DNA of 64,000 nucleotides from Adineta vaga (GCA_021613535.1 CP075493.1:2666001-2730000); one strand, 5' to 3'; shown: positions 1 through 64,000, numbered from the stretch's first letter. A program made the numbers and translations. The notes: generated by a model not told the origin, from the letters alone.

Positions 1-1113
1 ATTTTAAATAAATAATCAATCTTATTTACTTTTTTCACAATTTTCTCCTTGAAATTGACTTGAACATATGCATCGATATCCTTTTTCTATCATTGGCTCA
101 TCCACACATCGTCCATCGTTTTGACATAAGGTCGAATCAAATGTACAAGGTCCTAGTAGAGTTCAAAATGAGCTATTATTCATAAGCAGAGCTTCACACA
201 TTCTACTACCTTTCTCACAAGCTGTTGTCAATGCATTGTACATAAAACCTAATTCACATCTCTTCATAATATATTCACCATCATTTCCACATATTATATA
301 CATATCAATACGATTGAATATAGGTAAGTAAGTATCAGATGGATGATCGCGACAAATTCCTTTCAAACTCTTGTTAATCTCATCATCTGCATCTATAATT
401 GGTTCGTATTGACAATTAACCTAGAATGATTGCGATGAAGAAGTAATACATGTATTTATGTATACGAATAATACCAATTCTGGAGCTTTACACATGAATG
501 TTTTTGGATCGAAATGAAGATTATTTCGACATTTCAAAATGTCATGCTGTTGATTTTCACGACAATAATGAAATAAAGAACAATCAAGTGTATCAGGATA
601 GATTCCTATTTGAACACATTTCGATGTTGCTGATTTCCGATGATCATCAAATCTGTACTCTACTGAAAAATCACTAAACACTTTCATTTGTTCAAGTATA
701 ATTTCGCATCTTGTTTCATTTTCCTAAGAATCAAACGTATGCAATGTGGTTTGTTGAAGAAACAAAATACTTACTAACGCGACATATTCACATCGATTAT
801 GGATGGGATTAAAAAAGAATCTATCAATACATGTATAAACTGTATGAATACCAAATATACACATATGAAAGAGTGAACAGTTAGTAGTATGAGCATAGAT
901 TCCATTTTCAGTTGGGCATTTTGAAAAATGAGGATCATCATTTGAGACCATTAATGGAATTGGAAAAACACTTCTAGCTAATTATTATTCAAAAGAAATT
1001 GAATAGATAGATGGTTCTTTTTCTTGAATCACTTAATTCTAATTCTTACCATACTCTAACTGATCACTAATTTGAATGGAAATAAGAAGAAGAATTGTCA
1101 GAAGAATATTCAT
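1..1113 (-). CDS. Secreted protein with chitin-binding type-2 (peritrophin-A/CBM14) repeats plus an EGF-like domain; 3' end runs off the window
   Basis: ATG at 1113 starts a signal peptide (MNILLTILLLISIQ). Spliced exons give three Cys-patterned repeats (CPTENGIYAHTTNCSLFHMC..C..FFNPIHNRC; CVQIGIYPDTLDCSLFHYC..C..LHFDPKTFMC; CRD..C..CELGFMYN..C), then CQNDGRC..YRCICSSQFQGENCE (EGF). Confidence 0.8.
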
Positions 1114-2708
1114 ATTTGAGTTAGTATATCTCTATGAATTAGAAAATTCGATCAATTAAAATCTATACATAGAGAGGAGTATCGGTCGCGCTTGATTTAC
1201 TTACCGTGCAATAATGAATGTTTTATATATAATGTCTTGTCTAGATACAATATTTTTATTTGAACAATCTCATCCTAGTATACTTCATCATCGATCAAAA
1301 GTTCAACTATCTAATCATTTGATGGTTTAGACGTTCTCTTTTTCTCTCCTTTTTTCTTATAATACATTGTTACATATACAGGACACCCTCAATATATTTG
1401 ACAAACATTTATATTAAGACGCTCAACTCAATGATGATTGCACGATGCTAGAAAAAGAAAGGACACTGTTTTCTAATTAGATTCCTGATGTTCTTGTTCT
1501 ATTGCGCTTGATATTTATAGAATGTTTTTATAATGAAGAGAGAAAATAGCTCAAACAAATGGAGGAGAAATATTCTTAAAGATGAATACAGTATCTCTCA
1601 TCTTCATTGAAAGAATATAATAAGCTTTGTCAACTTTATCAAACAGATTATAATAATAACATTGTTACATACTGACTCTCTGATCGTATTGTTACGTATG
1701 TGACAACATGCAAAGGTAATTAATGTTAGAGTAAGATATAAATAGATTAAAGAACTAACATAGACATATAAGCTTGTTTACAGGTGTAATTAAAGAGAAG
1801 TATGTTACTAGATCAGTTGAACAACAAAGATTTTCTTTCGCTGATAAAGTTCATTATAGACAATGCTAGTCTGTAATATAAACATTACAGATTAACAAGA
1901 AAATCCAAGGTGCCATTTATAGTAATTACGTTGTCTGAATGTAATTTTTGAGTAGCACAATGAATTACTGTCATATCATTTTATAAACAATTTTTTCTTA
2001 GCTAGATTCAATGTTCATTGAAGTTCTTACTTTCGTTTCTTCTCAAGAAAACTGAACATGTACAACATCAGAATTACCAACTATTCTATTCTTATTATTA
2101 GTTTTATTACAATATTAGTTTTGATTAGTGTTCACAAAGAAACACTACAAAGAAGAGAAAAGAAGAAAAAAAAATTACACTCATAAATGATTAAAATTAT
2201 ACGTAACTGCTGCATAGGAAATAATGTATACCTAACACATACAAACACATACATATACATGGATGATACATTCTATTTCTATACATAAATTAAAGGTGTA
2301 CTTGTAACAAGTGGATAGAATTTAATAAAACAATATTAGTTAAATTAAAAGATTGTCACTACAAAAGAAAATTACACCATATAAATAAACTTATTTCTCT
2401 TTCTTTCAGATCTAGTATTGATATGAGTTGAAATAAAAATAATAATACTAAAAAATTCATTAGATAGATAAGACATAGCACTGACAACAGCAATTAAGAA
2501 CATCAATGTCTATTTACAACCAAAAAAGAAAAGAAAGAGAGAAAGAGAGAATAAAAACAATTCGTCTAGGAAGAATTATATCAGATCTTAAAAACACAAA
2601 TGACTAAAACAAAAAATAGGATCATGGTTGACTAGTCTGTTAACTATTCACATGAATTGCATTTGACAAATGAATATATATATATATCTTGCTTATTGTT
2701 ATTCTAAT

Positions 2709-5700
2709 TCAATACACCCAACTAACAGGTACCCATTGAGGTTGATGACTAACTCGTTCAATAGCATATTGCAACTATTCAAAAAAGATTTGCTCATTAA
2801 AATCAATCAATCAATTAATTTAACTTACAGCTCGAATTGTTTCTTCAATATCATTATTAACAATAATTAAATCAAAATAATGGCCATAGGCTTGTTGTAA
2901 AAGTTCACTTTCTTTTACTAAACGTTCTAAACTTTCATCCTAATCGAAGAAAAATAAAATAATTTAAATTCTAACTATATCAAAAGATTTGTTGAACTTA
3001 CATTAACACCTTTGATTTGTGAAAGATCTGGTGCTGCAATGAAAACAACATACGGTGCAAATTCAGCTGTACGTAGAACTTTTAATGCTTGAGGTTCAAC
3101 ATCCAGAATAGCCATAAGACCTTGTCGATTGATATTTCGTATTGTTTCTAATTTCGTTCCATACATTGCATCATCGTGTGTACCATATTCGAGATATTCA
3201 TTATTCGCTATATCACGCATCATTTCTTCATGAGTAACAAAAAAGTAATTTTTGCCATTTTCTTCATCTTTCTTTGGTGGTCGTGTAGTATCTAATCGAA
3301 AGAAAAATGTTTATGTATTGAAAAAGAATAAAAAAATTAAATTATATTTACGTGGTATTGGATAAGCAAAACGTTTTGGTTGACTAGTAATTAAGGTGTT
3401 TTTAATATGACGACGACCAACACCATGTGCACCTGAAAAACTCAATTCAATATAAAAAGAAGAAGAATAATAAATAAGAAGCAATATTACCAAGTAAAAC
3501 GAGTGTTTTTCGACGAAATTCCGGTAAGCGAATGACTTCTTCATAAGTAACCAAATCGAGTTGATCAAAAACAGCATTGTGTTTAGCTAAATATTTATCT
3601 TTCATAGTTTTTCGTTTACGTCCAAATACACCACAATTAGCTACAATGAAAAGAATCTTCTCTTCGAATAATGAAATCAATGGTAACAATCTTTACCATT
3701 TCCATCTTTTGCTTTATCAATTGCACTAGTCGCAATTCTCCATTCTTGTAATTCAGGAGATGGTATTAAACCTGCTGGTGAATTATCATATTCTCCATGA
3801 TAACTATTAATCATTCGTTCATCAATATATCGATATGACGTGATTTTTTTGCCTTGCCACCAATTATGATCATCCTTGGATATTATTTGTAAAATATCTC
3901 CTATAGAAAATTTGATTCCAGCTTGTGCACTTGGAATTAAATCATCATCTTTTGGATCATAATGAAATAAAGCTTTGACATAGATCTAAAAGAAATGAAA
4001 TATTAAATAAAATAAAATCATTTCATTTCATTAATTCTTATACATCACAAGGTGGTGGTTGACTTCGATAACTAGGTACAATTTTGAATGTAATACTACC
4101 ACGTGCGTCTTTCTAAAAGAAAAGAATTCGTTTCCTTCAAGTATCTATTGGATATTTAAGTACATACAAGCATTTGTTGTAAATATTGAATTGGATGATT
4201 GGAAACAGGTTGACCATTAATTTCTTTAATTTCATCACCAACATGCAATGTACCTTGTCGATGTATCATTCCACCATTGAGAATTCGTGAAACGACACAT
4301 CGTTTATTTTCTGTCATACGAAGTGTAATACCCTAAATAAATAAAAATATTTTCATCTAATTTTTTCGATATTGTTTATTTATTCATACTAATGGTTCAT
4401 CAGTATTTCGTTGAAATTGAACAAGTCGTATACGTGTAACATCGCATGTGTTATCGTTTAATCCATCATCATCACCACGATTTTCACCTAATCCACTATT
4501 ACCATTAGTACCAACATAATCATGTTCATAATTCGTATCTGATGTTAATGTATTTTGACCGAAATATGCTGGTGTAACACGTATGGCACCATCACCATAC
4601 ACTTCTTGGGCAACAACATCATGGGCTTGTAAGAGAGACTAGAAAGAAAAGAAAAATAGATTAAAACAATCGACACCTATTCGTGAGTATCATCCCGTTT
4701 TATGTAGTGAAATATTTCGAAAATCAAAGATACTAACACGATGTAGATCACTCCTATTTTTCCCTTCATAATGTTTCAACTCAAAGGAAAAAAAACACAT
4801 TGAATTGATGGAACTTTGTCAACTACTACTTAATATACTTGATAGAAATATTTTATATCTTGCTTTGTATATACATACCATTTGCTAAATATCTCTACTT
4901 ATAATTGATGGATAGTAGACATTTATTGATCTATCTCTAGGAACAATAATACAATGATGGTTTACTCCACCCTCAGAAAAAAAAGAATAATATTATTTTT
5001 CTGCACATTTTTTTTATTCTCTTTCTTTCTCTGTTGGAATAGTCTGCCTATTGAGCATTGGAGAGTGCATGTCTATTAATCGTTTCTATGTTATCACAAA
5101 TCCATCGGAGAAATAGATGAGCTTGATTGATCCCGACGGCTATTGTAGAAATATTTAATTCAATCGCTTTATTGTTCTATTCAATTCATCATTTCGAAAA
5201 GTATTTAGATAAAAGAATACGACTTAGATTCTATAGCAATCAACTATGTTTAATCTTACTTGTTTGAAATGTTCAAGTGTACAATATAATTTTAAAGTAT
5301 ATTCATCCATAATAACGATAGTGATAAAATCAATCATACTTTTTCGTCCAAAAATGAACAATAAAAGAATGATCAAAAGAAAAGATTCATTCCATCTCAA
5401 TCTTAAAATACTAACTCGATGTTGTCGATCACTACTATTCCTCCATACATATATCTATCGTTATAGATAATCAAAAAAGACGTTGAATAAGAAAAGAATA
5501 GAAGAACGAGAAGAAAGAGGAACCAACAATCAGATTTCAATTATCTCTCTTTTCTTCGCAATTCATTCAACTATACATTAGTAAACGAGTATGTAAAAGA
5601 AAGATTGCTTCATACCTGTAAATGAGGTTCTAATAAAATATTCAAGAGATCATGAGCAATAGTTGATGCATGTTGATAAGAACCTTGTTCAATTGTAGTT

Positions 5701-8670
5701 ATAATATCAGAAACAATTTGTATAGTATTCGATTCAGGAGTAGTATATGGACGAATTTCATCTGAATTGATACGATCATATAACTAGAGAAAAAAAATAT
5801 TCGAAATAAAAATAAAAAGACTTCTTCATATTTCGAATTACTTCAAGTAATGTTCGTAATTGTTTGTCTTCAAATAGTTTTTGTAGAAAATCAAGTTCAA
5901 CACGATCACCAATCGTTAACCATTGAGTATCTTCTAATGAATCGAGTATTTGTGAAACAGCTAAATATAAAACAATAGTACTATATGGTTGATCAAAAGA
6001 GAAAGATTGAATCATGTGATTTTTATAACAACGAAAAAGAAATCGATTCGATTAATAGAATTTATACGCATCATTGAAGCAAATATGAAATCTACTGAGT
6101 ACAAATTCAGCCAAAGGCTACAAATATAGACTTGCGTTTAAAGAAAAGTTCATGGTGATTGATAGAATATTACGAATGTGCGTGATGCTGAGAATGCAAA
6201 TGGTATTTTCTCAAACGGATATTCAATCATAAGAAGGGTGTCGAGTTGTAGGAATAGAATAATTAAATACTAATCATGTACGATGAAATTTAGTCGGAAA
6301 ATTTAGAAGGAGATTTTGTGTTTGATCTATCAGTTAGTGAATAATTGTCAAATGAGACAGATATGAATTGTAGTATCTCATCATATATTTCGATAACTAT
6401 AGTATACACATCAATCAAATTTAATTACTTCCTAACGTTGAATGACAAATAGAAACTGATTGTCATTAATTATATAAAGGAAAGAAAAGATTTCATGTTC
6501 TTTTTTTCTAAATCAGTTTTAACAGAAATTAGTAAATGGTCTAATTACAGAAGAGTAGAAGTGATTCAAAATCAAACGAAACAAAAAAGAAAAAGACCGA
6601 CACTTTAATTTTTAATAATTCTCTCATATTTCTAAACTAATCGATGTTCTTTATACAATGTGTTTTTTAATCGTCGATTTGAAATTTATGAATTTTTTTC
6701 GAAAAACTTACCAGATGATGCCATATCATCGAAATCATTTAGCGATGATGTTGTCAACATATGTCCTGGTAAACCCGATGATGAATTTGATGTTGTCATC
6801 AATGAATGAAACGGTAATTGAGACCAATGAGGACTGGAAACAGCTGCTAATACGACACCCTAAATGAAATGATTATTCATTTAGAGAAACAAAAATCTCT
6901 CGACAAACGAACATATGAAATCAACATACTTTTAATTTTCGTCGTGTATTAAATTTACGAAGTTCGTCGACCGTTTCTGGTAGATGTTTTCTTATAGCAA
7001 ATTTTTCACGTTCCTAAAGTGACGAAAAGAACATTTGAGAATCTATTCTATTTTATGAGAATATTTTTTCATTGTGAATAGAATTTAGTTGAAATAGAAT
7101 GTCGTCAAGCATATACAATTAGTTTAATTATTTCCTTTCCTTTCTTTTCATGATCAAAATAAAATATTGAAGTGTAGTGATGAATCAAAAAAAGGGAAAA
7201 TTATGAAATTTATTTAACTTACTCGAATCCAAGGATGTGCAAGTGCTTCTTTAATTGTTATTCTTTCATTTTGATCGAAACATAATAAACGCGAACAAAG
7301 GTCCTTTGCTGATTCGGATATTTGATCCCAGTGTCGGCTTTGCAGCTAAATATAGATAAATTTAATCATTGATATTTTTTCTTATGAATATAAAAATACG
7401 ACTTACATTATAAACACCTGTGGAAATCATTTCAAAAACACGATTTTTCGTACCAGCAAATGGTAGATTGCCAGTCAAAAGAACGTATAGCATCACACCT
7501 AGCGCCCACATATCGACTGGTCGACCAAAACCTGGTGACTCTCGATTGACGACTTCCGGTGCCATAAACGCTGGTGTACCAATACGACTTGCTTGAACTA
7601 GACCAGATTCTGGTAATTGTAAAGCAACACCAAAACCACCTAATTTAACTGGTGCTGCATTCTCTTTCGAAGATAATAAAACACAATGAGGTTTTAAATC
7701 ACGATGAATAATTCCACGATCATGAATATAACGAACAGCTTCCAATACTTGACGCATATAATGACTAACGAGAAAAGGCATGTATGCGAGATATTAAGAA
7801 CAATGAATTTGTATAATACCTGGCTACTGCTTCACTGTAGACAAAACCAGCAAGAGCACGCTTTTCAATTTCAAAACACAAATCTGCACCATCCATACTG
7901 AAAAGATGAAGATTTAGAATCGAAATTTCACACATCATTCAATCCACTGTAAACTAGTTTCATTCTTTCGATTAATAAAAGCAATGCTATATAAAACCTG
8001 ATCCTTCGATTTTCTTCAGACATTTCAATAAATGAATTAATTACTTAACAATTAACGTGTAAATACTCCGTTACACAAAACTTTCAAAATATGAAAATAG
8101 AAACGACGATTTTTTTCTATCATCTAAACAAATCTTCATCCAAGCAATATATTCTCATTAGTAATATGATATGGCTAAGATCAACTTTCTCCCCTCTAAG
8201 AAATGAACAACACATGTGTATAAATAAGTCTTAACATACTATTCGAAAACCATAAATAGACATCCTTCAGATTCAAATGTTTCATATAATTCAACAATAT
8301 GTGGATGTTTAAGACTTGAACAAATTTTTGCTTCACGTTGTAAATCTATTCAATTGAAAGCAAGATAGAAAAGAAAGAGATTGTTTGAATTAAAATATTA
8401 CCCTCTGCTGAAAAGCCTGGTGTCGATGTAAATTGTTCAATATCAATAATTTTAACTGCAAATTGTTTATCTCCTGATTTATTTGTACATCGACGAACTA
8501 CACTAAATGGACCCCTTGGAATAAATAAATGAAAGTCAGTATTTTATTGATTTAATGAAAACAACTTTTTCATACTTTCCAATAATTTCATAGAGATTAT
8601 ATAGATCCGAAAAGCAAACTGATGAATGTCCTTCATCATCAGGTAAACTTGTTGCTGTTTCTAGATGCAT
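2709..8670 (-). CDS. CASK: Peripheral plasma membrane protein CASK/LIN-2 (CaMK-like, 2xL27, PDZ, SH3, GUK), multi-exon
   Basis: CASK-type kinase signatures HRDLKPHC and KLGGFG; L27 [10 protein letters not shown] and LLQAHDVVA; [15 protein letters not shown]; SH3 [13 protein letters not shown]; [19 protein letters not shown]; C-terminus [10 protein letters not shown] (stop 2709-2711). Confidence 0.96.
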
Positions 8671-9456
8671 GATACTCTTGAACAGATGCTCATTATAGAT
8701 AACTGAAGAAGAAAAAATAACAACAAAATTTCCTTTTGTTTTTCTAAATAGAATTGAATAAATGATAGAATGAGGGTAAGAAGAAAGTCACGATAGAAGA
8801 ATTTAAGAAAAGAAACTAATCAGGCTAATTTGATTGCATTTTTCTATCATCTTAACATGACAGATCCGATTCGAACAAAAAGATACAGCAGGGGTAACAA
8901 CAATTAACTTCAACCAATCAGAATCACTCCCAAAAAATGTAAACAAATAATACCATTAGTGTTTTCCTAGATTAAACAGTAAAAATCATAGATGAAATTT
9001 ATTTTCAATCTTTATACAATCGAATTCAACAGTATACAAACATTTTTTTATCAAATCAAAAGGAATAATATCCTTTGATTGTTTCACTGCGACCTCTGTC
9101 GTTAGAAAATACTCGAAAAACACGATGAATTATATTTAAAAAACTAATTATTTTTGTTTTCGTTACGATCAAGTGATGTTTCGTATTTCTATTTCGACGT
9201 AACAACAACATACGCAAATAAATATACACGTGCATACATCAGTCATTTTACTTTATGCGATCGATAATGTCGATGTAGACGCAAAAAAAAGAGAATCACA
9301 TGTTTTGTTTTCTTTCTTCGGATGAGTTTTGCTGTTTAGGTTTTTTTTGTTGTCATTAGTCAGCTGATATGTTTCTACACAATTTCGTACTATTTATTTT
9401 CTATTAATTTCAGAACTCTAGATATCTAAAAAAGAAAAGTACATTAATTTGAAAAA

Positions 9457-11046
9457 ATGTGTTCACCATCACCTGGTAAACGACGAATAGATACAGATGT
9501 TATTAAATTGTAAGTTTTGAAAATGAAATTCATTCGTTTATTTTCTCTTTTCTTCGATTAGAATTGAATCAAAACATCAGGTAACACTTATATCTGGCCT
9601 TAACGAATTTATGGTTAAATTTGCTGGTCCTCATGAAAGTAAATTGTTCTTTTTTTGAAGAAAACAAACAAACAAACGATTTCTTGTTTTAGCTCCGTAT
9701 GAAGGTGGTGTATGGAATATTCGAGTTGATCTACCTGATAAATATCCTTTCAAATCACCTTCAATCGGTATGTTAAAGAGAAAAAAAAACTTACCATTAG
9801 GAATAGCAATTGACTGATCGTTGTCTACTTTGGACTTGTGTTCTTCCATATACGTTATTGACATATGTCATCATAACTATAAGTTCTAGTATTTATTTAC
9901 ATCTGGACACAAATTATGGATATCATATCATTAGCGATCTAAGAGTTTTTTTCAATTGATTGCATCAAGTAGTAGTAGTAGTTGGCAAAAACAAGGATTC
10001 TCGCAATCGTTCGTAAGGACTCTCAATAAATATAGAATAGAAATAGTGTTTTCCATCGAGGACAATCTTTCGCCCTATAATAAAGCCTTAGTTTTTAGTA
10101 TTAGAGACTATTCAAGAACATCTCATATATTTCTAGGTGTTTTATTCGAAAAACGACTCTACATTTTATGGATTAAAGATTGTTACTTATTTTAGGAAAA
10201 AAAGATTATACATGAGTACACTTCATAGAAGGTCAAAGTGAACTTAAAGATATGATAATATAGATCAAGTCATTTGGAACAGTAAACCTCGGATGAAAAT
10301 TTCTTTGATACAAATGACGAGAAAACGACTCTATTTGTCTGGAAAAGAAAAATATCAAAACATTTCTGACGGATATTAAAAATGATTCGATAGCTGTCAA
10401 ATATAAGTTTTAATTAACAGATTTAAATTAAGCAAATTGTCATTTTTGATTCTTATCAGTTATATTGTATTTAGGATTTATGAATCGAATTTTCCATCCA
10501 AATATCGATGAAATGTAAGTATAGTTTGATTTTCATTGTATCATTCATTGATTTATGAAATAGGTCCGGTACTGTCTGTCTGGACGTAATCAATCAAACA
10601 TGGACTCCAATGTATGGTAAGTAGGATTCATCAATTGAAGTTCGTTTGTTTGTTTATTTATAAATCAAATAGATCTTGCTAATATTTTTGAATCTTTTCT
10701 TCCACAATTACTTGCCTATCCAAATCCGGTGGATCCGTTAAATGGTGATGCTGCAGCTCTATATCTTCACAAACCTGATGATTACAAGAAAAAAGTGCGA
10801 GGTAAATTGATACAATTAAGAAATAGAATGAAAGTCTTATTTCTGTTTTCCATTTCAATAGAATATGTTCAACGATTTGCTACAGCCGCTATGGCAGAAA
10901 GTTTAGCAGCAACGATCAACGGTCAATCATCGAATAATTCAACGAATGACACAAATAATTCCAATCAAACAAATAAAAATGAATCCGATGATGAAGTATT
11001 AAGTGATTTCAGTGAAGACGAAGCTGCCGATATGGATTTAGAATAA
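9457..11046 (+). CDS. UBE2H: Ubiquitin-conjugating enzyme E2 H, multi-exon
   Basis: [42 protein letters not shown]|[42 protein letters not shown], followed by an acidic tail. Confidence 0.95.
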
Positions 11047-12514
11047 GAAACCTGCTATATACATATATTATACTTTCTAATTATTTTTTTTTCAAGTTTT
11101 ACGTTTCATTATTATCATCTCCTATACATACTATCATATTTGTTTCGTTTTTTTCTAATGCGCACAAGAAGAACATTAGGCGATTGAAAGAGCAGAATTG
11201 ATTTCGTTTTTCTTTTCTTTTTTGTAAATAAATATTCTTGCGCGCTTTTGTTCTTTAATGCTTCGAAAACTCATATACAGTATTCATATTCTTCTTTCTT
11301 TTTCGACCAATACATACTTGTAAATCTTTTGCTCAGGTTTTGACTCCTGTATTTCCTTTCTCTTTTTTTTTCTTTTTTCGTAGACTGAACAGTGTTGTAG
11401 CGATATTCACTGCTTTCGTTTACATTAGTATACATGTGTAGATTGCATTAACATCATCATTCATAATATCCTGTATTTCGAGTTTTCATTAGCGTTTATT
11501 CGAGAAATAAAACAACGTTTATTTTATTTCATATTCATAAATTCAATCAAGAAGAAAACCATGGGGAATTATATAGAACGTATAGTTTTAGTCACTAGAG
11601 AGTAATTAGGTTTGTGTTCTCTATGATTAATTCTAGACGTTACGTACGGTAATATGTAGGGAAAAAATTGGAATGCTACCGACTTTAGAAGGAACAGATA
11701 TTTGAGAAAAATTAACTCCTGAAGTATGAATGCGTTAAAAATTATGGGTTCTATCAAGTTTTAACCAATAGTATCTAATAAAGCAAAAGTATGACATTGA
11801 ATTGAGGATACATAAAAGCTTCTTTACTATGTAATTTTGAAAAACTAAAAAAAATTCTATTTTAAGTTGATTCCCATATAATTTTTCTTAATAAACATCA
11901 CGTTGTAGTAAATGATCCGTACTGCAAGTACTTCAGTCTATTGTAAACATTGGACAACATTTTTTCAGTCCGTTTTACTAGTAGCATTCTTCTATGCCGG
12001 ATGTTAATTGCTATCAACCAACAAAGTCAATTATTGTGCGTATTATTTCATTGAGTACTTCCGAGTTTTTAGAGACATTTATGTCAAGAACACTTCGCCT
12101 TTGCAACCCTGATCTGATCAATTAAGATATGCTGCTCCTTTATTTCTGAAAACCAAGAACGCCATATAAACAGAATCTTCTATGCCCTGTACGTCAGGTA
12201 ATGTACGCTCAAAAATCCCTTTGATATCGAACGACAGTGTAAAATATCAAGAGTACTATGAAAAACTCATCGTGATACCATTGTCAAGGTCATCAAAGAC
12301 GTGAAAATTTCTACTAACATATTTTATTATCCCCGTTTTCATAATCTTTCTTTGTTTTTTGTTATTTTTTTGTTCAAGAAAAGACATCAGAACATGAATA
12401 GAAAAAGAAAACAGAATAATAATAAGTCGACATCGGAACGAACGTTATAGTAATAAAGAAAAACAAACAAAAATTGCCTCCTTATGTTTTGTTTCGCTAA
12501 GAAAATTCAAATAT

Positions 12515-15297
12515 TTATAATTTGCTCTTAGAAAACGATACACGAAGATGCATTGAATCTGCTAGACGATAATTATGAGTATTCTAAACATACAGAAAGA
12601 TGTAAAAATTTCTTTTTCAAATAAATTTTCCATATACGTACAATTAATGCTGCAATGGCTTGTTCAATAGTATCCATTTCAATCAATGCCATTTTACGAT
12701 CTTTTTCAAAGAATTTAAATCGTTTGATTGTTCCATATTGTGAGAATATATTTTGAATTTCATCTTCACCTGTTTCAGTACTAGAAGAAGAAAAAAACAA
12801 TAATAATCGAAAGGAAAACGATGATATTGCATTTAACATACGGGATATTTGATAGATGTAGAACAGTACCCGGTGGGAAAATATTATTGTAATTTTTCGA
12901 TCCAGGTTTTTTAAAACGATGTAATGGAGAATTTGTAAAGTCTTTTGTTAAACCCATATCCTACATATACAAAATCGTTCGAGAAATGAAAGTAGTGTAT
13001 TCATATTTACTGAGGAGCCATCTTTTGGCATTTGTACAAATTGATGTTTGGAAAAACTAACACGGATAGATTTACCAAACATTGTGACATGATCGAGATT
13101 TTGATGAGCTATATCGATGAAGATATGCAGATTGACTTTTTTTTCAAAAAAAGGAATTCTCTACTTACCAACAGCTGCTTGTTGTGGAGTAGCAAATTGA
13201 ATTAATGCGGAATCTTTTTTGTTAAATAGAATTTTTACCCGATGCACATCACCATAAACACCTAGGAAAGATTGAAAACAAATACTTTTGTGCATATTAA
13301 AGATTTCGTTTTCATTGCCTATCAAGAATGAGAAAAGAAAGGGCAGATACACATACCGAATAGTGTGAATAAGGACTCTGGAGTCGTCATCTAATCGTCC
13401 GAAAGAGGAAAAAAAGAGAAAGAAATGAATAGATATTTGAAAGATATGATTTTCTTTCCAACTTATACAAGAAAGAAAAAAAGAGTTAAGATAAGATAGA
13501 GTTCTTTCATTACTTACATCTTCATTTAAATTTGAGACAAGAATAACTGGTCCGTTTTGAACAGACATCATATGAGGATTTTGTTGTTGATGTGCTTGCA
13601 GATGACCTGGTGGTAAACCATGCATCGATTGTGGTGGCGGAGGAGGAGGTGGATGATTTGAACCATATGGATGTCCGTAGGGAGAAGCGGAAGCACCCAC
13701 CATTGGATTATAAGCAGCAGATGCGGGTGGAAGTGAACTCATTAAATGGCTGGTATTCGCTGATAAGAAAAACAATATAAACGAAATTCAAAATATTATA
13801 TTCGATGGAAAAAGACATAATGATCTTTTACCTGACATATCATATCCTTGGGCCATACCACTTGTTGATGGTGGTCTACCACGAATTGCGGCAGACGCAT
13901 TGTAATAGTCTGAAAATAAAGATCTATGTCTAACGAAATGTGTGTTCGATGAACTCTTTTACCATAACGATAGTCATCGTTAGAAGTAGATCGTTGTAAT
14001 GGAAGAAGACCAGAATTTGAATGCATACGTTCTATTGAATTCGAAAGAATAAAAAGATGAAAACGAAATCAAATCACGCACCCAATTCTGGTTGTTGACT
14101 CATATTTCCTTCATTTGAAGGTAATGTTGGATTTGTATAATCTCGACTTTTATCATTATTATATTTAACAGTGAGGGAAAATAATTTCGAATATTCAATT
14201 TGCAGCTAAATATAACACATAAAAAAATCGTCTTTAAAAACAAACAATTTCTGTGTATAATACTTACAGTACAGCATCCATTGTAAATATTCTGACCATG
14301 CAGTTGCTAGATACGAAAGAAAACAAAATATATCAATTTCCATGAATAAAGTATCTTGTAAAATCTCATAGATTCATTCATATCATATGCTAATCTTACG
14401 AGTATCTGTTATACTACTTACTACTTTAGCTTGTGTAGCAGCATTTGGATCTTTTAATTGAATCAGCGCTTGAAATTTCTCTATGAAAACAAAATTAATT
14501 TCAATAAAACACGAAAATCTGTATTTACCATTTTTAGTAAATGTAATAATTTTCAATACTGTACCAAATTTACTAAAAATCTATAACAATCAAATTAATT
14601 TCGTTATTTGATATTTATTTTCTCATACCTGATGTAAAACATCAATCGTGACAGGATATAACATGTTAATAATCGTTAAACGTAGTACACAATTAGGTCC
14701 ACCTTTCTGTGCAGTCTCATAAAGATCTGTTGCTTGTGCTAAGGCCGCATGTGCTTGTTGATTCGTACGATTTGTTGGATCTGTACGAAGTTCACCATGA
14801 TTAGAATATTGTGCAAATACTTGTCGACCACTGAACATTGTTGGCATGGATGTTAAATATTCTACCATTTGTTTTGCTGATTCAGTGGAATCAAATTCCA
14901 AAAACGCCTAAAACAAATCGATAATACGAATAGAATTCAAATGAATGATCGAATTTACTTGAGATTTTTTCTTTAAATTTAGAAAATTTGTAACACGACC
15001 AAATGGAACACCAAGTTGTATGACTTCGAAATCACTTGCTTCAATATTTCTTAAATGAACAACACGAGAAGGTAATGCAGGTTCTGAACGACTCTAAATA
15101 TCATTGAATCCTTTGTTTATTTTCTATTTCAATGAGTTTAGTTTCTCATACTTTTTTTGCAATATCAATTATTTGTGAACTCGAACTACCAACACCATCA
15201 CCATTCGTATCAAATTCATCTCCTGAAAATGTACGCTAGAAACAAAACGATAACGAAAGAATTTTCGTTCAATACTCTATATGATATCTACCTTCAT
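12515..15297 (-). CDS. PTBP1: Polypyrimidine tract-binding protein (4 RRMs), multi-exon
   Basis: PSRVVHLRN; [25 protein letters not shown]; [12 protein letters not shown]; [37 protein letters not shown]; [20 protein letters not shown]; [10 protein letters not shown]. The ATG placement (MK|RTFSGDE) is less certain. Confidence 0.94.
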
Positions 15298-15861
15298 ATT
15301 GATCTAGAAAAAATCAAGATAGAAAAATATAAGAAGAGATGAATTTTAATCATACATTACTTGAGCACAGACGCAAACACAAGTCTGTAAGCTCGTAGTC
15401 CGATGTCGGTTGGAACGTTTTGAAAAGTTGAGAAACTTGATTTAGTATTATTTATCTTCTCCAAAAACAAAACAAAACAAAAAACGATCACCAAATGATA
15501 TTCAAAAAAAGAAAACACCTATATTTTATCTTTCTTTTCTTCTTACCAATAAAAATCAAAGTATGAAAATTGATTGACCAATGAAAACAATTGATACATA
15601 GGTCAACCTAATAATACATGAATTTTATCGACAAATGTTTGGTTTATAAATTTTTATTAACGATTTAAAATTATTCCTATTTTATAAAACTAATAAATTC
15701 TTCGACATTCGTTCGATTATGTAACCAGTAGATGGATGAATGAGTCATCTCTGTCGGAAGAAACGAGATGAAATCTACATGCTTGCTTTTCAACTGCTGT
15801 TTTATACATAGAGGATTTTTCCAACTGAATTCAGGTTAAATTTTTTTTCTTTAGTACTCAA

Positions 15862-17387
15862 ATGTCAACGAGGAGTAAAGATGAAATTCTCGAGAGTTTT
15901 ATCTCTATCACAGGATGTTCAAGAGATCGAGCAGTAAACTTTCTGAGAGCTGTAGATTGGGATGAACAAGATGCTGTAGTTCTATTTTTCGATAGTGATA
16001 ATACTGAACAATTTGAGCCCACTACGTCAATTGAAACGAGATCACCCGTTCAAAATCCAAGTTAGTATTTCTTTATTTGCTACAATAATCTTAAATATAA
16101 ACATATTTTCTAAATTGAATTTTTTAGATAGACGTATTCGTAATGAACCAAATGCGTATGAATCAGACGATGATTTACTACAAAATGCTCTCGAAGACAG
16201 TTTACGTATTAAGCAATCTGAAAAACCATCAACTATGGTTCCAAATAGAACTAATCAACATAAATCTATCATATCTTCAAAGATCAATACTGTTGATACT
16301 TGGCGTCGCACTGACGATGATTCAGATGATGATGATGGTAATTAATTGAATACTGACCAAAATGAACTGTATTTGTTTTTCCTTAGGTCAACCTTACTAT
16401 GCCGGTGGTTCGGAACGCAGTGGTCAACAAATTATTGGACCTCCAAAGAGTAAAGATAATGATAAAAAAGTAGCTCATGTTTTTGAAGCTGCTCGTCGAC
16501 AAGGTGCTCGAGAAGCATCTGATCGTGAAACAGCATCATCGTATTCAAAGAAAGAAAAACCATTTACTGGTGCTGGATATTCTCTAAGTAATATTTATGA
16601 AACAAGACAAAATGATATTTAATTTCTTAATTCGTCTAATATTCAGATGATGAACATGTGCCTTCTGCTGCTCGAGGTCCGTCGCCGTCAGGTGGTGCTG
16701 CAGCAGCAGCAGCGACAGCTAATAATAATAGAGTTGAACAATTACCAATACGATTTTATTCCAATGGATTTACTGTTGGCGATGGTGAATTACGTCAATT
16801 TGAAGAGAATAGAGAATTTATGGAGTATATAAAACGTGGTGAAGTACCACCTGAACTTCGTAATTTAAATAGCAATGGTAAACAAGTTGAGGTACAGAAT
16901 ATCTATACTAAAAACTAAATGAATTTTTTATTATTCTTATTTGGATTTGTAGGTGAGTCTCGAAGATCATCGTGGTGAAGAGTATAAACATGTTGCACCT
17001 TCATTCAAACCATTTACTGGAACTGGTCATACCGTAGGTTTACCAAGATCTGGTCCAGGCTTATCAGCAACAATAATATCAGATTCTCTTGATACACATC
17101 ATCTTGAAGAACTTGCTCGAAAACGATTAAGAACTTCCTTATCATCATCAACAATTATTCGTCTTCGTTTACCAGATATTTCTACACCATTATGTATACC
17201 AATTGATTTAAATCGTACTCTCGTAGATATACGAAAGTTTCTCACAGAAAACATTCCTTCACTTCAATCGAATACATTCGAATTCATGGAACCACCATCC
17301 ACACGAATCAAACGTGATGATGAAAAGAAGAAAATCAAAGATTCAAAACTATCCAATTGTACACTTGTCGTCCGACGAATTGCTTAA
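15862..17387 (+). CDS. NSFL1C: NSFL1 cofactor p47 (UBA-like, SEP, UBX)
   Basis: FISITGCSRDRAVNFLRAVDWD; YYAGGSERSGQQIIGPP; SEP domain FYSNGFTVGDGELR..IKRGEVPPEL; FKPFTGTG; UBX-like IIRLRLPD. Confidence 0.9.
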
Positions 17388-17610
17388 TTTTCAATTCAGC
17401 ATATACATATTTTTGAAATGTATGGAGAGAAAACATGAACAAAATATTCTTTATTTTTTTTAGTTCTGAGAATTTATTTTTCACTTCAGTTTGTTTTCAT
17501 CTGAATTTAATAATAAAAAATGAAAGAAAACCGATTGATTTCTTAATCTATATCATATAGATTTACTAGATTATTTTCAAACTCTTTTAGATTGATACAT
17601 CTAATTTAGT

Positions 17611-19137
17611 ATGATCACAATCGATGGATCATATCTCGAAGGCGTATGTTATATAGTCGAATTTCAATGAGAAACATCTTGATCTATTTCTGATTATAGG
17701 GCGGTCAAATATTGCGTAATGCAACAACATTGAGTGTGATATTAAATATTCCTGTTCGTATTACAAATATTCGAGCTGGTCGATCTCAAGATGGATTACG
17801 ACCACAACATTTAACAAGTATTCAATTGTTAACAGAATTCTCCGAAGCTAAACTTGATAATGCAACGATTGGTACAACAGATATTCAATTCATACCGAAA
17901 ATAATTAAGAGTGGAAGTTATATAGGTGATACGAAAACAGCTGGGTATGACCGTCAACTATTTATTCAATAAAAAGAAAGTCTTTTTTATTTCTCAGAAG
18001 TGTCTGTTTAATGATGCAAACGGCTTTACCATGTTTACTTTTCGCTAGTGAACCTTCGGAACTAAAATTACTTGGAGGAACAAACACGGAATTCGCACCA
18101 GATATTGATTATTATGAAATGGTAGAATGTGAATCCAATTTCAATTCTGTAAATGTCTATTTTGAATAGATATTTCAACCAATAGCGAAACAATTCAATT
18201 TTAACTTTGATTTAAGAATTATTCGAAGGTTTGTATTGTTTCAATTGTTAGATAATTGCAGTAAATGGTAGGATTTTGTAGAGGTTATTATCCAAAAGGT
18301 GGAGGTGATGTACGAATTACAATCAATCCAATTGAGCATTTAAAAGCAATCAATCTGACAGATTTTGGACAAATAAAAAGATTTTTCGGTCGATCTTTTG
18401 TCGCTGGTAATCTTTCGATACAGGTTCGATTGAACTATGAATATGATGTAACTTTCTTTCTTTGTTCTTAAATTTAGATTGCTAATGAAATGACTGAAGC
18501 AGCAAAAAATTTAATACATGAACATTATGCAAAAGACATCCCAATAGAAATCGAAATTATTAAAGAACCTGATAATATGATCATTGGTACAGCTAGTGGT
18601 ATAATGTACGAGAACAGCATCATTTCTCATTTGGATGATAAGAATCGTTTTAGGATAGCCGTAGAAACAACGACAGGTTGTCTATTGGCTGCCAATGCAT
18701 TAGGTAAACGTGGAAAATCAGCATCTGAAGTTGGTATACAAGCAACAGAAGAACTACTCAAAGATCTATCTTATGAAGCATGTGTTGATCGATATCTGGA
18801 AGATCAAGTAAGTTACTGAAATTTTGAATTTCTTGATCTAAATTTGTTCGGTTTGATTAGTTGATTCTATTAATGGCTCTAGCAAAAGGACATTCAAAAA
18901 TTCTATGTGGACCATTATCTGATCGTACGAAAACGGCAATCTACGTTGTTGAACATCTAACAAACGTTTGTTCATATTCATATTGAATATTTACTCGATA
19001 TTTTACTGTGTCTATTTAAGGTTAAATTTCAAATCACAGAAAATCTCTCAACTAAAACTGATGATAAATCATTCACTTCACATTCTACCACTCTCATTGA
19101 ATGTGAAGGACTTGGATGTCAACGACGATCTTTTTAA
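17611..19137 (+). CDS. RTCA: RNA 3'-terminal phosphate cyclase
   Basis: [11 protein letters not shown]|GGQILR; [15 protein letters not shown]; LLGGTN; RGYYPKGGG; [17 protein letters not shown]; IECEGLG. Confidence 0.93.
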
Positions 19138-20779
19138 TATTTATTTCAATATTTCACATTTATCTTTTTGTTTATAATAAAAATAAATTTATTTATGTTT
19201 TCGTTCGAGTTTTCTTTTCTAGAATTCTTTTTCGTCATAATTTGATGAGACATTGTCAATGAAAGAATAAAAGAAAATGTGTGAGGTTTTTGAAAAATGA
19301 AGAATCGTACGAGAAAAAGAGATTTTTGTTTTTTGCGCACGAGCGTATAGTGTGTTTTTTCTTTGCTTTGAGGTTATAATTTCTTATTTATTTTTGAAGT
19401 AAAAAGAAACAGAAAGAGAGAAAAAAACGAGGGATAAGAACAAAAAAACCTGAAACACGAAGGAATAGCAAAAAAACGAACGTAGTGATAGTATAATGTG
19501 TGCTCTTTACTGTCATGCACTTTGTAATTGAGTAAGTCAATAAAATATAATAAAAAATGACGAATGATAGTTCGTTTTTCGAGGTAATATTCTCGTGTTG
19601 TATTATTTTATTTTTCTGTTTCGATAGGTTTATCATCTAGAGGTTAAAATATCCATTCTGATGTTCATTGTTGTTAAATCAGAAAAAAAACAATGAGAAA
19701 GAACAATTGAAAGTTAGAGCGATATAAGTATCTTTAGTGAAAAGAAAAGAAAAGAAAACAACATAGACATGTGAATTTTTCGAACGAGTTATTAACACTT
19801 ATTCATATGTTATAAGTCGCTTTTGTCAGTAGTACATTTTATCAGAAGAATCACGTGAGATGATTAATTAAGACTATAGTAAATCGAGTTGAATATTATT
19901 TGGATAGAAATTTGAACGATTGGATTCCACGTGTATTTGTTAACCAATTGGATAGGCGGATATATTATGTCAACAATATGCATATGGTAGTTCGAGAGGG
20001 AGGACAATATATTCTCTTCTTTTTCTTTCTTTTGTCCTTTCTTTTTCTTTAGGCTGTTTTTTTTCGTATTATTATTATAGAAGAAAAGCAATCGATTAAC
20101 TCGTTCTCACTGTTATCTATCTTTCTTCTTATAGTTTTTCTTTTTCTTCTTCTTCTTCTCACTTAATATCTGTATCTACGCGTGTACGTATCCGTCCTAA
20201 TCTATCTATGTGAATTCTTTTCTAATCACCAATTCGTACAAACAAACTGAAATCGTATCGCTAGTTATCATGTTCCAGCTTCTATCAACAGGTCTATTTA
20301 ACAGGATATTTCTCGACACTCTAATAAAGGTCGTTCTGATCTCACGTCATTCCTCTAGCATACTTTCGATAGAACGATAAAGAAGAAATCAATGAACTTT
20401 TATCTCCTTCTTATTGTAAAACTGTTGTTTATTTCTTTCCAGACGATGTTACACATTTACCTCCCTCGCCACTTTCTAGTCCTTGTCATTACTATACAAG
20501 AGGATATTACATCAACATCATTGCACAGTCGTAGTTTCTTTTCTTTCCGTCTGTCTTTTTTTCTCTCGCTCTTTCCTCGTTATCATCTACTACTTCAACC
20601 AGTGTTTTGCTATTTCTATCCGAAACAGATTATACTGTTATGACATTTAGAAAAGTTATTTATACATTTTTTTCTTCGATACCTGTTCTATTTAATTCAA
20701 ATAATATACAATGGTTTTCTTTTAGAATTCATTCTTGTTTATCTTCTCATTGATCGATTTGAACAATTTCAACTAGAAC

Positions 20780-23700
20780 ATGAAACAACCAAATGAAAAT
20801 CTTTCAACAACAGATTCAAACTATACAACATGTAATGGACATCCTAATGATTTAGCTAAAACACGTAAAGATTCGGATAATGATGATTCAATAACGAATA
20901 CAAGTTCAACATCATCAGTAAATGATGTTCCATTAAATAATTGTCCTGATACATCCTCATCATCGTCTAATTTAAATACAAGTGAAATAACAACAACAAA
21001 TCCAAATAGTTCAGATGAATTGGTTATTCTACCGGAAATTTCTTTCAATATTCGAATTCAGTCACCTGGTTTAGATACTTTTGATTTACCAGTAAAAATA
21101 ATAGAAGACAAATTTTCAAATAATTGAATGTATTTATTTTATGTTTCGTCTAGGTTACATCAAGTGAACTTGTTCAAGAAATTCATCAAGTTTTAATGGA
21201 TAAAGAAGAAACATGTCATCGAACATGTTTTTCCTTACAACTTGATGGTAACATTTTGGATAATTTCACAGAATTGAAAAATATCGAAGGATTAAAAGAA
21301 GGAAGTTTATTAAAAGTTGTTGAAGGTTTGTTAAAAGAAAATTTCTAATAATTTATATATAAAATAATTTGTTATTTAGAACAATATACTGTACGTGAAG
21401 TACGAATTCATGTACGACATATCAATGAATTAATTCATTCATGTGATTTAACTGATTTGTATAACGGTGTGAATGGTTATTCCTTATGTCTTGTTAATGA
21501 TATAACTAATAGTGATACACCATCGTCAACAATGACTGGTATTGAGCATATATTTCGTTAAATTTCATTGAATTGTTTTGCTTTGAAAATGATTTAGATC
21601 GAAAGAAAGGTGGTGAATTGAATGAAAATGAATCCAATGTACCTGAGTATTTACTACCAAATCAAAAGGATGTTTTACTTACACCACTATTTACAACAAA
21701 TAATAAAGTTAATGTAAATAATTCTTTTCTTATTTCTCTAATTCGAGTTCATTTATGTGTAAAAAGTAAGATTAGACATGCGTTTATGAACACGATAAAT
21801 CATTCTTTGTATCGGCAATATTCAAAAATGCATTCCTAATTACAACCGACACATTTCTTTCCCATCTGGAATCATACGTACGATAAATGAGACATAAATC
21901 ACTAAATTTGATGTTATTTTACAAATGAAAATCTATCATTTGTCTAACTTATTCTTCTTTATAGCGTTTACAATGTGTTAAAAGTTTGGCTTATAGTGGT
22001 TGGAATCCACCAAATGGTTCAAGAAAATTACATGGTTAGTTTCATTCGAGAACGTTTTCAAGATGAACATTATCTTTATTTTCTTTCCCAAAGGTGATCT
22101 TATGTATTTACAGGCAACAACATGTGAAGAAAAATCTTTTCATATAACAGCCTGTACAAAAGGTTTTTATGTTAGTCAGTAAGTATATTTCGATAGGATT
22201 GTTCATTAAATATTTACATATCATTATTGAATTGTTAAATAGAACAACAGATGAAAAATTTCTTCCAAAACCGGTGCAACCAAAAGCTATCTTTCATTCA
22301 ATTGTTGATTTGTTGAATAATATAAGTCCAATATTTAAAAAGAAATTTTCTGCTATTCAACGTAAACGTTGTACAAAACATCCATTTGAACGTATTCAAA
22401 TTCCATATCAAATTCATCCATGGTTATCACCACGTTTTGAACATATAATTGATCATTTTCGAGCTGAAGATGGTATGAAATAATACCTTTTGATTTATTC
22501 AACTAAACATTCTTTTATTTAGCAAATATTAATAAACTCGGTCATGAAGATCATATTCCTGGTCAAATACGTGATTGGAATGAAGAATTACAAATTACAA
22601 AAGAATTACCAAAGAAATCCTTGCCAGAAAGACTTATACGAGAACGTGCAATGTTTAAAGTACGAAATTCTACAAATTTTCTTTTTCATTTTTAATAAAT
22701 ATATATTTTTTGTTTCTCATGTCTAGGTTCATAGTGATTTTGTTTCCGCTGCTATTCGTGGTTGTCAGGCAGTTGTTGATGGAAATATAATGGCAATTAA
22801 TCCTGGTGAAGAATCCAAGTAAGTCAAGTTTTTATTACCATTCTATGACTTTTTTTCAATACATGCAAAGATTAATATTGAAAAAACAAACTGATCGATA
22901 ATGTATTCTATTCTGTCTAGAGTTCATATGTATATTTGGAATAATATGTTCTTCAGTCTTGGTTTTGATGTTAAAGAACATTATAAAGATTTCGGTGGTG
23001 ATGCAGCAGCTCATACTGCGCCAACAAATGATTTACAAGGTGTTCGTGCTATAAATACACTTGATTTAGATGGTTTACATACACTAGGCACTATTGTTGT
23101 CGATTATCGTGGTATGCGTGTAACGGCCCAGTCAATCGTTCCCGGTAAGTTATCGATCGTTTCTGTTGTTTTTTTCGTTCTCTACGTCGATATCAGCGAG
23201 AAAAGAAAAACATAACAGATAGAATTCTCACGCCTTCCATTAAATATTTCAAATCATGTTGATATATTTTCGTCGACAACGATATTTCTTTCTTCTCCTT
23301 TTTCTCATAAGTTTTTTCTTAATCTATAAATCTCATCGTACAATAACCTATTTTCTTACGGATGAACATCGAATTTATACATCTTTAATTATTGAATTAC
23401 CACGTCTCGAACGTTTAATTCGTGTAAAACAATCGAATCTATCGTATTTACAAAATCGTCTATCGAAAGTTGAAAAACATTTGACAAAATATTCTTGGCA
23501 TTTAAATCGTTTGATCAAAACAATTCATTATAATACTCAAGAACAAAAACAAATTTCATATTTCAATTCATTTGATTTCGATCTAAATCAAAGATTAAAT
23601 AACAATCAAACAAAATTTCTCGTCTATTTTCATTCCATCAATATTTCAAATGATATCGATGATCATATTCTACATGAATTTCATTCGAAAATCTCCAAAA

Positions 23701-26700
23701 TTCAAAGCCCTTATATAACATATAATGAAAATGAAGCTTATTTACATTTAATTTATCTTCCAATTCAATCGAATAAACAAAATATTTGTTATAAAAATAT
23801 CGTTGATCGAAAATATTTCGTTCTCTATGAACTTCTTCATGATATTACTGAACCATTCGATGAAAAGTGTTTTCAAGGAAATTTCCTTCAAGTGAAATTC
23901 TTTACTCGATTCAATCAAATACATGTTAATAATGAACAACAAACATCGATTAGTATTCTATTTCTCAATACGAATGGTAAATTTACAATAAATCTTTATC
24001 TAAATAATCCTTTTTTTCTTCTTCTTTTAGTAACTTCATCTAGTGATGAATATCAACGATTAAAGAATAATTATAACATCAGTATTGAATGTTATGATTT
24101 GCCTTGTCTAATGACGATCTTCGATAAAAATATTTCTATTGTATCGATTATTTGTTCATCATCATATTCAATTATTATTCAAAATCAATTCTATGAATTA
24201 TTTTTTTATCTTCTTTCTGAACAAATTCATTTAATTATACCAACTTGTCAACATTATCTTCCATATTCTAAAGTTATTGATTATTTTCATCGTTCATCAT
24301 CTCTTCCTTGGTTATATACAATCTATTTTCAAACATTTGAACATCGTTTTCATACATTAATTGCTTATCTACGTACTTTATCTCATCTATCTACATTACC
24401 AAAATTATCGAAGAAATTCATTGAAATAAAAAATCAATTAATTAAAGAAAAGAATTATTATTATTTAATTCATCATCGAAATAATAATTTTACTCAAATG
24501 TCAATGGGTCTTATGGATGCGATTAGTTTTCAATCCTATCGAAAATCTTCATTCTATAACGAACCAACATTCTATGATCAATGGAATCGTATCTATCAAC
24601 CATTTTATCGTTCATTAACTCAAACAAATCCATTTGAACTGACATTTTCGAAGGAAAAATATACAATTATAATTTTAACACATAAAAAACGTTTCTATCA
24701 ATTAAATCGTTTATTATTACATCTAAATGGTTTGATTAATCTTCATCGTATTATTGTTTTATTCAATCAAATTGATCCATTGTATGAATCAACTCATCAA
24801 AATTTAACATTAAAAGATTTTCTTGATGATTATTATGTTTATTTACCATCGATACATGTCGAAATTGTCTATATATTCAATTTAACCAATAATTTAAATA
24901 ATCGTTTTCTACCATGGAATGAATTTATTCAAACAGATTGTATTTTATCATTAGATGATGATAGTTTTCTTCGACATGATGAAATCGAATATGGATTTCG
25001 TGTTTGGAAAGAGAATCCTTCTCGTTTAGTTGGCTTTATTTCACGTTCACATCGATTTCATCCATTAGAATATGATGCATCATCATCGTCATGTTTCTAT
25101 TCAATGATTTTAACTGGTGCTGCTTTTCTACATCGGTGGTATCTAGATTTCTATACGAATATTATGTCTAAACAAATTCGTGATTATATTCAAATAAAAA
25201 TGAATTGTGAAGATATTGCTATGAATTATTTAATCAGTTATTTAACAAAACAAAGTCCTATTAAAATTGGTCATCGTGAAACATTTCATTGTTTGAAATG
25301 TCAAGAAAGTCTATCGAATAAAATTACACATTATCATCAACGAACTGAATGTTTAAAATATTTTTCTACTATCTATCATTTCGTACCTTTATATTATTCT
25401 GTTTATCGTATTGATTCTTTGTTAAATCTGACATCTTGTTTTTCGTTAAATGAATTCTAAATGTGAAAATTTCTTTTTTTTTTTGTCTTTTTTCAGGTAT
25501 TCTCGAAAAAGAACAAGAACAAAGTGTTGTTTATGGCTCGACAGATTTCGGTAAAACTTGTACAACAAATGAGAAATATAAAGAATTATTGGAGAAAGTT
25601 TCAACAATGCTTAAAATCAAACCACATGCTGTTAAAACAGAAAAAGGAGATATTGTGGATTTATTAACAGCCATTGAATGTAAAGGAATTATTGGTAATG
25701 ATGGAAGACATTATTTATTAGATTTATTACGTATGACACCACCGGATCTGAATTATTTACCAGGTAAATTCATATTTCAATTTGTGTTCTTTTGTAATCC
25801 ATGAATTTCTAGTTGATGTCGAACATCTTTCACCAGCAATGAAACAATTCGATTATCCAAAAACTTATAAACATCGTTTATGTTGTTTAAGACAAGAATT
25901 AATTGATGCTTTTATTGAGTAAGATTTCATTTATATTCTTCTGACAATCCATAAAACTTTTAATTTAGACAAAAATACGTAGATTTCTATCGTTCAATTG
26001 CACTTAATCTATCAAAATTACGATCAGCTGAAGTATGTAATGATTGATAAGCGAATGAAAAAAGTATTCATTGAATTATTTATTTAGTCAACATCGAATG
26101 AGAATTCTGAACGAACAAATGTTGAAGAAGCAAAACGTATTGTCAATGAAATCAGTGGTAAAATTGTTTAATTGAAAACTCACAATAGTTTATTCTTCTG
26201 TTTAGTTGAAGATAATAGCCGAGAAATTATCCAATCAGCATGTCGTTCAATTGGATCTGTAAAAGATAATGAATTTGATGTTCGTTTCAATCCAGATCTA
26301 TTTCAACCACATGTAACATTAAATCAAACGGTATTGAATTGAAATAGAAAATTTTTCTTTCTTAAATTCAATTATCTGACATTTTAGGCAACAGAAACAG
26401 CGGCTGATATCAAATTACTTAAAGAAGCATCTGAATATTTAGTATTAAAACAAATTCCATTAATGATTCAGGATTTTCAAGATCATTCATCAGTACCAGT
26501 CGATGGTGAAAGTCTTTCCGAAGCCATGCATTCAAGGTAATGAATTCATTCTATAAAACAAAAATCAATTGAATAACTTCTTTTCTTTTCTTTAGAGGAA
26601 TCAATATTCGATATCTCGGTCGAGTTGCTGATCTTCTCGCTCAACAATCTTCTCTCATTTATCTCTTACGTTATTATTCTTCTCAAAAAAACCTTTCACT

Positions 26701-28765
26701 AACTTCTCTCTTTTCTTTTTTCAAGGAAATTGCTGTGACTGAAATACTTTGTCGAAGTGCTAAACATGTATTTCGTTCATATATACAATCCGTTCCAATT
26801 CATTTATTATCATTTTCAATCAGTCATTTTCTTAATTGTTTTCTTACAATGATATTGTCACCTGTAACAGATTATTCATTTGATGAATTTGCAACAACAT
26901 CATCGACATCAACAAGCAATTCATCGAATTCTTCACTAGCCAATTCAACAAATACTTCATCACAAAAACCAAATAATAAAAAGAAGAATAAGAAACAACA
27001 ACAACAACAACAACAACGTAAACTTAGTCCGATGATGAGAAATGGTAAGAAAAACAAATGTTAACAAATTTTATTCGAAGAAAAGTTTTTAGAATCATTG
27101 GAATTTTCATCATTAACTTCGAAATTACTCTGGTCACAATTGACGAATGAAGCAATATCAAGATACAGTTTCGAATTAAATTGGTACAAAAAAAACAAAC
27201 ATCTTTTTCATTCTCAGAAAACTAAATGCGAATTGATTTGTTGAATTTTAGTGATGATATCGAAGAATTCATTGAGATATATTCTGTTCGTCGTACCTGT
27301 ATACTACGATCATTTTGTTTAAAAACTGGTATACAATTAGCAATGCATGAATATCATTATGAATCGAGTACAAAATCATCTCGCACCAATAATGAATGTT
27401 TCAATGAAGATGATATCATTAATATCTATCCAGTTATTAAACAAGTTCCACCAAAAGTACGAATTCAATCAAGAAAATAATTTCATAATTTTGATTTTCG
27501 TTTTTAGCCAAGTGATGCTTATCAATTCTTTACAACTGGTCAACAAAAAATTCAACAAGGTTTACTTCGCGAAGGTTTTGAATTGATATCTGAAGCACAT
27601 AATCTATTAAATAATGTTTATGGTCCGATGCATCCAGAAATTAGTATGTGTTTAAGATTATTAGCAAGATTGAACTATATTATGGGAGATTATCATGAAG
27701 CACTTTTTACACAACATAAAGCTGTTATGATGTCTGAACGAGTGTTAGGTGTTGATCATCCACAAACAGCAACAGAATATGTAAATATTTTTTCATTTGA
27801 TTTCATGTCGAAAAAAAGAGAAACTTGCCGTCTTTAGATTCATATGGCTTTGTATTCATTTGCAACTGGTTTATCAGTGAATGCATCGAAATTACTTTGT
27901 CGTGCTCGATATATTATATTAGCATGTTGTGGAGAAAATCATCCACAAATTAGTTTAATTGATGTAAAGAAATGACGTTTTTTTACTTCGGAATGAGATC
28001 ATTCTTTTTCTCTTATTATCTATTCTAGAGTAATCTTGGATTGATTTTACAATCATATGGTGATTATGAAAATGCCCTTAAATTTATGGAAAAATCACTT
28101 GAATTAAATAAAACGTTCGTCACATGTTTTTTTTCTTCGTATGAATTGTTTTAATTATCATTGATTTAATTTTTAGCTTTTATGGAACAAAGAGTTTGAA
28201 AGTAGCTTTATCTCATCATCTTTGTGCACGTATTCAATCATGTCGTGGAGATTTTCGATCAGCATTGAACAGTGAACGTGAAGCATATCAAATCTATAAA
28301 TTACAAGTAAATAAAATTGATTTTTAATGAAGAAATATTTTTGTTGATGTCTTTTCTTAGCTTGGTGATGAACATGAACGAACACGTGAAAGTGCTCAGG
28401 TATTGAAGCATTTAACTGAACAAGCTGTTGTTCTACAAAAACGAATAAATGATGTTGTCAAAGGTCAATTACTTGTTATACCAAGTTTAACTGTAAATGA
28501 TTGTTTTTATGTCTTTTGTTATGATTGAATGACTTCTATTTAGATTCAACAACCAAGTTTCCAAAATGTTCTCGAAATGTTAAATGTTGTTAATGGTATT
28601 CTATTTATTCAAATACGAGAAAAAGATCTTGATATTATTCGTGATGAAATTGCTAAACAATCAACTGATGATTCCCAACAACAACAACCATCCACACCTT
28701 CTGTAACAACAATATCCGATGCAGCAGAACAAGCAGCAGCATTAATGAACAATGAAGTTGATTAA
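20780..28765 (+). CDS. CLUH: Clustered mitochondria protein homolog (CLU/clueless), many exons; intron 23145-25496 hosts another gene
   Basis: [15 protein letters not shown]; SGWNPPNG; RDWNEELQ; [14 protein letters not shown]; [17 protein letters not shown]|[14 protein letters not shown]; [19 protein letters not shown]; [11 protein letters not shown]; TPR region [12 protein letters not shown]. Confidence 0.95.
23256..25460 (+). CDS. Exostosin-like glycosyltransferase (GT64 domain, EXTL3-like architecture) nested in a CLUH intron on the same strand
   Basis: 734-aa ORF with an N-terminal type-II TM ([15 protein letters not shown]), a coiled-coil-like stem and GT64 motifs [69 protein letters not shown]. 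Likely contains an in-frame 54-nt intron (23977-24030). Confidence 0.9.
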
Positions 28766-29517
28766 GATATATAGACGTTCATTTCAGTCTGATACCTTTT
28801 TCCTGGTTCATTTTCTTTTTCTTCAAGTAGTATCTAGGAAAATTTTCTCTTCTTTTTCTATATACGTATCTATATATGTGTGTGTGTGTGTCTATGTTTT
28901 GAAGAAAAGGAAACTTTTTGTGTGGAACCGTTTTCTTTCTCTCTAGTTAAGCACATTATCCTGTTGGTCGTCTAATTCTATTGAGTTCGACTAGGTAATT
29001 GTGTTCTATGTTCTGTTAACTATGAATTGAAAAGTTCTTTTTTCCTTCGATTCTAGTAGTTAATCTACCTCTGTTCTGTTTGCCGTTCTTTCACTTTATT
29101 TGTTTTTCATTGATAACTATATTATGATGCTATTGTAAGAAAAATCAATAGCAATAATAGAGTTTTCTGTTTTTTTTGTTTTGTTCCTTATAATATGAAC
29201 TGTTTATTGACCGATGGAGAGTTTGTTTTTAAGATTGAAAAACATGACTAAAAACAAATTGATTGAACTATATAACCGATATACTATTTGAATTAGAGAT
29301 AAACAAACGATCGATAGTTTGTTATATTGATTTCTACTTAACAAAAACATATAAAGATATGATATTAGAATAAATAGATGCATGTTAACCAATTGTAATT
29401 CAAACTATAGTATTCCTATTTCGTTTTCAATAATAAAATAACAAATGAAAAACAAAACATCGAAAACTATTTACAAGAAACATCTGAATTATTACATGTA
29501 ACAATATCGTACAATAT

Positions 29518-30005
29518 TTAAAAGCCAATCAATACAAATGAAACGAGAGTATAGAGAACAAAAGTAAAACCAATATCAATTAAAAACAATGTACGACGTT
29601 GTTTGTATTCAGATTTTTTTCCGAAAAAAACCTTATTCCAACCATTGAACTAAAAAGAAACGATTTATGTAATAAAAGATAATCTAATTGACCGGAACTT
29701 ACAGTATAGAATCCACATAAGATTCCTGCAGCTAACATCGCACTAAGAAAATGATGTTTTCGAATATCAAAAGCGATCAATAATATATTCAATAAGAATG
29801 CATTCAATAAAGTTCCAATGTTTGACATCAGAATTGATCGATTATTACATTCATCACCTTCATTCCATTGTGTTGCTTTTAACCATTGTTTTTGAAAACC
29901 AATTGGTGAATACCATGTATAACCAAGAAACATATTTGTACAAATAATTAAAATCAATTTTGCTAATGATGTAAAGGTAAATGATATTGGTAGAAGTTCT
30001 ATCAT
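29518..30005 (-). CDS. DUF1761-like small multi-TM protein, 2 exons (intron 29650-29702)
   Basis: FLGYTWYSPIGFQKQWL resembles the DUF1761 'G.LWYSP..FG..W' motif. The spliced exon 2 ends LFLIDIGFTFVLYTLVSFVLIGF*. Confidence 0.7.
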
Positions 30006-30679
30006 GTTTGTTTTTGAATGACGAACGATAGATATATTAGGATAGAAATCGAAATAATGAAGAAGATATATTTTAAATGATATGATATGTATGTATGTCT
30101 TTGTTAATCTTCGTTTTTTGTAATACTAGCATGGACTCTTTGAACAAAGGTTGGATATGTGAGGTAAAGAAAATATAAGTGAGACATGAATTAATATTAC
30201 ACGATGTGTAAGTTTTTGAATAAAATTCGAAAATTTATTGTTGAAAACTGTATGCATAGTTTCAAAAAGAAAAGAGCGCAGTACAATCGATGTAAAATAT
30301 AAGGCGTCGAGTTGAATTCATAGCAAAGAGAAAACTTTGAACTTTAAGAAGATAAATATTTCGTGTGTATCATTGATACTCATACCTTCAGTGCAATGAC
30401 TGTCATAACGAGTATCAGTGAAGTTTAGCAAAGGAAGAGTTGACTTAGATTGAATCTGTAGTGAAATGTTACATGTAACTGTGAGAATAGAGTACATCAC
30501 TGTTTTTTTCATTTTCACTTCTGCTATTTGGTTGATAAGATAACATGATATCGTAAGTGAATCATAATCAACAGAACAGCAAATAGCGAACGAAACAATA
30601 GAAAAGTATGTTAGAAATTTGTAACTACATGTCGTTGAATATTTGTTGATATAAATGAAATAAAAGACAAGACTAATTT

Positions 30680-31573
30680 ATGGGCTGTAAACAAGTTAAA
30701 GTTAATCCAGGTGAACCGGTGAATGAAGTTGAATTAGAAAGAATTGTATCGACTACTTCGGAAGCAAACATTATCTCGAATACAACAAAGAGACATTCAG
30801 TACTAGCTTATTTGAATCCACTCGCGGTTTCAAGATCAGCAGCCGATGAAACCATTAATCTGAATCCGTCAACACCTGCCACACCAGTGACATCTCAATC
30901 CAATAATGATAATAATATTACTACAATTACTACGAAGTTCAATGAAACAAGTTCAACATTTATCGTTCCGGAAGAGACGGTAGTCTATCGACAGAATATA
31001 TCTACGCATGTTACTGTTCACGAGAATTTGTCGGATACTCATGAATATAGTAGTATGAGTATAAGATCTCATGAAACAGATAATTCCTATTCAACACATG
31101 GTTCCTTTCTGTCTTCATCAAACAATTCAAACATGCTAGCATTTGGTGAAGATGCTATTCGAAGATTTATTTCTGCGAGACCAAACAGACCTGTCAATCA
31201 AGCTTCAACACATCGTGGTAATTGGAGTGAACAAGATGATATTTCCTATTCTTTACGTGATAGTATGGCTAGTACCGTATCTGCTGATTCCGAAGGATCT
31301 GTTGTAGATCTACCAAGAGTTTCTAAACCAGTATTTGTTCATCCAAAGAATCAAACTTCAAAACAAAAGACTCTTGTTAATCAAACATCCAGCGATTTTG
31401 ATGGATCCGAATTGCATCCTGTAACAGATACGAATTCAGCAACTATAGATTTACATGTGATGACAGAACGAGTAGTATCTAATCTAAGATCGGAATCGAC
31501 TAAATTAAGCAATTATGACTATCAAAGTCGCGGTGTAATTAGTGAAACTTCAAATGAATCCGATGGAACTTAA
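30680..31573 (+). CDS. Single-exon Ser/Thr-rich orphan protein with an N-terminal MGC acylation-like motif
   Basis: Uninterrupted 297-aa ORF in AT-rich DNA; starts MGCKQVK; no recognisable domain. Confidence 0.65.
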   Translation: MGCKQVKVNPGEPVNEVELERIVSTTSEANIISNTTKRHSVLAYLNPLAVSRSAADETINLNPSTPATPVTSQSNNDNNITTITTKFNETSSTFIVPEETVVYRQNISTHVTVHENLSDTHEYSSMSIRSHETDNSYSTHGSFLSSSNNSNMLAFGEDAIRRFISARPNRPVNQASTHRGNWSEQDDISYSLRDSMASTVSADSEGSVVDLPRVSKPVFVHPKNQTSKQKTLVNQTSSDFDGSELHPVTDTNSATIDLHVMTERVVSNLRSESTKLSNYDYQSRGVISETSNESDGT

Positions 31574-31950
31574 TCATTCTTAGTTAACAAGTCATAAATA
31601 CTCTTCACAAGTTGTTATTCGCTTTTTTTCTGTTTTGTATGTAACGAATCAATGAGATAATCTTTGTTATATGTTAGAAAATATTTATCGTATATCTCCC
31701 ATGTTCAGAGATATTGTCATGCGATGCGAATTTTTCCGATGCTGGTCTATCGTTAAACGATAGATAATTTATTGAATTTAGATTAGTAGGATATATTTTT
31801 TTAGGATATGAATAGGTATTTATTACATCTAATACATTATGTAATTCGATAAATTCATTGAGATAATATTCATTTTTTCATTTAGTAAAATTTAAGTCCA
31901 TATTTTTCATTTATTTTGTAAAGAAAACAAAAAAATAAGAATTACATCTG

Positions 31951-34900
31951 ATGACAAATGTAAAAGTTACATTGAAAGCAAATAAACATTTTCTCTCTTT
32001 CTACAATGATAAAACTGATAACAGTAAGAAGTTATTCATTCCTCATTTCATCACACGATCGTCATCTCATATACACATGCCACTCCTAAATGCATTCATC
32101 GATTCAATTGTATGCGTTGGTTTTAATTCTGAACGTGGTTTTATTGTACAAGAACAACTAAATGATAATCACTCTCTGATTTCTTCATTATTAAAACCAT
32201 ATGTCCTAGCAATTCTTACTGCTGATCAAGCCATCTATTCACAATCAAAAGATGTAAATATTATTGATCAATCCTATCCATCAGCATGTTATTCATCATC
32301 TTCATCTTCAATTATATCAAATAATATATCACCAAAGAAACAGATTATTCCTATTGCATATAGTAATTTGCCAATTTTTTGTTCACCTGATGATGTTAAA
32401 ATAACTTATGAACCAGAACCTAGTCGAATTCATCATATTGTTTTTACACAAGAAGATGGTAGACGTAGTTATGCTGTTGTACTAACATTTTCGGAAAAGT
32501 TTATTCTTAAAATTGATAAACCCGATGATGATGGAAGATATCATATCGAACCATTTTCATCAATTAAAACACAATTAACAAAAAAATCAAAAAGTAAAAT
32601 ACCATCAGCATATAATCGTTATGATTCTACTGTAACAAATAAGAACAATTCATCAGCAGGTGTTTCTCGTATGCGTGAACGTTCAAATTCCAATACATCA
32701 AATCGTACATCAACAATGACATTTAATGCATCTGAACCATTCTATTTACCACATTGTCTTGTTCTTGTTTCGTCTCATTCATATTGGAGTGCAATGCAAG
32801 AAACGATTTCTATTATTCATGATGAAATTATGCATTCAAATATTGAACCAAGTTCAAATACATATAAACAATTAATACAAAAATATGCTTTTCTTACATG
32901 TAATACACCAATACCACCTGCGCCATGGGAACGTTTTTCATTACCATTTACAATAACAAATAATGAACATATTTTAACATTAGATCCACCCTTACATCCT
33001 ACTCGTCCTGTACTTGATATCGATCTATCTTTACTTCTCTTAACACTTAATATAAACAAATTAACTGATGTCTTAGCAGCTATATTAACTCAACAACCTA
33101 TCATTTTTTTCAGTTCAGATTATTCGAAATTAGTCACTTCACTTGAATGTCTTCTCTATTTAATCTATCCATTCAAATGGATTCATATTTATATACCAAT
33201 TGTACCCAATGGTTTATCTGATTATTATCTCGAAGGTCCACCGGGATCGTATATCATGGGCGTTCATTCACGTCCATGAATCAACAGTTGAATCATTAGA
33301 TTTTTGTTTAACATGTAATCTTGATAATGATGAACATATTCATATACCATCAATAATACAATTTTATTCGATTCCACAAGCAAATCTTCGTCATTTTACT
33401 GGACCTATAACGAACTTTATTGATCAAATAAAAACGACTCGATCATTACAAAATATCAATACATTAGGTCGTTTACGTCTTGATGAACAACGCGAATTAG
33501 AACGTCAACATCGTATTGAAACAAATTATCAAATCATTGCTATATTTCTCGATTTAATGATTAATTTATGTGCTGATACATTACAACCAATCTATTGGAA
33601 TATAGATCATCAACAAAAACATTCCACAACTACTTTATCACGAACATCAACATTAGAACGAACAAATCGTGTTTCAAATCAAACATTATTTAGTAAAGAA
33701 AAATATTTATTATCGAAAACGGAAGGAAACGAACAAGAATTTTATAAATTACTTCTTGATAGTACTGCTTTTCAACTTTTTCTTGAAGAAGAAATGGCAT
33801 CAGAAACATTAACAGAATTTCAAAAAATTTCCCAATTACATTCTCAAACAAATCAAGATCAAGCATTTCAAATAGATGATCATGTAACTATCTATACAGA
33901 TTTACTTTTAAACTATCAATCAAATCTATATTTTCTTTAAGATTCAAGCAACAATATCATTATTTGATACAACAATAGGTCAATTATTTTTACCATTACC
34001 TGACTGGCCGTCAAATATCCTCACACATTATCTCGATAGTTGTATTGAAATCTTTACAAATGAATTCGATATTGTCGAAAAAGAATCTTCACAACCGATG
34101 ATAACATTCTATGCTTATCTACGTGGTTGTGCATTATTATCTCGTGGTAAACTTCTCGATGGTCTTCAAGATCTTTATTTAATTGATAATCCAAATTTAT
34201 TTCCAAAAACTTACATTGAAACAACGATTTTACCTTTACTTTCTGAAACAAATCTTCTCGACTCGTTTCTTCATAAATCATTCTATCTTCAATCTCCTGA
34301 ATGGAAGAAACTACCGAAACAATCTACAACTTCTGATGTTCCATCAACTAATCCAGAACAACATGATCATTCTTTCGATGATTTCAATTCTGTCAAATCT
34401 TTAACTGATGTTACTTTAGAACCAACATCCTCAATAGTAAAAGATTATCTTTCATTCGAACAATTCTGTGAATATGTACAAAGATTAAGCATTGTATATG
34501 ATAGAGAAATCACACGAATTCTCTTCGATATTTTAGTAAATTTATCAAATGTAACAAAGAAACCATCGACAGATACATATAAACATCGTAGACGATGGTC
34601 AATCAGTAGTACTTTCTCGGACAAAACATTTGATGAAATGAATACTTCTCCACGAGACGTACGAACTGTCAATCAATCTTCAATCAATTCAACATTATCG
34701 ACAAAACATTTTAAATTATTTTCCGATATTTGGCAACAAACGAATGCTGAAAAAGCACGAATACATTCTTATTTACCAAATGATCGACAAAAACATGAAA
34801 CAATTCTTATAGTAAGAAACATTACTTCATCAAACCGTATTTATATATCTAACTTTTAGATTTCATCATCTGATATTGTATCAAAAAAAGATGCAAATGT

Positions 34901-36641
34901 TAAATTAATTCTCACACAACGATGTCTCTATTCTTTTCATGAAACAAATCCAACAGTTCGTCTTCTTACAGAAATATCGAAAATTGTCTTCATAGAAAAT
35001 TATCAACAGAAAGCTCTCTTTACATCGACAAAAGCAGCTATTCGAATATTTACATTAAATACAACTTCTCCAACAAAATCATCCTCATTACAACAAAATT
35101 CTCAACCATCAGTCATACTTCTTTTAAAAGATAATCAAGAACAAAATTTTTGGTATAAAATCATTACAGAATTATGGTCAGCTGTCTTAATAGCTCAGAA
35201 TGAATGTGATACAACAATCTTTCATAAAGTATCAAGACATATTGCTTTAATCGATACATTAACATGCATTGATTTTAATGAACAAATCCTACCAATAAAA
35301 TCAAATGGAAAACTAAAACCAAATTACAATCAGGTAATTTGACGTTTACATAGACTACTTACTTATATCTCTTATGCTTTCATATGTAGACAAGTTTAGA
35401 TGTAACTTTAAATAAATTAACAATATTTACTTCAATGTATCAAAATGGCACTTATAAAACGTTAAGTCAAGAAACTCGAAGAATTCTTCATAATCGTCTT
35501 ACACTTTCAATGAATGAAATTGAACATTGTACAGTACGTTGTTTGACATTTACAGACAATCCTGATAGTAGATATTCAATTTTATGGTGTGCTTATGGTC
35601 AAAAATTAAAAATGTTCAATACAACAACATGGCTTTGTAATCTAAATGATATGTTATTTCCTTCCGTCATAACATGTATGTGTTCGGATGCATGTGATAA
35701 ACTTTGGATTGGTTGTTTTGATGGAGAAGTTTTTATTGTTGATACAATTCAATTGATTTGTGGAACACAATTAACATCAATTCAAGGTAAAGGTGGATGT
35801 CAAACAATGACATTTGATACTGAACAGAATCGGATGTTAATAGCGAATCGATCTGGTTTTATTACAATTTGGAATACACATACTAGACAACGTCTACTTG
35901 ATATTAATTTAGAAGAGATCTATAAGAAAACATATAATATGCAACAAAAAATATATAAAACAGAATTATTATTAAATATTCATAATCCAACTGAAGAACC
36001 TACTATTAGTAAGATAACAATAGAATTGTTTTTTCTTCTTCTTTTTCTTTATTTTGTTATATCTTTTAGATGTTTCATCAACAGTTCTTTCCAACGATAT
36101 TATTTCTACATTATCCAATGAATTGAAAACTATACAAATCTATGAAGATCTTCTATTCGCTTGTTATCGAGATGATTATATTCTTATATTTCGTATAACT
36201 CCGACAGATACATATGTATATGAAGATATCATTTCAGTTAAATATCAAGATTCCTCAATGCCAATTAATTCTTTTCTTGTTTATAATCGTCAATTATGGA
36301 TATCGACTGGTTATGTAATTTATATGTTTAATATAATTTATGGAAGCAAGAAAAATTCATATCATTTACTTATGAAAAAACATTTAGAAGATGATCATCT
36401 CTTAGTAATGTTAGGCTTTTCAGATTACATATGGGCTGGATCATCGCGTGGAAATATTTATATATTTCGTATGGATAATTATGAATTAGTTAAAACATTG
36501 AATGCACATAAAGATGGAGTTTGTTGTTTATGTTCAATGTTAAATATGTATATTATTAGTGGATCACAAGAACTTGATACATCTATTATTGTATGGGAAA
36601 ATGAACAAATAACAGATGAAACATCTACAACTCAATTGTGA
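31951..36641 (+). CDS. DENN domain protein, DENND3-like (uDENN-DENN-dDENN, GRAM-like, C-terminal beta-propeller); apparent +1 frameshift at ~33274
   Basis: HHIVFTQEDGRRSYAVVL; FYLPHCLVLVS; ECLLYLIYPFKWIHIYIPIVP..YIMG; YLRGCALLSRGKLLDGLQDLY; WD-like LWIG, IWAGS, SIIVWE. True start may be ATG 32077. Confidence 0.8.
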
Positions 36642-37102
36642 CATAGATATGTTTTAATATTGAATAATGAAATCTATTTGATTGTTTGTTGAATATTTGT
36701 TTTTGTAAACATCACTCAGAAATTATAAAAGAAAAAGAACAATATGTAAAGACACTTATTGTGTGCACATGATTACAATAAGATAAGAATACAAAGACAT
36801 AAACATCTTTCGAAATTTATGACAGATTGCTATATCGATTTTAAACATAGATGAGATTTACATGAAACAAGAATATAAAAGAGCAAATACACATAACGAC
36901 ACTATTCATCGTCGTTTGCAAGATTTGATTTGAAATGTATTGATGACAGTATTTCTATCCTCATCTTTGTTCTTATTTGTACGTAATCAACCGTAACGTT
37001 TAATGAGTAATCCAATCAATATTATGTTTTCTCACTTTACTTTGTGATACTTGATACATTCGTTCTTTATTTTAGTATTAATACTATACGAATATAAATA
37101 TC

Positions 37103-37368
37103 ATGTTTCAATCGAATCCGAATCAACAACAATCGTTTCCAGAATTGGTTGGTCGTAGTGCTCAAGAAGCATCTGCATATATTTCTAGCCGAGGTTTTTC
37201 TGTTACTTTAAGTAGATCAAATAAGTTCTTCTCATTTTCATCGTAGGTTTAGTGCCAATTGTTGTGCAAGCTAATCAACCAATGACTATGGATTATAGCC
37301 CAACTCGTGTTCGTATTATTGTCGATCGATCAGGAAATACTGTTATTCAAGCGCCTAATATTGGTTGA
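37103..37368 (+). CDS. Potato inhibitor I family (I13) serine-protease inhibitor, 2 exons (intron 37194-37246); absent from the ORF track
   Basis: Spliced translation MFQSNPNQQQSFPELVGRSAQEASAYISSRGLVPIVVQANQPMTMDYSPTRVRIIVDRSGNTVIQAPNIG*, with family hallmarks PELVG, TMDY...RVR and terminal P.IG. Confidence 0.88.
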
Positions 37369-37947
37369 AAGATATCTACGAATCATATAAAACAAACTAA
37401 ATAAACCTATAATTTGCAGTCTTTTCCTAAATCAATAAACTATTCTTCGTGCATGATGTCAATTGAAAATTGAATAGTCATCTATACTATGCAGTAAAAC
37501 TTTGTTATCTGTAAAACCGCATGATATTACATTTTTCATCCAAGGAAAAATTGGAGTGTGAGAAAAATATGACACTTTGACGAAATGGAGATTTTGTACT
37601 GAATTAAATCAGAAAATCGAATGCTATTGAATATATCTTTTATCCTTTGATTAAGACGCAATATGACATGGATAGATAATAAAACATTTTGAAAGAAGAA
37701 GTTTTCGTTTTTTTTGCGACTTTATTATCTGCCAACGCATTTGATTCATCAAAACATGTTGTGTCAGTATGCTTAGTTTATGATTATGTATTTTCTCGAT
37801 ATTCAATCATCTGTTCGAATTTCTCACACCTTTACATTTTTGAAACAACATTATCCTTTTTGCCCTTGTTATCAGCATAACAAGAATGGACTTTCGGTAT
37901 AAAAGACCGTCGAAAGTCGACCTTCATTTTATCCATTAGGATTCAAT

Positions 37948-39015
37948 ATGCTTACCCATATCCTCATTACCTTTTCTCTTTTCTTCGGTGTTGCCTTCAA
38001 CACACCCATTCCAAATTCTGTTGACAATGGAGTTGATTATGAATGGCTTGGTAAGTATTGATATTGTTAAATCAATTTTTTTCTTACACATGTTTATCAC
38101 GTAGGCGGTGGTTTCGAAGGTGATATGATCTTTCATCCTGGATTTGATCCAACAACAGAATCAACGAGTCGAGGTGTTGCCATCTGGGGACCACGACGTT
38201 GGTCAAAAAATACTGTTCCTTATGATTTATCTTTAATAACAAGTAACGCAGAGCTAGAATAATCGTTAGATAGATTATGTTTTATTTTCGTTTTTTAGAT
38301 GCTGGACATCGTAGAATAATCGAAGATGCCATGGCAACATTAGCCAGTGTGACTAAATCACCAGTTACAGGCAAAGCATGTCTCAGCTTTCGACCATCAT
38401 TACCAAATGAACGAAATATTCTCAAAGTCGATTATGGTACTGGTTGTAGTGCAACAGTAAGTTGAATATAACGGGTTTTTGACAGTAATTGAACAATCTA
38501 TTTTCTAAGGTTGGTTTTTCATATGCTCCAAATACCATGTCACTTGCTTATCCTGGATGTTTTCATTCTGGCATTATTCAACATGAACTTATGCATGTTA
38601 TTGGTTAGTTTTAATAATATTTCACTATTGTATTTTCCTTCTTCGTTTTTTTGTTCTAGGTTTCTATCATGAACAATCACGTCCTGATCGTGATTCATAT
38701 ATTACTGTCAATCTTGGCAATGTTGGTAAAGGTCATGTAAGTTTCCTTTGTTTTTACTGATTAAATGATTTCAAAAGATGAATTCTTTGCTTCTAGGAAC
38801 ATAATTTCAATAAATATCGATGGGGTAACATGGTATTAAATCAAAATACAATCTATGATTATGCAAGTATTATGCATTATGGTACAAATTATTTCAGTAG
38901 TAATGGACAAGCAACAATCACTCCAAAGGAACCCACTGCAAGAATTGGTCAACGCGATCGTCTTAGTCCCATTGATATTGCTGAAATTCGTGCATTCTAT
39001 GATTGTTCAGATTAA
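37948..39015 (+). CDS. Astacin-family (M12A) zinc metalloprotease, multi-exon
   Basis: Signal peptide, pro-peptide FEGDM, HELMHVIG|FYHEQSRPDRD zinc motif, YDYASIMHY Met-turn, IGQRDRLSPIDI. Confidence 0.94.
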
Positions 39016-39326
39016 AAGCTTTTCTTTTTTCAAATAATTACGATAATAAAAATCAAATGTGTCCTTTTGGTCACTTCACTTTTTCCCCCCAATGAAGATA
39101 ATTCGTATATCTTAATCTTGATAAAATCTAAAGACGCTAATCTATATTAAAGAAATTCAATCACTCAAAATAGAATAAAAAAAACGAATGAATATAAAAA
39201 ACAAAACATACACGTGTTAAAGCAAATTACAAATTGTAACAAAAATTCCTTGGTATTATATTTCAATTCATACATGTTGACTAGTAAAGCAAGAAAACAA
39301 AACATCAATTGCTAGTTTTATAAATA

Positions 39327-41119
39327 TCACGATGAATTATGATAGATTTTTTGGACATATATTTTCTCGAGATAATCAATAAAAGCTCGTGTCATTGTTA
39401 TATATGTAGCAATATGTTCTGATGCATGTTTTAATTCAGTATTATGGATAAAATAAGGTATCGAAGTAATGGTTAACATCAAATTTTCGTCATCAAGTGG
39501 TTGACGATGTGGAAGAAGAAACCATCTTTCTAGAGTAGCATCGTATTCAACACCGGTATATGTTATAAACATTCCTGTATTAATATTCATTAAACCACGA
39601 TTTAAAGCTTTAACTAATGTTAAACCATTTACACGTATGGATATGATATTTGTTGGAAATGGTAAACAACGTAAGATATCATATTGAGTGATTGTACCCA
39701 TGATTTGATCATCAAGACGAATAGCACCTGCATTAAATACACATATTGTTGTATTTGCCACATCCATCATTGCATTACATAGTGCGCGTGTTAAATGTGT
39801 TTGTTGAGAACGTATAACTGCAGAACGACCATCAAAATTAAGTCCTTCAGGTAACACACAAATTACACGTTCAGGTACGTAACCTAAAGAAATCAATTGT
39901 AAATACAATAATAAACAAATTGTTGATAATTGATAATTTACCTTGATCTCGATATGCTTGTAAACCAGCTTCATAGAAATAATTAGCCACTTTGGCTGTT
40001 TCAGGTTCATCTTTAAAACGTGGTGAAACTTGTGTTAATTTTGAGAAAATCAATAATTGTCTTGTTTTCGGCTGATATGCAAATCGATGGATGAAAACTG
40101 TAAATGCATTATCATCTGCTTTATATATTGGTGTATATTTTGATCCACGTTTTAGATAATAATTTTCATGTTCATGTCCACCCATGACAACATCAATATC
40201 AAGATTATGTTCAACAACTTCAATATCATTTTGCATATTTAAATGTGTTAAACAAATCAAAACATCCCATTTTAATTTCAAGTTTTCACGAAGATATTTT
40301 ATATATTGATGTGTAAATTCTGGTAATGTTCGTTGTGATGTGATGGTTACATAAGGTCCAGTCGTTACTGGCCCCATATTATCATCAATTGTTAAACCAA
40401 TAAGAAGAATTTTGATATTTGATATAGTCAAAATTTTATATGGTAAAACATTATGAAATGTTTTCGTAGTATTACGTTCATAGACATTCGATGCTATCCA
40501 TTCAAATCGTGATTCATCCAATCGACGTCGTAAAGAATCAACTTTCAAATCAAATTCATGATTACCTAATGTAGCATAATCTAAACCAAGAGTATTGAAA
40601 GCTGCTATCATTTGTTTACCATTTAACATTGATCCATTGACAATACTATTACCTGAAAAAGTACAGATATACATCATTTTTAACTCTCAATCATTCTCTA
40701 TTCTTACCTAGAGCTGATGGACTGACAACATCACCGGCAAGAATCGTAATTGTATTTCGATTTTCTTGTAAAAGTAATTGTCGAATAGTTGCTACACGAG
40801 CTAGGCCACCTTTTTTCCCTCCACCTAATGGTATTAATTCATAAACATCATTCATTTGAAGAAATGTCCATTGCACATATGATTCAGGATGATTAAGTTC
40901 AGGTGGTGAACCAATATCATTAAGGTATGATGACAATAATGATCGCTGTTGAATATCAATCGTTGATGTTACATTATTTCTATGCCATGGTCTATCATAT
41001 TCGTTTGTATATATTGGACGAAACCAACCAAATAATGCTGTTATAACACAAAGAATACAGAGTGATATTAAGAGATATAAGTGCCAAAGAGTTAATTCAA
41101 TTTTACTCCGACAATTCAT
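39327..41119 (-). CDS. Bacterial-type 5'-nucleotidase/metallophosphoesterase with N-terminal TM anchor, 3 exons (introns 40653-40707, 39884-39941)
   Basis: MNDVYE..GGLARVAT..ILAGDVVSPSALG; TLGNHEFD; LTHL; MGGHEH; C-terminal domain FNAGAIRLDD..ITQYDILRCLPF. Confidence 0.88.
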
Positions 41120-43110
41120 TATTAATTATAAATAAAAAATAATAATAATAGAATTTCGAAATTTAAATCTCCATGATATTGATATTACATAAACATTGTA
41201 ATCGTTTTTCTTACTCTTTTTTTTTCGTCTTTTTTTATCGCACTTTTGATAAGCGATTCATGTTGTTAGTAACGTAAATGAGAATATGCTTGATATAATA
41301 ACTTCAATATGATAACGTTGACTTGTCTATATCGCAGACGAATTATATGTTTTCACTTGTCTAAAGAAAATTACCATATCTATTGAAATAATTTAAATAT
41401 TTTCGTTTGGTTATGTGATGCCATATACATGAAGTTATATACAGAATATTCAAGCAAACTTTTAGTTATATATACATATAATATGCTTGATTAAATACTT
41501 ACTTGTATGCTACGCAAGGCGATACTTGAATAGCAAAATAAATCTGTTCTTTTTTTTTATTTTATTTCAACAAATAACTTGTTGTGCTTTTTGAAGGACA
41601 CAAAAAACGAAGGGAAGAGAATATGAACGAATAGATTTTTCTTCATGTTTATACAATCTCACTTGACTTTAAATTAAAAATGAAGTGTATAGAATTTGTT
41701 ATCTATGGGAAGAGAAGAAAAAAAGAATAAATGAGGATGATGACAACCAGAAAAGAAATGATACATTCAACATTTATAGAAAGAACAGAACGATTAGTAA
41801 CTTATGGATACGTTTGAATCAGATTGGCGATAAATGATATAAAACAGAATGTTCCGAATGCATAAAGATAAATAATTATCTAAGGCTTCTTTTTCTTTTA
41901 CCGATCTTTACTTTAAATTTTATGAAACAGAAATGAATGGAAGGTATGATTATTCTTCAGAATAAAATTGATCTGAATTGATGAACAAAATCGAAGTAAC
42001 ATATGTTTCTTTTTGGATGTACCATACGTTCAAATATTTGCAAAAGGAAAAAACTATCACTAACGGGTCCAATAATATTGATGATAATACAACGAAAAAG
42101 AATCGATGAAGATAAGAATAGAAGTAGAAAACATCTTGCTGACCATATGTATATAATATTCGAACTTTTGTTTGACTAAACGATAAATACGAATTGCAAT
42201 CTTAATGTCAACATCATTTGTGGATACGACAGAAAATTTCATCGATACCTTCGACACATATTCTTTATAGTATAGACTAACGATCAAATTGACATAGCAA
42301 ATTGCGGAGTATTTAGATCGATCATGTCTAGAAAATGAAACGTTGGTTAATATCAGCTTTGGATAGATGAAAGATAGTATAAACAAGTCGCATTTGTTTA
42401 TCATTTGAAATCCAAAACGACTTTTTTCGATATGTTTATCGGTAGAAATCTTTACAATTATTCATCACTTCACAATATCTGGGTAATCGCCTAATGATTA
42501 GTATGGAATAGCATTATTTCGAAGTGTCCGAGTTCAGTTATTCTTCGGGACAATCTATAATATCTCACACAGAGAAATCTGTGATTTAAAAGAGTCATGA
42601 ATGTTACATTCTTGATTTTGTTGAATAGAGATCAATATTTTCTTTCATATCTACATTTCTTTAACTCAATAATCGATTGGCCTCGATTTTGATTATCTAA
42701 ACTACGGAAATCGATGAAAGGAAATAAAGAGAAGGTCATACTTGATTTCCATAACTAACAAAAGACATGCTCTTCTCTTTTTCTACTAGAGAAAAATTGA
42801 ACTAGAAAATTTTATTTTTATTCATAATAAAATATTGAACGGATATATTTTTCTCTCATCAATTGTAAGTCCAATATTTCTATTGATTAAAATCGAATGA
42901 TATTACCGAACTACCAATGTCAAGGATCAGTGTGAAACATCATAGTAAAACAACAATGTGAACAGAAGAAAAGAAGTTCTTTAGATAAGAAAAGGCAAAA
43001 GAAATCTTTGTTGTTGTTCTTTTTTTTGTGCAAAATGTCTTTCGATTATTATCATCATCATCATCAACATTTTAGGCGAGTAGTAGAGATTGTTTTACTG
43101 GAACAAAAAA

Positions 43111-44126
43111 ATGGAGACTACTTTGAGTATTGATGAACTTATTCAAGAATTGGATCAACCAAACTTAAATGGGTGGAAATTATTTGCTGAAACTTCTAAT
43201 GTAAAAGTTTATCGCCGAATAGACGAAGAAAGTGTAAATCGTTGTTTTTTTCTCATGTTGATTAAATTCATTTTCATTATTGTTATAGAAAGTAATACAA
43301 TATAAATGTTATTCACATATATCTGATGTTACACCAGATATTTTCTATCAAGTTGCATTAGATGTCGATTATCGTTTAACTTGGGATAAATATCTCAAAG
43401 GTAAATACTTCATCTATTGTTTGTTTAGGTAAAACATTATTCACAATTTTTAGAAGCCAAAAAAATCAATGATGGAGAAAAGGATGGTATTTATTGGGAA
43501 ATGATCATGCCATTATTTATTGATAATCGAGATGTATATTTTCTGTTTAATTATAGAATTTCTATCCTTTTCTTTTTCATTCAACGATTAGTATACATTC
43601 GTCAGAGATTATGGTGAATATGATATTGGTAATCGTCATTTTTACCATGTTATGACACGTTGTGAACCATTTAAAAACATGCCACCAAGGAAAAAAGTTG
43701 TTCGCATTGAATCATGTCAAACACAAACCTTACTGTGTTCCGATGGAGAAAAAGGCCTCCAATGTATGTAGAAATTTGTGAGAATGGATTGACACATTCT
43801 TTTTATTTTCTCTTCAGCGGTTTTCGTCTATCATGAAGATCCACGTGGAAATATTCCGAAAGCTGTATGGAGTTGGGCTGCTAAAGTTTGTGAATATCTT
43901 TTCGAATTGAAAAATTTTCATTCTATAAAATCTTTAGTTTGGTGTTCCAATGTATGCAAAATTAACACATAATGCATGTCTTAATTATCCCGCTTGGATA
44001 AAAGATAAACAAGCAAAACTACCTAATGTCGTTGACGATGATTTCGACAGTGCTGCAGCTGCTGAAGCTGCTGCTATAAGAGCATCAAATGAAGACATAC
44101 AACAACATGAAGATGATCATGTATAG
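43111..44126 (+). CDS. START-domain lipid-transfer protein (PCTP/STARD2-like), multi-exon
   Basis: WKLFAETSNVKVYRR; QYKCYSHISDVTPDIFYQVALDVDYRLTWDKY; YWEMIMPLFIDNRD|YTFVR; HEDPRGNIPKAVWSWAAK|FGVP; stop TAG 44124-44126. Confidence 0.85.
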
Positions 44127-44130
44127 ATAT

Positions 44131-45267
44131 TTATTGAAAAAGTTTTTTCATTTTTAAACGTAATTCTGGAAACATAGCATCGGTACTATCGATGAATAGA
44201 TCGATACTACCAATTCGTGGTAATTGTCGAATTTGTAGATTTTCTATTTGAGCAAAGATTATATCGGCAATTGCTCCGCCATTAATTATTCGAAATGGTC
44301 GATTATGAAACTGAGTTATTTCAGTATTCATATTGAATTTTGTGAAATCAATTATATCAGATAGTTTTTCTTTGGTTAGTATTGCTAAGCGTTCATAGGC
44401 AAGATTAAGTTGATGTTCACGTTCTTGCCATGTTTTTGTTAATTGTACTTGTCGAAGTATCGGTTCTAAATCTGAACCATTTGTAGTACATCGCCGAAAT
44501 GCAGTACCAAACCATTTTGCATATGGATAAAATTGTTTTTCTAAAAGAAATACAAGTCGCATAAGATCACGTACTAATCGACTGGCGATTATTGCTGAAC
44601 CAAGTTCATCTTCTGCTTGTCCAGCGCGACCCATCAGATGTTCTTCTTGACCGATACGTTGCCAGCAACACCCAATTAAATATAACCAAACATCTTTTGG
44701 ATAATAAGCAAGTTGCCATCGAATATGTTTCATATTCAAACGATCTGAATCATGAAAAACACGACCTTGAGCAATAGTTAATAAATGTTGACTTGGAAAT
44801 GTTAACCAATCTTCATACGTAGGTTCATCAATATTAATTTGCCAATTAAGATAATTGATAAAGAATTGTTTCATTGTCATTATATGAATACCATGAGAAG
44901 TATTTTCCTGATCATTTGATGTATTAATAAGAGTTATACGTCCATCTTGCTCATTAAATCGTTGAAACTGTGTTGAATAACCACAAATAGATTTTCCTTG
45001 AAGATGTTTATTTAAAAATGTATTTAATTCATTGATATAATGGTCATTTTCAAGTAAGAGATCAAATTTTGGTCCCCAATCATGATCACGCGATTGATTG
45101 GTATCGAAACCAAGTACATCAGAACCTTCTCCAAGACGACAAGCTACATAATCAAGTGAAGGATAATATTCATCAAGTAATGGTTTAACAATATCGAAGA
45201 AAAATCGTTCACATAGATCAAGTCCCTGAACAAATGGAATATCATCTGGATATAACATGTCATTCAT
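44131..45267 (-). CDS. DUF4037-domain protein (bacterial-type, nucleotidyltransferase-like N-terminus), intronless
   Basis: LGEGSDVLGFDTNQSRDHDWGP; WLTFPSQHLL..GRVFHD; YYPKDVWLY..WQRIGQEE..GRAG..DELGS..RLVRDLMRL..PYAKWFGTAF. Confidence 0.85.
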   Translation of the reverse strand: MNDMLYPDDIPFVQGLDLCERFFFDIVKPLLDEYYPSLDYVACRLGEGSDVLGFDTNQSRDHDWGPKFDLLLENDHYINELNTFLNKHLQGKSICGYSTQFQRFNEQDGRITLINTSNDQENTSHGIHIMTMKQFFINYLNWQINIDEPTYEDWLTFPSQHLLTIAQGRVFHDSDRLNMKHIRWQLAYYPKDVWLYLIGCCWQRIGQEEHLMGRAGQAEDELGSAIIASRLVRDLMRLVFLLEKQFYPYAKWFGTAFRRCTTNGSDLEPILRQVQLTKTWQEREHQLNLAYERLAILTKEKLSDIIDFTKFNMNTEITQFHNRPFRIINGGAIADIIFAQIENLQIRQLPRIGSIDLFIDSTDAMFPELRLKMKKLFQ

Positions 45268-48203
45268 TAATTGTTGTATACTTTCGTGAAAATCTTATGG
45301 AAAGAAATATTGCACCATAAAACTTACAAAACAGTCATTCTTTTCATGATTCATCTGTTATCTCAATTGGTAAATCAAGTTGAGTCTTGCTTTTACCATT
45401 TAATAATCCATTGAAAGATATTTTACAAGTAAAATAATCGGTCAGTGAGTGGTACTATTGCTTAAACAATGAGACCAACTTCTTTTGTTTGAAAATGTTT
45501 TATTTCTCATTGAATTTCTCGTAGAACAGATGATCCATCATCGAGAAAAGAATCCAGATCATTATTTTTTTTTGCATTCTATACCTTTTAAAGTAACAAA
45601 TATTTACCATGAAATACGAATTTTCATAATTAGTTAATGACACTGTCTACTATACTTAGTTGAACAGCTAATATGAAAATCTAATGAAGCATGTTCCTGT
45701 ATATAGTGTTCACCTTTCGACTTTAATTTACTCTTCCTCTATGGGCTACTCATGTTCATTTAGTTTAGAATAAGAAGTAACATACATTAGTAAAGAAGGA
45801 AGAAGAAAGAGAAGGTAATCTGATTGGCTTAATCACGCATGTACTTCTTTTATTCTTCTTATCATCACAAGCTATAAATAGTTTTTTCATTATGATAAAA
45901 CTAGAATTCATTAATACTACTCATCCATCTATAGTTCGAAAGAAGGAGAAAAAAAAAAGTTAAGTTCATTGGCGTCAAATTTAGTGTTAGACAATCAATT
46001 TAAGATTAATTGCATATGTATCTACATGTTCGATATTCTCTAGACTCAAAAACATTCTTGACGCCAATAAGAGCAATAACAATAATTACATGCATCGAGA
46101 AAATCACTTAACATCAAGAATAATTATAGATATCGATAATCATTAAAACAATCGTTTTTCATTGTCTCTTGTTTTTTGTAATTATTAACTAATCGAATTT
46201 GCTCATCAAATCATTGATGTTGAATGAATATGAGATAAATATTAATAAAAAGCATCATGTCTGTCCATTATCATCTTCTGTCAATGTTCAATGAAGCAAA
46301 CATTTCAATTTGCTGTTCATATGGATATCGATAAGTAGAGAGAGAGAAAGGAGTGAAAGTTGTCATCATGATATGATTTGAATATATGTGTTCATTCTCT
46401 CGCTTCATTACCACCATTGAAAAAACATCTATTTATCATAGGTATATGCATTTGCTTTTATAAGATCGATTCGAATTACTAATAAACTTCATTTGATAAA
46501 GAACCGAAGATGAAAAAGAACTCTCCTGCTGAGATAACTGAAAAAAAAGAAGGCGAACGTCCGACTGGTAATTGTTTATATTTAGAATAATTTTCTCACT
46601 TAATTATAATGATAGGATGACATGCTTTTCATATTGTCACAAAAAAAAAGAACGGAATGACCAATTTTGTTTCTTTTTTCTCGTCAAGATAAAAAGAAAT
46701 AGATTGATAAGTGGATGAAATGATTGTGAAAAGAAAAACGAATGTTGAAACACTCGATGATTGCATGTTCACTTTCACACAATACAAGATATTCAATTAA
46801 ACACGAAGAAAATCTGATTTTCTTTATGCCATTGACTGAGTTCAAAGGAAACTTTCAAACGATTAATATAAGATATTTTTCTTTTAAAAAACTATTTAAT
46901 CATTTATCAAAACAAAATGTCAATAGTTTCTTTTAATCATTTTATTTATTTTCAAGAAACAAATGACATCATTCGTCTCGACAAGTTCAATAACATCTTG
47001 TTAAGATGGTGTAATGGATTGTCATTTATCTTGTTCTTTTCTTTCCAAAGAATGTATTGCACATTCAACTTTCCCATCCGTTTGATGATCAGTGTTATTT
47101 TCTTTTTCAAAACATCCATATTTACACTCGATAATTGTCCTCGACTGGCTGCTGCTTTAGGGGGTGCCGCTATTATCAAGAAGAAAAACAACACTGATCA
47201 TTGACACAAATTCTTTTGATGATAAGACATAATATACACGAAAATAGAAATTGAATTAAATAGATTAGTGTCCAACAAAATGCATTGCGGTATTTCCATA
47301 TTCTTATCTAGTAAAATAGATTTTTGTTTGATGCCGTCAGTCCATCAGTCTTCGAAAGATGACATTTGAACTAATTGCATTTTTGCTACTATTATTCAGT
47401 GAGCCTTATCGAATCTCATTTGGTTTGATCTGAATGTGAATGGACCCATTTTACTTTCAAAAAGACAAGAAGAAGAAGAAGAGAAAAAATGCCCGCCTTA
47501 TTAATGTCAAATGACAGGCGTGCTCATGCTTCTGATTTCTTCTCGTTGTCCCCCTGAGACAGACAGACAGATAGATAGATACAGAGATGCTCGCGCAATC
47601 GATAGGTGAAGAAGAATGCGTACATTATTATTTATTGAATCAAATCCGATTAATGCACATTTTGCTTTGACATATGAGAACAAGAGAGCTAGATACATTA
47701 TCAAATGACAGCATCACAACATAGTCAAGTAAAGTCCCTATGCGACAAAAGAGCAAAAGCTATTAATAAGCTAAACGAAATGAATGAACATCGATACAGA
47801 TGGTAGAGGTGCGAAATGAAATCGAATATTCGATTGATAAATAGATAAAACTTCTCATTATTATTATTATCATCATGTTTTTTTTCTCTTGTCTTTCTTT
47901 TTTTTTGTGTTTCTAAGGAGCGTGACACAAAGTTAAGTCGGCAAATTGATTTAATTGAGCTCTTATACTCTTCTTTTTTCCTCTGCCTCTTCATCATTCA
48001 GTCGATTATCACCTTAGGAAACTAAGAGCATGCACATCAAATTCATTTCCTGCTCCATTTGACGATGTCAGTTTCACTTTTCTTTTTTCCTACTCATATC
48101 TTTTTTTTCTTCTCAAAGAAAAAATTGTCGCCGATTGGCCGATTGAGAAACAATTATTAACCAAAGACATTCTTTTTCTTATTGGTTCTTATTCTTGATT
48201 GGT

Positions 48204-48262
48204 GAGAGAGAGAGAGAGAGAAAACGAGAGAGAGGGAGAAAGAGAGAGATACACAAACACAC
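48204..48262. repeat. (GA)n/(CA)n microsatellite tract in the Hmx proximal promoter/5' UTR
   Basis: gagagagag... runs directly visible; preceded by several ATTGG (CCAAT-box) motifs at ~48134, 48181, 48198. Confidence 0.7.
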
Positions 48263-48332
48263 AGCAGGAAGATAATTGTACAAAAAAAGCCAGTCGATGT
48301 AATTTCCGTTAGACATTAATCAAACAATTGAC

Positions 48333-49136
48333 ATGGAAGACGAACAAGATTTAACCATACAAAAAAAGTTAAGCTTTTCAATCGATACTATTCTTGACAA
48401 ACCTCAACCATTATTTCTCAAAATTAAACATCATCAACAATTATCACCAGCTCATGAACATCATGGTGGAAGTAGTGATTGTTCAGTCCTTTCAACAAGT
48501 GATGATGAAGACAGTTGTTCGGATGATGGTATTCTCAATCAATATAATCATCATGAAATTATTCATCGAAAAAAGAAAACACGTACAGTCTTTTCTCGTA
48601 CACAAATCTTTCAATTAGAAACAACATTTGATCGTAAACGATATCTATCCAGTGCAGACCGAGCTAATCTAGCACAAGGTTTACAACTTACGGAACAACA
48701 AGTTAAAGTATAAGAGAAAAAAAACTTTCCTCAAAATATACATTTCATTTCTATTTTGTAGATTTGGTTTCAAAATCGACGAAATAAGTACGTTTTTTTT
48801 TCATTCAGTTCTATAGAAAATATCCTATTGTATTTTAGATTAAAACGACAAATAGTTGAAGCAAGTCAATCAATCAATTCTGTTGTTGCATCTTTACAAA
48901 CACCAACATCATCCTCATCCAATCATACATTATCTTTACCGAGTGATTTTTCTTCGTCATCTCCACCAAAACAACAACAACAACATCATCGTCATTTTGA
49001 TCCAGCATCATTCTACGAATTAGCTACTCTAGCTGCTGCACATGCTGCTGCTGCTTTTCATAATAATCATAAAAGTCAAACTAGTACAACATTTCAAGAT
49101 TTTGCCAATTCTCTTAAAACTCAAACTGCCGTTTAA
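48333..49136 (+). CDS. Hmx: HMX/NK5-class homeobox transcription factor, 3 exons (26-nt micro-exon 48762-48787)
   Basis: eh1 motif LSFSIDTIL; homeodomain [47 protein letters not shown]|IWFQNRRNK|LKRQ. Confidence 0.9.
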
Positions 49137-50333
49137 TTTCGTTTTTGACTAAATTTCTTTGTCTCTCTTCTTTGTATGTCTATTCGTGTGGATGTATGTA
49201 TACTGACAAAAAAGAAAAATGCCAATTTATTCCAAGTAATCGACGCATTTTAACACAACTGTCATTTGATCTGACTGCCTTCAAACTGTGACAAGTATTT
49301 TAACTATTGAGAGACAATCTGCATATGTGAATGAGAAACGCCTAGTTTTCTTTTTTCAATTCTTTTCAATACTTATCGAACAAGTATTGATTGAATGCAT
49401 ATTCAAATCTAATCGACGGGCAGAAGGTGATTAGTCTTTTGACGCCAATGATTGAATCATCAGATGTTTTCAGATTGAAGAACAATAAGAACAACGCCTT
49501 AGGAAACAAACAGTCGAGAGACTCATTCAGATAATTATGATAAGAATTTAGACATTTTTTCTCTCTCTCTCTCTAGAAATCATTTCAGAGAAGCTTATTA
49601 TCAAATTTGATTAGATCTTTTAGTCTTAAGACTTTTTCAAGATTATATCTTCAAGTCATATTCGATTGGAAATCTCTAACTAATAGTAAAATATTACAAT
49701 TATAAAAGATGATCAATCTGATAGATTGAATATAGACAAGAAGCTATATGAATAAGTATAAACAATGTAAAGAAACAAAGAAAATTATAACTAGATAGAT
49801 TTTTTTCGTTTGATAATCTTAGAATATAATGACTGATGTTCCTTGGAGAGATGAATGTAGAAATTTCATAGGCAAAATTAAGTAACAACATCGAGTGCTA
49901 AAAGCTTAACAATTGTCAGTTGATCTTGACTTGTTGAATGTACTACATTGTAGTTGTTCGTAATTGTATCTATTAATTATCTATTCAGTTTTTTTTCCTT
50001 CTTCAATGCAAATAAAGAAATCGAATTCATTTACATATGAAATTATCAACATAGTTTCAGAATTTATGCATAAATAACTGTCGCTTAAAAGAAAATCTTT
50101 CAAGGTTACATGTAAAAAAAAGAACGAATTTTCATTATCACGTTCAGTAATTTCTAGAATTTAAATAGACAAAGACATGACCTGATGTGTCTTATGTAAA
50201 TAGAAAAGAAAAATAGATGGTAAGAGAAATGTTATCTAAAATCTTTTTTCGATCGTATATCTAGGCATGTCGTAGACACTATTTTTATTTATTCTATCTC
50301 TTTCGTACGTATCACATATCCGACTAAACAATC

Positions 50334-50732
50334 ATGATTGGTCAACGAGCTATATATCTATTTACATCTTTAGTTTTCATCTTAGTAATCATTACTTCAT
50401 CAGCTCCAATTGTTGATAAACAATTAATTACACAGCAATCAATAAGTTTAACAACAATTGAACCAATTAATTATGATGATAATGATAAAAGTGAATCAGA
50501 TGAAACATCAAGCGAAGATAATACCACTGTTTTCACTACATTAATGTCTGAAATAGTTACCACTGATCTTCCCATGATCAAGAATAATTCATTACCTTTT
50601 GATATTGCCGAAATTCTCAATGGAATCAATCCATTTCCAGTAGAAAAGGAAATGGTATTACCAGCAACACCAACAACTGATTTTCCCGAATGGTTTGAAT
50701 CTCATACTTTTGTTTATGAACAAAACAATTAA
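50334..50732 (+). CDS. Small secreted acidic Thr-rich orphan protein
   Basis: 132-aa single-exon ORF with a hydrophobic signal peptide (AIYLFTSLVFILVIITSSAP). Confidence 0.6.
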   Translation: MIGQRAIYLFTSLVFILVIITSSAPIVDKQLITQQSISLTTIEPINYDDNDKSESDETSSEDNTTVFTTLMSEIVTTDLPMIKNNSLPFDIAEILNGINPFPVEKEMVLPATPTTDFPEWFESHTFVYEQNN

Positions 50733-51086
50733 ACAAGTTACATAAAAACATTCGTTTTTGATTTTTTGTGTGTTTTGAACTTAATAAACTAGCTATTGAT
50801 TTTGTTACATTGAAACATTCTCTTCTTTATTTGATACGTCATTCAATTTTCGACAAAATGATGATCAAAATTATTTTCATACAAACAAATAGACTTTATT
50901 TACATAAAATATTCAATCACATATTTAATTATTTAGTTATTTTTCTTTTCTATTCTTTTTTTTTTTTGTTACTACAAGACAAAATAACAATGATGATTAA
51001 ATACAACGACAAAACATCACCGGATATCGTGAAACAAAGAAAGAAAGAAAGAAAAAACAAACATGACTTATTCATTCAATTTCATT

Positions 51087-52553
51087 TTAATCAGGCTCTA
51101 AAAGTGACATGAAATCGTATTCTGTATGAAGACTTTTTTCATGGGTTATATTCGTTGCAAATAATTTGTTCATAGTAATTGATTCAATATTTTTCTGGAC
51201 ATTTGATGTTGTTACATCAATTATAATATCATTCATTGGCGTCGTTGTTGACGAACGTGGACCAAACTTAAATTGATTATTAAAATAAAGTGTAATAAAT
51301 GGACATTTACCAAGAATAATTTCGAATAAATCACGTCGTAAACCAAACCACCCTATTGAAAAACGAAACAAACAAGAGTTACAATAGAATTCATATTAGA
51401 TAAAGATATATTTACATGGATTACTATCCGTCGCGCCGAATGAAAACGTCAGCCATGCTATCAAAGCAATCCATAATGGTATTGCTATCACAGTGTAGGA
51501 CATTTTCGCTATTTTGTCATTTCCTTCAAGATCCAGTCGATCCACAAGTAAAACCTAAAGTATGAAAACATTAAATATCAAAAGAACTTGGTTAATCTGA
51601 TCGATAAATGAATTTATCTTTGACTTACTGCAAAAATGCTAAATGGAATGAACATAAGAGCATAAACAATTGCTTCTGTGATAGTGCTCGATTCACGTTG
51701 ATTGGGTACTAAGCGACGAGAACAACGATGTATAATCGCAAGAATTAATTTTGAAATAACAAATAATAAAGCAATACATAATGTAATCCAAACTGGAACA
51801 AAGATGACCTATGAATATTATGAAGAATTATTTGATGAGAGAAATTCTGATCAATTAAAAACTACATACAACATATCGCCATGTAATTACAGAATCTAAA
51901 CGAAGTGGAAAGAATAAAAAGAAAAGTCCATTAGCTGAGATAAAAGCTTGAATCTAAATACAATCGAAGAATGATACAATTAAATCCGAAACACTTTTTT
52001 TTGCTCAAACAACATACGAGAAAATTTCTTTGTACTTTCAATGACCATAAGCATGATAAAAACGCCAGAAATGTACAGAGAAATAATGGAATAAAACATA
52101 TAATCCAACGACCTTCGAGCGGATGTTCTAATTTGTCACATGCAAGAATTTCAAATATAAATATAAGTAAATGAAGAAAAAAGTAGATAATTAATGCTCG
52201 ACAATCATTATCTGGTGAACGAAGAATTCTATAAATAAAAAATAGATACAATTGATTTCTATGATTAATTTACCTATCTCGTTCTCCATTTTTACACCAG
52301 ACAAATACGCCTGTACAGGCACCAAATACCACAAGCATTTTCCAGATGAATAATGGCAAGAAGACAAGCCAATAACTGATTTTAATATATCCATCTTGTT
52401 GTAATGCGAATAAGATTGAAAAGAGTAAAAGTGAAAAAGTTATAACAAAACGTCTACAACACAAAAAAGTTCGTTGTTTCTTTGGAATTCAAATAGGAAA
52501 CAAAGAAATCCTTACGCGGGATTACACGACTGAATATACTTCGAAGTGTCCAT
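51087..52553 (-). CDS. TMEM185: TMEM185-like membrane protein, copy A
   Basis: MDTSKYIQSCNPARFVITFSLLLFSILFALQQDG..YWLVFLPLFIWKMLVVFGA; FEILACDKLE; WFGLRRD..CPF; ends LEPD*. Confidence 0.85.
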
Positions 52554-52645
52554 CCATTATCAATTCATCTAAAATGAAAAACAAGAAGTTATTTTATATT
52601 TATTCTCCACAAAGGGCAAAAGAAAAGAAAGTCTCTTCTATTTTA

Positions 52646-54190
52646 TCAATCCGGTTCATGTAATTTTAAAATATTCGATGGTGAGATTAATACTGTTGTT
52701 AAACATTCATTTTCACCCTGATCAACTTTTAATTGATCACAACATGAAGAGGATTTCTTTTGAAAAAACATTCGACGAGTTGATTGCAAATTTCGATTTA
52801 GTTGTGTAGTAGATCTTATTATTGGATTCATGGCCGTTGATGAAACATTATGTGCTGATGTTGTCGGAGAATCAGATGGAGGAAAATGATATTCAATATT
52901 AGCATAAGTTTCAAATATCGGACATAAATGTAAAAGCCATCCGCATGCATCTTGTCGTAAACCGAACCACCCTTGAAAGAAAGAAGAATTTTAAAGACAA
53001 ACTTTTTACATTTAGTCTTACAGTGATTCGCTGGTACTCGACTACCAAATGACATGTAAATGAGTATTATTAATGCAATATACAATGGTAAACAAACCAC
53101 AATAAATGAAAAATGAATCGAGCGTTCAAGATAGAAGACTAAAAGTATCTAAATATAGATGAAAAAGAAAAACATATTCTCAATTAGAATTCGTTTTTGA
53201 AGATAAAAGAAGATATTTTACTTGAAAAATAAGTAAAAAGAAAAGTACACATATATGGCCAACAGTTGAACTTGTTAAAATTTGACAATAATGTCGATGT
53301 AATTGATGCTGACCAGATGAATTCGATTGATTTTGATTTCGATAATAATGAATACATGTCCAAATAATTCGACCAATACAAAATATAATTGATATACCCA
53401 TGACAATCCATAGTGGAATAAATACAGCCTAAAAATATCCACATTCAATAAGCTAAAATGAAATGTCAAAGAAAAAGAAAACAAACCGCATAATTCCATG
53501 TTAAAATACTATTATCTAATTTTAATGCAAAAAAAATAAATTGAAGAATATTAACAACAAATAAAGCTTGAATCTAAAAAACGATTCGAAAATTCTTCTC
53601 ATTTCGAAATTATTTCATGGAATTTTTACCTCCCAAGAACGACCATGACGTAGTAACCAAACATAAGTAAATACGGATATAATTGACAGAACAATTAATG
53701 GTAAAAAACAAACAATCCATGTTAAACGATAATCGGGATCATTTGGTTGTTCAAGATTATAACATATTAAGATTTCAAATAGAAGTAAAAGAATTGTTTC
53801 AATTAAATTTAAAAATAGTGCTCGACATTGAATTGGTGAATTTCGTTCACGACTAAAGTAGAATTATGTTATAAAACTCAAATATATTAGTTTATTTTCT
53901 TTTTTTAAATTTACTTTCTCGATCGAACACAACAATATGTTAATATACCAACAATTGCTCCTGAAATGCCTAAGAACTTCCAAATAAATAACGGAAGAAA
54001 GACCAACCAGTACGGCCAAAATAGAAATAACTCTTCCCGAAGAGCATAAAAAATACTAAAGATTAATAAGCAAAATGAAACAAGAAATTGACTAGAAAAA
54101 AACAAAACAAAACACATAAGAACATCATTTCTTTGTTCAACAATACATTTACCATGCATTGAATTCTTGCCAAACTGAAACTCTGTTCAT
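52646..54190 (-). CDS. TMEM185: TMEM185-like membrane protein, copy B (diverged tandem paralog)
   Basis: MNRVSVWQEFNACQFLVSFCLLIFSIFYAL..YWLVFLPLFIWKFLGISGA; FEILICYNLE; WWFGLRQD..CPIFETYANI; ends HEPD*. Confidence 0.82.
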
Positions 54191-54456
54191 CGAATCATTT
54201 GATTTTGAGCAAGATTTATTACATATAAGACTACATTATTACACATAAAGAAATATTTGATCTTAAAAATAAAAGATGACATTCAAATAATGATTAGAGA
54301 TAATCTATAAATATTGCTAGAGTTTTTTATTATTTTTTTCCTCTTCTTGTTGCTTGCTTGCGTCCTTGTTGTTCTTAGTAAACTTAATCAGTCATATGCC
54401 TTCTTTTACCAATCTAGAAATGAGTAGACATTTTTTTGACTAGATGGCGCTATGCT

Positions 54457-54880
54457 CAGGGGTGTCCCGATGAGGGTGGGCGTTGAGTGCCCCCTCAATC
54501 TTGGAATATTTTGTTGTCTTGCTCGCCAGTTGATGAATATTTTTGGAAAGCTTCCGAAATAATCTTCAAATTTCAGAAAAAGTTTTCCAAAATCACCAAA
54601 TTTCTTTTTAAATTCCAAAACAATTCCAAATTTTTTTAATAAATGTTCAAAAACTCTTCGAAATTTTCGAACATCTTGAAAATCCAAAGCAAACTCAGAA
54701 AATGTCGAAACAATTTCGAAAATCGTTGAGAAACTGGAGGTGTTTTTTCAAAAATTCCCGGAAATCTTTCAAAATTTCTAAAAATCTGCAAAAAAAGCTT
54801 GTAATATTTTTAAAATTTTTCAAAATTCATCGACGCCCGCCCCCTCCCCCCTCAATCTTTTGGGCTTCGGGACATCCCTG
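54457..54880. mobile_element. 424-bp non-autonomous TIR element (MITE, hAT-like CAGGG ends)
   Basis: Left end caggggtgtcccga (54457-54470) versus reverse complement of the right end cagggatgtcccga (54867-54880), 13/14 match. Subterminal inverted gggtgggcgttga/tcgacgcccgccc; direct repeat cccctcaatctt at 54490 and 54848; A/T-tract interior. No TSD found. Confidence 0.7.
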
Positions 54881-54900
54881 AAATTCATCTTGGTGTTTAG

Positions 54901-56298
54901 GTTATCAAATTCTTGATAAATCCGATGGAAATAAAGAAAGAATATTTCGTATTGTTAAACCAAAAGAAGTTTATCTTGATGATGATCATCAATGTGCTAT
55001 TGATCTTCGTCCATAATGTGTACCAGATGAACTGGAATTAACAAAATTATATGAACGATTTGGTGCAAAATGGATTTCCGAATCTGTTCAAAGAACTTTA
55101 GTTCATCAAGGTTTACAGTTTTCTTGTTTGATTTCTTTTGTCTTTAAAAACCTTTTATTTTCGTTTTAAGAAAAACTTTTGTTACAGATCAAAGTAAAAA
55201 ACTTCAAGATTTAATTTTATATCGTTTAGATATGTTATTTGTTAATAATCGAGTATGATTTTATATAGATACGGAGACTTTATTTGAAATTTTCTTTTCT
55301 TTTTTTAGGGAGAAACAATTGATAATGTTGATGAGAAACGAATTGATTTATTAAGAAATAAATTATCTGTTTATGAATCTGAAGGTATTCAATGTCAATT
55401 AATATTTAAAAAAAACCAATTGTATTAAATGTAAGACAAAAACAAAATTTTCTTTTTTTAAAACAAATCAATGTAGTTCATGTGCACTAGAATTTAATAA
55501 AAAATCAAGTGAATTTATTTCTTCATAAAGATCTTTCAAATATTGATTATATTGATATATCAACAGAATTAACAAGATTTCTTTATAAAAAACAATTAAT
55601 TCATTGGTTCATTCAATTAGTGATAAACTTTCATCACCTTTAGAAACTCTTAAAAGACGTGAAATTCCAGTTGATCGTTTATTAAAAATTCAACAACAAC
55701 GTTTGTTTTTTTTTCTTCATTTTCTTTTTCAGCTCCTCAATTAACAACACCAATTCAACATTAAAAAATCGAACAAAATATTCCAAAATCAATTGAAGAA
55801 AAACCTTTACAACAATCACCTGTAAAGACACCAATTGAACAACCTATCCATCAACCACAAATATATCCAAAACAATCCCAATATGAAAATAATAATAATA
55901 ACAATCAATCAAGAAGATTTTTACAAAGTTCAAAAGAGTAAGACAAATAATAAGAGTGTGAGTGATGATGAGAGTGATAATGTGAACTTTGCCGGTAATG
56001 GCGACCCCAGAATTTCCACTCAGGATGGGCTCAGTTCACCCTTGGCGTCGCCACTATTTGCCGGTCTCTATTACTCAAAAATATGAAGTGCACGCAAATC
56101 GCGATCAGTGGAAATAAAACATCATCAAATCCAATTGTACGTCGTATAATAAAGTTTTCTTTTATGGTTACTTGTCATGAATTATCACATAACATCGATT
56201 CAAATCATGATTTAAATTTTATTAATCATCTTGAAAAAGTTTCAGCAAGATTTATAGATCAAAGAGATTTATTTCTATCAACATTTGCTTTTGAATAG
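54901..56298 (+). pseudogene. 5'-truncated, degenerate fragment of a fungal-type DUF3684-family gene
   Basis: Exon remnants EVYLDDD..P*CVPDELELTKLYERFGAKWISESV, KLQDLILYRLDMLF, SPLETLKRREIPVDRLL, MVTCHELSHNIDSNH. In-frame TAA at 55014-55016, frameshifts and a TE insertion. Confidence 0.65.
55996..56056. mobile_element. 61-bp mini TIR element with a perfect 8-bp target-site duplication (hAT-like)
   Basis: tttgccgg at 55988-55995 and 56057-56064; ends taatggcgacccca and (reverse complement) tagtggcgacgcca match 12/14; GC-rich island. Confidence 0.8.
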
Positions 56299-57438
56299 AC
56301 GCTATTTATTTATTTGTACATTATGCATTTCAGCTCATATATCATTTTAATAAATTGATGGATTAGAAAAACAAATCATCATTGCACAAACTAATTTGTA
56401 TTTGTTTAAATTTAAAAGATTTTTTTTTGCATAGATGAACGTCAGAATGTTTCCCATTTGGATAAAAGAGTGGCTGCCTACTTCGAGTTCGGAGATTTTA
56501 AAAATATATCTTAGTATAAAACTGATGCTGACGAACACATAGTTTTACTTATTTATACCTATAAATCATATTTAAACATAGATGCATCTTTATGTGCGAG
56601 TTATAATTAAGTCAGATGAAAACAAATCTATTCCTAACAAGTCGTATTTCTATAGGAGACTATATAAATGAACTATGAATGTATCGAAATAAAAGTATGT
56701 CTAGTCGTACTATATACTAAAGTTTTAGCTTTTATTTTGTTCATTTATTTTCGAAGTTACAACAAGTAGCTGAATCTTCATTTACATTCGAACTCGAATT
56801 AGATAGCTCATGATGAAAATATAACATATAATATTATGTTGTGGTAAGTGGTTATATCGTTCGATACGATTCGTATATACTACGTACAGTTATGTTCCTC
56901 ACGTGTAAGAAGCGTCTTGTAAGAATAGTGTACGAAGTAGAGCGACATATCTACAAATACTGCGCTCATCGACATGGGTATGTTTAGCGTTTTTTTTGTT
57001 TGTTGGAGGTTATATCTCATAGTGGTATCTATGTTAATACATAAAAATGTTTAATAGTAAACTTAGAAAGAAATTTGGTAGATACAAGAGAATTTAAGAT
57101 TTAAAATAACTTGATATTTGTAAACTAAGCCGATTACAGGTAAGGAATACTTGTGCCAAACATAAGAGGAATACATGTCAATATAAGTAAAATGACCACC
57201 GTATCGCTGACGCTGAATGTAGTCAAAACATTCATAAATATATGAAATTTGTCTTCTGTTGATGACAAAGACATGTCGAGTATATGATAGATGTATCTTT
57301 CACCAACTAGACGTAAAAAAGTCTCTTGATATAACAGACAATTTATCTCGTTCATATACTTAATATATTATGTGATTTTTAGATTGATTTTTTGTATTAT
57401 TTAAGTTTGGATATTCAAATTGATTTTGAATTATCAAT

Positions 57439-58248
57439 ATGCCATCGAATTCGATTATAAAACTTATCAATTTCTTGTTTAATAATGATATATGTCATTA
57501 TAAATTTGCTATCAGCGAACCAGTTGAAGATACTGATCGTATGATTCGGCAAAGATTTAATATTCCATCAACTCGTATTTATTTCCTCGTTGATAAATCC
57601 GATTCAAGATTTATGTCTTTACATACACTAGCATCTTTACCAGATGAAACAAATGTTAGTATCGAATTACAAGATTTGGATTTAAATCGTACAGCGTCTG
57701 TTAATCTTTTGAAAAGCGTTGATCGTGGTATGTTTGTCTTTTGAAACTTCCACGCATTTTACCTATCTTTTTTTAGAAACATCATCATTCAGTGATAATA
57801 AAAATGAAATGAATCCTTCAGATTTATCATTAACATCTACAAGTGAAAGTGAAAATGATGCCAAATTAAATGTTAATTATCATAGTTTAATTTCACATAG
57901 TGGCATGACGAAAAAGAATATTTCAGAAGAAAGAAAAAAAAGACGTGAAGCAAATATTATGTGCAATAGAAAAATTAATCATTTCTTTGCAAAATATGGC
58001 AATATCGAACCTAGTAAGTGTTTATTAGAAAAGATCTCTATTTTTTATTTTTAAAAATGAATATTTTAGTTGATTACCATCATGTCAGTCGTGATCTGAT
58101 GATGAATTTAAATATTGCAAAACATGAAATTTATAATTTACTCAAATTCATTCGAAATACAATGGTTCCTGCATCGTTAAATTTGAATAGACAGAATATT
58201 ATTGATATGCTCTCTGATATCTATAAAAAGAATTATTTACATGATTAA
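57439..58248 (+). CDS. Hypothetical 3-exon protein
   Basis: Three consecutive ORFs joined by ~50-nt GT-AG introns (57728-57776, ~58014-58069); no domain recognised. Confidence 0.55.
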
Positions 58249-58548
58249 ACAGAATGAAAAAACATTCATCTAAAAGATTTCTTTTTCTATATAGACAATT
58301 TCGTCTCTTTTAAAATATAAGATTTCGCTTACAACGAATCATTTGAATATGTATCTCATCTATGCATATGAGAATGTAGATCTATTGAATATAATTATAG
58401 TATAGAGATAGAAATATATCGATTTCATCATGAATTTTGAAATAATTATTTTATTACAAATTCAATAAGAAAAAAAAATGTTCTCTCTTCTTTTTATTTA
58501 TGATTTTCCTATGAATGAAAAAAGAAAAGAATACTGAAACAAACGTTA

Positions 58549-59998
58549 TTAACGATTCGATGATGAACTATCCATAGAATTAGTCGTCGGTATTGATTTA
58601 AAGATTGTTTTCTTTGCTTCATCTTCCGATATATTCATTAATCTTTCCATTTTAGCTTTCAATCGTTTCAATCGATAACCAATCAGTGGATTCCAATGGT
58701 GGATTGGAATAGTTAATCCTGCTAAATATGGTAATCTAATACGTGTTTTTGTTCGTTCACCATCTGAATCGAAAAAATCTTTTCCATTTCGTAATAATTC
58801 ACGTAAAATACGATTTCTTTCAAGATGTTTTTCAAGAAATTCAATACCACCTTCGAGAAAATCTAAACCATAGCCTATTGTTGATGAATCACGTATTCGA
58901 CTAACTTGCATATTAATAAGACGACCAAGAAATGGTGATAAATAGAAACATAACAAACCATTGAGAAGAAGAAAATGAAAAAAGAGAAAACGTTTTGGAC
59001 GTGTTGGAAAATAATGACGTAAACGTGTATAAAGTGTAAATGGAAGAAAAAATGAACCAGCAACAATTCCCCAAGGCATCATATGCCATGGACCAGATGC
59101 AATTTCGAATTGATCAGCGATAATATATTTTTTTGCATTATCCGAAAGAAAAAATGTTTCTATTAATTTTTGTACCAGTATTGTTTCACCTAAATAGAAG
59201 AGAAATCAATCATTGATGTTTCAAACAAAACAACGTAACATTACGTGTTAATGGTTGAACGGGGGAAGGCATGGGTAAAGAAGGGAGTGATGATGATGGT
59301 GGTGGTGGTGGTGGAGACGTTGGAGAATGGCCGAACCATTGATTGAACCAAGATTTAGATTCATTCGATGTTGCGATTATTTCTTCTGATTGAGGTTTTG
59401 GTTTTTCAGTTTTCTTTGAAGGAAAATTTAGTTTACTCTCATCAACACGGGATAGATCAATCTTAGAAAAATCAATTTCTTGACCACTAAAATTTATTTT
59501 AACTTTTTTTAAATCATCTATCGAAGAGATATTTGCCCATTGTGGAACCATTAAATAAACAATACCATCGAATAATGGTGTAAAATGACCATTAAGATCA
59601 AAATCAAGACCAGTATGTACACATGGACGAATATCAAAATTAGGTGTACGACGCATTTGTTCTGGTAAACGCATTCGAATAGCCACCTATAAATAAGAAG
59701 TGCGGATTTTCTCAACCGACAAAAACACAACAAGATTGCTTTACTTCAGTTGCTAATCGATTATATGATGAATTGACTTTAATAAATTCTCCGTTTTCAT
59801 TTGTGGGTCGTTTAAATAAATATTTCAATGTTTTCTCTGGTTGAGCTATTGTGAACATATAAGGACCGACGATAATACCTGAATGAGAAATTAACAAAAG
59901 AAAATCTTGGATTAAACGCTTTTGTTTTTCTATATACCTGTACATGCAAATGCACGAACTAGCTTTGCTATATTTGTTTTCTGTGATTGATAACTCAT
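58549..59998 (-). CDS. TMEM177: TMEM177-like protein, multi-exon
   Basis: FFLSDNAKKYIIA and GGIEFLEKHLERNRILRELL..DGE resemble TMEM177 motifs. First exon MSYQSQKTNIAKLVRAFACTG starts at ATG 59998. Confidence 0.72.
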
Positions 59999-60067
59999 CT
60001 ACAATGAGGAAAGTTTTACAATAGATACATTGAAAGAGAAAAACAAACAATTGAAAAAAAGATTTTA

Positions 60068-61533
60068 TTAAGATTTTCGTAAACGTTTCACATCGACACA
60101 ACCAACACGAAGTGGTGGTAAATTTTGTCTTTTACGAGTTTCATTCGTAGCTACATTCGATTGACTTGATGAAGATACTTTTTGATTTCGATGTTGAGGA
60201 AATGAAGGCATTAGTTCTGTTTCACAAGGTAATGGTGGTTCTTTGAAATACGAACTCCGTAAACAATCTTCTGCAGTGGCTCTAAAAATAATAGTGACTA
60301 TTTTGAAAGAGTTAAATATGAATAATATAAACCAAACCGTTTAGATGGATCATACATAAACATAAAATTAATAAGACGTAAACCGGCACTTGATAACCAG
60401 GAAAATGTTTGTTTCACATTATTGTAGGGTTGCTGACGTAAAGTAAAATTTTTCATGGAGGGTAAATTGTTTAAGCCTGGCCAGATTTTTTCAGTTGGTG
60501 TTCCGAACATATCAATAATTAAATCAATTTGTTGAATTTCTGATCGTCCAGGTAACAATGGGCGATGACATAATAATTCGCCAATGACACAACCTGCTGA
60601 CCAAATATCAATGGCTGTCGTTTGATATTTTGAACCTATATAAAAATCAACAATAGAATTAAAAAAATCATCAATATCTTTTTCTTTTCTTATCAAACCA
60701 AAGAGAAGTTCAGGTGCTCGATACCAAAGTGTAACGACCATTGGTGTCATTGTCCCATTTGGTAATGTAAATTGTCTTGCTAAACCAAAATCAGCTATTT
60801 TCAAACAACCACTATCTGTTAATAATAAATTCGATACTTTAATATCACGATGTACAATAAAACGTTTATGAACATAATTCAATCCACGAAATAATTGTAA
60901 AGCAATACATTTAACTTGTGCTTCAGTAAATGGTTGAGACATATGATCAAGTAAAGATGCTAGATCTTGTTCACAATATGTCATAACAAGAAATATTGAA
61001 CGTAATGATCTACCAACAGCTACTTCACGTAATTCAACAATATTTTCATGACGTAAATTAAGTAGAAGATTGATTTCACGCATCGAACTTATTGGTAAAC
61101 CCCATTGTTCATTTTCCATTCGAACTTTTTTCAAAGCAACAATTTCTTGAGTAGTTTTATCTCGACCACGATAAACAACACCATATGTTCCTTTACCAAT
61201 ACAATTTAATTTTTCAAATTCAGATACCGGCCTAAATAAAAGACGATGGATCTCAATAGTTGTAAAATTACTTTATTTTAAACATTTGTTTTCTTATTAG
61301 AGGAAATTTATTCGAATGATACTTCACTTTCGCACTACTTGCTTTCAAAGATTACTGAATATTCTACATTGATTCTATCAATCAATAAATAAATGTGCAA
61401 TTTCACTCAGATCTTACCTACATGTACCAAAGAGAGAAGAATCAGGAATTGTTATAGGCTGATCTGTAAGCATTGAATAAATCGTTGTTTTGTTCTCTTC
61501 ATTAATACTAGTATTTGCTCCTGACGAAGTCAT
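60068..61533 (-). CDS. CDK10: Cyclin-dependent kinase 10
   Basis: FGTCR|[21 protein letters not shown]; PISSMRE; [12 protein letters not shown]; [18 protein letters not shown]; [14 protein letters not shown]; [17 protein letters not shown]. Confidence 0.94.
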
Positions 61534-62664
61534 CTAGATATATTTTTTTAATTTTTTGTCTAAAGTAGTAAAAAGAAGTCAGACCTCTTTTATATCATTC
61601 ATCTATATTCTATCTTCTACGGACAAATGGAAAATAAGACAAGATAAACAGACATATGTATATTTTTCCGTTGGTCAGTATTATAACTGAGACCAACATT
61701 CGCAATGGGTCGGTTTTATTCCGAAAAAGAAAAAAGTGCAGCCATTACACATATAAGTATATCTGTCTAATTCTACATAGATACGTTTGTTTTCTTTGCG
61801 GGCTGGCTCGAACAGATAGAAAAAGTTACACATAAAGGCAAAGTTTGCACAAAGAGAAGGAACAAAAGAAGAACAATAACAAAATGATGGTTGTTTTTTT
61901 TGTAAGAAAAAAAAGTAGTTCGCAATCTTGTGAGATAGAGCCAAACAAACAATAATGAAAGAAAAAAAAAGAACAAAGATGAACACACGCACACACACGA
62001 AAAATAGAGAAAAAAAAGAGACATATGAATGCCAATATATGTACAAAAGAAGTCGAACTGTGAAGAAAGTTAGAACCAATATATATTGCACACAGGGTCG
62101 AGTAAAAGAAAGTTGAAGGAATAAGATGTCTTTCGTCTTCATAGGTTCACTGAAAAAGCACTAAAATAAAGGATGAACGAGAATCTGAGAGAGAGAGAGA
62201 GAGAGGGAAAAAGAGAGAAAATGAGTGAAAGAAGACAAGAAGACGCGCACGCAAAAAGAAATTACTGATATTTTTTATACGTGTTTACAAAAAGAAGGTC
62301 TTTTTTTTTCTTTTTTTGGGGGATTTTTTTGAGAATTTTTTCGATTTTTTTGTATGTTTTTGTTTCCTGAACGTTGAAGATGAATAGATTAGAGCGTTTT
62401 TTTTCGCATAGAGAAAGAAAGACAATAGAAGAGAGAAAGAGAAAAATAGGTAGATGGAAGAAAGAAAGACATGAGTGTTATGCGTTGCTGAGCCGAAAAA
62501 AAGAAAAGAAGTTGAACAAAAAATAGATATGTATGATGAGAAAAAAATAAATAGAAGTGAAAGAATAACGATAATAACAACAACAAGAGATATTTGACTG
62601 GATTTTTTTTAATCTTCACCATTATTTATATCGTTACACCTCTCCTTACACACACACACCGTTT

Positions 62665-64000
62665 TTATTCTTGAACATTTCGATGATCATCATCGACAGA
62701 TCTAGAAAACAAAACAAAAAACTTCGTTTTATTTTCTCTCAATTACAAGAACATTCCATTCCTTAACCTTTGATGATTCGTTCGTTGTGATTGTGGTCGA
62801 TGAAAGAAATTATGTGTATAAAATTGTTGTTGTAATTGAATATGATATGGATATTTAAGTGAATTGCCATTTGGATATTGTATCAACGGTTTATCCATAG
62901 GACCATAACTGAAATCAACGAGAAATAGTTATACGATTATTTTCAATGACTGAATTTTAAGATTTATCTCTATTTTCTCGAAATATCTTCATTGATTGAC
63001 AAGATGTGAATACATACTTCATTCGACCATGTTGAATCTGTCGGACTGTTCGTTGTTCATTCTGATTATCACGATAGATTGTACGTAATCGTCTTCGATA
63101 GTTCAAAGTACTTTCACTAACCGTGAGAATTTTTGAAAGAATACTAAAATGATACAAATTTTGTATAGATAATAATGGTTCATCTCTTAATTAAATAAAC
63201 TAACGATGGTGCATTTTTCAATGTTGTATTTTGATCAGAAACACTTTGCAACAATTTATCAAATGCTTCACGAAATGCAGAATTAAGTTTTGGTGTCAAC
63301 CATGAAGCTTTACTAATATCATTTTCTATATGGAAAGAATTAAATGATGATAGACATAGTTTGCCATATACATACTATCATTAAATGGATCGACAATACA
63401 TAAATTACTAATTGTTCGATGTCCACAACAAAAGTTTTTAAACAATTCTTCTTTATCAATAAAACCGGCCGGACGATCTGGTTGATTTGGTGTTTGTACA
63501 CGAATACCCAATTTAACATAATTAAAATACACACCATATAATTCCAAAAAACTTATTAACATATGACCAAGATTAGCATGTTCAACTGTACTATTCGTAC
63601 TACTTGTTGTACAACTGCTACTATTACTACTATTACCACCACTTAAACCATTGTTAAAATGATCATCATCAAGATCACTATTATTATTACTACAACTATT
63701 ATTATCATCGGATGATATACATGAAGCAGCTGATGATGATGGATATGATGTCGATGATGAACAGTCATCTGTTGTACCATTTTTTAACGAAGATGATGAC
63801 GTAGTTTTGATTGTTGCCGATGATGATGTGGATAAACCAGATAAGAATGATGATGATAATGATGATGACCAAAATGTATGTTGATCTTTTTTATAATAAG
63901 TCTATGAAATAATAGAAATATACGAAAAATAAAATCTTTTGTTTTTAGTATTTACCTGAAAAAAGCAGACTAGCATAAGAATAAGTGAATAACTGCTAAT
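62665..64000 (-). CDS. Non-canonical poly(A) polymerase TENT4/PAPD5/Trf4-like, 3' part
   Basis: ISSYSLILMLVCFFQ; NLGHMLISFLELYGVYFNYVKLGIRV; LCIVDPFND..NDIS; SILSKIL. Has a long Ser/Asn-rich insert; the 5' end is outside the window. Confidence 0.85.

Follow-up and report, generated by a model that had tools for sequence, protein, structure and literature searches.

The locus lies in a stretch of Adineta vaga DNA of 64,000 nucleotides (the window), and all of its features are on the plus strand. The host gene is CLUH, two coding exons of which flank a long intron (23145–25496, 2352 nt). The exon on the 5′ side (22921–23144) ends its coding sequence with SIVP and the first base of a G codon, and the exon on the 3′ side (25497–25763) begins with (G)ILEKEQEQ. 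By profile search the former corresponds to positions 62–134 of the Pfam CLU domain (E = 1.8e-26) and the latter to positions 138–225 of 225 (E = 3.3e-26), and a splice over 23145–25496 joins profile positions 134 and 138. The host must therefore splice over the full 2352 nt if its CLU domain is to stay intact. The donor context read from the sequence is G/GTAAGT at 23144 and the acceptor is TTTTCAG/GT, with its AG at 25495–25496. The original prediction had joined SIVPG to ILEKE across this same intron, and its coordinates and splice sites were found as claimed.

Lengths of the remaining CLUH introns were obtained by heuristic exon chaining, which places nine coding exons before the long intron. 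The 23 other introns in this chain measure 36–156 nt with a median of about 55 nt, in line with the earlier description of them as short. At the identical codon, a second copy of CLUH, on contig 4, is interrupted by an intron of just 76 nt, without a nested gene. To date the insertion relative to the genome duplication, differences at third codon positions were compared over the 62 codons of the upstream exon; at 0.18–0.37 for the contig-4 copy and 0.10–0.50 for the other lineages they do not set that copy apart, and they fit a gain or a loss of the nested gene alike.

Within the long intron, on the same strand as CLUH, an open reading frame (ORF) runs from an ATG at 23256 to a TAA at 25458–25460. 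The first intron base lies 111 nt before this ATG, and the host acceptor ends 36 nt after the stop. These ORF bounds and gaps had been predicted (about 110 nt and 36 nt) and stand; the single uninterrupted ORF does not, as it is split by an internal spliceosomal intron of 54 nt (23977–24030). This intron has the form GTAAAT...TTTTAG, is in frame and stop-free, and its acceptor has a pyrimidine fraction of 1.00. Relative to the orthologues P0001–P0003 it appears as an 18-residue insertion, and the ORF breaks at exactly this position in lineages L007 and L008 and in 17 other clusters. Because the intron is in frame, the nested protein has 716 residues rather than 734. A protein look-up returned no record of the exact 734-residue product and no transcript contigs: all 17 clusters of exon-1 ORFs orthologous to the nested gene are of genomic origin, with a break at the intron. 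Coding exon 1 (23256–23976) encodes a signal-anchor-like hydrophobic N-terminus, a long helix, and a diverged N-terminal domain. Coding exon 2 (24031–25460) encodes the GT64 catalytic domain, including the DDD in LSLDDDS, and ends with the TAA stop.

The GT64 domain (PF09258) was identified by Pfam at residues 469–722 with E = 1.1e-63 and 215 bits, against a cut-off of 21.3. Matches among PDB entries were EXTL3 (human 7au2/8og1, E = 2.6e-61), EXT2 (2.6e-38), EXT1 (1.4e-31), and EXTL2 (1.6e-19). The nearest non-bdelloid matches are animal EXTL3 proteins at 42% identity, and every named non-bdelloid match is an EXTL3. The EXT-like identity first proposed for this ORF is therefore borne out by a GT64 domain that is closest to animal EXTL3. 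In the HMMER alignment LSLDDDS falls opposite LSIDDDA of 7au2, the DXD motif for metal and nucleotide-sugar, and the DDD (D567–D569) is invariant among 9 bdelloid sequences. Heparan sulfate chains are initiated by animal EXTL3, a GlcNAc transferase. The nested protein resembles it in its GT64 domain with the DDD motif (42% identity to vertebrate and echinoderm EXTL3) and in having an N-terminal membrane anchor followed by a long helix. A weaker likeness is a 35-residue match to EXTL3 485–519 (conditional E = 1.8e-4), the end of the GT47-like domain, in the same order as in EXTL3. The nested protein differs in being roughly 200 residues shorter, and Pfam found no GT47-like exostosin domain (PF03016) in the N-terminal 450–465 residues of three orthologues at E values up to 10. 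An AlphaFold2 model of orthologue P0001, built from a 23-row alignment, was too poor for judging the fold (mean pLDDT 45.8, pTM 0.28). Together these comparisons point to an EXTL3-type member of GT64, with GlcNAc transfer to the proteoglycan linker as its predicted activity.

No further GT64 locus was found in the genome. The dN/dS check that had been proposed for the nested ORF gave 0.18–0.34, the mark of purifying selection, and the ORF is intact everywhere. The data show that it is a real, functional EXTL3-type glycosyltransferase gene, vertically inherited, with two coding exons and a product of 716 residues.

The same layout, a CLU exon followed by the nested gene and then by the next CLU exon, was recovered in 11 other bdelloid contig families (seen in L006–L010, L019–L022, and L023–L026). 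It is kept even where the homologues are merely 43–48% identical in exon 1, and the position of the internal intron of the nested gene is also kept across lineages. Synteny in other rotifers had been suggested as a check, and these families supply it for bdelloids; no monogonont or other non-bdelloid orthologue for synteny was among the matches listed. Since the layout is common to every sampled bdelloid lineage, the nesting is real and old. Misassembly, which the original prediction had named as a refuting outcome, is ruled out because the layout recurs in 11 contig families, comes from independent assemblies (ENA, JGI, Logan, and NCBI), and lies behind the database models of Rotaria socialis, Rotaria sp. 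Silwood2, and Adineta ricciae in which CLU and GT64 are fused. The presence of an EXTL3-type gene inside this intron, in one of the CLUH copies, thus predates the split of the sampled bdelloid lineages.

At the 5′ side, the first 52 nt of the host intron (23145–23196) resemble a small intron in their own right, with the host donor, a pyrimidine run, a branch-like CTCTAC, and an AG at 23195–23196. The pyrimidine-rich stretch ...CTCTACGTCGATATCAG ends at 23196, and its AG is a candidate acceptor for trans- or cis-splicing. Its pyrimidine fraction of 0.65 equals the median of the ordinary acceptors of the host, and the AGs closer to the nested ATG are without pyrimidine content. The 5′ flank in the window was compared with those of 10 other bdelloid lineages. 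The order host donor, pyrimidine run, AG, purine-rich leader, and ATG was present in all 11 with a readable 5′ flank, and the acceptor-like site that had been predicted at 23195–96 is accordingly both present and kept in its setting. The distance from the host donor to the first AG is 35–92 nt across lineages (35–56 nt in 9/11, 52 nt in the window); in L010 and L023 the aligned position holds no AG, and the first one comes at +89 to +92. This distance leaves little room for a separate promoter inside the intron.

The leader between the candidate acceptor and the ATG (23197–23255) starts with CGAGAAAAG and contains no upstream ATG. It is purine-rich in every one of the 11 lineages (purine fraction 0.53–0.84), and eight of them carry a CGAGA block. 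Two stops, TAG at 23220–23222 and TAA at 23241–23243, lie in the frame of the nested ATG, and the CLUH frame that would follow a hypothetical cis-splice at 23196 runs into the same TAG. The TAA at 23241 had been proposed to exclude a CLUH-EXT fusion protein; it is there, and stops occur in every relevant frame. A separate EXTL3 mRNA is needed because these stops block every reading frame from CLUH into EXT.

The spacer between the nested stop and the end of the host intron (25461–25496, 36 nt) also serves as the host polypyrimidine tract and acceptor, with a pyrimidine fraction of 0.94. In nine lineages the distance from stop to acceptor is 25–71 nt. The 3′ end of the nested gene must form within 25461–25496 or farther downstream. 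The spacer holds no AATAAA, as had been noted from the outset, to which can be added an AATGAA hexamer in the last codons just before the stop (25449–25454), a candidate poly(A) signal. An AATGAA, AATAAA, or TATAAA stands at or just after the stop in 6/9 lineages, and no recognisable poly(A) hexamer was found in the spacer of the other three.

The bdelloid spliced leader is carried by more than 50% of bdelloid mRNAs (PMC1925144). Its exon followed by GT is present in about 59 genomic copies: a 23-nt leader pattern gave 59 matches, each then followed by GTAAAT, versus 0 in the reversed control. The spliced-leader genes stand in head-to-head pairs, and the 3′ part of the leader is ...ACTTACCAAGAG. 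An Rfam scan of one spliced-leader locus returned nothing relevant, Rfam being without a rotifer leader family. With a conserved acceptor layout and about 59 copies of the leader gene, it is plausible that the site at 23196 receives the spliced leader by trans-splicing, as the original prediction had suggested.

On these grounds a joint mechanism can be proposed, to which we give about even chances. A polymerase started upstream of the host donor, either at the CLUH promoter or at a promoter within the upstream part of CLUH, would read through the intron. The 3′ splice site at 23196 would then take the 22–23-nt bdelloid spliced leader, which would yield a monocistronic mRNA with the ~59-nt leader region and the nested ATG as its first AUG. 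The RNA would be cleaved and polyadenylated within the 36-nt spacer, with the AATGAA at 25449 as a possible signal. Trans-splicing and polyadenylation would preclude the host splice from 23144 to 25497 on that transcript, so that each primary transcript would give either the CLUH mRNA or the EXTL3 mRNA; nothing points to regulation of this choice. The two lineages without an aligned AG (L010 and L023) and the three of nine without a poly(A) hexamer speak against the mechanism. More tentatively, and in our judgement doubtfully, the locus may be an intronic cistron with one promoter, in which the leader competes with the host donor for an acceptor about 50 nt downstream, with either/or output, held throughout the bdelloid radiation and one of a genome-wide class of same-strand nested genes handled alike.

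Cis-splicing is an alternative use of the acceptor itself. In nematodes an upstream donor converts a trans-splice acceptor to a cis-splice acceptor, and cis-splicing from 23144 to 23197 may win here. The conserved acceptor-like site at 23195–23196 is preceded by the host donor 52 nt upstream and is hence not unpaired, unlike the acceptor expected for a downstream operon cistron. Because this acceptor lies 52 nt after a consensus donor, cis-splicing to 23196 is an equally good sequence-based prediction. The nested gene could accordingly be an alternative terminal exon, in which the RNA ends after the nested ORF and forms a truncated-CLUH/EXTL3 bicistronic mRNA, EXTL3 being made by reinitiation or internal entry, or the RNA being a by-product. 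The segment from donor to 23196 is indistinguishable from the ordinary introns of the gene (GTAAGT, 52 nt against a median of 55, pyrimidine fraction at the median), the donor-to-first-AG distance stays within 35–56 nt in nine of the 11 lineages, and the C. elegans unc-60 and unc-17/cha-1 loci use such a choice (PMC3875643). Four related lineages further keep the CLUH frame open to a TGA that overlaps the nested ATG (ATGTTGA). In the window, however, the CLUH frame stops 8 codons past the junction, 33 nt before the nested ATG, and the overlap is absent there and in L006, L007, and L009. Termination-reinitiation through ATGTTGA was rejected, as it is seen in four closely related lineages only and is compatible with chance. 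Purifying selection implies that a dependable route of translation is needed, and a ribosome that has translated a long upstream ORF would not be expected to reinitiate efficiently. A terminal exon of this kind is considered improbable.

A compact promoter of its own is a more serious possibility, although still a rather unlikely one. Transcription would start within the last part of the preceding CLUH exon or within the initial bases of the intron and give a capped mRNA, with or without a later leader, that, possible interference aside, does not depend on transcription of the host. Same-strand nested genes of this sort are common, and in mammals about half of nested pairs share orientation (PMC11694760). 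The statement in the original prediction that most nested genes are antisense was overstated, since the antisense bias in mammals is a small one (PMC11694760). A conserved block, GTCGATAT..AGCGAGAAA, 35–60 nt before the ATG, could be a core-promoter element, and three lineages have TATAAG within it. Yet the TATA-like reading varies (GATATCAG in the window, GATAGCAG in L007), and the part that is conserved is a pyrimidine run and then an AG, the signature of a 3′ splice site. A start in the upstream exon would also bring several upstream ATGs into the leader. TATAAG before CGAGAAA was itself tried as a TATA box and rejected, as it is not conserved. That the ORF is instead a giant CLUH coding exon producing a CLU-GT64 fusion protein is highly improbable. 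Five database proteins (P0003, P0004, P0005, P0007, and P0013) do combine CLU and GT64 Pfam domains, and naive longest-ORF exon chaining also produces a fusion. Against this, read-through from the host exon stops at 23213, and the frame after a splice at 23196 stops at 23220 and 23241. The fused models need ad hoc splice sites that remove the conserved N- and C-terminus of the nested protein, and within the CLU domain they separate profile position 134 from 138, while the contig-4 CLUH copy joins the equivalent two exons directly. A dead insertion or an assembly error has only the unusual layout in its favour; independent assemblies, an intact ORF under constraint (dN/dS 0.18–0.34), and the standing of this gene as the only GT64 gene in the genome make it barely credible.

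If the proposed joint mechanism is true, a single pre-mRNA would yield either a mitochondrial-biogenesis factor or a Golgi glycosyltransferase. The locus holds in series a 5′ splice site of consensus form, an acceptor of ordinary appearance 52 nt on, a whole gene, and a second, stronger acceptor, and thus offers a natural test of competition among cis-splicing, trans-splicing, and polyadenylation in an animal with 50-nt introns. Public proteomes of Rotaria socialis, Rotaria sp. Silwood2, and Adineta ricciae carry chimeric CLU+GT64 models here, which mask the only gene of EXTL3 type and give a wrong CLUH model. Our literature search found no paper on operons or nested cistrons in rotifers and none that describes same-strand nesting as a regular feature of bdelloid genomes; in a table from 2008 the entry for operons in Rotifera is "not determined" (PMC2481426).

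Among known systems, the mammalian H13/Mcts2 locus also has a coding gene in a host intron and couples it to premature termination of the host (PMC13309782). Mcts2 has its own CpG-island promoter and sits in a large intron, whereas EXTL3 nearly fills the CLUH intron, leaving about 50 nt free at its 5′ end and 25–71 nt at its 3′ end. Spliced-leader operons of nematodes, tunicates, and chaetognaths set same-strand genes tens of bases apart, as here. In the general scheme of such operons (PMC12460157) the downstream gene starts at a leader-receiving 3′ splice site, and the poly(A) signal is at or on the stop codon. The EXTL3 cistron differs in lying inside a CLUH intron rather than behind the 3′ end of the first gene; an active 5′ splice site precedes its acceptor, and the host acceptor comes immediately after its 3′ end. 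In C. elegans, unc-17 in the first cha-1 intron and the unc-60A/unc-60B pair are same-strand units with their own 3′ end inside an intron, and each transcript becomes one mRNA or the other by choice of acceptor and poly(A) site (PMC3875643). Unlike CLUH/EXTL3, those loci share as their 5′ part just a first exon with a single codon or no coding sequence, and cis-splicing makes the choice. Here the two proteins are functionally unrelated, and because nine coding exons precede the intron, which interrupts the CLU domain midway, cis-splicing would give a bicistronic product; addition of a spliced leader is the likelier route.

Own-genome searches were conducted against the 100.8-Mb, six-contig assembly, in which the window covers positions 2,666,001-2,730,000 of contig 1; GC content is ~30%. 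On the plus strand, the upstream CLUH exon ends at 23144 (...TCG TTC CCG G, then GTAAGT) and the host acceptor AG lies at 25495-25496 (...TTTTTTCAG, then GT ATT CTC GAA AAA). Translations of the two flanking exons matched Pfam CLU positions 62-134 (E 1.8e-26) and 138-225 (E 3.3e-26) of 225 and other host exons matched the CLU_N and TPR families, so the host is, by its predicted translation, a CLUH-type gene whose CLU domain is intact only via the 23144>25497 splice. Given that the 23 remaining introns span 36-156 nt (median ~55; heuristic exon chain, scripted solely for intron measurement), the 2352-nt intron at 23145-25496 is a strong outlier.

The nested ORF (23256-25460, plus strand) is stop-free, with its ATG 111 nt past the first intron base and its end 36 nt before the host exon. 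Rereading the sequence confirmed all coordinates of the original prediction. A 54-nt intron (23977-24030, plus strand; GTAAAT...TTTTAG, with a perfect pyrimidine tract) lies inside the ORF, so the nested product is 716 residues. Translated, this intron is the 18-residue insertion relative to the bdelloid orthologues P0001-P0003, and the ORF breaks exactly at ...LNTN in the bdelloid contigs L007 and L008 and in 17 further clusters. Conservation of a spliceosomal intron argues against a retrocopy origin of the nested gene. The intron at ...LNTN| is retained in at least 17 clusters besides the window and is absent from L006 and L009 (P0001, P0002) and from P0031, which carry unbroken nested ORFs of 701-712 residues; this distribution suggests lineage-specific loss.

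A GT64 domain was identified at residues 469-722 of the nested ORF (Pfam, E 1.1e-63). The nearest solved structure was human EXTL3 (E 2.6e-61), followed by EXT2, EXT1, and EXTL2. Close protein relatives were all bdelloid (Adineta ricciae, Rotaria species), and the closest non-bdelloid database proteins were all animal EXTL3 (~42% identity across the GT64 domain). The invariant DDD motif aligned to the EXTL3 DDD, a 23-sequence bdelloid profile matched the EXTL3 N-terminal helix and, weakly, residues 485-519, collinearly with EXTL3, and a Pfam search of the N-terminal half gave no GT47 domain. The AlphaFold model (mean pLDDT 45.8) was too poor for use. Based upon the GT64 domain, the best EXTL3 matches, the aligned DDD, the helix match, and the GT47 absence, the predicted protein is EXTL3-type with a diverged and shortened N-terminal half; by its predicted relationships the gene is animal-type, not foreign. 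The nested gene was the sole GT64 locus detected in the genome, and three other loci (contigs 3, 4, and 5) carried GT47 (exostosin) above cut-off without adjoining GT64, so EXT1/EXT2-type two-domain polymerases may be missing or split.

The arrangement of CLU exon, same-strand nested gene, and next CLU exon was recovered in bdelloid contigs L006-L010 (Logan, ENA, JGI) and in four JGI contigs (L019-L022), and was kept in the most divergent homologues found (L023-L026; exon 1 identity 43-48%). CLU also lies next to GT64 in fused models of Rotaria socialis, Rotaria sp. Silwood2, and Adineta ricciae. The window and L009 (ENA) have the gene order SEP/UBX, RTC, CLU, DUF1761 (opposite strand), and DENN in common. 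In the window (16640-19000 and 29580-31570), these correspond to a SEP/UBX (p47-like) gene, an RNA 3'-phosphate cyclase gene, CLUH, a minus-strand DUF1761-like ORF, and a DENN-domain gene; only ~240 nt separate the same-strand p47-like and cyclase genes. Misassembly was excluded, since the layout recurs in Logan, ENA, and JGI contigs and in gene models. Protein-based look-ups retrieved genomic contigs alone, none of them from transcripts. Pairwise dN/dS of the nested gene, a check proposed with the original prediction, was 0.18-0.34, placing the ORF under selection. Comparison among bdelloids shows a functional EXTL3-type gene lying within a CLUH intron in the orientation of its host, abutting both splice sites, in a conserved layout.

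Contig 4 carries another CLUH copy, whose downstream exon is 88% identical to that of the window. The intron of this copy at the same codon (VPG|ILEKE) is 76 nt (L004:1281-1356, in the contig-4 copy region) and holds no trace of the nested gene. Third-position distances were too noisy to separate loss of the nested gene from the contig-4 copy from gain in the window copy. An extra short intron (L004:1440-1505, ~11.788 Mb), absent from the window copy, splits the downstream contig-4 exon after ...KYKEL.

The 5' flank was compared among 11 lineages in which it was readable. Downstream of the host GTAAGT, all 11 carry a pyrimidine-rich run (pyrimidine fraction 0.60-0.96), which gives way to a purine-rich leader (purine fraction 0.53-0.84) extending up to the ATG. 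Nine lineages have the first AG past the run at 35-56 nt from the donor and the other two have it at 89-92 nt, and a block reading ...AG CGAGA(A/C)A or CGAGA is common to eight. In the window, the AG at 23195-23196, already proposed as an acceptor, is the only credible one before the ATG, because the sequence before it is as rich in pyrimidines (fraction 0.65) as the median ordinary host acceptor, and AGs closer to the ATG reach only 0.18-0.24. The host donor and this AG delimit a predicted 52-nt unit that is indistinguishable from a normal CLUH intron.

Reading through from the host exon meets a stop at 23213. A hypothetical cis-splice (23144>23197) places CLUH in the frame of the nested ATG, which is closed by TAG at 23220 and again by TAA at 23241. 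A CLUH-EXT fusion protein, previously dismissed on the TAA at 23241, is excluded by all three stops; the nested gene therefore requires an mRNA with a reachable ATG. Public models P0003, P0004, P0005, P0007, and P0013 (Rotaria socialis, Rotaria sp. Silwood2, Adineta ricciae) join the nested GT64 to CLUH exons, and in P0003 ...ESLS runs straight into ILEKEQEQ. Such fused models are likely annotation artefacts; longest-ORF chaining in our script yielded the same fusion. In four related lineages (L008:222-315, L020:194-292, L021:549-645, L022:3925-4008), the CLUH frame after a hypothetical proximal cis-splice stays open to a TGA overlapping the nested start (ATGTTGA), an overlap not in the window and compatible with chance.

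On the 3' side, the nested stop and host acceptor are separated by 25-71 nt in nine lineages. With spacers of only 25 and 26 nt in the tightest cases, the predicted host branch site must lie in or beside the last nested codons. AATAAA, AATGAA, or TATAAA occurs on or just past the stop in six of the nine, the window's candidate poly(A) signal being AATGAA at 25449-25454 (plus strand). These hexamers fit 3' end formation inside the spacer, where the host T-rich tract could act as the downstream element.

A 23-nt sequence, which we take to be the bdelloid leader, was used as a query against the genome and gave 59 matches at ≤2 mismatches, versus none for the reversed control. The matched leader is GCTTATTACAACTTACCAAGAG, followed by GTAAAT, and copies occur in head-to-head pairs. 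Spliced-leader RNA genes were located at L012:1340-1530 (contig 1, ~2.551 Mb) and ~30 other sites, paired genes lying ~154 nt apart and most densely on contig 5 (9.88-9.93 and 10.91-10.93 Mb); no Rfam family recognises them. The leader has been reported on >50% (PMC1925144) or about 60% (PMC4824033) of bdelloid mRNAs. Operons in rotifers were listed as not determined in a 2008 table (PMC2481426), and our literature search turned up no publication dealing with bdelloid operons or nested genes.

For the nested mRNA, we give roughly even credence to a start formed by spliced-leader addition at the conserved acceptor 23196 and an end inside the 36-nt spacer, so that each transcript would yield either host or guest mRNA. 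A compact promoter of its own driving the nested gene is possible, though less probable. Cis-splicing of the 52-nt unit into a truncated-CLUH/EXTL3 bicistronic RNA seems distinctly improbable. The normal appearance of the mini-intron speaks for it, although an RNA of this kind would support only inefficient translation of its second ORF. Same-strand nesting is in itself not rare (PMC11694760), and the CLUH/EXTL3 locus offers a clear, testable case for competition between cis- and trans-splicing. As predicted here, it bears a functional likeness to the C. elegans unc-17/cha-1 and unc-60 loci (PMC3875643) and to spliced-leader operons (PMC12460157), and resembles the host/nested interference of H13/Mcts2 (PMC13309782).
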